This document shows, in pieces, positions 1-64,000 of a DNA stretch of 64,000 nt. This stretch comes from an uncultured Candidatus Solibacter sp. (GTDB lineage Bacteria > Acidobacteriota > Terriglobia > Bryobacterales > Bryobacteraceae). Below the pieces are notes generated by a model. That model was not told the origin of the DNA. It saw only the letters and a list, made by a program, of their open reading frames with translations, and did no database searches. Position 1 is the stretch's first letter. The number at the start of each line of letters is the position of its first letter. The DNA lies in NCBI GenBank assembly GCA_964478395.1, contig CAYZIX010000002.1:29761-93760 (forward strand), read 5' to 3'. Both the position numbers and the translations under genes were made by a program.

Positions 1-861
1 GCCCGGCATATCGGGGCTCATGTTGTGCCCCCAGGGCCCGATGATGATCCGCGCGGGAAGGCCGCGGGCACGCAACGCACTCCACATTTCCAGGTCGGAA
101 TCGGCGTAGGTGTCATACCAGCCGCCCTCAATCTGCGCCGGTGCGCGCAGGCGGTCAATCTGCTGGCGCGTGCTCAGCGCGCGCCAGTAATCGTCGTAGG
201 ACGGGTGATCCATCACGGCCTGATAGAAGTCCAGGCGGCGGCCTGCCATCAGCCGGTCGGCGCGTCGCAGCGGTAAATACGTGGTCATTTTCTTGAAGTC
301 GACCACATTTTTCTTTTCCGGCTTGTAATTCTCCGCCACCCAGCGCAGACGGTGCGACAGGCGGAACGCGCCGCCGCGCGTGTAGTAACGATCAAAGTAC
401 TCATCACCACCGGAGACCGCCGGCGCGATGGCCTTCAGCGCCGGGTGCGCCGATAGCGCTGCGCGATACTGCACGATACCGACGTAAGAACCACCGAACA
501 TACCCACCCGGCCGTTGGACCACGTCTGGCGTTCAATCCAGCTCAACGTATCCTCGCCGTCGCGGCGTTCCTGGAGAAACTGATTGAACTCGCCTTCGCT
601 GGCGTACCGGCCGCGCACGTCCTGCGTGATAACGGCGTAGCCGTGATCGATAAAAGCCTTCAAACCCGGTGTCAGCGTGGTGACCTTGCCATACGGCGTG
701 CGCTGCAACACGGCCGGCACGCGTGTGCGCGTGTGCGGCAGAAAAACGTGCGTGGAAAGGTGCACGCCGTCGCGCATTTCCACCATTTCAGTGAATTCGG
801 TGGGCTGGTCGCCGGCCCAAACGAAGGCGGCGAGCAGCAGGGAGAGCGCAACGCGCTTCAT
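1..861 (-). CDS. CocE/NonD (peptidase S15) family serine hydrolase, runs off left edge
   Basis: Manual translation from ATG at 861: MKRVALSLLLAAFVWAGDQPTEFTEMVEMRDGVHLSTHVFLP...LQRTPYGK...MFGGSYVGIVQY. Shows a signal peptide, MRDG and RTPY motifs and a GxSYxG nucleophile elbow. The ATG overlaps the yggS stop (ATGA). Not in the ORF track because it is incomplete. Confidence 0.88.
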   Translation of the reverse strand, partial: MKRVALSLLLAAFVWAGDQPTEFTEMVEMRDGVHLSTHVFLPHTRTRVPAVLQRTPYGKVTTLTPGLKAFIDHGYAVITQDVRGRYASEGEFNQFLQERRDGEDTLSWIERQTWSNGRVGMFGGSYVGIVQYRAALSAHPALKAIAPAVSGGDEYFDRYYTRGGAFRLSHRLRWVAENYKPEKKNVVDFKKMTTYLPLRRADRLMAGRRLDFYQAVMDHPSYDDYWRALSTRQQIDRLRAPAQIEGGWYDTYADSDLEMWSALRARGLPARIIIGPWGHNMSPDMPG

Positions 862-1526
862 GGCTTCACGCGCGGCCCGAACAGCGCCGTGCCGATACGC
901 ACTTCAGTCGCACCTTCCTCGATGGCCACCTCAAGGTCGTGCGACATGCCCATCGATAAATGTTTCAGACCATGCTCCGCCGCCAACTCGCGCAGGCGGC
1001 GGAAATAAGGCCGCGAAAGCTCCGCTTCTTCCGACCACGGAGGCATGGTCATCAGACCGAGCAGGCGCAGATGAGATTGCGAGCGCAGATCAGCAACCAG
1101 CGCGGCCAGATCCGTGGGCGCGCAACCGCTCTTGCTCTCTTCTTCCGAGAGCTTCACTTCGATCATGACATCGATGTCGCGTCCCACTTCATTCAGGCGG
1201 CGCGCCAGACGCGGCGAATCGACGGTTTCGATGACATGAAACAGTTCGGCGGCCTTACGGCTCTTGTTCGATTGCAGCGAGCCAATCAGGTGGAAACGCG
1301 CGCCGGCAAGCGGCGCGACCGCTGGAGCCTTGCCTTCAAACTCTCGCACATAGTTCTCGCCAAACTCGCGCATGCCCAGCGCATAGGCGTCGGTGATCGC
1401 CGAGAACGGGAACTTCTTCGTCACGGCCAGCAGCGTCACCTCTTCCGGTGTGCGGTGCGCCCGCTCGCAAGCGGCGCGGATGCGCTGATTCACAGAACGT
1501 AGATTTTCTTCAAGACCCTGGTGCAC
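858..1526 (-). CDS. yggS: PLP homeostasis protein YggS/PLPBP
   Basis: Motifs LLAVTK, FGENYVRE, FHLIGSLQSNK, GLMTMPP, LSMGMSHD, VRIGTALFG. Start placed at GTG 1526 after AAGGAG; the ORF-track extension to 1778 overlaps the next gene. Confidence 0.95.
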   Translation of the reverse strand: MHQGLEENLRSVNQRIRAACERAHRTPEEVTLLAVTKKFPFSAITDAYALGMREFGENYVREFEGKAPAVAPLAGARFHLIGSLQSNKSRKAAELFHVIETVDSPRLARRLNEVGRDIDVMIEVKLSEEESKSGCAPTDLAALVADLRSQSHLRLLGLMTMPPWSEEAELSRPYFRRLRELAAEHGLKHLSMGMSHDLEVAIEEGATEVRIGTALFGPRVKP

Positions 1527-1537
1527 GTGCTCCTTGT

Positions 1538-1547
1538 CATTATAATG
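1538..1547. promoter_or_regulatory. Palindromic bidirectional -10 element CATTATAATG
   Basis: Perfect 10-bp palindrome giving TATAAT on both strands, between divergent yggS and the nuclease gene. Confidence 0.6.
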
Positions 1548-3038
1548 AATGCGGTGTCCGACTCTTCGAAGCGGGCCCGCGCCGTCTCCGCCGCTGAGCT
1601 GCGCGAGCGCGTCGAGCGCTTTCTCGCCGCCTGCCAGGATCCCATTCTGATTGAGCCGGGCGAAGCTCCGTTCGCCCTCTCGTCCAGTGCGCATCGCCTG
1701 ACTGAAAGGCCTGACGGCCTGCTGCTGGAGGCGTGGGACGATGCACGTACGCTCGCCCGCCGCGCCGTGGCGGTGCACACAGAGTGTAAAGGCCGCATGG
1801 AACTGATGGTCGCTCGCTTCGGTGGACGCACTGGTCTATTGACGCTGGCAGACCGTGCCGCTGCACGTTCAGCGCAGACGCTGATGCGCGGCTCACGTGA
1901 GCAACTGAGGGAATTGTTGCGCGTGTGGCTGGCCCGGCAGTACCCGTTGTGGAAAATCGAGGATCTCTCTACCGGCGCGGATCTGGAGCATACGCTATCG
2001 CCGGCCTACGCTCGCGCGCTGATTACACACGCCGGGCGGCGCTGCGCTGCGCTGGCCGCACCAGCGGCCTCGGCTGACGCCGCGCTCACGTTTGGACTTA
2101 TCTGGCTGGACTACCTCAGACGTCGCGACCACGCTCCGCTGGAAGCGATTGCGCTGTTCCTGCCCGCCGGCACGGAGACCACCACGGTGTTGCGGCTGCA
2201 TCACCTGCGCGTGAATACGGTTCTCTACGTCTACGACAAAGACGGTGTGGAAGAGCGCATCGAAATCGCAGATCACGGCAACCTGAACACCACCGTCGAA
2301 CCCTGGCGAAGACCCGCGCCCGCGGGGCCGGACGCGTGGCTCGACCATCTTCGCACAGTGGATGGAGTGGAGACGATTGAGGCGGCGCCGGGCGTAGTGA
2401 GCCTGCGCGTGCGCGGGCTGGAATTTGCGCGTCTGGACGACTCCGGCTGGCATGTAGGCCTGACACGCAAGCATCCAGCCCGGGAATTAGCGGCGGTGGT
2501 GAAACTCGCAAGCGAGTTGGCTGCCGCGCGCCGGTGCGGGGCCGCGCCGAACACGCTGCAGCGCCGTAATCCGGAGGCGTGGCTGGAGTCGGTGGTACGC
2601 GCCAACATTCGTCTGCTCGACGCCACGCTGGTGGACGCGCCTGTCTACGGCCAAGTGCCGGCGATGTCGGGCGTGGAGCGCGGCATCATCGACCTGCTAG
2701 CCATTGACGAACGCGGGCGGCTCTGTGTGATTGAACTGAAAGCCAGTGAGGATCCTTGTCTGCCCCTACAAGCGCTGGACTACTGGATCCGTGTGGCGCA
2801 CCACGCCGCGCGTGGCGACTTTGCACGCGCCGGCTACTTTCCTGGCCGGGAAGTGTCGCCCATACCGCCACGACTGCTGTTAGTGGCTCCTGCGCTCAGC
2901 TTTCATCCGACCACTGAAGCCGTGCTGCGTGCGTTTGCGCCACAAATTAAAGTGGAACGCATTGGCCTTGGCGTAAAATGGCAGAGTGAGCCGCAGGTTA
3001 TGTTGCGCCTGTCGGGCGCACAACGGCCGGGCTTCTAG
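1545..3038 (+). CDS. Uncharacterised protein with C-terminal NucS/RecB-like PD-(D/E)XK nuclease domain
   Basis: C-terminal PEAWLE...IIDLLAID...LCVIELK...LQALDY matches E...D...ExK...QxxxY. Start is ATG 1545 or GTG 1554. Confidence 0.7.
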   Translation: MNAVSDSSKRARAVSAAELRERVERFLAACQDPILIEPGEAPFALSSSAHRLTERPDGLLLEAWDDARTLARRAVAVHTECKGRMELMVARFGGRTGLLTLADRAAARSAQTLMRGSREQLRELLRVWLARQYPLWKIEDLSTGADLEHTLSPAYARALITHAGRRCAALAAPAASADAALTFGLIWLDYLRRRDHAPLEAIALFLPAGTETTTVLRLHHLRVNTVLYVYDKDGVEERIEIADHGNLNTTVEPWRRPAPAGPDAWLDHLRTVDGVETIEAAPGVVSLRVRGLEFARLDDSGWHVGLTRKHPARELAAVVKLASELAAARRCGAAPNTLQRRNPEAWLESVVRANIRLLDATLVDAPVYGQVPAMSGVERGIIDLLAIDERGRLCVIELKASEDPCLPLQALDYWIRVAHHAARGDFARAGYFPGREVSPIPPRLLLVAPALSFHPTTEAVLRAFAPQIKVERIGLGVKWQSEPQVMLRLSGAQRPGF

Positions 3039-3926
3039 GTGAGCATGTCGCGACGGCATTTTCAGCAGTTGCGGGACGCCTTTGCGCGCCTGCATCCGGA
3101 GCACATCCGGCAGGCTGCCGGCCGCAAGCCGCGCCTGTTGGTTGTGGCTGCGTCGAGCGCGAGCTACGCCGCGATGGAAGACTATCTGGCGCCGGCGACG
3201 CTGTCACGTGATAAGCGCACACAAGTGATTGCAGCGCTTTCGCGCGCCTGCGACGCGGGATCCGGCGGCGGCTACGACTTGGTGCTGTTCGAAGCCGGCT
3301 GTTCCATTCCCGCAGGCTGGGAGCCTGGCGAGAACGCATTCCTTTTCGATCCGCACAACCCGCGCGAAGTCGTGGAGCGGGTTGCCGGGCAACACGAAGA
3401 TCTGTCGCTGGCGCTGGCGCGCCTGTTTGCGCCGTTCCGCCGCGCCGTGGTACGCCGCACCATTCACGCGGTAGCGCGCGACAACGCGCTGTTCAGCCTG
3501 ATGACCGCGCTGCCGAACGTGATTCCGAGCTTTGCGGAACTGCCATGGGCGGTGGGCGAGTTCAGCTCCGATACCGTGGTGCTCACCGCCAATCAGATCC
3601 GCATGGCATTCCTGCTGGCCGCGGCCAGCGACCGTGCGGTGGGCTTCCACGAGCAGCGCTCAGAGATTGGCGCGCTGGTGGCGGGAGCCTTTGGCTGGCG
3701 CACGCTGGCGCGCGAATTGTCGGGCAAGATTCCGTTTGGCGGCGGGCTGGTGCCCAAGGCCGCCATCGCCTACGCCGGCACGTTCGTCGCGGGCGTCTCC
3801 ATCGAACGCATTTACCGGCTGGGCTACGGGCTAACCAGAGAAGAGCGTGAGCGTCTCTTTGATCAGACCATTACGCGCGGCCGCGACGTGGCCAGCGCAC
3901 TGCTGGACCGTGTCCGCCAACGATAA
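3039..3926 (+). CDS. Hypothetical protein, C-terminal DUF697/EcsC-like hydrophobic helical domain
   Basis: DTVVLTANQIRM...WRTLARELSGKIPFGGGLVPKAAIAYAGTFVAG pattern; starts immediately after the upstream stop. Confidence 0.55.
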   Translation: MSMSRRHFQQLRDAFARLHPEHIRQAAGRKPRLLVVAASSASYAAMEDYLAPATLSRDKRTQVIAALSRACDAGSGGGYDLVLFEAGCSIPAGWEPGENAFLFDPHNPREVVERVAGQHEDLSLALARLFAPFRRAVVRRTIHAVARDNALFSLMTALPNVIPSFAELPWAVGEFSSDTVVLTANQIRMAFLLAAASDRAVGFHEQRSEIGALVAGAFGWRTLARELSGKIPFGGGLVPKAAIAYAGTFVAGVSIERIYRLGYGLTREERERLFDQTITRGRDVASALLDRVRQR

Positions 3927-3930
3927 ACGC

Positions 3931-4509
3931 ATGAAATTCGCCGCTGCGCTTCTTATCTCGCTCGCCACGCTGAGCGCCCAGACTGGACTGATTGAAGGCC
4001 GTGCCAACAGCCCGGTGCGCGTCGTCATATACGAGGACTTGCAGTGCCCGGACTGCGCCGTCTTCCGCCAGATGCTCGACGAAAAGCTGCTGCCACGCTA
4101 CGCCGCCAAGGTTGCCTTTGTACAGCGTGATTTCCCACTGGCCAAACACGCCTGGGCCATGCCTGCGGCGATTGCGTCACGCTACTTGCAGACCATTTCC
4201 ACCGCGACGGCCGCCGAGTTCCGGCGCGAGACCATGCGCGCGCAAAGCGACATCAAGGGCGACACGTTCCGCGACTGGCTGAAGGCGTTCTGCGACAAGC
4301 GCGGACTGGACGCAGCCAAGGCCCTGGCCGCGCTCGATGACGCGGCATTACGCGCCGCGGTGCAGAAGGATTTCGACGACGGCGCGGCGCGCGGCGTCGC
4401 GCACACGCCCACCGCGTTGGTGAACGGCGTACCGTTTATCGAGACATTCACTTTTGAAGAGATATCCAAGGGCATTGACGCAGCCCTGAAGGAGAACGGA
4501 ATCGAATGA
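3931..4509 (+). CDS. DsbA/thioredoxin-like disulfide oxidoreductase
   Basis: Signal peptide MKFAAALL, YEDLQCPDC (CxxC), cis-Pro loop GVAHTPTALVNG. Confidence 0.88.
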   Translation: MKFAAALLISLATLSAQTGLIEGRANSPVRVVIYEDLQCPDCAVFRQMLDEKLLPRYAAKVAFVQRDFPLAKHAWAMPAAIASRYLQTISTATAAEFRRETMRAQSDIKGDTFRDWLKAFCDKRGLDAAKALAALDDAALRAAVQKDFDDGAARGVAHTPTALVNGVPFIETFTFEEISKGIDAALKENGIE

Positions 4510-5249
4510 GCGAAATCAAGCCGGTTGCGATTGTCACCGGAGCCTCGCGCGGCATTGGCCGCGGTATTGCGCTGGAACTGGCGAAAACGCACACCGTGGT
4601 GGGCACCTACCGTGGCCGCCGCGACGCCGCCGAAAGCCTGCGCGATGAATGCGGGGCCGATATTGTACAGTGCGACATCGGCTCGGCGGCCGACCGTGCG
4701 GCGCTGATCGAACATGTGCGCAAGACGCACGGTCGGCTGGACCTGCTGGTGAACAACGCCGGCATCGCGCCGCGCGAGCGCAAGGACATTCTCGAAGCCA
4801 CCGAGGATATCTACGACGAGGTGCTCGACACCAATCTGAAGGGGCCGTACTTTCTGACGCAACTGGCCGCGCGCTGGATGATGGAGCAGGGCCACGGGCG
4901 GATTGTGTTCGTCACGTCGATTTCGGCCTACACGGCGTCGCTGATGCGCGGGGAATATTGCATCTCTAAGGCTGGTCTGGCCATGGCGGTGCAGCTTTGG
5001 GCGGCGCGTCTGGCCCCGCACAACGTGCAGGTGTTCGAAGTACGGCCGGGCATCATCCGCACCGACATGATCGCCAAGGTGCGCGACAGTTATGAGGAGA
5101 AGGCGCGCGCGGGCCTGTTGCCGCAGGGCCGGCTAGGCGACCCGGCCGACGTGGCCGCGCCCATCCGCGCCATTGCCGACGGCAAGCTGGACTACGGGAC
5201 GGGCACGGTGCTGAATGCCGACGGCGGCTTCCATTTGCGGGTGCTATAG
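4506..5249 (+). CDS. SDR family oxidoreductase (3-ketoacyl-ACP reductase-like)
   Basis: TGASRGIG, LVNNAG, YCISK catalytic motif. Confidence 0.92.
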   Translation: MSEIKPVAIVTGASRGIGRGIALELAKTHTVVGTYRGRRDAAESLRDECGADIVQCDIGSAADRAALIEHVRKTHGRLDLLVNNAGIAPRERKDILEATEDIYDEVLDTNLKGPYFLTQLAARWMMEQGHGRIVFVTSISAYTASLMRGEYCISKAGLAMAVQLWAARLAPHNVQVFEVRPGIIRTDMIAKVRDSYEEKARAGLLPQGRLGDPADVAAPIRAIADGKLDYGTGTVLNADGGFHLRVL

Positions 5250-5281
5250 TCCGGCATGGCACACTGGGGAACGAGCATCCC

Positions 5282-7027
5282 ATGCTGACCAAGCTCACGA
5301 TCCGGAATTTTAAGCGCTTCGAAGACGTGGAGATTCCGCTCTCCAGCCCGGTGGTGCTGGTTGGGCCTAACAATTCAGGTAAGACATCAGCACTGCAAGC
5401 GCTGGCGCTATGGGAATTGGGACTGCGCCGCTGGAAAGAAAAACGAGGTGGCAGCGATGCGCCCTCAAAACGACCGGGAGTGGCGATTAACCGGCGCGAC
5501 CTGCTGATGGTTCCCGTGCCTGCCGCGAACCTGCTGTGGCGAGGCTTACACGTTCGTAACGTTCAGCGTGCAGATGGAAAACAACAGACTCAGAATGTCC
5601 GAATGGAGATCATCGTCACCGGCCACTCGGCAGATGGAAGTTGGGAATGCGGCCTGGAATTTGATTTTGCCAATGACGAATCGATTTTCTGCCGGCCTCT
5701 CCGAACTCAGGATCTCTCTGGAAGCTCGATCGAGCGCATGGCCATCCCCGACGAAGCCTACACCGTCCAAGTCGCCTTTCTTCCGCCGATGTCAGGGCTG
5801 GCTTCAAACGAGACGAGACTAGATGCAGGCGCACTAAATGTAAGGCTAGGCGAGGGACGTACTGCGGAAGTATTACGCAATCTTTGTCATGGCGTCGCAG
5901 CCGACGAGAAGCAATGGAATGCGTTGACCGCGCGAATAAAAGACCTTTTCGGCGTCACTCTGGAAACTCCGCGTTACATCGTCGAGCGCGGCGAGATCGA
6001 GATGACCTACCTCGACGAGAATAATACGCACCTCGATCTATCGTCTTCCGGACGTGGTCTTCAGCAGACTCTTCTGTTGTTGGCATTCATGTCTAGCCGA
6101 GCCGGCTCCGTCCTGTTGCTAGACGAACCGGACGCTCATTTGGAGATCCTCCGCCAGCGTGAGATTTTCCAGATCCTCACGGAATCGGCGCGCGAATCCG
6201 GCAGTCAATTAATTATTGCCAGCCATTCAGAGGAAGTCCTTAATCAGGCAGCGGGAGCCAACCCGGACAGCATTGTCGCTTTCCTTGGCAAGCCGCATCG
6301 CATCCCGCCCGCGCGCCGGAAGACCCTTCAGAAGTCGCTGGACACATTTCGCTGGGATCAGTATTTGCTTGCCGAACAGACGGGCTGGGTGCTGTACGTC
6401 GAGGGGACAACCGATCTGAGTATTTTGCAAGCATTCGCAAAACGGCTGAATCATCGGGCGGCAGACAAGTTGCGTTCTCCGTTCTTGTTTCCCACAGGGA
6501 ATCAGCCCAACCGGGCGCGAGAGCATTTCAACGCCCTGGCTGAAGCCAAAGCGAAGTTGCTTGGCTTTCTGCTCGTAGATAGTGATGCCGGAGAACTGCA
6601 AGCTCGCCCAGAACTGCGGGAATGGAAATGGCAGCGCCACGAGATTGAGAATTACCTTTGCCAACCCGAAACGCTTTATTCGTTTGCAGAAGAGTACGGG
6701 CGCACGCTTGCAGTCGGTCCGTTATTCGGACAAATGGCAGTGGATGCAATGCGCGAAGCAGTAGAGGATCGGATTACACCAGCAGCCTTGCGCGATCGCT
6801 CCGATCCGTGGTGGATCTCCGTCAAAGCCAGCGACGACTTCCTCGACTTGGTCTTCGCCGCCTTCGCCAAGAAGTTGAACCTGCCACTCGATGTCCGCAA
6901 GGCTGATTACCATCTACTGGTCGCGCACATCCCCGAATCTGAGATCTCCGACGAGATCCGCGAGGTGCTGAATGTTATAGCCGATGTTGCCGAGGCTGCG
7001 TCGCCTGCGTGCAACGAGCCATCTTAA
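5282..7027 (+). CDS. OLD-family ATP-dependent nuclease (ABC/AAA ATPase + TOPRIM)
   Basis: Walker A GPNNSGKT, signature-like LSSSGRG, Walker B LLLDEPDAH, H-loop IASHS; TOPRIM VEGTTD and DSD; HEIENYL. Confidence 0.82.
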   Translation: MLTKLTIRNFKRFEDVEIPLSSPVVLVGPNNSGKTSALQALALWELGLRRWKEKRGGSDAPSKRPGVAINRRDLLMVPVPAANLLWRGLHVRNVQRADGKQQTQNVRMEIIVTGHSADGSWECGLEFDFANDESIFCRPLRTQDLSGSSIERMAIPDEAYTVQVAFLPPMSGLASNETRLDAGALNVRLGEGRTAEVLRNLCHGVAADEKQWNALTARIKDLFGVTLETPRYIVERGEIEMTYLDENNTHLDLSSSGRGLQQTLLLLAFMSSRAGSVLLLDEPDAHLEILRQREIFQILTESARESGSQLIIASHSEEVLNQAAGANPDSIVAFLGKPHRIPPARRKTLQKSLDTFRWDQYLLAEQTGWVLYVEGTTDLSILQAFAKRLNHRAADKLRSPFLFPTGNQPNRAREHFNALAEAKAKLLGFLLVDSDAGELQARPELREWKWQRHEIENYLCQPETLYSFAEEYGRTLAVGPLFGQMAVDAMREAVEDRITPAALRDRSDPWWISVKASDDFLDLVFAAFAKKLNLPLDVRKADYHLLVAHIPESEISDEIREVLNVIADVAEAASPACNEPS

Positions 7028-7150
7028 GCGCCCTGAAACCTAGCCATTCGATAGCCATTTACCCGTTGTCGTGGCGCGCAACTCCTTGCGTGTGATACAA
7101 CTGGCATTTCACCTCCCGGCATGACCGGAAGATGGGGAGTGTGTTTGTCT

Positions 7151-8383
7151 ATGACCAAGTCGTTTCGTGGTGCCTGGATAGTGGCAGCCTGTTGTATAAC
7201 TTTCGGGCTGTCCACAGGCATCCCTTATTACAACATTTCGTTCTTCTATGACTACTTCGCCCGGGACTTTGGCTGGTCGCGTGCGGATATTACGCTCGGC
7301 TTTCCTTTAGCTGCTGCGCTTACCATTTGGATCGGGCCGCTGATCATACATCGCTTCAGCCCACGCAAGCTGATCATGATTGGCACCGGGCTGACCTGCG
7401 TGGCACTGGTCGGCTTCGGAAGAATGCCTGGTGTTCTGTGGATCTACTGGGGCTTCTGGGTCGTGTATACGGTCGGATACTTTCTGGCCGGCCCGCCGCC
7501 ACATCAGATCATCGTTTCGCAGTGGTATCGCCGCAGCCGTGGCAAGGCCATGGCCATCGTGTATGTCGGCGTCGGTCTGTTCGGCTCGCTAGGCAGTTTC
7601 CTGGTGAAGCCGCTGACCGAGGCGCTAGGCTACAGAACAGCGCTGGTCATTCTCGGCCTGATGCTGTTCATCGCCTGGCCGCTGGTGCTGTTCGTGCTCA
7701 AGGATAAGCCGTCCGACGTCGGCCAGAACCCGGATGGCGACGCTCATCCGAGCGAGGAGCAGAAAGTCGCTTCGTGCAGCTTCCGTGAGCTGTGTTCGAG
7801 CAATTCCTTCTGGCTGCTGCTGATCGGCAGCTTGTGCTCCATCGGCTCCATCGGCGCGGTGAACTTCCACATGAAGTTCGTATTCCTGGACGCTGGCTAC
7901 GCCAAAGGTTCCGACGTGGACGGTGCCTGGCGCACGGCCTCAATCCTAATCCTGTGGTCGTCCATCGCCGGGCGGCTCTCCATAGGCTATCTGGCCGACA
8001 AGTTCTCGAAGAAGTGGGTGATGTTCTCCACCTACTTCATCGTGGCGGCCACCATTCCGGTCATGTTGGCCGTGCATCCGGGCGCTGATATCTTCCTGTA
8101 TGCCTTTGCCGTTCTGTTCGGCTTTGGCATGGGCGCGGACTACATGATGATCCCGCTGATGGCGGCCGAGCAGTTCGGCGTGAACTCGCTGGCGCGCGCC
8201 ATGGCCGTGATCCTGCCGGTGAACACTATCGGACAGACATGGTTCCCGTACCTGGTGGCTCATCTACAGAAATGGATGGGTGGCTATAACGGTGCGATGG
8301 CCGTGGTGATGGGCGTTTCCCTGCTGGGCGCGCTTTCCATCGGCCTGCTGCCGCGACAAAGGCCCTTCGACACGTCAAAATAG
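7151..8383 (+). CDS. MFS transporter
   Basis: About 12 hydrophobic segments; GYLADKFSKK loop motif. Start is ATG 7151 (alternative 7121). Confidence 0.9.
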   Translation: MTKSFRGAWIVAACCITFGLSTGIPYYNISFFYDYFARDFGWSRADITLGFPLAAALTIWIGPLIIHRFSPRKLIMIGTGLTCVALVGFGRMPGVLWIYWGFWVVYTVGYFLAGPPPHQIIVSQWYRRSRGKAMAIVYVGVGLFGSLGSFLVKPLTEALGYRTALVILGLMLFIAWPLVLFVLKDKPSDVGQNPDGDAHPSEEQKVASCSFRELCSSNSFWLLLIGSLCSIGSIGAVNFHMKFVFLDAGYAKGSDVDGAWRTASILILWSSIAGRLSIGYLADKFSKKWVMFSTYFIVAATIPVMLAVHPGADIFLYAFAVLFGFGMGADYMMIPLMAAEQFGVNSLARAMAVILPVNTIGQTWFPYLVAHLQKWMGGYNGAMAVVMGVSLLGALSIGLLPRQRPFDTSK

Positions 8384-8392
8384 TCGGAGGGG

Positions 8393-9820
8393 ATGCGCTA
8401 CTTCACTTTTCGCAATCTGGCCGAACTGGCCGAGACGGCTCGCACGCTGGGTGCGGAGTCCGTCCACTTTGAAAACGACCCGGACCGTATGCGAGCCGCA
8501 CTGGCGCGCCCGGTCCGGGTCGGTTCATTTACTGTGGGCAATTCCATGGCGATCCACCCGATGGAGGGCTGCGATGGCACGTTGGAAGGACGCCCCGATG
8601 AGCTCACCTGGCGGCGCTACGAGCGTTTTGCGCGCGGCGGTGCCAAGCTGATCTGGTTCGAGGCCACAGCCGTGCACCCGGATGGACGCGCCAACCCGCG
8701 CCAACTGTGGCTGCACGAAGCAACGGTTGACGAGTTCGCACGCCTGCTCGAAATGATGCGCCGCACCCACACGGAAAGCTGCGGCTCGACCGGCGATCTG
8801 TTGATCCCAATCCAACTGACGCATTCAGGCCGTTATTCCGCGCCCAGGCGCATCATCGTCTATCACAACCCGCTGATCGACCAGAAAACCGCGACGCCCT
8901 CCGACTATCCGGTAATCACGGACGATGAACTGGAGCGGCTGGAAGACGATTACGTCACTGCCGCCGGGCTGGCCCTGCGCGCCGGTTTCGACACCGTGGA
9001 CGTCAAGGCGACACACGGCTACCTACTGAGCGAACTGCTGGGCGCCAAAACGCGCGAAGGCCGTTATGGCGGCAGCCTGGAGAATCGCACGCGATTCTTC
9101 AAAAATGTTTTTGCAAAAATTCGCGACCGCTTCGGCAAGCGTCTGCGGCTGGTGATGCGGCTGGGCTGCTTTGATTCGGTGCCGTACGTCCTGGGAGACA
9201 GCGCCACCGGCCAGCCGTTGTCCTACCCGATTCCCTACCCGTGGGGCTGGGGCGTTGATCCGAACAACCCGCTGGAGCCGGACCTCACTGAGGTGAAACA
9301 GGCCATCGCATGGTTCCGCGAGTGGGGTGTCGAACTGTTGAACGTGAGCCTGGGCAGCCCCTACTACAACCCGCACATCGGACGGCCGTTTGAAAAGCCA
9401 GACGAGGGCAACTATGAGCAGCCCGAACACCCGCTGGTGGGTGTCAACCGCCACTTCCGCGTGGCCGCCGAATTGCAGCGCACATTCCCGGACCTGCCGA
9501 TGGTTGGCACCGGTTATAGCTGGCTGCAACGCTTTGCGCCACACGCCGGGGCATATAACATCGAGCAGGGTGCCATCACGTTCTTCGGCTTGGGACGCGC
9601 CGTGCTATCGTACCCGGACTTCGCGCACGACCTGCTGGAGAAGGGCGAGTTGGACGACCGCAAGGTATGCAAGACGCTCACCTACTGCACGTACCTGATG
9701 CGGCAGAAGAACCATCCACTAGGGCAGTTCCCGGCCGGCTGCCCGCCGTTCGACAAGGAAGTCTACGGGCCGCAGATCAAACTGGCGCGCGAATCGCGCC
9801 GCAAGACGGGACAAGAGTAG
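8393..9820 (+). CDS. NADH:flavin oxidoreductase (Old Yellow Enzyme family)
   Basis: HPMEGCDG, WFEATAV, QLTHSGRY, KATHGYLLSELL, RYGGSLENRTRF; C-terminal CKTLTYC. Confidence 0.88.
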   Translation: MRYFTFRNLAELAETARTLGAESVHFENDPDRMRAALARPVRVGSFTVGNSMAIHPMEGCDGTLEGRPDELTWRRYERFARGGAKLIWFEATAVHPDGRANPRQLWLHEATVDEFARLLEMMRRTHTESCGSTGDLLIPIQLTHSGRYSAPRRIIVYHNPLIDQKTATPSDYPVITDDELERLEDDYVTAAGLALRAGFDTVDVKATHGYLLSELLGAKTREGRYGGSLENRTRFFKNVFAKIRDRFGKRLRLVMRLGCFDSVPYVLGDSATGQPLSYPIPYPWGWGVDPNNPLEPDLTEVKQAIAWFREWGVELLNVSLGSPYYNPHIGRPFEKPDEGNYEQPEHPLVGVNRHFRVAAELQRTFPDLPMVGTGYSWLQRFAPHAGAYNIEQGAITFFGLGRAVLSYPDFAHDLLEKGELDDRKVCKTLTYCTYLMRQKNHPLGQFPAGCPPFDKEVYGPQIKLARESRRKTGQE

Positions 9821-9824
9821 ACGG

Positions 9825-12236
9825 CTATTCGCGCAGTGCGCGGCCAGGGTCGATACGCGCGGCCCGGCGCGCCGGGAACACGCAAGCCGCCGCGCCAACT
9901 ACCAGAATGCTGGCTGCCACGGCGGCAAAGGTAAGCGGATCAAAAGGCTCGACGCCATAGAGCATCTGACGCAGCGCCTGCGTGGCCAGCGGAGCCGCGG
10001 AAAGCCCGGCCAGCAGGCCGGCCACCGTCAGGCCAAGGCCCTGGCGGACCACCATCTTGAGCACGTTTTGCGGCGTGGCGCCCAGCGCCATCCGGATACC
10101 GATTTCACGCCCACGTTGCGCCACGGCCACTGCCAGCACGCCATATAACCCGATGGCGGCCAGCACCACGGCCAGGCCGGCAAAGGCCACCAGCATCACC
10201 ATGGCCAACTGCTGTTGGCTGATGGAACGCTCCAGCATCACCTCCAGTGGTGTGACGCGGTCCAGCGGTGTTTCCGGATCAATCTCAAAGACGGCGCGCC
10301 GGGCCGGCTCAGCCAGCGCCGCGGCCGGCCCGGTCGTCTTCAACACTAAAAACATAAACGACCACGGACGTTGTTGATGTGGCTGGTAAATCACAGCCGC
10401 CGGAGATTCACCCGGCCGGCGTTGCGCCATGTCGTTCACTACGCCGATCACGCGCGCGGTCACTTCGGGCTGCTCCGTGATATGCAAACTGATGCTGTGG
10501 CCCACCGCATCCTGGCCCGGAAAATACTTTTTGGCCAGACTTTCGCTGACAATGACCACCGGCGGCGCCGTAGCATCGTCCGCATCGGAGAAATCGCGCC
10601 CGCTCAACAGGCGCGCGCCGACGGTCTGGAAATAGCGGGGTGTCGCCGTATTGTAGTGAGCCAGCGGCCGCGAACCCATCTGCACCGCATCCGGCGAAAA
10701 CTCCGCCATCCAGTTGTCGACTCCGATCAGCGGCGGCAGAACGGCCCCACCAGCGTCAACGACGCCCGGCAGAGTGCGTAAGCGCTCCACCACACGGCGC
10801 ACAAACAGCGCCCGGGAAGGATCGTCGGGATGGCGCACCGGCGAGATCATCACGCGCATGCTCAACACCCCTTCGGGGCGGAAACCCGCGTTGGTGCGAA
10901 TCAGCCCGCTATATGTGCGCAGCAGCAGGCCCGCCGCCACCAGCAGGATGACTGACATCGCCACTTCGCTCACCACCAGCAGCGAGCGCATCAGGCTGCG
11001 CCCGGCGCCGCCCGAACTGCCGCGCGACTCCTCACCCAGCACACGCGACAGATTCAAACGCAGCGTCTGCCAAGCCGGAGCGATGCCGAAGAGAACTCCG
11101 GCCAGCATGGCCACCACCAACGTAAACAGCAGCACGTTCGGGCTGAGCGAAAGCTCGCTGATACGCGGCAGCCGCAGCGCGCCCCACCCGCGCGCCACAC
11201 GCACGCACCACGCCGCCAGCACGAGCCCGGCCATGGCGCCAGCCAATGCCAGTAGCACGCTTTCCAGCAGCATCTGACGAAAAATGCGCCACTGTGACGC
11301 GCCCAACGCAGAGCGTATGGCTACCTCGCGGGCGCGTGCCGCCCCGCGAACCAGCAACAGGCTGGCCAGATTGGCGCAGGCAATCAGCAACACCAAGCCC
11401 ACCGCCGCCGCCAGCACGCCCAGCGGCTGTGCTGCGTCGCCGCGCACGCGGCTCATCATCGTCACAAGCCGAATTTCCTGACCTGCGTTCGAGGCCGGAA
11501 AGCGCTCAGCCATGGAGCGCGACCGCGCCAGCAGCTCCGCACCGGCCTGTTCCGCCGTCACTCCGTCGCGCAACCGCCCCACCGTCACGGCCATGCGTGC
11601 GTTACGCATGGTCAGCAGTTCGGGCTCATAGGGCAACGGCAGATAGACATCCGGCGGCCGCACCTCCCCCCGCAGAGGCGGCAGAACGCCCGCCACCAAG
11701 TGATCTTCACGCTCCAGCCGGATTGTCTGGCCGACAATTGACGCATCGCCGCCAAAACGATTCACCCACAAATTATTCGAAAGAATTACGGCTTGGTTGT
11801 GCCGTGGCTCAAATTCAGTCTCTACAAAACGGCGGCCCAGCATCGGCTCAATACCGAGAGTTTCAAAATAGTCACGCGATACAAAGGCGCCCATCAATGT
11901 CAGGGGTTCGCCGCGTCCGGTCATAGTAACCGGCTGAAACATTGATGCGCCAAGCGAAGAACACGTACGCAACGTATGTTCCAATTCAGCAAATTCAGGA
12001 ACGCTTAATTCGGATGGCGGGCGGCCTTTTAGCGTATCCCGCACCGACAAATAGTAGAGCCGGTCGAGGTCACGGTAGGGCACCGGCTTCAGCAGAACGC
12101 TGTCTACCAGGCTGAAGATTGCGCTATTCGCGCCGATACCCAGGGCCAGCAAAAAGATAGCCGCCAAGCTGAAGCCGGGCTGGCGTGCCAACAGACGCAC
12201 GGCGTACCGAATATCTTCCCACCAAGAAGAGAGCAT
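9825..12236 (-). CDS. ABC permease, MacB/FtsX-like, ADOP (acidobacterial duplicated orphan permease) type
   Basis: Begins MLSSWWEDIRYAVRLLARQPGF; two FtsX modules (REVAIRSALGAS, REIGIRMALGA); ends AARIDPGRALRE. Confidence 0.92.
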   Translation of the reverse strand: MLSSWWEDIRYAVRLLARQPGFSLAAIFLLALGIGANSAIFSLVDSVLLKPVPYRDLDRLYYLSVRDTLKGRPPSELSVPEFAELEHTLRTCSSLGASMFQPVTMTGRGEPLTLMGAFVSRDYFETLGIEPMLGRRFVETEFEPRHNQAVILSNNLWVNRFGGDASIVGQTIRLEREDHLVAGVLPPLRGEVRPPDVYLPLPYEPELLTMRNARMAVTVGRLRDGVTAEQAGAELLARSRSMAERFPASNAGQEIRLVTMMSRVRGDAAQPLGVLAAAVGLVLLIACANLASLLLVRGAARAREVAIRSALGASQWRIFRQMLLESVLLALAGAMAGLVLAAWCVRVARGWGALRLPRISELSLSPNVLLFTLVVAMLAGVLFGIAPAWQTLRLNLSRVLGEESRGSSGGAGRSLMRSLLVVSEVAMSVILLVAAGLLLRTYSGLIRTNAGFRPEGVLSMRVMISPVRHPDDPSRALFVRRVVERLRTLPGVVDAGGAVLPPLIGVDNWMAEFSPDAVQMGSRPLAHYNTATPRYFQTVGARLLSGRDFSDADDATAPPVVIVSESLAKKYFPGQDAVGHSISLHITEQPEVTARVIGVVNDMAQRRPGESPAAVIYQPHQQRPWSFMFLVLKTTGPAAALAEPARRAVFEIDPETPLDRVTPLEVMLERSISQQQLAMVMLVAFAGLAVVLAAIGLYGVLAVAVAQRGREIGIRMALGATPQNVLKMVVRQGLGLTVAGLLAGLSAAPLATQALRQMLYGVEPFDPLTFAAVAASILVVGAAACVFPARRAARIDPGRALRE

Positions 12237-12288
12237 ACGTTCTCGCAGATGGGAGTATTTTATCTCATATTTGCCAATAAAGGCAGAT

Positions 12289-13632
12289 TTACCGAGGCAA
12301 CGACAGCCGCGCCCGGCAACCGCGCGTAGCGGCGCGGTTCTCCAGCTCCAAGGAACCGCCATGCGCTTCGGCCACCTGGCGCGCCAATAAGAGCCCGATG
12401 CCCGAACCACCAGGCTTGGTAGTGAAGAAGGGCACGAACAGATTGGCGGTGTTGGCGAGCCCCAGGCCATCGTCGTCCACCACCAGCGTGATGCTCTGCG
12501 CATCCTGCACCCAACTGACACGCACGCCCCCACCGGTTTCCAGCGCCGCATCGGCAGCATTGCGGACAAGGTTGATTAACGCTTGTTCCAGTAGGTCGGC
12601 ATCGGCACGGACAACGACGGCTGGACTCTCCACAACTTGCACCGGCCGCCGCATTTCGAGGCTGGCCACCCGGCGCACCAGCGGCTCCAGCTCCACCTCC
12701 ACCGGCTTGGGCCGCGGCAGCCGCGCCAGTTGCGAGTAGGCGCCGATGAAGCGCGCCAGCGACTCCGAACGCGACGCAATGACGGCCAGCCCGTCGCGCA
12801 TATCCTGCTCCCAATCGTCCGGACGCCGCTCTGCCGCAAGAATGCGCCCCAGGCTGCCGGCGATCGATTGGATCGGCGCCAGCGAATTGTTCAGCTCGTG
12901 ACCCAGCACCCGCACCAGTCGCTGCCATGCCTGTAACTCTTCGTCGCGCAGTGCGCGCGTCACGTCGGTCACCACCAGCAGCGTGTGCCGGCGGCCCGAT
13001 TCGCGAAACTCGCCGCGCCGTACGCTCCAGCGGCCCGTCCCGCCTGGAAACGCGCGCGCCACGGCCACGGCCGGATCGTCGTGCTCAATCAGATCGTCCA
13101 GCTCAAGTGTTTCCGCCGCCCGTCCCAGCAGAGCCTCTGGCGCCTCGCCCATCAACCGCGCGCCGGCGCGATTGACGAACTTCAGCGAACGTTCACCGTC
13201 AAATGTAAACACGGCGACGTCGATTTCATGCATTACCTTTCCGAGCAGCGCCGCGGCCTCCACCGCGCCCAAACGTTGCGCGCGCAGTGTCGCGCCGATG
13301 GCGTTCACCTGTTCGATCACTTCGCCGAGCGCGTCATCCGGCCCAGCGCCACGGCCGCGAATGGAGTAGTCGCCTTCGCGGATTGCCTCTAGAAGATTGG
13401 CTAACGTGCGCAAGGGGTTCACCACTCGCTCACGAGCCGCCACCGCGCACCCGAACCAAGTGCAGACAATCAGCAGCGTCATCGTCCAGCGGGCTTTGTC
13501 GGAGAAGGTTTCGCCGCTCCACAGGACGGCGAAAGCAAAGACGGCCGATACAGCACCAGCGGCAAGCGCCCAAAGCAGCACGCGGTTTTCAAGCGCCTGC
13601 GCCCAACGCGCCAGCCTGCGGCGGCTTGTCAT
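12289..13632 (-). CDS. Sensor histidine kinase (NtrB/NtrY-like, PAS)
   Basis: Two N-terminal TM segments, H-box GHELNNSL, N-box LINLVRNA, DDDGLG, FVPFFTTK, GSGIGL. Confidence 0.93.
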   Translation of the reverse strand: MTSRRRLARWAQALENRVLLWALAAGAVSAVFAFAVLWSGETFSDKARWTMTLLIVCTWFGCAVAARERVVNPLRTLANLLEAIREGDYSIRGRGAGPDDALGEVIEQVNAIGATLRAQRLGAVEAAALLGKVMHEIDVAVFTFDGERSLKFVNRAGARLMGEAPEALLGRAAETLELDDLIEHDDPAVAVARAFPGGTGRWSVRRGEFRESGRRHTLLVVTDVTRALRDEELQAWQRLVRVLGHELNNSLAPIQSIAGSLGRILAAERRPDDWEQDMRDGLAVIASRSESLARFIGAYSQLARLPRPKPVEVELEPLVRRVASLEMRRPVQVVESPAVVVRADADLLEQALINLVRNAADAALETGGGVRVSWVQDAQSITLVVDDDGLGLANTANLFVPFFTTKPGGSGIGLLLARQVAEAHGGSLELENRAATRGCRARLSLPR

Positions 13633-14996
13633 ATGCCGTAGCGTTGTATGCGCCGGTAGAGCGCGCTGCGGCTGAGGCCCAACGCTCCGGCGGCTTGGCT
13701 GACATTACCCGAATAGCGCGAAAGCGCCTTGCGGATGAGAAACGCCTCCACCTCTTCAAGGCTCATCTCCTCCAGGCGTCCACGCGATTCATGCGTCTCG
13801 CGCAGCGCCATATCGGCCACCGCGACGGTTTCACCGCGCGCCATCAACACGGCACGTTCCACCACATGACTCAACTCGCGCACATTGCCGGGCCAGGCGT
13901 ATTCGGTCAGCGCGGCCAGCGCCGCGGCGTCAAAGCCCGTCACCGGCTTGCGGTAACGGCGGGCCACGCGCGCCAACGCATGTGCGGCCAGCGCCGGAAT
14001 GTCCTCACGCCGCTCGCGCAACGGTGGCAAGTGGATTTCGATGGTATTCAGACGGAACAGCAGATCCTGCCGGAACCGGCCTTGCGCCACCTCCTCATGC
14101 AAGTTGGCGTTGGTGGCCGAGATGACGCGGGCGTCCACCTGGCGTGTGCGCGAAGAGCCGACCCGCTCCATCTCGCCCGTTTCCAGCACGCGCAGCAGCT
14201 TGGCTTGCAGGTTAAACGGCAGATTGGCGATCTCGTCGAGGAAGATGGTTGCGCCGTCGGCCATTTCAAAGCGGCCGACGCGGTCGGACTTCGCGTCGGT
14301 GAACGCGCCCTTGACGTGGCCAAACAGCTCACTCTCAAAGATGCCCTCAGCCAACCCGCCCATATTCACCGTCACCATCGGGCGCGCCGCGCGGCCACCG
14401 ACCGCGTGCAGCGTGCGCGCCACCACTTCCTTGCCCGTTCCGGGCTCGCCGGTGATCAGGATGTTGGCATCAGATGGGCCGACGCGTTCAATCAGGTCGA
14501 TCACCGGCCGCATGGACGGCGCCGTAGCTATCATCACCGGCCTGCCGTCTCCGGCCAGCAACCGGTTTTCCGCTTCCAGCCGTGCACCACGCTTCAGCGC
14601 AGAACCCAGCTCCAATTGCGTTTTGATGATGGTGAGCAGGCGTGCGTTATCCCACGGCTTCTGTACGAAATCCTTCGCGCCACGGCGCATCGCCTCCACG
14701 GCCAGCTCCACGCTGCCCCACGCCGTCATCACCACCACGCCCAAAGCCGGATCAATCTGGCGCACGCGCGCAATCAGCTCCAGCCCCTCTTCGCCGGACG
14801 TCGTATCCCGCGTGTAATTGAGGTCGGCCACCAGCAGGTCGTACTCGCGCCGTTCCAGCGCCGCAATCACGGCCTGCGGGCTGGTAGCCGTATCAAGCGC
14901 ATAGCCTTCGGGCTTCAACAGTAGCCGCAGCGCGGCCAGCACGTCTTCCTGGTCGTCGGCCACCAGCAGGCGCGGCTGGTCCGTACGCGCACTCAT
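13629..14996 (-). CDS. Sigma54-dependent response regulator (NtrC family)
   Basis: Receiver ADD...DLN...FVQKPW; GEPGTGKE, ESELFGHVKGAFTDA, FLDEI, WPGNVREL; C-terminal HTH. Confidence 0.95.
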   Translation of the reverse strand: MSARTDQPRLLVADDQEDVLAALRLLLKPEGYALDTATSPQAVIAALERREYDLLVADLNYTRDTTSGEEGLELIARVRQIDPALGVVVMTAWGSVELAVEAMRRGAKDFVQKPWDNARLLTIIKTQLELGSALKRGARLEAENRLLAGDGRPVMIATAPSMRPVIDLIERVGPSDANILITGEPGTGKEVVARTLHAVGGRAARPMVTVNMGGLAEGIFESELFGHVKGAFTDAKSDRVGRFEMADGATIFLDEIANLPFNLQAKLLRVLETGEMERVGSSRTRQVDARVISATNANLHEEVAQGRFRQDLLFRLNTIEIHLPPLRERREDIPALAAHALARVARRYRKPVTGFDAAALAALTEYAWPGNVRELSHVVERAVLMARGETVAVADMALRETHESRGRLEEMSLEEVEAFLIRKALSRYSGNVSQAAGALGLSRSALYRRIQRYGI

Positions 14997-15664
14997 GCCG
15001 TCGCGCTCTCCAGCCAGCCGTCAGCCAGGCGCACAATGCGGTGCGCGTAAGCGGCGTTCGTCTCTGAGTGTGTCACCATCACAATGGTCGTGCCAGCCTC
15101 GTTCAGTTTCTTGAACATCTCCATGATCTCGATGCCCTGTGAGCTGTGCAAGTTGCCCGTGGGCTCGTCGGCCAGAATGATGGCCGGATTGGCGATCATG
15201 GCGCGCGCTACGCCCACTAGTTGCTGCTGCCCGCCGGACAGTTGCGACGGATACAGATCCTTCTTGCCAACAATCTGGAAGCGGTCCAGCACATCGGCCA
15301 CCAGCGCCTGCCGGTCGGACTTCTTCATGTCGCGGTAGCTGAGCGGAACGTCCAGGTTTTCGGCTACCGTGAGATCGTCCAGCAGGTGATAGCTTTGGAA
15401 CACAAAGCCGAAATAGCGCTTGTAAATCTCCATCCTTTTCTTACGGTCCAGCTTGTGGATGGCGTGGTCCAGAAGGTAATATTCGCCCGTCCAGGCCGCA
15501 TCGTGCATACCCAGCACGTGCAGTAACGTCGATTTTCCGGCTCCGGACGGCCCCATGATGGCGATGAAGTCACCGGCTTGAATATCCAACGAAACACGGC
15601 GCAGGACGTAGAAGCGGTCCGGTCCCTGCTGGTAGAATTTTTCGATGTTTTTCAGAGAAATCAT
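14993..15664 (-). CDS. ABC transporter ATP-binding protein (MacB/LolD-like)
   Basis: GPSGAGKST, LSGGQQQ, ILADEPTGNL. Confidence 0.95.
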   Translation of the reverse strand: MISLKNIEKFYQQGPDRFYVLRRVSLDIQAGDFIAIMGPSGAGKSTLLHVLGMHDAAWTGEYYLLDHAIHKLDRKKRMEIYKRYFGFVFQSYHLLDDLTVAENLDVPLSYRDMKKSDRQALVADVLDRFQIVGKKDLYPSQLSGGQQQLVGVARAMIANPAIILADEPTGNLHSSQGIEIMEMFKKLNEAGTTIVMVTHSETNAAYAHRIVRLADGWLESATA

Positions 15665-15670
15665 TGTCGT

Positions 15671-18082
15671 TTATTCGTGCCGTAGCGCCTCCACCGGGTC
15701 GATGCGCGCGGCGCTCCGCGCCGGCCCCAGCGAGGCCAGGGCCGCCAGCGCCACCAGCACCAGCGGCATCAGCAGACAGGCTAACACCTCGTCCGAGCGT
15801 ACACCGAACAGCAGGCTGGCGAGCAAGCGTGCGCCGGCATAGGCCGCCGGCAGACCAACAGCAATACCGATGCCGAGCGTGACTGCCGACCGGCGCAACG
15901 CAGCCCACAGGATGCCGGCTTGGCTGGCGCCCAGCGCCATACGCACGCCGATTTCGCGCCGCCGCTCATTCACCTGCCAGCTCATTTGCGCATAGATGCC
16001 AACCATTGCCAGCAGTGCACCCACAATCGCGAGCTGCGTCAGCATCCGGGCCAGTGCGGCAATACCCGCCGTCGTATCATCCAGCAACTGACGGTAAGAG
16101 CCCATGCGCAACACGGGCTGACGTGGATCAATGGAACGCACCACACCGCGCACCGCGGGAGCCAATTCAAGCGCATTGCCACGCGCGCGCACAGCCACGT
16201 CAAAGCCGCCCCAGCCGGCCTGCTGATAGGACTGATAGACCACCGGAGCCGGTTCGCGTTGCGTCACGTCGTAGAGCAAGTCGTTGACCACACCCACGAT
16301 TTCGCGCGGCCGGCCGTCGCCCAGATCCAACCGTTCCCCCAATGCCGAACGCCCGGCGAAGTAGCGCCGCGCGAAACTCTGATTCACCAGCAACACCGGG
16401 GGCGTCTGATCGCTTTCTGTCTCGGCAAACAGTCGGCCTTCCACCGCGCCAGCGCCCTGCTCAGCGAAGAAACTACGCGAGACCGCCTCCACCTGTACTT
16501 CCCGCCGCGGCGCACCAGGCTCGGCCGGCCGGCCTACGATATTCAGCGGCGCCCATTGCGTTCCGGCGTCAGCGCCAGGCAGCGTACTGGCCAGCGCGAC
16601 GCCGGCAACTCCCGGCATGACGCGAAGTTTCTCGATCAACGTGTTCTCAAAGCGGGCCACTGCGGCGTGACCTTCATAGCGCTCACGCGGCAACACGACA
16701 CGGAAGGTGAGCGTATGATCCAGGTCGGCTCGCAGATCAAGATGACGAACGCGCTCAAAACCGCGCGCCATCAGGCCGGCACCCACCAGCAGCACCAATG
16801 CGAATGCGGCCTGCATCGCCACCAGCGCCATACGCAGTCGCCCGCGGCTACCCGTCGCGGTGCGGCCCACCTCGTGCAAACCGGCCGCCAACGCGCGCGA
16901 GCGGCTCAACCACCAGCCGGGAGCAGCCGCCGAAAAGAGCCCGGCCAACGCGGCGGTCAGTGCCGTCCACGCCACCACATATCCGTTCAACCCCAGCCGG
17001 TACCACGCCGGCAGGTGGCGTTGCGTTTCGGCCGGCAGTGTTGCGCGGGTCACATCCAGAATCCACGACGCCATCAGCGCACCCAGCGCCGCGCCGGCTG
17101 CCGCGATGATCAACGCCTCAATCACAACCTGGGCCAGCAGGTTGCCGCGCGACGCGCCCAGCGCACTGCGGATGGAAAACTCATGCGCACGGCTGAGCAC
17201 CCGCGCCAGTTGCAGCCCCGAAACATTCGCGCACGCCACCAGCAGCAATAGCAGCGCTGAACCGATGGCCAGACGCATGTAGGGTGGCATCAAGTTACCG
17301 GAGATGACCTCGCGCACCAGCGAAACGTCGGTCGACACCTTGCCGTGCGACGACGGATAGCGCGCCGACATGCGCTCGCCGATGGCCTGCAATTCGGCGC
17401 GCGCCTCACCCAGCCCGACGCCCGGCCGTAGCCGGGCAATCGAGCGCAGGTAGAAGTTCGCATCGTTCTGTAGAGCGTCCGGGGCCAGCACCAGCGGTGT
17501 CCACAAATCGCTCGGCGCCGGATAGGCAAAGCCTTCGCGCGCCACGCCCACCACGCGCACGCGCCGGCCGTTCAGCTCAATTTCGCGGCCCACCACCGCT
17601 GGGTCGCCGCCGAACTGGCGCTTCCAAAGGCGGTAAGCGACAACTGCCACACGCTCGTCGCCAGCCTTCTCCTCGGCAGGTGTGAACGCCCGGCCCAACT
17701 CCAGCGGCATGCGGATGGCATCGAAGAAGCTCGCCGTAACACGGCAACCACGCACCGCCAGCGGGTCTCCCGCACCGGTCAACGTAGCATCGTAGCCACG
17801 CGTGAGTGCCAGCTTTTCCACTGTGCGCGCCGAGCGTTGCCACTCGGCAAAATCCGCGCCGCTCATGCTGTACCAGGGTCGGCCCGTCTCGCGCATGCGG
17901 CCGTGGATCATCACCACCTGATCGAGCCCCTCCACCGGCAGCGGCCGGTAGAGCAGCACGTCGGCCACCGAGTAGGTCACGGTGACAAAGCCGATGCCAA
18001 GCGACAAAGCCAGAATAGCCACCGCCGTGGACGACGGCGTCTTCAGCAGCCGCCGGAACGCATGGCCGACTTCACTTCCCAT
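15671..18082 (-). CDS. ABC permease, ADOP type
   Basis: MGSEVGHAFRRLLKTP; duplicated FtsX modules; ends ARIDPVEALRHE. RBS GGAGG before ATG 18082. Confidence 0.92.
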   Translation of the reverse strand: MGSEVGHAFRRLLKTPSSTAVAILALSLGIGFVTVTYSVADVLLYRPLPVEGLDQVVMIHGRMRETGRPWYSMSGADFAEWQRSARTVEKLALTRGYDATLTGAGDPLAVRGCRVTASFFDAIRMPLELGRAFTPAEEKAGDERVAVVAYRLWKRQFGGDPAVVGREIELNGRRVRVVGVAREGFAYPAPSDLWTPLVLAPDALQNDANFYLRSIARLRPGVGLGEARAELQAIGERMSARYPSSHGKVSTDVSLVREVISGNLMPPYMRLAIGSALLLLLVACANVSGLQLARVLSRAHEFSIRSALGASRGNLLAQVVIEALIIAAAGAALGALMASWILDVTRATLPAETQRHLPAWYRLGLNGYVVAWTALTAALAGLFSAAAPGWWLSRSRALAAGLHEVGRTATGSRGRLRMALVAMQAAFALVLLVGAGLMARGFERVRHLDLRADLDHTLTFRVVLPRERYEGHAAVARFENTLIEKLRVMPGVAGVALASTLPGADAGTQWAPLNIVGRPAEPGAPRREVQVEAVSRSFFAEQGAGAVEGRLFAETESDQTPPVLLVNQSFARRYFAGRSALGERLDLGDGRPREIVGVVNDLLYDVTQREPAPVVYQSYQQAGWGGFDVAVRARGNALELAPAVRGVVRSIDPRQPVLRMGSYRQLLDDTTAGIAALARMLTQLAIVGALLAMVGIYAQMSWQVNERRREIGVRMALGASQAGILWAALRRSAVTLGIGIAVGLPAAYAGARLLASLLFGVRSDEVLACLLMPLVLVALAALASLGPARSAARIDPVEALRHE

Positions 18083-18190
18083 GACTCGCCTCCGCTCAAA
18101 CGCAGATCGTGATTGAAGACCCGTTGAGCAGCCAGACAATCAACGCGGCCAGCGCCACAATATCCGGATTTTCGCGTAGTAGCCGTTCCA

Positions 18191-18889
<699 letters not shown>

Positions 18890-18909
18890 ACTCGCTCGTG
18901 CTGGCTCCT

Positions 18910-20163
18910 TTAATTCAGGCGCAGGCGGTCGTGACCGTCCCAGGCGGACATATCCGACAGCACCACTTTGTCGCCCACCTTCAACCCGTCCAGAATTTCC
19001 ACTGTTTGGACGCTGACGCGTCCAATGCGTACCTGAACGCGCGTCGCCTCCTTGCCGTCCGGCGACACCTTGAACAGTCCGATCAGGCTGTTCGGTTGGC
19101 CGAAAACAGGCCTCTGCACGTACAGTACGTTTGAAAGGCGCTCCAGTTCCACAGTTCCATCAACACTCAGGTCTGGACGCGCGCCGCTGGGCAGTGCGCC
19201 TTCCAGCCGGATGTCCACCGTCACATTGCCGTTCACCGCGGCCGGATCGATACGCGAAACATGGCCAGCAATCACGCCGTTGTGCGTGTCCACCTCAGCC
19301 ACTTGGCCGATTAGCACATCCTTGGCCTGCGTTTCCGGGATCTTGATCTCCGCCTTCAGCTTCTCCGGCTGCGCCACCTTGGCCAGAATCGTTCCCGGCG
19401 CAAGTTGCTGGCCAACCTCCACCGGCAGCTGCTGCAACACGCCATGCGTGCCCGCGCGAATGGTCAGGCCCTCCACCTGCTTGCGTTTCAGCTCATAGGC
19501 GGCTCGCAGTTTTTCAATCTGCACACGCTGCGCCGCCAACTGCGCCTCGGCCGACGTGGAGCTGATCTCCAGCCGCTTACGGTCAAGCTCCAGCCGCTTG
19601 GCTGCTTCTTCATTCGCGGCCTGCGACAGCTTCACCGTCAGATCGGGCAGCAACCCTTCCTTGCCCAGTTCGGCGTCGCGCTCCGCCTTCAGCTTGTTCT
19701 GCACATGCTCGCTTTCGGTGCGCGCCACGGTAGAGCGCATGTCGAGCTTGGCCGTGTCGAGCTTCACCTGTAAATCCTTGTAGGTGGCTTCCGCCGCCTT
19801 GACCTGCCACTTGAAATCCTCGGCATCCAACTGTAGCTGCGGATTGGACAGCACCATCAGAACGGTCTTGGGTTCCACCTTCGCGCCGGGCCGCAGCACA
19901 ATCTTCTCCACGCGGCCCTCATTGATAGCAGGAATCCACAGAATCTCTTCCGGCACCAGCGTACCCAGGCCGCGCACCTGCCGCAGCATCGGCCCGCGTT
20001 TCACCGTATCGGTCCAGAGCGTGCCGCTTTCCACCGACGGCGCGGCCGGCTTCAGCCGCGCCAGGGCAAAAGTGATCAGCGGAATGGAGCCCACTATGAT
20101 GACCCCGAAAATCGTCCGTCGAATGATTCTCTGCCGTCTCGCGCCTTCGCGTGGAACATCCAT
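18910..20163 (-). CDS. HlyD/MacA-family periplasmic adaptor subunit
   Basis: One TM segment, VKRGPMLRQVRGLG, coiled-coil hairpin, GHVSRIDP; start at ATG 20163 after GGAGAG. Confidence 0.9.
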   Translation of the reverse strand: MDVPREGARRQRIIRRTIFGVIIVGSIPLITFALARLKPAAPSVESGTLWTDTVKRGPMLRQVRGLGTLVPEEILWIPAINEGRVEKIVLRPGAKVEPKTVLMVLSNPQLQLDAEDFKWQVKAAEATYKDLQVKLDTAKLDMRSTVARTESEHVQNKLKAERDAELGKEGLLPDLTVKLSQAANEEAAKRLELDRKRLEISSTSAEAQLAAQRVQIEKLRAAYELKRKQVEGLTIRAGTHGVLQQLPVEVGQQLAPGTILAKVAQPEKLKAEIKIPETQAKDVLIGQVAEVDTHNGVIAGHVSRIDPAAVNGNVTVDIRLEGALPSGARPDLSVDGTVELERLSNVLYVQRPVFGQPNSLIGLFKVSPDGKEATRVQVRIGRVSVQTVEILDGLKVGDKVVLSDMSAWDGHDRLRLN

Positions 20164-20188
20164 ATGCTGACTCTCCGCATTCTCTTGG

Positions 20189-20203
20189 GCAGTCCGCGGG
20201 CCA
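20189..20203 (-). promoter_or_regulatory. Candidate sigma54 -24/-12 promoter
   Basis: Minus strand TGGCCCGCGGACTGC has the invariant GG-N10-GC spacing, ~25 nt upstream of the adaptor start codon. A sigma54 activator is encoded in the same operon. Confidence 0.5.
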
Positions 20204-20278
20204 GTCTGGGCGCACGCTGCCATCCCGCTCATTCTACGCGATTTATTGGATACTTGAAGCGCGCCGTGAAAACCGCCC

Positions 20279-20317
20279 GTGTCCGGTTATGGGACGCAGC
20301 GTGCCCGGATACGGGCT
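20279..20317. promoter_or_regulatory. Tandem quasi-palindromic sites, candidate NtrC-type enhancer
   Basis: GTGTCCGGTTATGGGAC and GTGCCCGGATACGGGCT: 12/17 identical, 22-bp period, ~75-115 bp upstream of the -24 box. Confidence 0.45.
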
Positions 20318-21644
20318 AGTAGCTGGACGCGGCGCGGGCCTGCGTATGCACGGCCAGACGCTCGGGCGCGGCCATGAGCCCTGCCAAATCCACGGCGCTC
20401 ATTGGCAGGCCGATCAGATAGCCCTGCACCAAGTCGCAGCGCGCGGCGCGCACCAGTTCGAGCTCACCTTCAGTCTCCACGCCCTCCGCCACCACCTCCA
20501 ACCCGCGATGGTGCGCCAGCACGGTAATGGTATGCACCACGGGAAGACTACCGCAGGGCTTCGTGATCTGCCGGATGAAGGAGCGGTCCACCTTCACAAC
20601 GTCCAGCGGCAAGGTATGCAAGTAACTGAGCGGCGAATAGCCAACGCCGAAGTCGTCCACCGCAATCCGCACGCCCAGCGCTCGCAACTCTTCCATGCGG
20701 CGAGCCGATTCGGCCACGTCGCGTAGAATTGAGCGCTCCGTGATCTCCAACTCCAGGAGGCGCCCCTCAATGCCATTCCGCTCAATCGTCTGGCGGACCA
20801 TATCGACAAAAACCGGGCTGGAAAACTGCTGGGGTGAGACGTTCACCGCCACTCGCGGCGCATCATAGCCCGAACGGTGCCACTCAGCCAGTTGGCGGCA
20901 GGCGCGGTCGAGTACCCACGTGCCGATTTCGAGAATTGCACCGGTTTCCTCCGCCAGCCGAATGAAGGTTTCGGTTTCAACTCTTCCGAGCTCGGCCGAG
21001 TTCCACTCAATCAGCGCCTCGACGGCTTTCAGCACGCCGCGGCGGTCCACCTGTGGCTGGTAGCGCAGCGACAACTCGTCATGCAACATCGCCAGACGCA
21101 GTGCCTGCTCCAACCGGAAACGCTCCTCGGCGTAAAGCCGCTCGCCGCCGTTATTCCGTTCTATCGCGTTGCCACCGCAGTGTTTGGCTTGCTGCATAGC
21201 GGCCGCGGCGCGGCGCAGCAGCAGACCCGGCGTTGCACCGTCGGCCGGATAAAGGCTAAGTCCCAGGCTGGCCGTAAATTGAAACTCGTGGCAGTCCACC
21301 GAGATGGGTTTGTCCAGCAGTTGAATCACCTGTTCGGCTAACTGCCTCGCTTCACGCTCACCCCGCACTCGGGCCACCACTGCGAATTCGTCTCCACCCA
21401 AATGGCACGCCAAGGCCTTGGCAGGCAGCCAGTGTTTCAGCCGCCGCGCCACCAGTGCCAATGCGCGATCGCCGGCCCCGTAGCCCAATAGGTGGTTCAC
21501 TCTCCGGAAGCGATTCAGTCCAAACACGAGCACGGCGAACGGCGTCCCAGTTGAACGGGAAATCGATTCTGCCAGACGGGACTCGAACATCCCACCGCTC
21601 AGCAACCCTTTCCGGGAACCGGGCGCTGCCGCCTGATAACTCAT
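20316..21644 (-). CDS. GGDEF-EAL protein, probable c-di-GMP phosphodiesterase
   Basis: LGGDEF; EAL, VAVNVS, ELEITE, DDFGVGYS, VKVDRSF, AEGVET, QGY. Start is 21644 or 21680. Confidence 0.9.
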   Translation of the reverse strand: MSYQAAAPGSRKGLLSGGMFESRLAESISRSTGTPFAVLVFGLNRFRRVNHLLGYGAGDRALALVARRLKHWLPAKALACHLGGDEFAVVARVRGEREARQLAEQVIQLLDKPISVDCHEFQFTASLGLSLYPADGATPGLLLRRAAAAMQQAKHCGGNAIERNNGGERLYAEERFRLEQALRLAMLHDELSLRYQPQVDRRGVLKAVEALIEWNSAELGRVETETFIRLAEETGAILEIGTWVLDRACRQLAEWHRSGYDAPRVAVNVSPQQFSSPVFVDMVRQTIERNGIEGRLLELEITERSILRDVAESARRMEELRALGVRIAVDDFGVGYSPLSYLHTLPLDVVKVDRSFIRQITKPCGSLPVVHTITVLAHHRGLEVVAEGVETEGELELVRAARCDLVQGYLIGLPMSAVDLAGLMAAPERLAVHTQARAASSY

Positions 21645-21739
21645 GTTTACATTCTTGGACAATTCCCTACTATGATCCACCTTAATTTGTTCAAATTACG
21701 AGGCAAACGGGCCTACTCGTCCTAGGACTGTACTAAGAG

Positions 21740-22960
21740 TCAGCTCACCTTCGGACCCTCATAGGCAGTCCCTAGCTTAAGCAAAACGTTCTCCCCCAAG
21801 GGCTTTCCTATCAATAATATCGGCTCAGACCGGGCGTTCCCGGCCGGCGCCGGCAGCAACAGTACAGGAAGACCGGCTAACGCTGCCGCCGCGATAGTAC
21901 TATTACCCAAAGGCCCACGCGCCTCACAGACAATTGCGTCAGCATCGCGGAAGAGACCGGCAAAATATTCTCCAACCAGCCGGCGGACCCGCATCGCACG
22001 CAGGTAATCGACTGTCCGTAGATTTGCCCCGGCCTCCAGACGTTCCGCCAGCGCGCGATCCGTCACTGCCTCATAGTGGCCACCGCCCGCCAGATCGTCA
22101 AAGGTAGAGGCGCCTTCGGCGTCAGCAATCACCCGCGCGACTTCGATCGAAGGCAGGTCAGTCCATGCCGCTGCCGCCCCGCGCGTGCCCAGTCGCGACG
22201 GGATTCCAGCCGCGGCGCCGCCACCGATCACAGTGATGCTCAGCTCGGCCACCGGCCGCGTGAATTGCGGAGCGTAGTGAAACCCCTTGCCCAGCGCGAG
22301 CGGGTCAGAACCATCGTCACCGGCTGCGGCGGCCAGCACGTGCCCACAATCGTCGGAGGCCCGCGTCACAATCGCCACCCGGTCCAGTGTCCAGGTGACC
22401 GCGGCGATGCCGGAGCGGCTAACCAGTCCCGTGGTGGTCACCAGCGCCACAACACCGCGCCGCACGCAATCGGCCAGCAACACACCGGCACTGTCCACGC
22501 CAATCGCAACCGGCAGCGCACCGGTGGCGACAGCCTCGCCAACTCCCGACTCGGCCGAGCCCAGCTCGCCGGTCACCAGCTTGGCAATGGCGATGGCGCG
22601 CGCACGCTGCAACCGCTCCACAACCACCGCGTCGTTAGAAAACACCTGCCGGGCAAAATGTTTCGAGCCGTAGGCCGTCGGTTGATTGGCAACGCTAATC
22701 AGGTCGCTCACGCCGAACGGGATACCTTGCAGCGGCCCGCGCGTGCGTCCGGAGCGCAGCTCACGATCCACCATCTTGGCGTCCGAGATGGCGTCGCCGC
22801 GCAGGCTCACCGCGACAAAGGAAGCACCGCGCTCCTCGACACGTTTAGCGAAGGCGCGCAGCATGTCCGCATCAGTGAACTCGCGCGCTCTCAGTCGGCG
22901 GCTCAGTCCGGCCACCGTCAAGGCGAAAAAGCTGTCGTTCCAACCCGGCATGGCGTTCAC
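21740..22960 (-). CDS. Amidase-signature-family protein lacking catalytic residues
   Basis: RGPLQGIPFGVSDL, DAVVVERL, GLVSRSG, WTLDRV match the amidase fold, but the Lys/cis-Ser/Ser triad positions are altered. Confidence 0.75.
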   Translation of the reverse strand: MNAMPGWNDSFFALTVAGLSRRLRAREFTDADMLRAFAKRVEERGASFVAVSLRGDAISDAKMVDRELRSGRTRGPLQGIPFGVSDLISVANQPTAYGSKHFARQVFSNDAVVVERLQRARAIAIAKLVTGELGSAESGVGEAVATGALPVAIGVDSAGVLLADCVRRGVVALVTTTGLVSRSGIAAVTWTLDRVAIVTRASDDCGHVLAAAAGDDGSDPLALGKGFHYAPQFTRPVAELSITVIGGGAAAGIPSRLGTRGAAAAWTDLPSIEVARVIADAEGASTFDDLAGGGHYEAVTDRALAERLEAGANLRTVDYLRAMRVRRLVGEYFAGLFRDADAIVCEARGPLGNSTIAAAALAGLPVLLLPAPAGNARSEPILLIGKPLGENVLLKLGTAYEGPKVS

Positions 22961-23136
22961 CGCGGATCGAAACGGAATGCCGGCGGCGTAGCGCGCGCCA
23001 GATTGACCTTACTGACCACCTCCGCAGCGCGCCGCAACTCGTCGTTCGGCCGCGGGGCCTGGCCGGCGTTCAAACGCGCCGCCGTTCCGGCCACCAGGGC
23101 CGTCCACGTACGCCGCGTCACTTTCTCTACAGCCAT
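22957..23136 (-). CDS. Small protein with twin-arginine-like N-terminus, coupled to the amidase-like gene
   Basis: MAVEKVTRRTWTALVAG...TPPAFRFDPR; its stop overlaps the amidase ATG (ATGA). Confidence 0.6.
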   Translation of the reverse strand: MAVEKVTRRTWTALVAGTAARLNAGQAPRPNDELRRAAEVVSKVNLARATPPAFRFDPR

Positions 23137-23140
23137 CCCG

Positions 23141-24682
23141 TCAGCACCCCTGCCTTTCATAATGATCCGTCGCCGCCTTCTGTTCGCTCAGCGCTTCAAT
23201 TGCGGCGCGTTCCATGGCCGCGCGCGGGGCATTCTCGCCGGTGAACAGTTGGAATTGTCTCGCCGCCTGTTCGAGAAACATCTCCAACCCCTGGATAATG
23301 GTCTTGCCCTGTGCTGCCGAGCGCTTCAGCAACTCGGTCTCGCGCGGCGTGTAGACCAGGTCGAACACCACGTCGGCCGGCACGTCGCCGTCAAAGTAGC
23401 ACGAATCGACATTCGGCCACATACCCAGCGGCGTGGCGTGCACCAGCACATCGAAATACCGGCCGGTCATCTGGTCCGCCAGTATCGCCTCGCCGCCGCA
23501 CATCTTGGCCAGCGCGCGCACGCGGTCCGCATTGCGCCCCGTAACCGAAACTTTCGCCCCGGCCGCGGCTAGCGTAAATGCGGCCGACCGCGCCGAGCCG
23601 CCATTGCCCACTACCAGCACCTGAGCTTTGTTCAGCCGCAGACGTTTTTCAAGCGGCAGACGCACGCCCTCGGCGTCGGTATTCGTGCCGTGCCAACGCC
23701 CTGCCTTGCGGAATACCGTATTCACCGCGCCGATGCGCCGCGACAGCGCATCCACCGAATCCAGATAGCGCAGAATGCGCTGCTTGTGCGGAATGGTGAC
23801 GCTGAAGCCGCTCAGCGGCAACTGTCCGGCCAGCAAGAAAAAATCCTTCAGTTGCAGCGAGCTCACAAGGAACGGCAAGTACAGTGCCGGAATCCGTTTG
23901 GCCTGCAACCCACGATTGTGGACAGCCGGAGAGATGGAGTGCCGCACCGGATCGGCAATCACGCCGAACACCTTCGGCTCTTTCGCCAGCCGGTCGATGC
24001 GGTACATCTGGCGCAATGTTCGCGCCGTCACCTGCCCGGCCGCGGTGCCCTCGGTGGCCGACGGCGCAGCGTAGGTGTAAATGCAGCCCATGATGGGTGA
24101 CAGTACACGCGTGGGGAACCCTGTCTCGCTCATTGCCAGCAGAATCAGCGGCGTCTTCGGGTACGCCTTGGCCAGTTGCAGTACCCGCACGTTATCGCTC
24201 GGCTTGCGCGCCGTGGTCACTACTTTGTAGGCGTCGGCTGGCACCTTCAGCATGCGCCGCATCAGCGGCTCCAGCGCCGGCGTACCGTCAAAGTTGTGGT
24301 AGCTGACCACCAACATCGCGCGGCCCTCGGTAATGTTGCGGTGCGTCAGCGGCATTTCGGCGCTTTCGATCTCAATGTCGACCGCGCGTGCTCCAGCCGT
24401 AATGGCCGCGTCCAAAATGCGGTACTGTTCGTCGATCGATCCGTTGAAGCGCCCGTGGTTCTGATGCCGCCGGCAGGTGGCCAGCAGCGTCGCGTCCGGA
24501 TAGAGCTTCAGAAACTCTTCAATCACACGCAGACCGTCGGTGGGCCGGCTTAAATAATCCAGTCTGAATTCAAGGAACCGCTCACCGGCCTCGGCTTCAC
24601 GCCGGGCGTGATCCATCAGCTTATCCGCATCCGGCAGCCCAAGGGCAATGCAGATGCGTGGAAGGGAAGAACGAAGAGTCAT
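23141..24682 (-). CDS. aroDE: Bifunctional type I 3-dehydroquinate dehydratase / shikimate dehydrogenase
   Basis: N-terminal EFRLD, LATCRR, SYHNF, YKVVT; C-terminal HSISPAVHN, FSVTIPHK, GAVNTV, NTD, GNGGSAR, GLEMFLEQA. Confidence 0.93.
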   Translation of the reverse strand: MTLRSSLPRICIALGLPDADKLMDHARREAEAGERFLEFRLDYLSRPTDGLRVIEEFLKLYPDATLLATCRRHQNHGRFNGSIDEQYRILDAAITAGARAVDIEIESAEMPLTHRNITEGRAMLVVSYHNFDGTPALEPLMRRMLKVPADAYKVVTTARKPSDNVRVLQLAKAYPKTPLILLAMSETGFPTRVLSPIMGCIYTYAAPSATEGTAAGQVTARTLRQMYRIDRLAKEPKVFGVIADPVRHSISPAVHNRGLQAKRIPALYLPFLVSSLQLKDFFLLAGQLPLSGFSVTIPHKQRILRYLDSVDALSRRIGAVNTVFRKAGRWHGTNTDAEGVRLPLEKRLRLNKAQVLVVGNGGSARSAAFTLAAAGAKVSVTGRNADRVRALAKMCGGEAILADQMTGRYFDVLVHATPLGMWPNVDSCYFDGDVPADVVFDLVYTPRETELLKRSAAQGKTIIQGLEMFLEQAARQFQLFTGENAPRAAMERAAIEALSEQKAATDHYERQGC

Positions 24683-24688
24683 GGGCCG

Positions 24689-25378
24689 TTACTGTTCTCC
24701 AGAGGATATCACTTCCGGCCCGTTCTCCAGGCGGGCCTGCCAGTCTGCCGCCATAGCGGCAGCGGCGGCCGCTCCAATCCGCACGGCGCCCGCTTGCACG
24801 GCCTGAAGCGCCTCAGCGCCGCTTACGGCGCAGCCCAGTGCTACCTCAATCTGCCCTTTCGACACGGCCAAAACGTCGGCCAGCGACGCCACATTCTCGC
24901 AACTGGCGCTGTCGGCCTCGCCACGTTTGGCTATGCGCGTGGCAATCACCAGCAGCGTACGGTCCAGCCGGGTTTCGTTGATCCTGACGCGCAACCGCGC
25001 TCCGGACTCGTGAGCCGCGCGCGCCAGTTGCAGCACTTCCATCTCTACCGCTTGGAAGCGCCGCTCCACCAGTTGTCCGAGGTTCAGCCAGACGTGAACT
25101 TCACGCACACCGCGGCGCGCCAGATCGCGCGTCTCGTAGAGTTTTGTAGCGGTAGATGCCCAGCCGTACGGGGCGGCCACGGCTGCGGCTAATTCAACGG
25201 GTGAGCCTTCCAGCAGCCGGGCGGCTTCGCCGGCGTCACAGGGGGGAACCAACACGGCCGCCAGCCCGGCGGCCATCGCATCGCGGCATCCCTCACTCAG
25301 TTGCGCGCCCGCCAAGGCCGGACGCAACAGGTCCAGTTCCAAGTGCCGGTTCAGCGCAACGGGGGGCTCCGGCGTCAT
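24689..25378 (-). CDS. DeoC (deoxyribose-phosphate aldolase)-like protein lacking catalytic lysines
   Basis: The overall DeoC pattern is present (PYGWASTATKLYETRD, GAVRIGA), but EIDMV, LKVI, VKTSTG and VKAAGG appear as EVHVW, LRVR, SASCE and IEVALG. Confidence 0.7.
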   Translation of the reverse strand: MTPEPPVALNRHLELDLLRPALAGAQLSEGCRDAMAAGLAAVLVPPCDAGEAARLLEGSPVELAAAVAAPYGWASTATKLYETRDLARRGVREVHVWLNLGQLVERRFQAVEMEVLQLARAAHESGARLRVRINETRLDRTLLVIATRIAKRGEADSASCENVASLADVLAVSKGQIEVALGCAVSGAEALQAVQAGAVRIGAAAAAAMAADWQARLENGPEVISSGEQ

Positions 25379-25385
25379 TGGCAGC

Positions 25386-26264
25386 CTACCTGCGCCGCGT
25401 CGTGCGGCCTGCCGGCGTCAGCGCGCGCAGCTCAGACCGGGCGCGCGTGGCGGCATCGCTGGACGGAGCCGTATCAATGATGGCGCGGAATTCCTTTTCA
25501 GCGTCGGCGCGGCGGTCCAGCTTCACCAGTGCGCGGGCCTTCATCAGGCGTGCGTCGTTCGTCTTGGGGTTCTTCGTGTAGGCCTGCAATACCTTGTCGA
25601 ACGATGCCAGCGCTTCATCGTACTGCTTCTGGTTGAACTGAATTTCGCCAATGTAGTACTGCGCGTTGGGCGCGTATTCGGTGTCACCGAACCATGTCAG
25701 ATAATCGCCGAATCCTTTCAATGCCAGATCTGAGTTACCGCCCATTTTGTCGCGCAGCGCACCTTCATACAAACTCTTGGCCGACACGCCAGCGGGTGGT
25801 GCCGAACTGGCCGCAGCCGGTCCGCCAGTTGGGGCCGTAGGCGGCGCCGCCGGCGCTTGCATCGTACGAATCGTGTTTTCCAGGTCCGCGATCCGCTGGT
25901 CCAGCTTGCCCAGACGCGAATTCACTTCGGCCACCGACTCGCGCACATAACCAAAATCCTGCGACATATTGTCGACTTTGCTGCTGATGCCTGAAAGCGG
26001 AGCGACCATCGACTTCTCCAGCCGGTCTCTCAATCCGCTATCCAGCACCGTCACCGATCGCCGCGTCGCGGCAAGATCGTCCCGCATAGCCTTGAGCGTG
26101 GCTTCAATCGAGCCCAGACGGTCGTTTTGCGCCCGGTTCATCGTCCGGACCTCTTCCTGCAGCAGCGCAAGATCGCGGCCCAGCTCAACCATCTCCTTCT
26201 TCTGTGCCGGCGCGGCTATTGGCAGTGCGCACGCCAGGACAACGGGAAGCCATTTCAGACGCAT
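25386..26264 (-). CDS. cpoB: Cell division coordinator CpoB (YbgF), coiled coil + TPR
   Basis: Signal peptide, N-terminal coiled coil, TPRs (APNAQYYIGEI); follows pal. Confidence 0.88.
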   Translation of the reverse strand: MRLKWLPVVLACALPIAAPAQKKEMVELGRDLALLQEEVRTMNRAQNDRLGSIEATLKAMRDDLAATRRSVTVLDSGLRDRLEKSMVAPLSGISSKVDNMSQDFGYVRESVAEVNSRLGKLDQRIADLENTIRTMQAPAAPPTAPTGGPAAASSAPPAGVSAKSLYEGALRDKMGGNSDLALKGFGDYLTWFGDTEYAPNAQYYIGEIQFNQKQYDEALASFDKVLQAYTKNPKTNDARLMKARALVKLDRRADAEKEFRAIIDTAPSSDAATRARSELRALTPAGRTTRRR

Positions 26265-26283
26265 GCGATTGTCTCTCCCTCAC

Positions 26284-26312
26284 AAAAACGGGGCCGGCGC
26301 TCGGCCGGCCCC
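26284..26312 (-). terminator. Intrinsic terminator between pal and cpoB
   Basis: 9-bp stem GGGGCCGGC/GCCGGCCCC, 5-nt loop, followed by a U-tract on the minus strand. Confidence 0.75.
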
Positions 26313-26327
26313 TGTTCGGACTAACGT

Positions 26328-27098
26328 CTATTCCACACCCGAGAAATGGGCGCGGCGGTTCTTCTGCCAGCAGCTCTCGTTCGACTCCGAGCAGACCTGC
26401 TTTTCCTTGCCGTAGCTGATGGTCTTCAGCCGGTCGGCGGGAACGCCCATCTGGGAGAGGAACTCCTTGACGGACGTCGAACGGCGCTCGCCAAGACCCA
26501 TGTTGTATTCAGCCGAACCACGCTCGTCGCAATTGCCTTCAATTGAAATGACAGCGGACGGGAAGTCGGACAGAATGGCCTTGATGGCGTCGCCCGAGCG
26601 CTGCAATGCCGCACGAGCGTCCTCACGCACTTCGCTCTTGTCGTAGTCGAAGTAAACGTCCTGAACGTCCTTCGCCAGACGATCGCTCAGTGAAGCCTTC
26701 GGAGCCGGAGCCGGCGGCGGAGGCGGAGGCGGCGTGGTGACATTCACGCTGGCCGAAGCCACAGCGTCTCCACCTTCACCCTTGGCGTTCAGCCGGTAGG
26801 TGGTGTTGGAAGACGGCGACACCTTGTAGGTGCCCTTCGGCGCAACGGTCCCAATGCCGTTGTCGATCGTCACGGACGTCGCATTCGCGACATCCCAACT
26901 CAACGTGGCGCTCTCACCACGCGTAATCGTGGACGGTTCGGCCGTGAAACGGTTTACCACCGCGGCCGGTTTCGGAGCCGGTGCTACGGGCGCCGGCGGC
27001 GGCGGCGGTGGCGGAGCCGGCTGCTTTTTCTTACAGCCCGTGACGGCGAACAGCAACAGCACCGCAGCGAGCATCATCAATAGAGTCTTCAGTTTCAT
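26328..27098 (-). CDS. pal: Peptidoglycan-associated lipoprotein Pal with extra Ig-like domain
   Basis: Lipobox VTGC; OmpA_C motifs VYFDYDKS, IEGNCDERGSAEYNMGLGERR, SYGKEK, NRRAHF; start ATG 27098. Confidence 0.92.
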   Translation of the reverse strand: MKLKTLLMMLAAVLLLFAVTGCKKKQPAPPPPPPPAPVAPAPKPAAVVNRFTAEPSTITRGESATLSWDVANATSVTIDNGIGTVAPKGTYKVSPSSNTTYRLNAKGEGGDAVASASVNVTTPPPPPPPAPAPKASLSDRLAKDVQDVYFDYDKSEVREDARAALQRSGDAIKAILSDFPSAVISIEGNCDERGSAEYNMGLGERRSTSVKEFLSQMGVPADRLKTISYGKEKQVCSESNESCWQKNRRAHFSGVE

Positions 27099-27160
27099 GA
27101 TTGGCGATGGGCCTCCTCGATCTTCAGACAAACAATTTCGAATTCGTTCTTTCGGCGCAT

Positions 27161-28498
27161 CTAGCGGCTCCACACCGGCATCCAATTGTTGCCGGTGCTG
27201 GTGAGTGGGGTGACCTCGGTCCCGTTGGCCAGCATCGTATATATCTGGCTGCGCTTACCATTGCGATTGGATGAGAAAACCAAGTGGCGCCCGTCGGGCG
27301 CCCATGTCGGGTTCTCATTTCTTCCTTCCCCGTGCGTTAACTGCACCGTCTCCCGGGTGGCCACGTCCATGATAAAGACGTTCCAGTTGCCGGGAGCGAA
27401 TCCGCGAGTCCAGGCGAACGCGATAAACTGCCCGTTCGGGCTCCAGGCGGGGTTCGAGGCCTCCCCCTCACCCGTGGTCAGCCGTTCGGCGTCCGCACCG
27501 TCCATATTCATTCTATAGATTTGTTGGAGCCCGCCGCGCCCGCTCACGAACACCAGGTCGCTGCCGTTCTTCGGATTGACCTTCGGTTCGGCCTCAATCG
27601 CACGGCGGTTGCTGATCCGTCGCGGGCTGGTCCCGTCCGGATTAGCGGAGTAGATCTGCATGTAGCCGTCCACCGAAGAGCAGAACAGCATCTTCTGCCC
27701 GTCCGGCGTAAAACTGGCCTGCGCGTTGATCGGCGCATTGAGATTGCGAAATGGCACGTAGCGCCCCGTCTCAGCCGAATACAACTTGATGCGCGGCGAG
27801 CCGTCGGCATACGTAGTAAATGCCACGCGGCGTCCATCCGGCGACACTGAAGGCATAGTGGTGATCGAGCCAAAGCGCGTGATCTGGCGCTGATTGGCGC
27901 CGTCATGATCCATTACCCAGATCTCTTTATGCCCCGTGCGGTCGCTGACGAAATAGATTTTTGTGCCGGCCAGCGATTCGGCGCCGAACTGCTTCAACAG
28001 ATCGGCTGCGTACTGGTGTCCCAGCAGCCGCGCGCCGTCTTCTTTCAATTCACCCATATAGACCTTGCGGAACGCCTTCGCGCCGGTCAGATCCGGAATC
28101 GCGGTGTTATAAAGATTCCCGTAGACCACCAGTTGGCCGTTCTGCTCCGCCGCGTAACCGAACCCCACCCAATCGGCTCCCAGCGGTGCCGCGCTCCAGT
28201 CCGCCAGACAGCGCCCCTGGCAGTTGGAGCCGGCGCGCAGGTCGGTATCCTGCTGTGGCGGATTCATTGGGTAGAAGCTCTTCGCCGCCACCTTCAACAG
28301 CCCGGATCCATTAACGTCGTTGTAGACCACCTTATTGAAAGTGTCCATCAGCGCGCTGGCGCCACCTGCGCCGCGCATGTCAGGCAGTGCAATAGTCGGC
28401 GGCTTGCCGCCGGAGAGGACAATCTTCAAGTCAGGAGTGTTCTGGCCAAAGGCCATGCCGGTGAAGCTTGCGAGAATAAGAAGTGAGAGGGGTTTCAT
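27161..28498 (-). CDS. tolB: TolB periplasmic beta-propeller protein
   Basis: TolB N-domain (TIALPDM) plus PD40 repeats (SPDG, PAWSPNG, PTWAPDG); tol-pal context. Confidence 0.92.
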   Translation of the reverse strand: MKPLSLLILASFTGMAFGQNTPDLKIVLSGGKPPTIALPDMRGAGGASALMDTFNKVVYNDVNGSGLLKVAAKSFYPMNPPQQDTDLRAGSNCQGRCLADWSAAPLGADWVGFGYAAEQNGQLVVYGNLYNTAIPDLTGAKAFRKVYMGELKEDGARLLGHQYAADLLKQFGAESLAGTKIYFVSDRTGHKEIWVMDHDGANQRQITRFGSITTMPSVSPDGRRVAFTTYADGSPRIKLYSAETGRYVPFRNLNAPINAQASFTPDGQKMLFCSSVDGYMQIYSANPDGTSPRRISNRRAIEAEPKVNPKNGSDLVFVSGRGGLQQIYRMNMDGADAERLTTGEGEASNPAWSPNGQFIAFAWTRGFAPGNWNVFIMDVATRETVQLTHGEGRNENPTWAPDGRHLVFSSNRNGKRSQIYTMLANGTEVTPLTSTGNNWMPVWSR

Positions 28499-29295
28499 CG
28501 CTTCAACTCAAACCAGAATTCGATGATAGCGGAGTTGCCGGAGTAGCCGGCCGGCAGCGCCGGCAGTGGTGAGGCTTCGGTAATGGCGCGCTGCGCCGAA
28601 TAGTCCAGCGCCACGTTGCCGCTGGATTGCACCACACGCACGCTGCGCACGCGCCCGTCGCGCATGATTTCGAACTGCACAACAGCCGGCGGCAGCGTGC
28701 GTATGCGCGCATCCACCTGTTCGGTGCGCCAATGCTGCGCCACACGGTCGCGCAGTAGCACGGCGTAGGCGCCAAAGCGCGTCCCAAATGGCGCGCCGTT
28801 GCCCACGCCCACCCCACCCGAGCCCGGCGCCTGGCCGAACAACGGGGAAGTGGCCGCTTGGCCGCCCCGGCTGTATACCTGATTCGGATCGTAGGCGCGA
28901 TAATCGCGCCGGGAAGGTTGCCAATGTTCTTCCGTGGAGACGCGGCGTTTCGCTTTGGACTTTAGCGGAACGCCGTCCTCGCGTTCCTTCACGCTGGTCT
29001 TTTGACGCGTCTCCTTCTCAACCGGTTCCGGAATTGAGCTTTCAGTATCACTAGCCACCCGATTCAGCGGGCCCGTCCGGCCCGGCAGTTGAATACTGTG
29101 CACCGCCGTGACACTGAATGCCCCGCCACCACCGCGCGAATTCGGATCGCCCCACTGTTCGTGTTTGCCGACGCCCGCCACCGTCGCCAGCGTCAGCGCC
29201 GCGGCCACGCCCAGATGCAGCCCCAGGGAAAAGGTAAACGGGCGCTTCAGCGAGTCGCGCTCATCGAGTACCCCGGCCTGTGGCGCTGGCGTCAT
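28495..29295 (-). CDS. tolA: TolA/TonB-family energy transducer (short)
   Basis: N-terminal TM with SLGLH motif; C-terminal TonB/TolA domain (VVQFEIMRDG...SSGNVALDYSAQRAI); lies between tolR and tolB. Confidence 0.8.
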   Translation of the reverse strand: MTPAPQAGVLDERDSLKRPFTFSLGLHLGVAAALTLATVAGVGKHEQWGDPNSRGGGGAFSVTAVHSIQLPGRTGPLNRVASDTESSIPEPVEKETRQKTSVKEREDGVPLKSKAKRRVSTEEHWQPSRRDYRAYDPNQVYSRGGQAATSPLFGQAPGSGGVGVGNGAPFGTRFGAYAVLLRDRVAQHWRTEQVDARIRTLPPAVVQFEIMRDGRVRSVRVVQSSGNVALDYSAQRAITEASPLPALPAGYSGNSAIIEFWFELKR

Positions 29296-29301
29296 GAGGC
29301 G

Positions 29302-29724
29302 TTATTTCCTGCCTGAATCGTCCGGCTGTGTCACCAGCTTCACGTCCAGCCCCGCCTCGCCCAGCACGCTTACCACTTGCGCAATCGGATCGTAAATCGT
29401 TTGCGCATCGGCCCGCACGTAAACCGACTTGGCGTTCGGGAAACGGGCCTTGAACACATCGCCCAGCTCGTGGATGTTCACCGCCTTCTCGTTCAGATAG
29501 AGCTCGCCGCTCTTGCTGATCGACACCACCGGCAACTCCTGCGTGCTGTCCTTGGTCTGATTGACCTTGGGAACATTGACTTCCAGGCCGAACTCCATCA
29601 CGTGTGCGGTGAGCATGAAGATCACCAGCAACACCAGCACAACGTCCACCAGCGGAATGATGTTGATCTCGGCCAGGGCGCCGCCGTTGCCGCGGCGACG
29701 GGAACTGTAGGAGGAATAGGCCAC
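29302..29724 (-). CDS. tolR: TolR/ExbD
   Basis: EINIIPLVDVVLVLLVIFM motif. Confidence 0.92.
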   Translation of the reverse strand: MAYSSYSSRRRGNGGALAEINIIPLVDVVLVLLVIFMLTAHVMEFGLEVNVPKVNQTKDSTQELPVVSISKSGELYLNEKAVNIHELGDVFKARFPNAKSVYVRADAQTIYDPIAQVVSVLGEAGLDVKLVTQPDDSGRK

Positions 29725-29730
29725 GGCCGC

Positions 29731-30411
29731 TTACTCTCCGAAATGCCGTTCGGTCAGATTGAGAAACTCGAGCGAGAAATCGTCCATCCTCGCCGCCTGC
29801 TCTCGTATCGAGTGCTGAAAGACGTTGAAGGCCACCGCCGCGGGGATGGCGGCGGCCAGACCGGCAGCCGTGGCGATCAACGCTTCGCTGATGCCCGGCG
29901 CAACGGCCCGCAGGCTGGCCGAGCCGGCCGAGCCCAAACCCTGGAAAGCGTCAATGATGCCCAGCACCGTGCCGAACAGCCCGACGAACGGTGAAACCGT
30001 CGCCGTCGTCGCCAGCGCGGACATGCCGCGCTCCAGCCGCGTCACTTCCTCGCTCACGCCAATTTGCAGTGAGCGCTCCAGCGACACTTTGTTTTTGAAG
30101 CCACCGTTTGCAGCCTGGCGCCGCACTTCCTGGTAGCCGAAATCAAAGACGCCTGCCACCGGCGCCTGGCGGTACTGCTCCGCCACCGCTGCCACCGTAT
30201 CGAGATTCGGCGACTTACGGAATGCGCGCAGAAATGCGGAGTTGGCTCCACCGGCGCCACGGAACTGGCTCCACTTCGCGAATATCGCGGTCCAGCTCAG
30301 CAGCGATGCCACCAGCAGAATGGCTAGTACAATCTTGGATACAAATGAGGCGCCCACTACCAGCTCCCAAATGGAAAGCTGTAGCAAAGCGCAGACAGGT
30401 GTTTGAATCAA
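29731..30411 (-). CDS. tolQ: TolQ/ExbB/MotA proton channel
   Basis: SPFVGLFGTVLGI, APGISEALIATAAGLAAAIPA; start placed at TTG 30411. Confidence 0.92.
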   Translation of the reverse strand: MIQTPVCALLQLSIWELVVGASFVSKIVLAILLVASLLSWTAIFAKWSQFRGAGGANSAFLRAFRKSPNLDTVAAVAEQYRQAPVAGVFDFGYQEVRRQAANGGFKNKVSLERSLQIGVSEEVTRLERGMSALATTATVSPFVGLFGTVLGIIDAFQGLGSAGSASLRAVAPGISEALIATAAGLAAAIPAAVAFNVFQHSIREQAARMDDFSLEFLNLTERHFGE

Positions 30412-30486
30412 AACGACACTCCCTGGGAGAGGTCCTTCAACCTCCATCATAGCCAAGCTAGGGGGCGCCGGTTGGCTAAAACAATT

Positions 30487-31338
30487 TCACCTATTCGCGT
30501 TGGCGGCCATCCGGCGCAGGAACGGCAGTCCCTGTTCGCCGAAATACTCGGGCCCCGGAGCGAAGTCGCGCCACACCGACGCGGCCGCGGCAATCTCCGG
30601 CACACGCCCGCCAAAACTCTCGATCACACACCAGCCGTCATAGCCGACTTCAGCCAGCGCGGTGAACAGTTCGTCCCAGGCGATGTGGCCCGTGCCGGGC
30701 ACCCCGCGGTCGTTTTCGCACGTGTGAACGTGCGCCAGCCGCGCGCCCACTACGCGCACCGCGTCACCAATGTGCTTGTCCTCAATGTTTGAATGAAACG
30801 TATCCAACAGCACGCCGGCATAAGGGTCGCCCACTTCGTTGGTGAACCGCGCCGCGTCGTCGGCCGTGGTCAGCATGTAGGTTTCGAAGCGGTTCAGCGG
30901 CTCGATGGCCAGCGTCACGTCACAGCCACGTAGCGTGTCGCCAAGCGCTCGCACCTCATCCACGCCGCGGTTCCATTCATCCACCGTCGGCCGTGCGCCC
31001 GTGTGCAGGCCGACCGCCGACAGAAACGGCCCGGCCAGCACGCTCGCGCCCAGCTCGGCCGTGGCCTCTATGGCGCACCGCAGAAAGTCGGACGTCGCGC
31101 GGCGCCGCGGCTCGTCCTCGCACACCAGGCTTTGGTCGCCGGAAAGCGCCGTGCACACGGTCGCCTCCAGCCCGGCGTCGCGCACAGCCTCGCGCAGCAG
31201 ACGCGCCGGAAAATTGTCAAAAGAGAAACGGGCAATCTCGATGCCGTCGAATCCCCAGCCTTTGATCTTCGCGAGCAGATCCAGCTGGTCCATATCGAAG
31301 GCGGAGCTAAACAGGAGAGTATTGAGACCGAACCGCAT
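30487..31338 (-). CDS. D-psicose/D-tagatose 3-epimerase-family sugar phosphate isomerase
   Basis: MRFGLNT, AIEPLNRFET, LDTFHSNIE, HVHTCENDRG, IESF. Confidence 0.88.
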   Translation of the reverse strand: MRFGLNTLLFSSAFDMDQLDLLAKIKGWGFDGIEIARFSFDNFPARLLREAVRDAGLEATVCTALSGDQSLVCEDEPRRRATSDFLRCAIEATAELGASVLAGPFLSAVGLHTGARPTVDEWNRGVDEVRALGDTLRGCDVTLAIEPLNRFETYMLTTADDAARFTNEVGDPYAGVLLDTFHSNIEDKHIGDAVRVVGARLAHVHTCENDRGVPGTGHIAWDELFTALAEVGYDGWCVIESFGGRVPEIAAAASVWRDFAPGPEYFGEQGLPFLRRMAANANR

Positions 31339-31515
31339 ATCAGGTACCCGGACCATCCTACACGAGCACGCCGCCGCCTGGTAGGTTCCAAACCGCACTG
31401 GCGGAGCCCCGGCCAGACGAGGCTGCGCGAACTCCCCGTACAAGCACTCAACCCTCCATCCGCCGCGCCCGGCTCTGTGCCAGCCCTCCTTGCTTGTACA
31501 CTAAAATAAAGAGTT

Positions 31516-32178
31516 TTGACCTGCCACACCATAATCGCCATTGATGGGCCCGCTGGCGCGGGCAAAAGTACCGTTGCGCGCCGTCTGGCGGGCCGCCTGG
31601 GCTTTGTCTATGTCGACACCGGCGCAATGTACCGTGCCATCGCCCTGAAGGCGCGGCGTGCGGGTATCGGCTGGTCCGACGCCGCGCGGCTGGCCGCGTT
31701 GGCGCGGGCTGCGCGCGTTGAGTTGACCTGCGATGGCAAAGTGCTGCTCGACGGCGAGGACGTCACGCTGGCCATTCGCGAGCCGGAGATTTCCGATGGC
31801 GCCTCGCAGGTTAGCGCCGTGAGCGACGTGCGGCGCGCCATGGTTGAACTCCAGCAGGCCTTCGGGCGCGCTGAAAGCATCGTCATGGAAGGCCGCGACA
31901 TTGGCACCGTCGTGTTTCCCCAGGCCACAGTAAAGTTTTATTTGGACGCCAGCGCCGAGGAGCGCGCCCGCCGTCGCGTGGCTGAGCTGGCCAAACGCGG
32001 ACAGACGGTGGACTACGAGCAGACGCTCAGCGAAATGCGCGCACGCGATGAACGCGACATGACGCGCGCCGATTCGCCGTTGCGCCGCGCCGGCGACGCT
32101 GTTTACGTTGATACCAGCCACATGAGCGAGACCGAAGTCGGCGACGCGCTGGTCAAAGTCATTGAGGAGCGAGCGTGA
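31516..32178 (+). CDS. cmk: Cytidylate kinase
   Basis: IAIDGPAGAGKST, VDTGAMYR, EGRDIGTVVFP, RDERD. Confidence 0.96.
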   Translation: MTCHTIIAIDGPAGAGKSTVARRLAGRLGFVYVDTGAMYRAIALKARRAGIGWSDAARLAALARAARVELTCDGKVLLDGEDVTLAIREPEISDGASQVSAVSDVRRAMVELQQAFGRAESIVMEGRDIGTVVFPQATVKFYLDASAEERARRRVAELAKRGQTVDYEQTLSEMRARDERDMTRADSPLRRAGDAVYVDTSHMSETEVGDALVKVIEERA

Positions 32179-33596
32179 AAGACCTGTTGGTGATGAAGTT
32201 TGGTGGCACGTCGATGGGCTCGGCCGAGCGCATTGCATCGGTGGCCCACATCTGTAGCGAAGCGCACGCCACGCGTCCCGTGGTGGTCGTGGTCTCGGCA
32301 ATGTCGAAGGTCACCGATTTGCTGCTGGATGGGTTGCGCCGCGCCGAGGCGGGCGATGAAAAAGGCCTTGAGGCCGTGCTGGCAAGGCTTGCCGAACGCC
32401 ACCGTGAATGCTGTGAGGGGCTTCTCTCGGGCGAGAAGCGCGACACCACGCAGGAGCACCTGGACACGATCCTGGACGAATACGCACGCATCGCGCAGGG
32501 CGTACTGATGCTCGGTGAACGCCCGCCACGCTCGGTGGACGAAGCCATCGCCGTGGGCGAGCGGCTCAGCGCCACATTGATTGCGGCCCACCTGCAGCAG
32601 CATGGTGTGGACGCTCGCGCCGTCAACGCGCGTGACGTGATCGTCACCGACACTGTTTTTGGCAACGCCAATCCACTGATGGACGCCACCGGTGAGCGTG
32701 CCCGTAGCGTGCTGGGTCCCATGCTGGAGACGCGCGCGCTGCCCTTCGTTACCGGCTTTAACGGCGCCACCATGGATGGCCGCGCCACCACGCTCGGCCG
32801 CGGTGGCAGCGACTTCTCGGCCTCCATTCTGGCCGCCGTGCTCGACGCCGGTGAGCTCTGGATCTGGAGCGACGTTGATGGCATCATGTCGGCCGACCCG
32901 CGGCTGGTTTCACATGCCAAGGTGCTTGACGAGATCACCTACCGCGAGGCCGCCGAACTCGCCTACAACGGCGCCAAGGTGCTGCATCCACGCACATTGG
33001 CCCCGCTGATGGAGAAGGAAATTCCGGTGTGGAGCAAGAACAGCTTCCACCTCGACGCGCCTGGCACGCGTATCGTGCCCGCCACGCGTGAAGGCCCGCA
33101 AGGCCCGCGCGCAGTGACTTCGATGACCAACGTGGCGCTGGTGACGCTTGATCCGGCCAGTGCGGCGCTGAGCGGCACCAAAATCATGGCCCGCAGCCTG
33201 GAAGCTCTGTCCACGGCCAACGCCGAGGTGCTGGCGCTGACCAGTTCGAGCTACCGCCAGAACTTCTGTTTTCTGATCCGTACGGCGGAGCTGGCCTCGG
33301 TGATCGAAAAGCTGGAGGAGACATTCTCCATCGAACTGGCGCACGGCTATCTGCACCCTATAGACGTAGACTTAGACGTGGGTTTGTTGGCGATTGTGGG
33401 CGAGGGCATGAAGGGCCACGCCGGTCTGGCCGGCCGGATCTTCACCGCCATCTCCGAGCAGAGTGTGAATATTATCGCCATTGCGCAGGGATCCAGCGAA
33501 TTGACCATCGCTGTGGTCGTGCGCAAGCAGGGCGTGGAAAAGGCCGTTCGGGCCGTGCACGAGGTGTGCGGGCTCGGCACCGCCAAGCGGTTATAA
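32175..33596 (+). CDS. lysC: Aspartate kinase with ACT domains
   Basis: KFGGTS, VVVSAM, TTLGRGGSD, WSDVDG, GAKVLHP; no homoserine dehydrogenase domain. Confidence 0.9.
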   Translation: MKDLLVMKFGGTSMGSAERIASVAHICSEAHATRPVVVVVSAMSKVTDLLLDGLRRAEAGDEKGLEAVLARLAERHRECCEGLLSGEKRDTTQEHLDTILDEYARIAQGVLMLGERPPRSVDEAIAVGERLSATLIAAHLQQHGVDARAVNARDVIVTDTVFGNANPLMDATGERARSVLGPMLETRALPFVTGFNGATMDGRATTLGRGGSDFSASILAAVLDAGELWIWSDVDGIMSADPRLVSHAKVLDEITYREAAELAYNGAKVLHPRTLAPLMEKEIPVWSKNSFHLDAPGTRIVPATREGPQGPRAVTSMTNVALVTLDPASAALSGTKIMARSLEALSTANAEVLALTSSSYRQNFCFLIRTAELASVIEKLEETFSIELAHGYLHPIDVDLDVGLLAIVGEGMKGHAGLAGRIFTAISEQSVNIIAIAQGSSELTIAVVVRKQGVEKAVRAVHEVCGLGTAKRL

Positions 33597-33629
33597 TGAG
33601 AGTTTCGCTTCGCAAGGGAGTTAACAGCA

Positions 33630-35567
33630 ATGTTTGACCTGTTTCGCAGCCGGGAGAAGAGTGTGCGCTATCTCCTGGGCGCGCTTCTGACGTTGGTCGC
33701 CGTATCGATGGTGATCACCCTGGTGCCTGGCTATGGTGGGGGATGGGGCCGCAGTAGCGGCTCGGACCCGTCCATCTTGGCCGAAATCGGCGATGAGAAG
33801 GTGACGGCAAGTGACGTCCGGAAGTACATCTCGAGCGAGCTGAAGGACAAAGTCCCGCCCGGATCCGAGGCTGTTTACATTCCGCAGATCGTCGAAGAAA
33901 TGGCCGCCGCCAAGGCCGTCGGCTATGCCGCCTCCGAAATGGGGCTGGCTGTGAACGACAAGATGCTGGCCGAGATGGTGGAGGCCACCATCCCGCAGTT
34001 GTTCGAAAACGGCAAGTTCGTCGGCAAGCAGGTTTACGCCGAATTCCTCTCGCGCCAGAACCTGAGCATCCCTGAGTTTGAAGAGCGCTTGCGCACCAGC
34101 GCACTCGCCACCACGGTGCAGAACATGGCCCTGGAAGGCATGGTGGTGACGCCGGCCGAGGTGGAGAACGAGTTTAAGCGCCGCAACGAGAAGATCAAGA
34201 TCTCTTACTTCATGGTCAGCCGCGACCAGATGAAAAAGAAGATCAGCCTGACTCAAGCCGAGGTGAACGAAGCCTGGACCAAGCGCCAGGCGGATTTCAA
34301 GCTGCCCGAACAGCGCAGCTACCTTGTCTTCCCAATCGACGAGAAGCAGGTGGCCGCCACGTTGCAGCTTCCGGAATCCGAGCTCAAGCGGATCTACTCA
34401 ACCAACACCGAGCGTTTCCGCACGCCGGAGCGCGTCCATGCTTCCCACATCCTGATCATGACCAAGGACAAGCCGGCCGCCGAAGTGGCCCGGCTCGAAA
34501 AGAAGGCTGAGGACCTGTTGAAGCAGGTGAAGTCGGGCGGCAACTTCGCCGATCTGGCGAAGAAGAACTCTGACGATCCGGGCTCGGCCGCCAAGGGTGG
34601 CGACCTCGACTGGGTTGTGCGCGGCCAGACCGTGCCGGAGTTTGAAAAGGCCGCCTTCTCGCTCAAGCCGGGCGAGTTGAGCGGGCTGGTGAAAACTGTC
34701 TACGGCTACCACATCATCAAGGTGGATAAGCACGAACAGGCGCGTGTCCGTCCGTTTGAAGAAGTGAAGGGTGAGCTCGCCGCCGAAGCCGCCAAAACGC
34801 AAGTGCGTGAGAAGATGCAGACGCTGGCCGACCAGATCCGCGCCGCATTGGTGAAGTCCGCAGGCGAGGCCGAAAAGCTGGCGCGCGCCAATGGCGTCAC
34901 TCCGGTGAATGCCGAAGACCTCACCAAGGGCCAGCCCGTCGAGGGCATCGGCACAAACGACCAGTTCAATGACGAGGCATCCAGACTGCCGCTGAACGGT
35001 GTCACCACCGTCATCCAGGTGGGTGCGGACCGTCTGGCGGTAGCACGCGTCACCAAGATTACGCCGCCGCGGCCGGCTGCGTTGAAGGATGTCGAGAGCC
35101 AGCTTCGTGAGGCGCTCATCACTGAGAAGGTGGCCGCGCAGATGAAGGAGACTGAGAAGGCTCTCACTGCGAAGCTTTCCACCGCGAATGGCGACTTGGC
35201 GGGCTTGGCGAAATCCGTCGGCGCTGAAGTCAAATCCCCCGAAGCGTTCACCCGCGCCGACGCCGTCGCCGGCCTGGGCTCCGCCACTATGTTGCTGCCC
35301 GCCTTCCAGAAGAATGCGGGTGAGCTGGCCGGTCCGTTCGCCTTCGGCACCGACTTCTGCATCCTCAAGGTGACCGAAAAGATCCCGGCCGACCTCACAC
35401 AACTGGCCGCACAACGCTCAGAGATGCAACAGGGCTTGAAGCGCGAACGCGCTATGGAGCGCGCCACGTTGTTCAAGGAAGGCATCATGCAGACGCTCAT
35501 CAAGAGCAAGAAGCTGAAGATCTACGAGAAGAACATCAAACTGCTGCAGGGCAGCTACCTGCACTAG
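33630..35567 (+). CDS. ppiD: PpiD-like membrane-anchored parvulin PPIase/chaperone
   Basis: N-terminal anchor, SurA-like N-domain, parvulin motifs VHASHILI, SDDPGSAAKGGDL, YGYHII. Confidence 0.88.
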   Translation: MFDLFRSREKSVRYLLGALLTLVAVSMVITLVPGYGGGWGRSSGSDPSILAEIGDEKVTASDVRKYISSELKDKVPPGSEAVYIPQIVEEMAAAKAVGYAASEMGLAVNDKMLAEMVEATIPQLFENGKFVGKQVYAEFLSRQNLSIPEFEERLRTSALATTVQNMALEGMVVTPAEVENEFKRRNEKIKISYFMVSRDQMKKKISLTQAEVNEAWTKRQADFKLPEQRSYLVFPIDEKQVAATLQLPESELKRIYSTNTERFRTPERVHASHILIMTKDKPAAEVARLEKKAEDLLKQVKSGGNFADLAKKNSDDPGSAAKGGDLDWVVRGQTVPEFEKAAFSLKPGELSGLVKTVYGYHIIKVDKHEQARVRPFEEVKGELAAEAAKTQVREKMQTLADQIRAALVKSAGEAEKLARANGVTPVNAEDLTKGQPVEGIGTNDQFNDEASRLPLNGVTTVIQVGADRLAVARVTKITPPRPAALKDVESQLREALITEKVAAQMKETEKALTAKLSTANGDLAGLAKSVGAEVKSPEAFTRADAVAGLGSATMLLPAFQKNAGELAGPFAFGTDFCILKVTEKIPADLTQLAAQRSEMQQGLKRERAMERATLFKEGIMQTLIKSKKLKIYEKNIKLLQGSYLH

Positions 35568-35573
35568 CGGCCG

Positions 35574-36245
35574 ATGATAGATGCCTTCATCGGTTTCCTG
35601 CGCTCGCTGACCGACCCGGCACAGCTCATCGGGCTGCTGTCAACGGTCTTCACCGGTTGGTGGGGCTATGCCCTGCTCTGCACCATCGTCTTTTCTGAAA
35701 CGGGTCTCCTGGTAGGTTTCTTCCTGCCGGGAGACTCGCTTCTTTTTACCGTTGGCGTGGTGGCCGGTGCCGGGCATCTTAATCTGGCCACCATCCTGAC
35801 CGCACTGGTCATCTCGGCGCTGGCCGGCAACTCTTCCGGCTACATGCTGGGACGTTTCATCGGGGTGCGCCTGTTTGCCAACCCGAACTCCCGCGTCTTC
35901 CGGCGCGAATACCTTGAACGCACGCAGGCCTTTTACGAGCGTCACGGTGGCAAGACCATCGTCTACGCTCAATTCGTTCCCATCATCCGCACTTTTGCTG
36001 CGTTCGTTGCCGGTGTGGCGGGCATGGGCCTGCCGCGCTTTCTCTCCTTCAACGTCTTCGGCAGTGTCGGCTGGGTCACTTCAATGACCCTGGCCGGCTA
36101 CAAGCTGGGCGGCATTCCGCTGGTTCGCGCGCACTTTGAAAAAGTGGTCATCGGCATCGTGCTCGTCTCCGTGGTGCCCGTGCTGATCCAACTCTTGCGC
36201 GCACGCCGTACAGGGGCTGGAGCGGACAATCCACAGGCGCTGTAA
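35574..36245 (+). CDS. dedA: DedA family membrane protein
   Basis: FSETGLLVGFFLPGDSLLF, FVPIIRTFA. Confidence 0.93.
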   Translation: MIDAFIGFLRSLTDPAQLIGLLSTVFTGWWGYALLCTIVFSETGLLVGFFLPGDSLLFTVGVVAGAGHLNLATILTALVISALAGNSSGYMLGRFIGVRLFANPNSRVFRREYLERTQAFYERHGGKTIVYAQFVPIIRTFAAFVAGVAGMGLPRFLSFNVFGSVGWVTSMTLAGYKLGGIPLVRAHFEKVVIGIVLVSVVPVLIQLLRARRTGAGADNPQAL

Positions 36246-36255
36246 AGCGTCTTGC

Positions 36256-36275
36256 GGACCCGGCATGCCCGGTCC
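36256..36275. repeat. Isolated REP-like palindrome
   Basis: GGACCCGGCATGCCCGGTCC imperfect palindrome just after the dedA stop; only one copy seen. Confidence 0.3.
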
Positions 36276-36355
36276 AACCCCTGCCCAATTGGACGCCATC
36301 CGGCAGATTTCGTGAGCCCGCCCCGTTCCGCGTGCGGTGATAAGATAATCCCGCA

Positions 36356-37654
36356 ATGCGACACCCAAATTTTTCCCGACGCGATTGCCTGAAACTCGCC
36401 GCAGCCACTCCGGCCGTAGCCGCCGCCATGCAGACTCCCGCCGATGCCGACCGTGAGCACCGCATGCAATGGTGGCACGAGGCCCGCTTTGGCATGTTCA
36501 TCCACTGGGGACTGTACAGCGTGCTCGGCCGCCACGAGTGGGCCATGGAAACGGAAGGCATCCCGGTGGCCGAGTATGAGCAACTGGCCAAAAAATTCGT
36601 GCCAAAGCCCGCACCTGCCAAGGCCTGGGCTGCGCTGGCGCGTCAGGCCGGCATGAAGTACATGGTGATGACCACCAAGCACCACGAGGGCTTCTGCCAC
36701 TTCAACACCGCCACCACCAGCTATTGCGCCCCCAAGCAGGCCGCCGGCCGCGACCTCGTCAAGGAATACGTCGACGCCGCCCGCGCTGAAGGCCTGCGCG
36801 TCGGCTTCTACTATTCGCTGATGGACTGGCACCACCCGGATGGCGCCCGCTGCAAGACCGACGAGGCCGCCCGCCGCCGCTTCGTCGACTACATCCACAC
36901 CCACGTCCGCGAATTGATGACCAACTACGGCAAGATCGACGTCCTCTGGTACGACGTCAACTGGCCGCTCACCGCCGCTGGCTGGGAGAGCGTCGAGATG
37001 AACAAAATGGTGCGCGGCCTGCAGCCCGGCATCATCATCAACAACCGCAGCGGCATTCCGGAAGACTTCGACACGCCCGAGCAGCACATCACCGCCTCCA
37101 AGGGCCGCAACTGGGAAAGCTGCATGACGATGAACGATAGCTGGGGCTACCAGGCCGCCGACGACAGTTGGAAATCGCCCAAGCAGGTCTTGCGTAACCT
37201 GATCAGTTGCTCACGGCAGGGCGGCAACTATCTGCTCAACATCGGCCCCACGGGCGACGGATCCATCCCGCCGGAGAGCACGCGCATCCTCACTGAAGTC
37301 GGTGCCTGGCTGAAGCGCAACGGCTCGTCCATCTATCAGACCGATCCGTGCCAGAACATCCACTCCATGTTTGCCGGCTTCACACGCCGCGGCAATACCC
37401 TCTACGCACATGTTCAGTACTGGCCCGGCTCCGAGGTCTCAATCGGCGGGCTGAAGAACAAGGTGCTCGGCGCCAAGCTGCTGGTCAGCGGTACACCCGT
37501 CAAGTTCCAGCAGGACGACTTCCGCCTGAAGCTCACCGGACTGCCCGCCAAGGCCCCCGACACGCCCATCACCACCATCGCGATCGAGTGTGACGGCGAG
37601 CCGCGGCAGGACGATGACAACACCCGCGTCAACCGCCCGCGCCACAACGTGTAG
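36356..37654 (+). CDS. Alpha-L-fucosidase GH29, Tat-exported
   Basis: Tat signal SRRDCLK; RFGMFIHWG, TTKHHEGF, LWYD, IINNR, WESCMTM, YLLNIGP. Confidence 0.93.
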   Translation: MRHPNFSRRDCLKLAAATPAVAAAMQTPADADREHRMQWWHEARFGMFIHWGLYSVLGRHEWAMETEGIPVAEYEQLAKKFVPKPAPAKAWAALARQAGMKYMVMTTKHHEGFCHFNTATTSYCAPKQAAGRDLVKEYVDAARAEGLRVGFYYSLMDWHHPDGARCKTDEAARRRFVDYIHTHVRELMTNYGKIDVLWYDVNWPLTAAGWESVEMNKMVRGLQPGIIINNRSGIPEDFDTPEQHITASKGRNWESCMTMNDSWGYQAADDSWKSPKQVLRNLISCSRQGGNYLLNIGPTGDGSIPPESTRILTEVGAWLKRNGSSIYQTDPCQNIHSMFAGFTRRGNTLYAHVQYWPGSEVSIGGLKNKVLGAKLLVSGTPVKFQQDDFRLKLTGLPAKAPDTPITTIAIECDGEPRQDDDNTRVNRPRHNV

Positions 37655-38389
37655 CTAGCGGTAGCGGCCGCGCAAATAGTTCAGCCGGACTCGTATGGGA
37701 TCGCCGAACGCGGCGATCCCATTCCAGATGCTGACCTTGGTGCCTTCGGCGTTGAACCAGCGCACCGGCACCTCCAACACCCGGAAGCCCAGCTTGCGGG
37801 CGATGAAGAGGATCTCCACGTCAAAGCCGAAGCCTTCAATCAACTGCCGCGTCGAAACGGCCCGTGCCGCGTCGGCCCGTAGTAGCTTGAAGCCGCATTG
37901 CGTGTCGCGATACGGCAACCCCGTCACCAGACGCATGGCCAGGTTGAAGGCGCGGCCGCTCAGCTCTCGGAACAACGACTGATGCTTGCCTACCAGCGCG
38001 CGGTCCAGCGCCCGTGAGCCGATAGCGCCCGCGGCCGAACCGGCTTCCACCGCCTGTTCCAGCCGCTGAAGATCCACAATCGGCGTCGACAGATCGGCGT
38101 CGGTGAACAGCACCCACTCGCCCTGCGCCTTTTGCAGCCCGTGCCGCACAGCATAGCCTTTGCCGCGGTTACCGGGGTTGCGCAGCAGGCGGATGCGGGC
38201 GTCCAGCAGGGCGCTTTGCTCCACCAGTTCCGCCGTCGCATCAGTCGAACCATCGTCGACAACCACAATCTCGGCGAAGTCGAAAGCCCGGCCATCCAGG
38301 TAGGCGCGCACCGCCTCTAGAGTGGCCGGCAGCCGCCGCGCTTCGTTGTACGCCGGGATGACAATGGAGAGAGAACGCAAATAGCCCAT
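37655..38389 (-). CDS. GT2 glycosyltransferase (polyprenol-phosphate glucosyltransferase-like)
   Basis: VIPAYNE, VDDGSTD, NRGKG, FTDADLS, DTQCGFK, FGFDVE. Confidence 0.92.
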   Translation of the reverse strand: MGYLRSLSIVIPAYNEARRLPATLEAVRAYLDGRAFDFAEIVVVDDGSTDATAELVEQSALLDARIRLLRNPGNRGKGYAVRHGLQKAQGEWVLFTDADLSTPIVDLQRLEQAVEAGSAAGAIGSRALDRALVGKHQSLFRELSGRAFNLAMRLVTGLPYRDTQCGFKLLRADAARAVSTRQLIEGFGFDVEILFIARKLGFRVLEVPVRWFNAEGTKVSIWNGIAAFGDPIRVRLNYLRGRYR

Positions 38390-38395
38390 TATAAT
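38388..38395. promoter_or_regulatory. Palindromic bidirectional -10 element ATTATAAT
   Basis: TATAAT on both strands, between the divergent GT2 and lysS genes. Confidence 0.55.
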
Positions 38396-38424
38396 AGTTG
38401 TTTTCCCCTTTCGAAGGAGTCCAC

Positions 38425-39929
<1,505 letters not shown>

Positions 39930-39933
<4 letters not shown>

Positions 39934-41156
39934 CCAGCTCTTTTGAGCTCTTCGTCGCCCGGCGCTACCTGCGCGCCAAGCGCAAACACGCAGTCTATTC
40001 GCTGGTGACGGCTGTCTCCGTCATCGGCGTGGCGGCCGGCACTGCGGCTCTGGTCATCGCCCTGGCCATCAACAATGGTTTCCGCACGTCGCTCGAAGAG
40101 AGCCTGCTGGGCGCGACACCGCACGTGGTGCTGCTCGAAAAAGAACCCTCCACCGGCATCGCGGACTGGCGGGCGCTGACAGCCAGGATGGCCAGGCTCG
40201 ACGGCGTGCGCGAGGCCGCGCCCGCGCTCTACGGCAAGGTCATGGCGTCGGGACCGATGCAATCGGCCGAGGCCACGCTCAAGGGCATGCAGCTCGACTC
40301 GCCCGAGTTCCGCGCTCACATCCGCGCGGGCCAGGTAGCTAATCTCAACGACGTGGGCGGGCTGCCGGGCATCGTCATGGGCGCGCAACTGGCGCGCCGG
40401 ATTGGCATGCGGCAGGGAGACGTCGTGCGCATCCTCAGCCCACAAGGCGAGATGACTCCGTTCGGCCTGCGCCCCAAGGAGTACCGCTTCCGTGTGGCGG
40501 CGCTATTCGAATCCGGCTTTTACGACCTGGACAACCAGTTCACCTTCACCACCGTTGAACTGGCGCAACGCGTATTCTCCACGCCCGACGTCGTGAACGC
40601 CATTGAACTGCGCTTGTTCGACGTTGACGCGGCCCCACGCGTGGCCGAAGCGGCCGAAGCGGCCGTCAAGGGCTCCGGCCTGGGCGCAACACATTGGATG
40701 GAGCAAAACCGGCAACTACTGAACGCTCTCCGGCTGGAGCGGATTGTCTCGCTGATCACCATCTCGCTAATTCAGGTGGTGGCCGCGTTAAACATCCTCA
40801 CCGCGCTGTTCATGAGCGTGATGGAGAAGCGGCGTGACATCGCCGTATTGATTTCACTGGGTGCGAGACGCGTGCAAATTGCACGCGTCTTCGTCACACA
40901 GGGACTGCTGATTGCCGTCGCCGGACTGGCCGCCGGTCTTGTGGGCGGCTACGGGCTCTCATATCTTGCCGGGCACTACCACTGGATCTCACTGGACGAA
41001 GAGATCTACTCGCTCTCCTATGTGCCGTTTGAGCCGCGCTTGATGGACGCCGCGTGGATTGCGGCCATGGCCGTGGCCGTGGCGCTTGCGGCGACATTGT
41101 ATCCGGCGCGGGCGGCAACACGCGTTACGCCGGTCGAGACGCTGCGCTACGAGTGA
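39930..41156 (+). CDS. LolC/LolE-like lipoprotein-release ABC permease
   Basis: ARRYLRAK, LESGFYDLD, EKRRDIAVL, YPARAA; GTGA overlap with the lysS stop. Confidence 0.88.
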
Positions 41157-41173
41157 GCGTCCCCGGACCGCGC

Positions 41174-41908
41174 TCAGCCCTTCTTCCGAAGCCGCCGGCC
41201 CAGCAACGACAACCCGATCATCCCGGAACCGATCAGCATTGCGCTGGCAGGTTCAGGAACCGGATCGGCCGGGACACGCGGTTCAGACAGGGACGTTCCG
41301 TACTGGAATTCGACGTCGCTGATGTCGGACAGGCTGAAACCAGCCGGCAAGCCGCTCAGGACGAATGTGACGCTCCCGACAATCTCGGAGTTGCCGGCCA
41401 GTCCGCCATTGGCCTGCGCGGCCGTGTAATTCGGCGTGGCAATGCCATACTGCACACCATCAGGATTGGTAGGTCCCTCAAGATTGGCGCCCGGAAAACG
41501 GTCACTAGGCCCGAACAGACCGAGGCCTGAGCTGCTGATCCCGGTATTGCCGGCAATCAAGGCGCTGGTCACATTCGCGAAGGCCCACTCACCGCCAACC
41601 ACCAGACCGCTTGCGGCCGTCGTCCCACCGCTGTTCACCACGGTGCCGCCCGCGCCCACTGTCGCTGAAACCGGAGTTAACGAGACGCCGTCAGGCAGTG
41701 AAAAGTACACTGCCGTCAGAATGGCCGATGGCACGCCCGACACCGTAGTCGACGTGTTGTTCAGCGTCACAATCAGGTCGTTCCCGCTAATCTCAAACGT
41801 AGCTGCCGCGCTCAGAACCCCACTTGAGCCGGCATACGTAATTGATGCGGGCAATGCGGCGCTGGCCAGCAGGCACGCCAATGCAAGTCCGGTCAAAACC
41901 CTCTTCAT
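41174..41908 (-). CDS. PEP-CTERM exosortase-dependent surface protein
   Basis: Signal peptide, Ser/Gly/Thr-rich body, C-terminal VPEP + TM + RRLRKK; RBS GGAGG. Confidence 0.92.
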   Translation of the reverse strand: MKRVLTGLALACLLASAALPASITYAGSSGVLSAAATFEISGNDLIVTLNNTSTTVSGVPSAILTAVYFSLPDGVSLTPVSATVGAGGTVVNSGGTTAASGLVVGGEWAFANVTSALIAGNTGISSSGLGLFGPSDRFPGANLEGPTNPDGVQYGIATPNYTAAQANGGLAGNSEIVGSVTFVLSGLPAGFSLSDISDVEFQYGTSLSEPRVPADPVPEPASAMLIGSGMIGLSLLGRRLRKKG

Positions 41909-42360
41909 ACATCCTCCCCTTTTCTGGCTGCCCCTCGGCCTCCAGGGCAAGAATAGGGCTTGGATCCAAGTGAGGCACCAGACCGGAATGGCTATACTTT
42001 CGCGGAATTGTTCCAGAACTACGCGCGCCCCGCGAATAGTACCAGCGCCCTGTTTTGACGGCGCAGGGGAGCTGCCGGGCCGGGCAAACGGGCCGTCAGC
42101 GGACTCGCGCACGACTTCGCGCTATCCAGTTTGCAATTTGTTTTTAATTACTTCTGAAACGTGCGGTCGCTTTTGCGATTGCTGACTAAAGTACGGGTAC
42201 TAAAGTCACTCCTCCGCGCGGGCAAACGCGGTACGCCGTCTTGTCACCGGCAGGTAATCAACCGCCGTACTCCGCTTCAAACGATGACTTGAACGGTTTT
42301 TCCGGCGGTCCGGCAAGCGCACCAACCGCCGCTTCACCATATTCGTCCGGCCGCACCGGA

Positions 42361-44295
42361 TTAGCGAACCACGAAATTGTCGAAGTACAGGCGCTGCCAG
42401 CCGCAGCCCAGGCCGGCCAGGCCGGAGCGGTACGTAGCGTCGGTAACCGTCGCCTCGGCGCGGCCGTCCACCAGCACCGTGATGCGGTCAGCCTTCAGGC
42501 TCAGCCCCAGGCGATGCCAGGCGCCTGCTTTCAGCTTGGCTTGACCCTGGCCAATCACACGCGCTTGCGTGCCCAGCGTCCAGGCCCCTTTTCCGTCCAG
42601 CTTCAGCACGTAGCCGACGGGCAACTCGGTCTTAGTGCCGACATTCCCGATACGGCCAAAAACAGTTGCCGTGGACTGGCCGTCAAAACGGGCGTCCACT
42701 TCCACCCGGTAGTCGGTCCAACGCGCGTCGCCCATCACGGTATAGGGCTCCGGATTCACGTGGAAGCGCCATTCGATGCCCTTGGCCGGCACCATCTGGC
42801 GCAGGCAGCCACCGGCGCAGTCCGGGCACGGCACGTGTTCGAAGACACCGGATTGATCGATGAAATAACGCGCCAGATTGCCGGCCTCAGGCGTGTCGAA
42901 GCGGTCCGCGTAAGGCAACGCCAGCGCGCGGCTATCCGGCGGCGCCAGCTCCGCGCCGCCCTTGCACTGACCGGTGGTGGTGGAGAGCGTGTAAATGGAT
43001 TCCGGTTCCAGCCGAATACGCAGCACGCCGTTTTCGGCCTGGATCGGCTTCATCTCCACGAATTGCGCCTGGGAATTCGATTTCCAGACGTGGACCGTCT
43101 TGTTCGGGAACCCTTCGCTCAGATGGAAGACCAACTCCTGCGGCCGGCCCACCTGGACGATGTACGGCGAGCCCATGGTCTCCACCACCACACTGAAATC
43201 CTGGTGGTCCGGGCTGAGCAGCGTGACATAGCTGCCAAACTCCTTGAGCAGACCGCAGGCCGGGTCCAGGTAGCGCCAGCCGGGCGCGGTAAATTGCGTG
43301 GTGTGCGCGGCAGCCCAGATGGCGGGCTGAACTTCGTAGTGGCCGGACCATGGCTCGTTGGCGCGCATCAGTCCGGAGCCCGGCAGCGGCAGCACATCGT
43401 AGTAGCTGCCCACCACGGACCACGTGATGAAGCGCGTCATCTTTCCGCTGATGTACGACCGGTTGTAGAGCTGCGCCAGCTTCGTCGCCGCGTGCCAGTC
43501 GCCGGCCCAGGGCCCATCCTCGGTGGCCCACAACGGCTTGCCCGTGCGTTTGGCCACGCCGGAGCTTTCGTAGGAGACGTAATGGTCGCCAATCGCGTAG
43601 ATGGCGCGCATCAATTCGGGGTCTTTTTCCGCCGCCGTGGCAATCTTCCAGCGCCACTCCTCGCCGGTCTGGTCGGCGGCGCCGATTTTGACGCGCGCCA
43701 GGCCCGCCCCGTCCAGCGTGCGGCGCAGTAGCTTGATCCATTCGGCGTCATAGGGGGTCTCGTTCCAAATACCCTGGTAGGCGATCTCCACACCAAAGGC
43801 CGCCTTCATGGCGTGATGAAACGCGGCGATGAAATCGGCGTTGTCCTGCGAGTAGAACTTGCCGGAGCCGATCCAGCCCGGCGCGCCCCACTGCAACGAG
43901 TCAAATAGAATGCCGGGCGAGCGCCGCCGCGCCTCCTGCATCAGCCAACCCTCATAGCCGCGCGTAATCAATTTCGCCGCATCGGCCAGCTCCTCGCGAG
44001 TGTGGGCGAAAGCGGGCTCCGTGCCGCACGTGGAGTTCACGTCGCCGCCGATCTCCACTTTCAAGTGCTGCAAGCTGGCGCCGTACTTGGGCTTGAACAG
44101 CATGTCCAGAATCTGGCTGCGCTGCGGCTCTGGATAGTCGGTCAGCAGGCGCGAGGAGGCTCCGGCGCTCAGCGCGCCAATACCTTCGTAGACGCGGCCC
44201 GGGCTATCCAGCCGCAGCGTCACCTCCTGCGCGGCCAGCGCGCCGGACAGCGCGAGCAAACCGGTAGCCATGATCCGGACAAACATTGGGGGCAC
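42361..44295 (-). CDS. GH59 galactosylceramidase-like glycoside hydrolase with C-terminal lectin-like domain
   Basis: SAGASSRLLTDY, HLKVEIGGDVNST, GIWNET, LWATED, LMRANEPWSGHY. Confidence 0.9.
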   Translation of the reverse strand: MPPMFVRIMATGLLALSGALAAQEVTLRLDSPGRVYEGIGALSAGASSRLLTDYPEPQRSQILDMLFKPKYGASLQHLKVEIGGDVNSTCGTEPAFAHTREELADAAKLITRGYEGWLMQEARRRSPGILFDSLQWGAPGWIGSGKFYSQDNADFIAAFHHAMKAAFGVEIAYQGIWNETPYDAEWIKLLRRTLDGAGLARVKIGAADQTGEEWRWKIATAAEKDPELMRAIYAIGDHYVSYESSGVAKRTGKPLWATEDGPWAGDWHAATKLAQLYNRSYISGKMTRFITWSVVGSYYDVLPLPGSGLMRANEPWSGHYEVQPAIWAAAHTTQFTAPGWRYLDPACGLLKEFGSYVTLLSPDHQDFSVVVETMGSPYIVQVGRPQELVFHLSEGFPNKTVHVWKSNSQAQFVEMKPIQAENGVLRIRLEPESIYTLSTTTGQCKGGAELAPPDSRALALPYADRFDTPEAGNLARYFIDQSGVFEHVPCPDCAGGCLRQMVPAKGIEWRFHVNPEPYTVMGDARWTDYRVEVDARFDGQSTATVFGRIGNVGTKTELPVGYVLKLDGKGAWTLGTQARVIGQGQAKLKAGAWHRLGLSLKADRITVLVDGRAEATVTDATYRSGLAGLGCGWQRLYFDNFVVR

Positions 44296-44382
44296 AGAAA
44301 ACTCCTCAGTCGGGCAAGCTCAATTCTATTTCACGGCGCCAGCCAACGTGCGCGGCCTTAAAATACCGGGCCAGTTCGACTC

Positions 44383-44423
44383 TTGACACGAGCCTTTCCG
44401 GCCGGAGATACTTCCGGTATCTC
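44383..44423 (+). promoter_or_regulatory. Sigma70-type promoter with overlapping inverted repeat
   Basis: TTGACA (44383) N18 GATACT; perfect IR GAGATAC-N5-GTATCTC (44405-44423) over the -10 box. Confidence 0.55.
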
Positions 44424-44528
44424 ACCGCTGCCGGTGCCCGGCTCTCGCGAGTGCGCCCTCCGCAGCGTCACACCGGCTGCCACCCCGTCAAAATCCAAGT
44501 GAGTTCCTCCTAAGGAGTTCGATCATAC

Positions 44529-45809
44529 ATGCACTCAAACTGTGCGGTGACTCGTCCAGTCCCCGGCGTCGCGTTTCTGCTCACCGTTGCACTGGGCGTC
44601 ACGCTGCCTTGCCAGGCCCAGCAGGTTTCACGTGGCGAGGCTGTGCCTCTCCGGAACTGGAGTCTGGCGGAGAGGTCGGTTGACGCCGCCCTGGCGTCGG
44701 AAAACACCGCCACAAGCGCGGTAAAAGGCCTCATATTCATCGCCGTATCGCCTTGCCGCATGGCGGACACGCGAGCCGATTCCGGCAAGACGGGCATCTT
44801 CGGCGCGCCCGGGCTGAAGTCGATGGTAGCGCGCAGAATCATCGTTCCCCAGTCGAGCTGCGGCCTGCCGGCGGCTGCCGCTTATTCCTTGAATATCGTC
44901 TCGGTCAGCGCGGCCGGCGCGTCGGTCGGCTGGGTCGCCGCATGGTCTGGCGACATCGCCAATTGGCCCGGCACGGTGGTGCTGAACGCTCCGCAGGGAG
45001 GAGTGGTCAACGCCTCGGCGGTGGTTGCGGCGGGAACCGACGGCAGCATCCAGGTGCTCGCATCGTCCGACACCGATCTGGTGATCGACGTGAACGGGTA
45101 CTGGGTTCAGCAGTCGGCGCTGAACTTCCGTGGAGCCTGGAGCCGGACCGTCGCCTACAGCGCTGGTGACGTCGTGACGGCGCATGACGGGGTCTGGTAT
45201 TCCTCCTCGACGTCGGCCTACGTCGCCGTTACCGCCAACACCGGTCTCGATCCCCAATACAACTGGGGTACCGGCAATGCGGCTTGGACGATGCTGGCCT
45301 CTGCCGGTTCGCCGGGCGATGTCGGCGCCACCGGCCCGCAAGGGCCTGCCGGGCCTACAGGAGCCACCGGCGCCACTGGACCACAAGGCCCGGTCGGACC
45401 GGCGGGACCGGCGGCCACGACGGCAGGCTACCTGCTGACGTCCAATCTCTACACCACCAACACTGTGTATCCGATGTACCTGCCGCTCAGCGGCACCATG
45501 GACCCTTCGGCAGGTAATAACACGTTCACCGCGCGGGCCACCATCATGCCGGCCGCCTGCACAATCAAGAAGCTGTACATCTTCGACGGCGCCGATTCAA
45601 CAGTCAGTGCGGGAGTGCGCGTCTACCGCTCGGTTGCCGGGACCGGGACACCCACCGATACGGGGATTCTCGCGGTCTCCAACTTCGGTCACGGCGCCTC
45701 CACGGCCGCCAGCGTGGATCTCGCGGCTGGCGATACGCTCGCCTTCTACGTGACGCCAGGCGCCCCAGGCGGGACCATGGCGCTCACCATCGGATTGCTC
45801 TGCCAGTAG
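44529..45809 (+). CDS. Secreted collagen-like repeat protein
   Basis: Signal peptide, PCRMADTR...DVNGY domain, FRGAW...YSAGDVV module, 12 Gly-X-Y triplets, C-terminal beta-rich domain. Confidence 0.8.
   Translation: MHSNCAVTRPVPGVAFLLTVALGVTLPCQAQQVSRGEAVPLRNWSLAERSVDAALASENTATSAVKGLIFIAVSPCRMADTRADSGKTGIFGAPGLKSMVARRIIVPQSSCGLPAAAAYSLNIVSVSAAGASVGWVAAWSGDIANWPGTVVLNAPQGGVVNASAVVAAGTDGSIQVLASSDTDLVIDVNGYWVQQSALNFRGAWSRTVAYSAGDVVTAHDGVWYSSSTSAYVAVTANTGLDPQYNWGTGNAAWTMLASAGSPGDVGATGPQGPAGPTGATGATGPQGPVGPAGPAATTAGYLLTSNLYTTNTVYPMYLPLSGTMDPSAGNNTFTARATIMPAACTIKKLYIFDGADSTVSAGVRVYRSVAGTGTPTDTGILAVSNFGHGASTAASVDLAAGDTLAFYVTPGAPGGTMALTIGLLCQ
45306..45413 (+). repeat. Collagen (Gly-X-Y)12 coding repeat
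   Basis: GSP GDV GAT GPQ GPA GPT GAT GAT GPQ GPV GPA GPA. Confidence 0.9.
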
Positions 45810-45939
45810 CCGGCGGCCGGGACTCCGGCGCCGGACGGAATAATCGCCATAAGCCCCGGCTAGACCATTTTCCGGATGATTGTAATTGGCAAGCTGAGCC
45901 GGGCCAGACGCTAAAGCATTGAATCAAAAACGCTTTTGA

Positions 45940-46048
45940 CCCCGGGCGTGAGCCCGGGGCTGCGTCCTGGTACGACAATCTCTTTGAAAACGGTCCAGGC
46001 CATCTTCAGAGAAACTGTCGTGGCGGACGAAAGCCCCGGGCTTCAGCC
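45940..46048. repeat. Inverted pair of REP-like hairpins
   Basis: CCCCGGGC-GTGA-GCCCGGGG (45940-45959) and a decayed inverted copy AGCCCCGGGCTTCAGCC (46032-46048); the shared 11-bp arms are perfect inverted repeats. Confidence 0.55.
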
Positions 46049-46059
46049 TTTGTTTTGAC

Positions 46060-46241
46060 CCAACGCTTGAGCGTTGAGCTTGCCTCGGGTGGCCCAACTC
46101 CTCGAACATACGCCGCTCCGCACCGCAAATGACGGCGGTTTCACGGGCATAATGGCCATGCTTAAAGGCGTTCGTGGCAGAGCGGGCCTTGCTGCTTTTC
46201 ATTTTCGGGCCACGCGATATTGTAGTGTGGCCGATCTGCAC
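46060..46241 (-). pseudogene. Remnant of a 'GPKT..GK..S..NA.KHG' family gene
   Basis: SRGPKMKSSKARSATNAFKHGHYARETAVI motif, after which the frame runs into the REP hairpins. Confidence 0.35.
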
Positions 46242-46615
46242 AATCTATAGATCGAGTCGCCGTCATGTGGAAGCCCGTTGCGGAAAGCCGACTTGGTGGT
46301 CCCGATCTAGGGCTTTGTACGGGTGGGCGACGATCCGGCCGGAGCAGTAGCCCTTTAACCAGAAGCGCCAGAATCCTCGGGCGCTATCAGGCGATCGAGG
46401 TGCTCCTGCCTGAATTCTGATCTGAATCGGATCGGAATGGTGACCTTCTTCAGTGGATTCCTAAACGTGGCGCGCGCGTACCGATTTATAATGAGCTTGC
46501 CCTCTAGGCGCCTGAAATCGATCCGGGAGCTTGTAGTGCAAAAGGCCTTAGACAACTGCGTGATCATTACCGCAGCCGCGCTTGAAATACAACATACATA
46601 TAGGAGGAAATAGCG

Positions 46616-47656
46616 ATGGCAAAGAGACCCGTTCCCACGAAGGCGTCAGCGCCGAAAGCCGTTGTACCCAGATATCCAAGAAACACGCTTGAAAAGGTCT
46701 TGAGGATCCCCAAGGCAATCCTCGACCAAAATGCGGGGAAGGAATGCTCGGACAAAGACATCGCAACCTTCCTCGGCATTAAGTACAATAAGGGTCCCTT
46801 CGCGCTCGAACTCAGCTCCGCCATCAAGTTCGGTTTGCTCGAACGGCCATCAGCCGGCCGCATTGCAGTCTCAGATCTGGCGAAGAAGATCCTCCGCCCG
46901 CAGAAAGAGCAGGAGGAACTTGCCGGCCTACGCGAAGCCGTGCTGATGGCTCCTGAAATCTCGACGGTTTACAGCCACTATCGCGGCGAGAACCTGCCGG
47001 ACATGCAGTTCTTTGACAACGCCCTTGTCGACAAGTTTGGCATCCCGAAAGACAAGGCCGCAGAATTCAAAGTGATCTTTTTCGACACGCTCAACACCGC
47101 AAAGTTGATCGAGGAGCATAACGGTAAGCAGCGCCTTATCGATGTATCGGGCGACGTGCCCGTCGGCAGTTCAGGCTCTACCGCCGTCCTGAAGAAGCTT
47201 GAAAAATCCGTGACCATTGCCGCAGGCGATTCCTGCTTCGTCATGATGCCCTTCGCTGCCCCGCTAGGGACATATTACGAGAAAGTCTACAAGCCCGCCA
47301 TCGAGAAGGCGGGCCTCAAGCCGGTCCGGGCCGATGCAGAAATATTCGGTACCGGCAAAATTATGGACCAGGTATGGTCGGGCATAAACGCTGCCAAGGT
47401 CCTCGTCGCCGAAATGACCACACGCAACCCGAACGTCTTCTATGAGTTGGGCCTCGCACATGCCCTGAAGAAGCCAGTCGTCCTCGTGTCATCTAACGAA
47501 GTCGACGTGCCTTTTGACCTCAAACATATCCGCGTCATTTATTACGATGTAAACGATCCGTTCTGGGGGAACAAGCTATTGGACAAGGTCGCGGAGAACA
47601 TTCTGTCAGCGATCCAACACCCGGAGGAAGCAGTTTTCAAGGGAGAAGGCGAGTAG
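46616..47656 (+). CDS. Winged-helix-like N-domain + nucleoside 2-deoxyribosyltransferase/TIR-like C-domain protein
   Basis: C-terminal CFVMMPF...VRAD...IMDQVWSGI...LVAEMTTRNPNVFYELGLAHALKKPVVLV...PFDL; strong RBS AGGAGG; ~50% GC in spot counts. Confidence 0.8.
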   Translation: MAKRPVPTKASAPKAVVPRYPRNTLEKVLRIPKAILDQNAGKECSDKDIATFLGIKYNKGPFALELSSAIKFGLLERPSAGRIAVSDLAKKILRPQKEQEELAGLREAVLMAPEISTVYSHYRGENLPDMQFFDNALVDKFGIPKDKAAEFKVIFFDTLNTAKLIEEHNGKQRLIDVSGDVPVGSSGSTAVLKKLEKSVTIAAGDSCFVMMPFAAPLGTYYEKVYKPAIEKAGLKPVRADAEIFGTGKIMDQVWSGINAAKVLVAEMTTRNPNVFYELGLAHALKKPVVLVSSNEVDVPFDLKHIRVIYYDVNDPFWGNKLLDKVAENILSAIQHPEEAVFKGEGE

Positions 47657-47871
47657 AGTCCCTGGATACATGATCAGCCGCCGTTGTGCAGCGCATGGCC
47701 TGGCGTTATCCCGCAGTTCGGAGCGGGAAACGAACCATTCAGAGAAAGCCCCATACATACCGACAGCAGAAACCACGAACGAGAAACCCCCTTCTGCCCG
47801 CTAATCGGTGAGGGAACGGAGCTCGGGGCCAGCGACCTGAGCAGATCCAGTCTGCAAGTCTCACGCTCCGA

Positions 47872-47890
47872 CGTACAGGAGTCCTGTACG
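47872..47890. promoter_or_regulatory. TA operator palindrome
   Basis: CGTACAGGA-G-TCCTGTACG perfect IR overlapping a TACGAT -10-like box, 17 nt before the yefM ATG. Confidence 0.75.
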
Positions 47891-47907
47891 ATTGAACCGG
47901 GGAATCC

Positions 47908-48195
47908 ATGCCGAGTGAAACGACGTATAGCAGCCTGCGCGCGAACCTGGCTACTGCGCTCGACCAGGTGGTAGATCAGCAGGACACCGTGATCATACGC
48001 CGGAGAGGAGCGCGCGACGTCGCCCTGATGCCCGCATCCGAACTCGCCGGGCTAATGGAAACCGCGCATCTGCTGCGCTCCCCCCGCAACGCACGCCGCC
48101 TGATGACGGCGCTGCACCGCGCAGAGGCTGGCCACGTCAAACCGGGAACCACTGCCGCATTGCGTAAAGAGATGCTCGGTGAAGCAGCATCCTAG
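47908..48195 (+). CDS. yefM: Phd/YefM antitoxin
   Basis: TYSSLRANLATALDQV...TVIIRRRG..DVALM...LMETAHLLRSPRNARRLMTAL. Confidence 0.92.
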   Translation: MPSETTYSSLRANLATALDQVVDQQDTVIIRRRGARDVALMPASELAGLMETAHLLRSPRNARRLMTALHRAEAGHVKPGTTAALRKEMLGEAAS

Positions 48196-48304
48196 CCGGG
48201 CCGCCCTGTTTCAGCCGGAGTTCCTTCAAGATCTGCGGTTCTGGGGGAAGAGCGAACGGAGCGTTGCAGTCCGCGCCCTCCCTCTGGTTTTGGCTAGGCG
48301 GTGA
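48179..48304 (+). pseudogene. yoeB: Truncated Txe/YoeB toxin
   Basis: Manual translation from GTG 48179: MKQHPSRAALFQPEFLQDLRFWGKSERSVAVRALPLVLARR* (41 aa). This is the YoeB N-terminal helix region only; the catalytic C-terminal half is missing. Confidence 0.75.
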
Positions 48305-48640
48305 CGGACGTTTGTAGAGAATCTTCCTCACCATCTGAATGAGTTAGCGCAAATCACCCGGGCGTCGGGGCAACACGTCGGCGAGAAAAGACTCTGGAAG
48401 GAGTGCTGTCGGGAAGATGCTCGAAGATAGAGACGCCGCCGGGCCCGCGGCCCGGTCAGAAAAATTCTGCAATTTCCAGGATCAGCCGCCACGCATTGAT
48501 TCCAGGCCGGTTAACCCCATTTTCCAGCCTGGAAACAAACCTGGGCCGAACCTGCAACTGATTGATTCCATTAACTCACCGCCCAGGTTCGAATCAGCAA
48601 AAACGCCCCAACCCGGCCCCAATTCGCTCGAAATGGGGGG

Positions 48641-49375
48641 CTATGCCCCGGCCGTGTGCAGCGCCACCACGCCGAAGGTGTAGCGGCGGAACTGAACGCG
48701 CGTGAAGCCGGCGGCCTCCATTTCACGCGCCAATTCCGGAGCGGCCGGGAATTTTCTCACCGATTCGGGCAGATACGTGTACGCCTCGCGGTGGCCGGAG
48801 ATCAGGCCGCCAATCCAGGGCAGCACGCGCATGGAATAGAACGAATAGAGCGCGCGGAATAGCGCGTTGGGCGGCGTGGAGAATTCAAGGATCGCCAGCG
48901 TGCCGCCGGGCTTCAAGGCGCGGCGCAGCTCAATCAAACCCTGACGGTAGTTGGCCAGGTTACGGAAGCCGAAGGCGGCGGTGATCAGGTCCAGGCTGGC
49001 ATCGGCGAAGGGCAGATGCAGGGCATCGCATTCAGCCAGCGGCGCGCGCGGCAGCTTGCGCGCGGCCTCCACCAGCATGGGGTGGCAGAAATCGCCGCCC
49101 AGGACCAGCGCTTGCGGATGGGCCTGGGCGCGCAGGGCGGCCAGCAGGTCGCCCGTGCCGCAACAAAGATCCAGCACGCGCGCATCGGGCCGCTCCAGAA
49201 TGGGGCGCAGGCGCGCGACGGTGCGCCAGCGCCAATAGCGGTCCACCTGAAACGAGAGGACGTGGTTCAGCAGATCGTAGCGCGAGGCGACGCGGCCGAA
49301 CATCTGGCGGACGTAGGCGGCGGCTTCGCGCTCGGTGGCGGCGCCGTGCGGCGTCGAGCCGCGGCCGGGCATCAT
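48641..49375 (-). CDS. menG: UbiE/MenG demethylmenaquinone methyltransferase
   Basis: MFGRVASRYDLLNHVLS, LDLCCGTGD, AFGFRN, LEFS, YLPESV. Confidence 0.92.
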   Translation of the reverse strand: MMPGRGSTPHGAATEREAAAYVRQMFGRVASRYDLLNHVLSFQVDRYWRWRTVARLRPILERPDARVLDLCCGTGDLLAALRAQAHPQALVLGGDFCHPMLVEAARKLPRAPLAECDALHLPFADASLDLITAAFGFRNLANYRQGLIELRRALKPGGTLAILEFSTPPNALFRALYSFYSMRVLPWIGGLISGHREAYTYLPESVRKFPAAPELAREMEAAGFTRVQFRRYTFGVVALHTAGA

Positions 49376-50445
49376 CGCAAAGTGGCCTCAATGGCGGCGC
49401 GCACCAGGAGCGGATCGATACCCGCCACGACTTCAGTGGAGCCGATGCCGGTGGCCAGCACGAAATGCACGCTGCCCTGGATGGTCTTCTTGTCCTTCAC
49501 CAGCCGCGCCAGCAGGGCATCGGCGCCGATGCCGTCCAGCGGCGGGAACGGGCCATAGGCGCCGATGACGGCCAGCATTTCGGCGGCCAGAGCGGCGTCC
49601 AGATGGCCGGTGAGGCTGGATAGATGGAGGGCGGCCTTCATACCGAGTCCGACGGCCTCTCCGTGCAGAAAGCGCGCGTAGGCGGTTTCGGCCTCGAAGG
49701 CATGGCCAACGGTGTGGCCGAAGTTGAGAATGCGGCGCAGGCCGGCTTCGCGCTCATCGGCCGAAACCCCCTCGGCCTTGATGCGGACGCTCTCGGCCAC
49801 CATCATCTCGACGGCGGCCGGCTGGCGCGCCAGCACGTGTTCGGACTGGGACTGCATCAGGCGGAACAACGGCTCCGACCGGATGATGCCGTGCTTCAGC
49901 ACCTCGAACAGGCCGGCGTGGTATTCGCGTTCGGGAAGCGTCGCGAGCACGTCCGGATCGGTGACGACGGCCAGCGGCTGGTGGAAGGCGCCAATCAGGT
50001 TTTTGCCGCTTTTCAAGTTGGCGCCGGTCTTGCCGCCGACGCCCGCGTCCACCTGCGATAGCAGCGTGGTGGGCACCTGGATAATGGGGATGCCGCGCAT
50101 GAAGATGGCGGCCAGGAAACCGCCCAGATCGCCGGTAATGCCGCCGCCAAAGGCGATGATTAGCGAGGAGCGGTCGGCGCCCTGCTCCACCATCTGCTCG
50201 GCCATGGCCTCCACCGACGCCAGGCGCTTGTTCTGCTCGCCGCCGGGAAAGACGATGCGGCTCCAGTCGCGGCCGGTCAGGGCGCGCTCGACGGCCGCGC
50301 CGTGCGGCTGCCAGACGTCGGCGGTGGTGACAACAAAGATGCGGCCGGCGCGGGCTGGGATAAACTCGGCCAGGCGAGCCAGCGCACCCCGCTCGACCAC
50401 GGCCGGATAATGGCGGGATGCCGTCTCAACGGCGAAGGTGGGCAT
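49372..50445 (-). CDS. aroB: 3-dehydroquinate synthase
   Basis: GGGITGDLGGF, PTTLLSQVDAGVGGKTG, KNLIGAFHQP, LNFGHTVGHA, LHGEAV. Confidence 0.96.
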   Translation of the reverse strand: MPTFAVETASRHYPAVVERGALARLAEFIPARAGRIFVVTTADVWQPHGAAVERALTGRDWSRIVFPGGEQNKRLASVEAMAEQMVEQGADRSSLIIAFGGGITGDLGGFLAAIFMRGIPIIQVPTTLLSQVDAGVGGKTGANLKSGKNLIGAFHQPLAVVTDPDVLATLPEREYHAGLFEVLKHGIIRSEPLFRLMQSQSEHVLARQPAAVEMMVAESVRIKAEGVSADEREAGLRRILNFGHTVGHAFEAETAYARFLHGEAVGLGMKAALHLSSLTGHLDAALAAEMLAVIGAYGPFPPLDGIGADALLARLVKDKKTIQGSVHFVLATGIGSTEVVAGIDPLLVRAAIEATLR

Positions 50446-50454
50446 ACTTCTTCG

Positions 50455-52002
50455 TTGTACCATGAGGGTATTCAACCTTTATCCGCAGCGCTAGAAACCG
50501 ACTACGTGGTCATTGGCGCCGGGGTGGCTGGCCTCAGGGCCGCCATTGAACTGGCGCCGGCGGGCCAAGTGTTGGTGATTGCCAAGGATGCGCTGAAAGA
50601 ATCCAACTCAGAGTACGCGCAAGGTGGCATTGCCTGTGCTCTTGGCGAAGACGACGACGTCAGCCTGCACGAGGCCGACACGCTTACGGCCGGCGACGGC
50701 CTATGCGATCGGGCGGCCGTGCACACGCTGGTGGGCGAAGGCCCGCAGGCGGTGCGCGAGCTGATTGCCTGGGGCACGCGTTTCGACCGCGTGAACGGCC
50801 AGTTGCAGTTTGCGCGCGAAGGCGCGCACTCGCGCAGCCGGGTGCTGCACGCGCAGGGCGACTCCACCGGGCGCGAAATTGCCCACACGCTCTATGAGGT
50901 GGCGGCCAAGCTCCCGAACGTCACGTTCCGGGGCTTTTCGGCCGTGGTCGACCTATTGATGGACCAGGGCCGCGTGGTGGGCGCGCTGGCGTTGAACGAG
51001 GCGACGGGCGAGTTGGTGCCGATCTTTGGCCGGGCCGTATTGCTGGCCACCGGCGGGCTGGGACACGTGTTTTCCGACACGACCAACCCGGATGTGGCCA
51101 CCGGCGACGGCGTGGCCATGGCGTGGCGCGCCGGGGCGCGGATCCAGGACATAGAGTTTGTGCAGTTCCACCCGACGGCGCTGCACATTGAAGGCGCACC
51201 GCGCTTTCTGCTGTCGGAAGCGCTGCGCGGCGAGGGCGCCAAGCTGATTGATGTGCGCGGCGAACGCTTCATGGTGGGCCGGCATCCGCTGGCGGAGCTG
51301 GCGCCGCGCGACGTGGTGGCGGCGGCCATCTATGAGCGGATCCGGGAGACCGGCTCCGATCATGTGCTGCTGGACCTCTCCTGGCGGGGCGAGGGTTTCG
51401 TCGCCAAGCGGTTTCCGCGGATCTACGCCACCTGCCTGAAGCATGGCGTGGACCTGGACCGGGAACCCGCGCCGGTGTGCCCGGCGGCGCATTATTCGAT
51501 GGGCGGCGTGTGGACCGGTCTGGACGGGCGAACCAGCCTGCCGGGCCTTTGGGCGGCGGGCGAGGTGGCTTCCGTGGGCGTACACGGCGCCAACCGTCTG
51601 GCGTCGAACTCACTGCTGGAAGGCGTGGTGTTTGGGCAGAGGGCGGCGCGGTCGATGATGGCCGGGGCGGCGCGGCCGGTGGGCCAGTGCGTGTGGAACG
51701 GCCTGGAAGCGCCCGAAGCCGGCACGGACGAGCTACGCAAGCTGGCCATGGCCGGCTGCGGGATTTTGCGCGACGCGGCGGGGCTCGAAAAGACCATCGC
51801 GACGCTCACGGGCTTGAAGAAGAGCATCGTGGAACGGCCGACGCGCGCGTTGGTGGAACGCGCCAGCGTGGCGACGGTGCTCGAATTAATTGCGCGCGCC
51901 GCGCTCGACCGGCGCGAAAGCCGCGGAGCACACCGCCGTGTGGACTATCCTAAGAAGGTAGATGTTTCCGGCCAACACTCCTCGCTCATCCGTTCCACCT
52001 AA
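50455..52002 (+). CDS. nadB: L-aspartate oxidase
   Basis: IGAGVAGL, SEYAQGGIA, EGAHSRSRVLH, VQFHPT, HYSMGG, HGANRLASNSLLE, ESRGAH; start codon uncertain. Confidence 0.93.
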   Translation: MYHEGIQPLSAALETDYVVIGAGVAGLRAAIELAPAGQVLVIAKDALKESNSEYAQGGIACALGEDDDVSLHEADTLTAGDGLCDRAAVHTLVGEGPQAVRELIAWGTRFDRVNGQLQFAREGAHSRSRVLHAQGDSTGREIAHTLYEVAAKLPNVTFRGFSAVVDLLMDQGRVVGALALNEATGELVPIFGRAVLLATGGLGHVFSDTTNPDVATGDGVAMAWRAGARIQDIEFVQFHPTALHIEGAPRFLLSEALRGEGAKLIDVRGERFMVGRHPLAELAPRDVVAAAIYERIRETGSDHVLLDLSWRGEGFVAKRFPRIYATCLKHGVDLDREPAPVCPAAHYSMGGVWTGLDGRTSLPGLWAAGEVASVGVHGANRLASNSLLEGVVFGQRAARSMMAGAARPVGQCVWNGLEAPEAGTDELRKLAMAGCGILRDAAGLEKTIATLTGLKKSIVERPTRALVERASVATVLELIARAALDRRESRGAHRRVDYPKKVDVSGQHSSLIRST

Positions 52003-52045
52003 TTTTGGTATTCGCGCCGGCACGGCCTTCGTGCTGGTTGCGGCT

Positions 52046-53230
52046 ATGGAAATCAAGCCCGCCAGCCCGGAAACGGCGCTGTGGGCCGCGCCCGCCATTT
52101 TGCTGGCCGCGATGGTGATTGCCTGGGCGGCCGAATCGGCGCAGTACTTCATTGCCCAGGGCTTCGCGCTGGCGATTCTGGCCTGGCTGCAAACCATGCC
52201 CGAGTTCGCCGTGGAGGCCGTGCTCGCCTGGCGCCAGCAGTCGCATCTGCTGATCGCAAATCTGACGGGCTCCTTGCGGCTACTGACCGGATTGGGCTGG
52301 CCGATGATCTACGCGGTGGCGGCGTGGTCGCACCGCCACAAATACGGCCGGCCGCTGAAGAGCATCCGGCTGGAAAACGAGCACGCCATCGAGGTATTAG
52401 CCCTGCTGGCGCCAGTGCTCTTCTGGGTGGTCATTTGGTTTAAAGGCGCGCTCACCGTGATTGACGCCGTGATCCTGGTTGTCATCTACGCAGCCTACGT
52501 CTGGATGCTCGCCAAGATGCCTCCGCAGGAACACGAAGGGATCGACGATCTGGACCGGGTGCCGCGCACGGTGGTGCGTATGCCGGCGCTTTGGCGGACG
52601 ATTTCGATTGTTGCGCTGTTCGCCTGCGGTGGGGCGCTGATCTACTACGCAGCCGAACCGTTCCTGGGAAGCCTGTTCGCCATCTCGGCGCTGGTCGGCG
52701 TGCCGGAGTTCGTGTTTGTGCAGTGGGTGGCGCCGTTCGTCAGCGAATTTCCGGAAAAGGTCTCGGCATTCCACTGGGCCAGGACCATCGAACGCGCACC
52801 GATGGCGCTGATGAACATGGTCAGCTCCAACATCAACCAGTGGACATTGCTGGCCGCCATGCTGCCCATCCTTTACAGCATTAGCCGCGGCTCGATGTCA
52901 CCCATCGTGTTCGACCGGCAGCAGGAGTTGGAGATTCTGCTCACCATCGGGCAGTCGCTGGTGGGCATGATCTTCCTCATCAACCTGGAGATGGACTGGA
53001 AAGAGGCGGCAGCACTGTTCGGACTGTGGTTCACACAGTTCATCCTCTCTCCAATCAAGCCGGACGAGACGCTCGTTGGCATCCTGGCTCACTACTCGCA
53101 CTCGGTGGTGGCGGCGGCTTACTTCATCTGGTTTGGCGTAGCGGTGGTGGGCATGGTGCGGCGGCGCGAGACGCCGGCGGCATTCACCGAGTTCCGCAAC
53201 TTGTGGCGGCAGTACGTGGCGCGCGCCTAG
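52046..53230 (+). CDS. Ca2+/cation (CaCA) antiporter family protein
   Basis: Alpha-1 repeat TMPEFAVE and alpha-2 repeat SEFPEK; about 10 TM segments. Confidence 0.85.
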   Translation: MEIKPASPETALWAAPAILLAAMVIAWAAESAQYFIAQGFALAILAWLQTMPEFAVEAVLAWRQQSHLLIANLTGSLRLLTGLGWPMIYAVAAWSHRHKYGRPLKSIRLENEHAIEVLALLAPVLFWVVIWFKGALTVIDAVILVVIYAAYVWMLAKMPPQEHEGIDDLDRVPRTVVRMPALWRTISIVALFACGGALIYYAAEPFLGSLFAISALVGVPEFVFVQWVAPFVSEFPEKVSAFHWARTIERAPMALMNMVSSNINQWTLLAAMLPILYSISRGSMSPIVFDRQQELEILLTIGQSLVGMIFLINLEMDWKEAAALFGLWFTQFILSPIKPDETLVGILAHYSHSVVAAAYFIWFGVAVVGMVRRRETPAAFTEFRNLWRQYVARA

Positions 53231-54828
53231 CGGGCAGTGGGATCCCAAAGATCGGCGCCGCGCAGGAAGAAGGACGGGGAATAAGCCTGCGCCTCCTTTT
53301 CCGTGAGCTGGTGCGACCAGGCAACACGGTTGGCCAGCTTCGCGCCCGGGCCGGTGGAGCCGAATTCCGCGAAATAGGCCGTCTTTTCATTGGCGGCGTT
53401 GCCCCAGTTGTCCCAACCCTCGGGCCGGATGTGCTCGCCCATCTCACAGTTGATGTAAACCACTCGCGAATAGGGCCGCCACGGGCGGCCGAGGAAGACG
53501 CCACGGCCGGTATTCTCCCCGATCAGACGGCAGTTGAGGAAAACATAGCCGGTGGGCGCATCGGCGACGGTGCGGCTTTCGGCCGCGATATAGCCCTGGC
53601 CCAGCGAGTGGATCTCGCAGTTTTCAAAGACAGCCGTGGCATTGCCGAAGATGAAGTCGACGTGGCCCTCAATGTAGCAATCCTTGTAGTACTGGCGGCC
53701 CCAGGCGGCGTAGAGAGTGTCCTGCCAGCCGAGGAAACGGCATTGGCGGAAGACGGCGCGGTCCGAGTAAATGTGTAGCGCCACGGCCTGCCCTCCGGGC
53801 CGCTGATCGGCCTTGAAGGTGTTCTGGAAGGTAATGTGCTCGGCTTCGAACTCATCGCCCTGCACATTCACGGTGGACGAAAGGAAGGTGCCACCAACGG
53901 TGAAAGCGGCCATCTCATAAACAATCACCGTGGTCTTCGCGTCGGAGCCACGGAAGGTGACGCGGGCGCGGTCCTTCGGCAGGCTGAGGCGCTCTCGGTA
54001 GACGCCGGGGCGGATGTCGATGATCAGACGCTGGCCCGGCTTCGGCTGCGGCGCGTGATCGATGGCGTACTGGATCGTCTTTGAGTCGCCGGAGCCGTCC
54101 TGCGCCACCACATAATGGATGGGCGCAGGCGCATCGTCACGCAGCAGCGGCTTCAGCGCCGGCTCAATACGCACCAACTCTTCCGCCACCATGCGGCCGA
54201 CGATGCGCTGGCCGCGCGGGCCCAGGTGCGTGGTGTCGGGCTTGCCGTTGACGCCGATGGGCGGGCCGAGTTCGAGTGAGCCCTTGGGGCCAAGCTGATC
54301 GGCCTGGCGGCGTGTCAACTCGTACATGTCGATCAGCGCGATGTTCTTCTCCGCAGCAAGACGGCGAACTTCTTCGACGAACGGAGCCAGACAGTCGGTC
54401 TTGCAGCGGCCCTGATCGTCAAAATTGCGCCGCACGATGGAGGTGACCAGCACGGGCGTCGCGCCGGAGGCGCGGGCCTCATCCACGTAGCGCAGCATGT
54501 TTTCGCGGTAAGTAGTTTTCGGATCGGTCTCGCGATCCGGGCCCTTGCCCGGGCAATCGTTATGGCCGAATTGAATGAGAACCAGGCGGGCGTGCAGATC
54601 GGCAACCGGCAACCAGGCGCCCTCGGCGCGAAAGCTCTTCGAACTGCGGCCGTTGCGGGCGAGGTTGACCACCTCAACCCCGGAGCCAAAGGCGGCGCGC
54701 AGGCCCGGCCCCCAACCGTTCTGTTCGGCCACTGTGGAGTCGCCGGCCAACGCGATGCGGATATCGTGACCGGGAGTCTGTGTCTGGGCCGACAGGACGG
54801 CCGCGCAGAACAGCAGGAGCAGGCGCAT
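53227..54828 (-). CDS. Fusion of SGNH rhamnogalacturonan acetylesterase-like (CE12) and pectin methylesterase (CE8)
   Basis: GDSTV, ARNGRSSKSF, QFGHND, DTTH; then QAVAL, WQDTLY, VDFIFG, LGRPW. Confidence 0.9.
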   Translation of the reverse strand: MRLLLLFCAAVLSAQTQTPGHDIRIALAGDSTVAEQNGWGPGLRAAFGSGVEVVNLARNGRSSKSFRAEGAWLPVADLHARLVLIQFGHNDCPGKGPDRETDPKTTYRENMLRYVDEARASGATPVLVTSIVRRNFDDQGRCKTDCLAPFVEEVRRLAAEKNIALIDMYELTRRQADQLGPKGSLELGPPIGVNGKPDTTHLGPRGQRIVGRMVAEELVRIEPALKPLLRDDAPAPIHYVVAQDGSGDSKTIQYAIDHAPQPKPGQRLIIDIRPGVYRERLSLPKDRARVTFRGSDAKTTVIVYEMAAFTVGGTFLSSTVNVQGDEFEAEHITFQNTFKADQRPGGQAVALHIYSDRAVFRQCRFLGWQDTLYAAWGRQYYKDCYIEGHVDFIFGNATAVFENCEIHSLGQGYIAAESRTVADAPTGYVFLNCRLIGENTGRGVFLGRPWRPYSRVVYINCEMGEHIRPEGWDNWGNAANEKTAYFAEFGSTGPGAKLANRVAWSHQLTEKEAQAYSPSFFLRGADLWDPTAR

Positions 54829-54851
54829 AAAGAGCCTCCCAATGAACGTGT

Positions 54852-54912
54852 GCGCTCCCTCACGGTCGCGCCTCAGTTGGGTATTTACCGAGACGCCACC
54901 GTGAAGGAGCGC
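54852..54912. repeat. REP doublet (inverted 23-bp repeats)
   Basis: GCGCTCCCTCACGGTCGCGCCTC (54852-54874) and GAGACGCCACCGTGAAGGAGCGC (54890-54912): inverted, 20/23 complementary. Confidence 0.75.
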
Positions 54913-54936
54913 ACCATAGCGAATCCTAAAACCGCT

Positions 54937-55584
54937 CTACTTCTTGGTCAAGTCGCGAACCAGAATATCCTTGAACTGCATGTGGCCCGCGCCGCCGGAG
55001 TGCAACTGCAAGGCGATGGTGCCGGTGAGGAACGGAGCGCGCGGATCGGTGAAATCGATCATCGGCACGCCGTTCAGGCGCGCGATGTAACGATTGCCGA
55101 TGACGGTGACCAGCATGTCGTTCCACTCGCCCGGACGCACGACGCTCTCATTTTCCGGAGCGGGCCAGACGATCCAGGCGCGGCCAAAGCCGTAGACGCC
55201 GCCGGTGTGGTGGCCCAGGTTGCAGTCGATTTCAAATTGCGCGCCCTGGCTGACGTCGGCCGTGCCGGGCTTGAAACGGGTGTGGAAATAAATGCCGGAG
55301 TTGCCGGTGCCAACGCACTTGAAGCGGACGGCGAATTGGAAATCCTTGTAGTCTGTCAGGGTTTCCAAGTACCCGTAGTTCTTGTCGACAGCGCGGCCCG
55401 TCAGAACGCCATCCTCGACGGTCCAGTTTTGCCCGCCGACATTGTTCCAGCCCGAGACATCCTTGCCGTTGAAAAGCTTGACCCAGTCCTCACCCGGAGG
55501 CGGGGTCCCCTTAGGCAGCTGCGCAAAGGCGCACGTCGAAAGCAGCAGTGAAAAAGCGAGAAGCGGCTTCATGGCACTCAGCAT
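54937..55584 (-). CDS. DUF1080 (3-keto-disaccharide hydrolase-like) secreted protein
   Basis: LFNGKDVSGW, GNSGIYF, FEID...TGGVY, GEWN, GTIALQLH, FKDI. Confidence 0.9.
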   Translation of the reverse strand: MLSAMKPLLAFSLLLSTCAFAQLPKGTPPPGEDWVKLFNGKDVSGWNNVGGQNWTVEDGVLTGRAVDKNYGYLETLTDYKDFQFAVRFKCVGTGNSGIYFHTRFKPGTADVSQGAQFEIDCNLGHHTGGVYGFGRAWIVWPAPENESVVRPGEWNDMLVTVIGNRYIARLNGVPMIDFTDPRAPFLTGTIALQLHSGGAGHMQFKDILVRDLTKK

Positions 55585-56894
55585 AGCGCGGCTTCGATGG
55601 CCTTGGCGATCAGATGCGCGCGAGCATCGACACGCCCGATCTCCGGACCTTCCACCATGACGCGCGCCAACGGCTCGGTGCCGGAGAAGCGGACCAGGAC
55701 GCGGCCGGCGGAGCCGAACTCGGCTTCAGTGGCATGGATTTCGCTCATCACCGCAGGCACGTCTTCGAGCGGACGCTTCACCTTGAAACGGACGTTCACC
55801 AGCCGCTGCGGATAGACCGTGAACCCGTGGGTGAGCGCTTCGAGCGTCTGCCCGCTTTCGAGCGCGATTCCGAGCACACACAACGCGGTGAGCAGCCCGT
55901 CGCCGGTGGTGGCATAGTCGCGAAAAATGACGTGGCCACTTTGTTCGCCGCCAATGGGGAGATCCGATTTGAGCATCTCCTCGATGACGTAGCGGTCACC
56001 CACCGTGGTGCGGATCAGCTCCATGCCATCGGCCTCCAGCGCGCGCTGAAAACCGAGGTTCGACATGACCGTGGCCACCACGGCGCGCGGGCGGAAGCGC
56101 CGCGCGGCAATCAGCAGCGCATGGTCGCCATCCATGATCTTTCCCGCCGCCGAGACCAGGATGCAGCGGTCGGCATCACCATCAAAGGCAGCGCCGAAAC
56201 GCGCGCCTTCGGCCGCCACCCGGCGGCACAATGCGTCGACATGCAGCGCGCCACAGTCTTTATTGATATTGACCCCGTCGGGCGCGCAGGACGTAGCCAC
56301 CACGTCCGCGCCCAGGCGCGTGAAAAGCGCAGGGCCAATGCGCGAGGCCGCGCCGTTAGCGCAATCGAGCACCAGGCGGGCGCCGGCGAAACCGGCATGG
56401 AAGGTGGAGGCCAGATGATCGGCATAGAGCGAGCCGCAGGCCGGATCGATAGCGAGTTCACGAGGCTCAGGAGTAAGATTCTGAGCCTTCAGCGCGAAGA
56501 TGCGTTTTTCCAGTTCGTGCTCGGTGGCATCGGGCAGTTTGAAGCCGGAATGATCAAAGACCTTCAGTCCATTGTCGCGATAGGGATTGTGGGAGGCCGA
56601 GATCATCACGCCGGCCACGAAATCGCCGGTGGAAGTGAGGTAAGCCACGCCGGGCGTGGTTGTGACGCCGGCAAAAGAGACGGTGACGCCAGCACGCGCC
56701 AGCCCCCCGGCAACCAGCGCGGCCAGCTCCGGGCCGGACTGGCGCGTATCCATCCCGATGACGACGCGTGGATTGGTGTGATGTGCTACCCATTCGCCCA
56801 GCGCGGCGCCGAAGGCAGAGACGGTAGCGGCATCCAGCGGCGGCTGGCCCGCCACACCGCGGATGCCGTCCGTGCCGAAGAGTTTTCTAGGCAT
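55578..56894 (-). CDS. glmM: Phosphoglucosamine mutase
   Basis: FGTDGIRG, MISASHNP, FDGDADR, GGEQSGH, RFSGTEP. Confidence 0.96.
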   Translation of the reverse strand: MPRKLFGTDGIRGVAGQPPLDAATVSAFGAALGEWVAHHTNPRVVIGMDTRQSGPELAALVAGGLARAGVTVSFAGVTTTPGVAYLTSTGDFVAGVMISASHNPYRDNGLKVFDHSGFKLPDATEHELEKRIFALKAQNLTPEPRELAIDPACGSLYADHLASTFHAGFAGARLVLDCANGAASRIGPALFTRLGADVVATSCAPDGVNINKDCGALHVDALCRRVAAEGARFGAAFDGDADRCILVSAAGKIMDGDHALLIAARRFRPRAVVATVMSNLGFQRALEADGMELIRTTVGDRYVIEEMLKSDLPIGGEQSGHVIFRDYATTGDGLLTALCVLGIALESGQTLEALTHGFTVYPQRLVNVRFKVKRPLEDVPAVMSEIHATEAEFGSAGRVLVRFSGTEPLARVMVEGPEIGRVDARAHLIAKAIEAALC

Positions 56895-56897
56895 GTT

Positions 56898-57563
56898 CTA
56901 TTTCCGCCCGGCCGGCGCGGCGTCGTGCTCCAGGGTGATACGCAGCGTGATGGAGGGCGCGGTGGTGAAGTAGACCTGCGGATCACCGGAGACGGCTGTC
57001 GTGCGAATTTCGGCGCCCGGCTGCAGCGAGCTCAGGTCGACCGGATCGGTTTCCACCCGCTCCAGCGCGTTAACGCGGCTGCGCGGACCGGCCAACGTCA
57101 AGGCCGGCGGAAGAATCTGGCATGAGGCGACGTGCATACCGGCGGGCAAGTCAGAAAAGCGAACCACCACCGGCAACTGGCGTGTGATGCGCATCTCACT
57201 GCGCACCTGGATCTGGCCGGGGTTGGCCCGTTCGAGCACAATACCAGCGGGCAACGAGACGTTGCGGCGATCCAGGGTGAATGTCGTCTGCCCGGAAGAG
57301 CGCAGGCCGGCGAGGTCCAGAACCACCGGTATGTGCGCGGCAGTCAAGCGCGACAACTGCGGCGCCGGACCGCGCAAGATCAGATGAACCTGCTCGACAA
57401 TGCCCGAGCTAATTTCGATGTCCTTGGGAATATTGCGGTACTGCACCGGCACGGAGATGGACATGGTGAGCTCGCGCGCGCCGGAGTAGGCCAGCCACAG
57501 GGCAAAGGCGGCCGCCACGGAAAACAGTTTGAGCCCGAAATTGTGGGTGATGACGCGAATCAT
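56898..57563 (-). CDS. cdaR: CdaR/YbbR-domain diadenylate cyclase regulator
   Basis: NFGLKLFSVAAAFALW anchor plus two YbbR-like repeats; lies between cdaA and glmM. Confidence 0.85.
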   Translation of the reverse strand: MIRVITHNFGLKLFSVAAAFALWLAYSGARELTMSISVPVQYRNIPKDIEISSGIVEQVHLILRGPAPQLSRLTAAHIPVVLDLAGLRSSGQTTFTLDRRNVSLPAGIVLERANPGQIQVRSEMRITRQLPVVVRFSDLPAGMHVASCQILPPALTLAGPRSRVNALERVETDPVDLSSLQPGAEIRTTAVSGDPQVYFTTAPSITLRITLEHDAAPAGRK

Positions 57564-58375
57564 GCCGCCCCCCCCGCGCTCTCACCGGGCACCTGAAGGC
57601 GCCGGTCGCCCAGCTTACGGCCCAGACGTTCGGCCAGGCGCTCAATGGAAATGTCCATGTCGAGCTCGCCCGTGGAGGCTATTGAAATGGTGCCGCGCTC
57701 CTCGCTGACCACAATCGCCAGGCAGTCCGCCTCTTCCGTCACGCCGATGGCTGCGCGGTGACGCGTGCCGAGCTTGCGCGACAACTCCGGATTCATGGTA
57801 AGCGGCAGGAAGCAGGCCGCGGCGGCAAGACGGCCACCCTGGACGATCACGGCACCATCGTGCAGCGCGGCACCGGGCTCAAAGATTGCCAACAGCAAGT
57901 CGCGCGTGACACGCGCGTCCAATGGCACGCCGCTTTCAATGAAGGTGCGCAAGCCGATGTCGCGCTCCATGACAATCAGCGCGCCGATGCGCTGCGCAGC
58001 CAGATGGTTGACGGCCAGCAGAATCTCGTCGGTCACTTCGCGCGATTCCAGCTTGGAGCCAATACCGGTCCAGCGGCGCTCGCCGATGCGCGCCAGCAAC
58101 CGCCGGATCTCGCTCTGGAACATCACAATCAGGGCGAAGGCGGTATAAGGGGCGACGGCCTCAAGGATGGTGCGGAGCATGGTCAGGCCGGTCATGACGC
58201 TCATCACATAGATGATCAGCACGACGGCGATGCCTGACAGGATATGGGCGGCGCGGCGTCCGCGGATCAGGACAATGGCCTGATAAAAGAGCACGGCCAC
58301 AAGCAGAATATCGACTGCCGCCGCCCAGGTAAGCTGCGGCATGGCGTTGAGAAGCTCGTTGATGTTGGCTCTCAA
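57560..58375 (-). CDS. cdaA: Diadenylate cyclase CdaA
   Basis: Three TM segments, FQSEIRRLL, LHDGAVI and GTRHRAAIG catalytic motifs, IVVSEERG. Confidence 0.95.
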   Translation of the reverse strand: MRANINELLNAMPQLTWAAAVDILLVAVLFYQAIVLIRGRRAAHILSGIAVVLIIYVMSVMTGLTMLRTILEAVAPYTAFALIVMFQSEIRRLLARIGERRWTGIGSKLESREVTDEILLAVNHLAAQRIGALIVMERDIGLRTFIESGVPLDARVTRDLLLAIFEPGAALHDGAVIVQGGRLAAAACFLPLTMNPELSRKLGTRHRAAIGVTEEADCLAIVVSEERGTISIASTGELDMDISIERLAERLGRKLGDRRLQVPGESAGGAA

Positions 58376-58522
58376 TTCGGCCTTCCTTTACGCGCCCAAT
58401 TCTCTAGTTTAGCCGAGAGGGCACCCGCGCGCCGCTACTGAGATATGATGCAAGGGCGAATAAACGAGTCAAGCGTCCGATTGCCGGCCGCCCGGCTGGT
58501 GGCGCGCTTGGAGCGAGGTACC

Positions 58523-61500
58523 ATGAAACGCATTCTTTGTTTTGCCGTTTTGGCGGCGACGGCGCAAGCTGCCGCAATACGCCCGGTGGAGTTGAAGTGT
58601 GAGTATCGAAACAACCCGGCCGGCATCGACGAAAAGACGCCACGGCTGAGCTGGAGGCTGGCCGCGACCGTGCCTGCGGCGCGCAATCTGAAACAAAGTG
58701 CCTACCGCGTGCTGGCCGCCTCCAGTCCGGCGAAGCTGGCCGCCAGCCAGGGTGACCTGTGGGATTCGGGCAAACAGACCGGCGGCCAGAGTGTGCTGGT
58801 GCCGTGGGCCGGCAAAGCGCTCACCTCCGGCGAGCAGGTGTGGTGGAAGGTGCAGGTGTGGGATCAGGCCGGCGCGTTGGCGCCCTGGAGCGAAACTGCG
58901 CACTGGACCATGGGACTGCTGGAGGCCTCCGACTGGCAAGGCAAATGGATCGGCAAAGAGCCTAAGGACGTTTACAAGAACTCCAACAGCCCGCAGCGCC
59001 AGTTGGAAGGCGCAAGCTGGATCTGGTTTGACGAAGGCGACCCGGCCGTGAAAGCGCCGGCCGAAACGCGCTGGTTCAAGTCGACCGTCACGCTGCCGGC
59101 AAACCGCAAGCTGAAGACCGCCTGGTACGTTTTTGGCGCCGATAACAGCTTTGAGATGACCGTCAACGGCCACTACGCCGGGCGCGGACGCAGTCTGGCG
59201 CTGCCGGCCGTGATCGACATAGCCCCCTGGCTGAAGGCGGGCGAAAACACGATTTCCGTCAAGGCGACGAATTCGAAGGAAGACGCCGCGGGCGCGATTG
59301 GCGCGCTGAAGGTGGAATTTTCCACGGGAGCGCCGCTGGAGTTCAAGACCGGCGCCGGGTGGCAGGCATCGAAGACTGAAACCGGTGACTACACCGCAGT
59401 CAAGGTGCTGGGGCCGTTTGGCATGCAGCCGTGGGGCGAGGTTGGCGTGAAGGAAGAGCAGGCGCTGCCAGCGCGTTACCTGCGCAAAGAATTCAAGGTG
59501 GCGGCCGGCCTGAAGCGCGCCACGGTGTATCTGTCCGGGCTGGGGCTGGGCGAGTTGTACGTGAACGGCGCACGTCCGGACAACGACGTGCTGTCGCCGG
59601 GCCTGACCGACTACTCCAAGCGCACGATGTATGTGACGCGCGACATTACCAAGCTGGTGACGCCGGGCACCAACGCGCTGGGCCTGATTCTGGGCAACGG
59701 CCGCTACTGGCAGGTGCGCGGCCGGCTGCCGGCAGCGACTAAGCTATTGGGTCCGCCCAAGGCGATGGTCCAGATGGTGCTGGAATACGCCAACGGCAAG
59801 ACTGAAACCGTGGTTAGCGACGAAACATGGAAGCTGACCAGCGAAGGCCCACTGGGCGTGAACAACGAGTACGACGGCGAGGACTACGACGCGCGGCGCG
59901 AGATGCCGGGCTGGGCGCGGGCAGGCTTCAAGGATGCGAAGTGGGAGCCGGTGGAGTTGGTTTCTGCTCCGCAGGGGCCACTGGTGGCGCAGATGGCAGA
60001 GCCGTTGAAGGTGATTGAGACGCTCACGCCGAAGACGGTGAAAGAGCTGCGGCCGGGCGTCTTTATCTACGACTTCGGGCAGAACATGGTGGGCTGGTGC
60101 CGTCTGAAGGTGGCCGGGCCGAAGGGCTCGAAGGTGACCATCCGCTTCGCCGAGACGCTGCGGCCGGACGGCTCACTGTATGTGGACAACCTGCGGTCGG
60201 CGCGTTCGATTGACACCTATTGGCTGAAGGGTGGCGCTCCGGAAGTGTGGGAGCCGCGCTTCACCTATCACGGCTTCCGCTTTGTGGAAGTGATCGGGTA
60301 CCCGGGCAAGCCGACGCTGGCTTCGATTGACGGCCGCGTGGTGCATGATGCGATGGAGCGCGCCGGAACGTTTGAGAGTTCCGACGAGATGCTGAACAAG
60401 CTGCATCACAACATTTTCTGGGGTATCCGCGGCAATTACCGCTCGATTCCGACCGACTGCCCGCAGCGCGACGAAAAGCAGGGCTGGCTGGGCGACCGCA
60501 GCGTGGTGTGTGTGAGCGAGAGCTACATGTACGACGTGGCGGCATTCCACACCAAGTGGGAGACCGACATCCGCGACGCACAGCGCGAGTCGGGCTCCAT
60601 TCCGGACGTGGCGCCGGCTTACTGGAGCACCTATAACGACGGCATCGTGTGGCCGAGCACGTTTGTGCTGGTGCCGCACATGCTCTACCGCCAATACGGC
60701 GACACGCGCGTGATTGAACGCAACTATCCGGCCATGCGCAAGTGGATCGAGTACATGAACGGCTTCCTGCAGGACGGCATCATGCCGAAGAACACGTACG
60801 CCGACTGGTGCGTTCCGCCGGAGAAGCCGGACCTGATTCACTCCACCGATCCGACACGCGTCACGCGCGGAGCACTGCTCAGCACGGCATATTACTACCG
60901 CATGCTGGGCCTGATGTCGGACTACGCCAAGTTGATTGGCAAGAGCGCCGACTCCGACGAGTACACGGCGCTGGCCGCCAAGGTGAAACAGGCGTTCCTG
61001 CGTGAATACTACAAGGCGCAGGACGCCATGTTCGACAACGGCACGCAGACATCATCGATTCTGCCGCTGGCCTTCGACATGGTGCCGGACGGAGCGCGCG
61101 ATGCGGTTTTCAACCGCCTGACATCGAAGATTGTGAATGAGAGCAACAGCCATGTGGGCGTCGGCCTGGTAGGCGCGCAGTGGCTGATGCGCGCGCTGTC
61201 GGACAACGGCCGCACGGACCTGGCGCTGACCATCGCCACACAGAAGACCTACCCCGGCTGGGGCTACATGATCGAGCAGGGCGCCACCACGGTGTGGGAG
61301 CTGTGGAACGGCAACACGGCCGACCCAGCCATGAACTCCGGCAACCACGTGATGCAGATCGGCGATCTGGGCATGTGGATGTACGAGTATCTGGCCGGCA
61401 TCCGGCCCGATCCGGCACAACCCGGTTTCCGCCACTTCTTCATTAAGCCGGAGACAGTGAGCTCGCTGTCGTTCGCCAAGGCGTCGCACAAGTCGCCCTA

Positions 61501-61699
61501 CGGCGAGATTAAGAGCGAGTGGAAGCGGACAGCCGGCAAGCTGACGCTGAACGTGACGGTGCCGCCCAATTCGACGGCCACCATCTACGTACCCGGCGCT
61601 GAGGCGACGGAGCAGGGCGGGCTGAAGGCCACGCACACCGAAAAGGGCGCCGTGGTGTTCGAGGCCGGCTCGGGCAACTACACCTTTACGGCGCAGTAA
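58523..61699 (+). CDS. Alpha-L-rhamnosidase GH78
   Basis: Signal peptide; PRLSW, LWDSGK, YDFGQN, PTDCPQRDEKQGWLGD, ATTVWELW, SGNHVM. Confidence 0.94.
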   Translation: MKRILCFAVLAATAQAAAIRPVELKCEYRNNPAGIDEKTPRLSWRLAATVPAARNLKQSAYRVLAASSPAKLAASQGDLWDSGKQTGGQSVLVPWAGKALTSGEQVWWKVQVWDQAGALAPWSETAHWTMGLLEASDWQGKWIGKEPKDVYKNSNSPQRQLEGASWIWFDEGDPAVKAPAETRWFKSTVTLPANRKLKTAWYVFGADNSFEMTVNGHYAGRGRSLALPAVIDIAPWLKAGENTISVKATNSKEDAAGAIGALKVEFSTGAPLEFKTGAGWQASKTETGDYTAVKVLGPFGMQPWGEVGVKEEQALPARYLRKEFKVAAGLKRATVYLSGLGLGELYVNGARPDNDVLSPGLTDYSKRTMYVTRDITKLVTPGTNALGLILGNGRYWQVRGRLPAATKLLGPPKAMVQMVLEYANGKTETVVSDETWKLTSEGPLGVNNEYDGEDYDARREMPGWARAGFKDAKWEPVELVSAPQGPLVAQMAEPLKVIETLTPKTVKELRPGVFIYDFGQNMVGWCRLKVAGPKGSKVTIRFAETLRPDGSLYVDNLRSARSIDTYWLKGGAPEVWEPRFTYHGFRFVEVIGYPGKPTLASIDGRVVHDAMERAGTFESSDEMLNKLHHNIFWGIRGNYRSIPTDCPQRDEKQGWLGDRSVVCVSESYMYDVAAFHTKWETDIRDAQRESGSIPDVAPAYWSTYNDGIVWPSTFVLVPHMLYRQYGDTRVIERNYPAMRKWIEYMNGFLQDGIMPKNTYADWCVPPEKPDLIHSTDPTRVTRGALLSTAYYYRMLGLMSDYAKLIGKSADSDEYTALAAKVKQAFLREYYKAQDAMFDNGTQTSSILPLAFDMVPDGARDAVFNRLTSKIVNESNSHVGVGLVGAQWLMRALSDNGRTDLALTIATQKTYPGWGYMIEQGATTVWELWNGNTADPAMNSGNHVMQIGDLGMWMYEYLAGIRPDPAQPGFRHFFIKPETVSSLSFAKASHKSPYGEIKSEWKRTAGKLTLNVTVPPNSTATIYVPGAEATEQGGLKATHTEKGAVVFEAGSGNYTFTAQ

Positions 61700-61714
61700 G
61701 CGCCGCAAATCGAC

Positions 61715-61755
61715 AAGAAAGGGCCGCTCCGGAACGCTCCGGGGCGGCCTTTTTG
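61715..61755. terminator. Bidirectional intrinsic terminator
   Basis: Stem GGCCGCTCCGGA/TCCGGGGCGGCC with 4-nt loop, flanked by A- and T-tracts, between convergent genes. Confidence 0.88.
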
Positions 61756-61759
61756 TATC

Positions 61760-62374
61760 CTAACGGCGGCCGGCGAGCAGCAAGTAGAGCGGCTCCTCGT
61801 CCTTGGGCAATGGGATCAGTGCGCGCAAACCGGCACCATCCAGGCGGGCCAGGCCCACCGCGCCGAGGCCCAGTGAGGTGGCCTCCAGCAGCCAGTTCTG
61901 GCCGATGTGGCCGGCTTCAATGTCAGCCAGACGCGGCGCCAGCGCACCAAACTCGCGCGTCAGTGAACCAAACCAGGCAGCCAGCAGAAACGCGCACGCG
62001 CAGCTTTCCACGCAGCTCTGGCCACCCGTGGCCAGCAACAAGCGGGCGCGCGGATCGCCCTTGCGCATGAGCGTCAGGCGGCACGATTCAGCGTCCCACC
62101 CGTAACAGCCCGCAGCCAGACCCTCCACATTCATCGCCACCAGGTATCCATGCAACGGGTAGATGGCGCCAGCCGAAGGCGCGGTGCGCAGTCCGCCGGG
62201 TGAAGTAAAGCCCGTCGCGGCCCAGAGCAGGCGCGCCAGTTCGGCCTGGGTGATGGGCTCACCCGTGTAGTCGCGCGTGGAGCGGCGCTGCCGTAGCGAC
62301 TGTTCGAGCGTCATCCCGGAAGAGTCCGGGGCGGGCTTGTAGTCGAGGATCAACGACTGGGGCGGCTTGGGCAT
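61760..62374 (-). CDS. SagB/ThcOx-like nitroreductase-family protein
   Basis: RRSTRDY, LRTAPSAGAIYPL, EAGHIGQN, LGLGAV. Confidence 0.88.
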   Translation of the reverse strand: MPKPPQSLILDYKPAPDSSGMTLEQSLRQRRSTRDYTGEPITQAELARLLWAATGFTSPGGLRTAPSAGAIYPLHGYLVAMNVEGLAAGCYGWDAESCRLTLMRKGDPRARLLLATGGQSCVESCACAFLLAAWFGSLTREFGALAPRLADIEAGHIGQNWLLEATSLGLGAVGLARLDGAGLRALIPLPKDEEPLYLLLAGRR

Positions 62375-62416
62375 CGGGATTGGCCCAGCGTACCAGATTT
62401 ACGGAGTTTCGGGTGT

Positions 62417-62782
62417 TCAACTCCCGGACGGACCAGAGTAGCGGCAGCCGGCCGTGCAGGTTTCACGAACCTCAACCCGCGCCAATGGCGGGAAGACCGG
62501 CTTCAAACGGTCCCAGATCCAGATGGCCAGTTGCTCGCTGGTGGGATTCGCGAGGCCCGGCACTTCGTTCAGGTAATGGTGATCGAGCTGATCGAAAAAC
62601 GGCTGAAAAGCGGCCTTCAGATCAGCGAAATCGACCACCCAGCCGAGATGCGGATCGACGTCTCCGGCAGCCACCAGACGGATCTGAAAGCTGTGGCCAT
62701 GTAAGCGCGAACATTTATGCCCTTCCGGGACATGCGGCAGGCGGTGCGCCGCTTCGATTGCGAACTCCTTGAAGATCTCCAT
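62417..62782 (-). CDS. queD: 6-carboxy-5,6,7,8-tetrahydropterin synthase
   Basis: AAHRLP...CSRLHGH, VDF, LDHHYLN, NPTSE, RET. Confidence 0.95.
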
Positions 62783-62815
62783 ACCAGACGACGAGTAGGA
62801 TAACATTATGGCGGG

Positions 62816-63973
62816 ATGGCAACCATGGAACGAACATCAGCCTGCTTGGCAAAGCTCGATCGGATGAAGAAAACGCTCCGGCACGAAGAGGCCGACCGTG
62901 TGCCCGTAAGCGATTTCTTTTGGGGAGGTTTCTTGCGCCGTTGGCGCGAGGAACTTGGCCTGCCGGAGAGCGTTGATCCCTACACCTACTACGACCTGGA
63001 CTGGCAGGCGACCACGCCGAACATGGACCCGCACATCCGGCCCTTCGAGATGCTGGCCGATAACGAACAAGAGGTGACGGTGCGCACGGGCTTCGGCGCG
63101 GTGATCCGCAAGAAGTTCGATCAGCCCATGCCCGGCTTCGTCAGCTTCGATACCGACACGATGGAGAAGCTGGAGGCGCTCCAGTTTGACTCCGCTTTCG
63201 ACAAGCGGCGCTTTTTCGCGGCCGGCGACAACCAGATTGCCGGCGTCGGCGACGGCTTCCAGCGCAATACCCCGCCCTGGATCGAGACGGTGCGGCGCAT
63301 CCATCCGGATTTCCCGGTGTTCGGCAGCGTCTGCGAGGCGCAGGAGATGCTGTGGCGCATCATCGGCAGCGAGCAGGAGATGTACTGGATGGGCGAATAC
63401 CCGGAGCGGCTTGGCGCGCAGATTCAGCGCGTGGGCGAGTTCAGCGCGCAGTTGGCCGAGGCGCAGATTCAGGCGGCAGACGGCCTGCTGGACGGCATGG
63501 TGATCTGGGGCGACGTCGCCTACAAAAAGGGCATGCTGTTTTCTCCGGCCTACTGGCGGCGCTGGTTCAAGCCGGTGGTCAAGCGGATTGTGGAGGTGTG
63601 CCACGCCGCCGGGTTGCCGGTGATCTACCACGGCTGCGGCAACGCGCAGCGCATCTACGAAGACTTTATCGAGTGCGGCATCGACGCCTATAATCCGCTG
63701 GAGGCCAAGGCGGGGCTCGACGTGGTAACGCTACGCCGCGAATACGGCCACCGGATGGGCTTCTGCGGCAACATGGACGTGATGCTATGGGCGGAGGCGC
63801 CGCTCGACGAGATCCGCGCCACGGTGCTGCGTAAACTGGAAGCGGCGCGCGGCGGAGGCTACATCTTCCAGAGCGACCACTCCGTGCCGACGAACATCTC
63901 GGTCGAGCGCTACGGCTATGTCGTCAATCTGGTGCGCGAGTTCGGCAAATATCCATTGCGTCTGCCGGCGTGA
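62816..63973 (+). CDS. Uroporphyrinogen decarboxylase / MtaA-CmuA family protein
   Basis: [49 protein letters not shown]. Confidence 0.85.
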
Positions 63974-64000
63974 CGGGCTATGCTCCCCTCAGAACGGAGG

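Follow-up and report, generated by a model that had tools for sequence, protein, structure and literature searches.

The gene studied here is an intact open reading frame of 346 amino acids at positions 46616 to 47656 on the forward strand of the window, by which we mean the whole 64,000-nucleotide stretch of Candidatus Solibacter DNA that was analysed. It is a candidate winged-helix and nucleoside 2-deoxyribosyltransferase (NDT)-like gene, and is preceded, 8 nt 5′ of its ATG, by the Shine-Dalgarno sequence AGGAGG (46602 to 46607, forward strand; read from the sequence), the GGA core of which is invariant in an alignment of seven homologous upstream regions. The intact gene with a strong Shine-Dalgarno sequence described in the original prediction is borne out, and every motif quoted there was located in the protein, namely the N-terminal strings YPRNTLEKVL, IATFLG, LSSAIKFGLLE and VSDLAKKIL, together with CFVMMPF (residues 207–213), RAD (238–240) and NPNVFYELGLAHAL (271–284).

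The gene has a G+C content of 54.7% (GC3 69%), compared with 64–69% (GC3 78–85%) in the flanking genes; the compositional dip is real, although the earlier figure of about 50% was too low. Against six close homologues, dN/dS ranges from 0.036 to 0.068, with synonymous sites near saturation. Given these ratios and the thousands of homologues, the open reading frame is not a chance occurrence, and on these comparisons the gene is functional and under strong purifying selection.

An upstream box, ACCGATTTATAATGAG (46480 to 46495, forward strand), is conserved in the upstream alignment of the window with four homologous loci (L001, L014, L015 and L017), and contains a −10-like TATAAT at 46487 to 46492, approximately 124 nt 5′ of the start codon. 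This ACCGATTTATAATGAG box is likely the predicted promoter of the 346-residue gene itself; because a generic promoter scan made no call there, the promoter is one that we infer. DNA similarity to the closest homologues begins 27–136 nt 5′ of the ATG (46480 to 46589) and ends exactly at the stop codon. A search of the leader and flanks against Rfam matched no RNA element.

The gene sits in a lower-G+C islet of about 2 kb, bounded by a collagen-repeat protein gene and ubiE, in which REP-like hairpin repeats are also present. An orphan Phd/YefM-type antitoxin gene lies at 47908 to 48195 on the forward strand (PF02604, E = 1.1e-15; NF008499, E = 2.1e-14), and no intact toxin open reading frame was found 3′ of it; this gene is a neighbour in the islet and stands outside the system. 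Terminal repeats and attC-like sites were sought around the 346-residue gene, with nothing convincing found, and in an empty-site comparison the region beyond ubiE had no synteny in four same-genus genomes. The proposal that the gene lies inside a relic island is supported in part, by the 2-kb G+C dip, the orphan antitoxin and the absence of a full-length homologue from 40 relatives; nine open reading frame fragments in the flanks gave zero matches to Pfam.

A putative N-glycosidase domain joined to predicted winged helices

The C-terminal part of the protein (residues 204–346; 47225 to 47656, forward strand, stop codon included) is a putative N-glycosidase domain of the NDT/DNPH1-like (DrHyd superfamily) type, with a putative nucleophile, Glu277 (codon at 47444 to 47446, forward strand), in a YELG motif. 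The sole Pfam family listed for the protein at E up to 1 is PF05014 (nucleoside 2-deoxyribosyltransferase), which this domain reaches with 22.8 bits, under the 28.8 gathering cut-off, while 53 of its 75 distant C-domain relatives match PF05014 at E < 1e-3. From these profile scores, we regard the domain as a divergent sister family to PF05014. PADLOC gave a partial ‘Effector TIR’ match (E = 8.6e-9) and Pfam no TIR match for the protein; the PHROGs matches were to families without assigned function (phrog_3634 at 3e-25). The best match among PDB sequences was Rcl/DNPH1 (E = 0.004 with the single sequence, 1e-4 with the family profile), and in these searches the YELG Glu277 aligns on the DNPH1/Rcl nucleophile.

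The AlphaFold model of the full protein has a pLDDT of 87.9, and a Foldseek search with it returned DNPH1, NDT, BcmB and BlsM with a probability of 1.0 and target TM-scores up to 0.69. Against BFVD, the top match was a CMP/hydroxymethyl-CMP hydrolase, followed by a Cap12/Pycsar TIR-domain protein and then by viral NDTs. The modelled C-terminal domain is a three-layer Rossmannoid (flavodoxin-like) NDT/DNPH1 fold, in accordance with the NDT-like flavodoxin fold first proposed for it.

Asn273, Tyr276, Glu277, His282 and Arg306 are invariant in the 75 distant C-domain relatives, which are 22–51% identical, and Phe208, Phe213, Arg238, Asp240, Asn271, Pro299 and Asp301 are nearly so. Glu277 is retained in 48/49 family members and in all 75 distant relatives; taken with the DNPH1 alignment, this upholds the assignment of the YELG glutamate to the nucleophile position. 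The general-acid position (Asp72 of LlNDT, Asp69 of Rcl) falls nearby, HMMER setting Rcl Asp69 opposite Val253 in a register that is uncertain by one residue. With the same latitude of one residue either way, position 252 is Asp in 63/75 distant relatives, and the full-length subfamily has an invariant Gln252 after Asp/Glu251. As Gln252 lies near the general-acid position, the domain may follow a chemistry other than dNMP hydrolysis. The nicotinamide of NAD+ leaves without protonation, and the loss of a general acid would be expected to affect NAD+ cleavage less than dNMP hydrolysis. Among the 75 relatives, the domain is fused to GAF or response-regulator receiver domains in six, and to the effector-associated domains EAD7/EAD8 in some; the GAF and receiver fusions hint at signalling roles.

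The N-terminal half begins with a basic Lys/Pro/Ala-rich tail (residues 1–20; 46616 to 46675, forward strand; pI 11.2), which is poorly conserved and modelled with low pLDDT. Two predicted winged-helix units follow on the same strand, each with helices and then a β-hairpin. Unit 1 (residues 21–95; 46676 to 46900) has a pI of 9.9 and an AlphaFold pLDDT > 90, while unit 2 (residues 96–176; 46901 to 47143) has a pI of 4.9 and a conserved HYRGENLPD segment. A flexible linker (residues 177–203; 47144 to 47224, forward strand), with pLDDT < 50 at residues 181–187 and a majority-residue fraction of 0.43, leads to the C-terminal domain.

Modelled alone, the N-terminal half has a pLDDT of 87.7 and a pTM of 0.81, and no Pfam family covers it. 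Its Foldseek matches were generic winged-helix proteins only (E ~ 0.01): O-methyltransferase N-domains, Pol III C34, IdeR/DtxR, GntR and SelB WH2-4. The models support the tandem winged helices of the original prediction, and show a basic unit followed by an acidic one; the further suggestion made there, a kinship with the winged helices joined to Mrr or TIR effectors, gained nothing from these generic matches.

A solitary gene spread across phyla

A word-indexed search returned 3,709 matches at E ≤ 0.001 among 8,000 scored candidates, the best 120 of which are 66–92% identical, and an exhaustive search of 50%-identity representatives gave 22,578 clusters at E ≤ 0.001, mostly the C-terminal domain alone in other architectures. 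At least 532 loci in species-representative genomes encode a relative. The best 80 of these are 60–93% identical and fall into 14 phylum-level groups on the tree, which include Acidobacteriota, Planctomycetota, Pseudomonadota, Bacteroidota and Verrucomicrobiota, as well as Nitrospirota, Bdellovibrionota, Spirochaetota, Gemmatimonadota and one Peregrinibacteria genome. On the tree of 84 sequences, 29 changes of phylum are required, and the copies from Nitrospira, a gammaproteobacterium and Polaromonas are nearly identical. No full-length homologue was found in 40 relatives of the Candidatus Solibacter genome (0/40). This absence, together with the 29 phylum changes, points to an accessory gene that has spread horizontally.

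Neither 50,697 phage records nor 72,556 plasmid records held a full-length copy. Relatives of the C-terminal domain, of about 220–230 amino acids, are carried by temperate phages of Streptococcus and Staphylococcus and, in the two prophages examined, lie opposite to the surrounding early genes or inside the lysogeny module. Such placement is usual for defence morons borne by prophages.

All open reading frames within 6 kb of the homologues were clustered for 83 loci. No partner gene recurs at a fixed position, and no neighbour family is present in more than 10 of the 83 loci; the commonest clusters are generic ABC ATPases (10/83) and integrases (7/83). The 543-residue proteins encoded upstream in two contexts were considered as a shared partner and rejected, being mutually unrelated. 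Cyclase families are absent among the top 25 families listed in the neighbour tallies, and the 92%-complete genome that carries the gene gave no match to the reverse transcriptase family RVT_1, with positive controls. The expectation of a solo gene working without a cyclase partner accords with this lack of a recurrent neighbour and of RVT_1.

The nearest neighbours (146 genes) were compared with a control set of 136 genes that lie 8–9 genes away in the same loci. The majority of the nearest neighbours either belong to ordinary families or lack annotation. Among the remainder are phage integrases (four), TIR_2 (four), SEFIR, HsdR, Mrr, PIN and AbiEii/AriA-type ATPases (two each), as well as MmeI, Bpu10I, a CBASS 4TM effector and ThsB-like proteins, the restriction-modification genes being of types I, II and IIG. 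The nearest neighbours matched 194 PADLOC families and the control genes 91; the latter belong mostly to housekeeping Pfam families and lack TIR and integrase among their top families. The anticipated enrichment near defence genes is thereby supported in a qualitative sense, in that defence and mobile families are commoner beside the homologues than 8–9 genes away, as read from top-25 family tallies. The picture agrees with homologues housed in variable regions rich in defence genes.

Seven contexts for which Pfam annotation had been precomputed illustrate this setting. One has two Mrr genes beside a DDE transposase, a second an integrase and an nSTAND-like ATPase, and a third RadC and a type I restriction-modification system; three others show RelB with PIN, HicB, and an element with integrase, excisionase, RCR-Rep and SNF2 genes, and the last context is uninformative. 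In Cupriavidus, a TIR-NACHT gene lies directly downstream of the homologue.

A separate observation concerns five of the 83 loci, from five clades, in which the homologue lies downstream of class Ia/II ribonucleotide reductase genes on the same strand. The genes that come after the homologue in these loci include TIR/SEFIR-NACHT, a Y1 transposase with an AHH nuclease, and DUF3800. Because defence or mobile genes come next in three of the four scanned loci of this kind, we read the adjacency as a recurrent variable hotspot rather than as a functional coupling to ribonucleotide reductase, which we keep among the rival readings.

Relation to known nucleotide-centred systems

Computational work has established that the TIR-DrHyd-SLOG class supplies nucleotide-centred conflict systems with both effectors and sensors (PMC9503650). 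Among experimental systems, the RcaT effectors of type II retrons carry an NDT-like domain, with a catalytic Glu, together with a winged-helix DNA-binding domain; they hydrolyse NAD+ or auto-ADP-ribosylate, show oligomerisation-dependent toxicity, act against phages, and require the RT-msDNA complex as sensor or antitoxin (10.1101/2023.08.16.553469; 10.64898/2026.10.13.758329; PMC7736814). The 346-residue protein recalls RcaT of Retron-Eco1/Ec86, Sen2 and Eco3, with an NDT-like domain and predicted winged helices in one polypeptide. The order is reversed, however, as RcaT has the NDT domain first and the DNA-binding domain last, and RcaT has one DNA-binding module where our protein has two predicted winged helices and a basic tail. 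RcaT is also encoded with a reverse transcriptase and msr/msd, whereas the genome here has no RVT_1 match and the gene no conserved neighbour. When all PDB chains were searched with the profile (E up to 10), the matches were DNPH1/Rcl and noise, with no retron effector among them, and none was among the top 50 Foldseek matches. A link to retrons was rejected, the 92%-complete genome having no reverse transcriptase match.

Swarozyc and Evangelion are single-gene DUF4062 TIR-like NADases with a winged or HTH auxiliary domain, which in Swarozyc binds the phage portal (10.64898/2026.05.01.722283; 10.64898/2026.06.25.731849). Along with ‘NIR’, they are mobile defence genes, and act by NAD+ depletion and abortive infection (10.64898/2026.05.01.722283; 10.64898/2026.06.25.731849; 10.64898/2026.09.04.749371). 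The likeness lies in a single gene that joins a Glu-bearing Rossmannoid glycosidase core to an auxiliary HTH or winged region. In those systems, however, the enzyme domain is an N-terminal DUF4062, while in our protein it is C-terminal and nearest to PF05014, the order of modules being the reverse of that in KpSwz (10.64898/2026.05.01.722283). DUF4062 was matched neither by the protein (Pfam, E up to 1) nor by the 75 relatives (1e-3), and membership of that family was discarded on this account. Divona was likewise dismissed as an identity, being a DUF4365 nuclease and a different gene. In outline the protein would work as RcaT and the DUF4062 single-gene systems do, but it belongs to neither.

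The best matches in both fold and sequence are DNPH1/Rcl, the NDTs and BcmB/BlsM/MilB, with which the protein has in common the nucleophile Glu and a V/F-Y-E-L-G helix start. These are, however, small single-domain metabolic enzymes of 120–160 amino acids without winged helices, and identity to the DNPH1, NDT and CMP N-glycosidase sequences is only 14–21%. Compared with DNPH1 and NDT, the subfamily has Gln252 and the additional invariant residues Arg238, Asp240, Asn271, Asn273, His282, Asp297-x-Pro-x-Asp301 and Arg306. The partial PADLOC ‘Effector TIR’ match and the Cap12/Pycsar match in BFVD recall the TIR effectors of CBASS, Pycsar and Thoeris, but those depend on a nucleotide signal and on a partner that is a cyclase or of ThsA type, and our gene has no such partner linked to it.

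Proposed function

We propose that the gene encodes a partner-free, horizontally mobile conflict protein, probably anti-phage, in which a winged-helix module controls an NDT-class glycosidase, and give this reading a probability of about 0.5. The trigger, DNA sensing, oligomerisation switch, substrate and defence phenotype that we infer for the 346-residue protein would fit together in the following way. The basic tail and two winged-helix units would form a sensor or targeting module, joined by the flexible linker to the N-glycosidase domain, and the enzyme would be kept inactive in the resting state. Binding of an invader cue by the winged-helix module, either a nucleic acid or, as in Swarozyc, a phage protein, would cause the enzyme domains to pair, a step suggested by the dimeric or higher oligomeric state in which NDT-fold enzymes are active. 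In the paired enzyme, Glu277 would attack C1′ of the (deoxy)ribose, so that NAD+ or a (deoxy)nucleotide is hydrolysed, or a target is ADP-ribosylated, and the infected cell stops growing.

Several observations count against this reading. Most genes next to the homologues are ordinary or lack annotation, the phage and plasmid records contain no full-length copy, the winged-helix module matches no known sensor, Gln252 near the general-acid position may mean a chemistry other than dNMP hydrolysis, and the GAF and receiver fusions of some C-domain relatives hint at signalling. The sequence conservation, with 60–93% identity across phyla and a dN/dS of about 0.04, is unusually tight for an immune sensor. 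Immune sensors usually diversify, and such tight conservation would argue for a universal ligand, trigger or target. In a variant that we regard as very unlikely, the winged helices and basic tail would place the NDT-like domain on nucleic acid, where it would cut an N-glycosidic bond in the invader DNA or ADP-ribosylate it. The protein would then be a partner-free, DNA-directed glycosidase or ADP-ribosyltransferase of immunity, acting with no depletion of a soluble pool, and its universal target would explain a near-unchanged protein across at least 14 phyla.

The same strong purifying selection would suit an accessory enzyme of nucleotide metabolism or DNA care, either a DNPH1-like hydrolase for the removal of non-canonical (deoxy)nucleotides or a glycosylase tethered to DNA; it would be recruited by the winged helices and sometimes co-expressed with ribonucleotide reductase. 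This explanation is unlikely on balance. It is favoured by the top fold and sequence matches, which are DNPH1/Rcl, NDTs and CMP N-glycosidases, with a CMP/hydroxymethyl-CMP hydrolase as best BFVD match, and by the five reductase-linked loci in five clades; but TIR-NACHT, Y1 transposase with AHH nuclease, and DUF3800 genes follow in those loci, which speaks for a hotspot rather than an operon. The patchy, horizontally spread occurrence of the gene (0/40 relatives) and the recurrence of integrase, restriction-modification, TIR and toxin–antitoxin genes as neighbours also weigh against it. Decidedly unlikely, in our estimation, is a role in the regulation or maintenance of mobile elements as a nucleotide-sensing, DNA-binding protein, whose NDT-like domain would bind nucleotide, not cleave it, and so control DNA binding by the winged helices. 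The GAF and receiver fusions in six of the 75 relatives would agree with such a role, as would the conserved upstream leader if it were an autoregulatory site. The invariant nucleophile Glu and the polar residues around it are, however, as expected for catalysis, and nothing is co-conserved with the gene, whereas regulators normally travel with their targets.

The mobile surroundings can also be read the other way, with the protein as a counter-defence factor that destroys immune signalling nucleotides, or as a selfish addiction toxin of mobile elements. The gene often adjoins integrases, rolling-circle Rep genes and toxin–antitoxin genes, relatives of its C-terminal domain occur in temperate phages, and the cleavage of ADPR-derived signals is in principle within reach of NDT/TIR-class enzymes (PMC9503650). 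Yet most copies are chromosomal with no recognisable element around them, no full-length copy was found in catalogued phages or plasmids, and no antitoxin is co-conserved; moreover, the relatives in two prophages are oriented like morons expressed in lysogeny, which is typical of defence genes. We give this explanation only a slim chance.

Discussion

The 346-residue protein belongs to a family that is without a name in current defence catalogues and in Pfam, and relatives of its enzyme domain number in the tens of thousands. Should its role prove metabolic or regulatory, the family would be a caution against calling every TIR/NDT-like fusion near mobile genes immunity. If it is anti-phage, as we propose, immunity would gain a single-gene module of very wide occurrence, with a membership in the thousands from at least 14 phyla, and the protein would indicate that the combination of NDT and DNA-binding logic known from retron effectors can work without a retron. 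In that case, the unusually tight conservation of the protein would suggest that its trigger or target is universal.

Genomic surroundings of the gene

Directly upstream of the low-G+C islet that holds the gene, a G+C-rich hairpin unit (TTTTGACCCCGGGCGTGAGCCCGGGG...) occurs in two to three copies at window positions 45934-46072, spaced by ~95-120 nt, and these units look REP-like. Y1 (IS200/RAYT-like) transposase genes repeatedly adjoin homologues of the gene in other genomes. Further upstream, the gene at 44529-45809 encodes a 426-aa protein with a short run of collagen-like GPxG repeats, for which the Pfam Collagen match (E 7.7e-5) falls under the cut-off, and whose N-terminus reads like a signal sequence.

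Downstream of the gene lies an orphan Phd/YefM antitoxin gene (47908-48195, + strand), the 3′ end of which is overlapped by a 41-aa ORF (48179-48304). By eye, this ORF resembles the N-terminal part of a toxin of the YoeB/Txe type, and it has no Pfam match; because of this, the 47908-48304 stretch may represent a decayed toxin-antitoxin pair.

Homologues and relatives in other genomes

Two MAGs, one of Nitrospira and one gammaproteobacterial, share almost identical copies with a Polaromonas isolate (loci L056, L058 and L074), separated by branch lengths of ~0.05. The explanation is either that the gene moved between phyla very recently or that the bins are cross-contaminated.

The closest genome homologue (92-93% identity) is adjoined, in convergent orientation, by a gene for a 391-aa protein (locus L014, 11111-12283, - strand) comprising two NDT-like domains in tandem, with 33-42% identity to the window C-domain. 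In five clades (loci L043, L084, L032, L053 and L060), class Ia/class II ribonucleotide reductase genes lie upstream of the gene on the same strand, and the downstream genes at these loci encode TIR-NACHT, a Y1 transposase with an AHH nuclease, or DUF3800.

Among distant C-domain relatives, drawn from a search of 50%-identity representatives (P0121-P0270, alignment A7), GAF and response-regulator receiver domains are fused to the NDT-like domain in 6 of 75, and further fusion partners comprise the effector-associated domains EAD7/EAD8, TIR and PP2C/SpoIIE. Some plasmid-borne relatives carry the NCBI name ‘TRAFs-binding domain-containing protein’.

The NDT-like domain is also found in temperate Streptococcus and Staphylococcus phages (L094, 4004-4699; L095, 3983-4642), N-terminally in proteins of ~220-230 aa that are all annotated as hypothetical. 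These phage genes are oriented opposite to the adjoining early genes, a placement like that of lysogeny-expressed morons.
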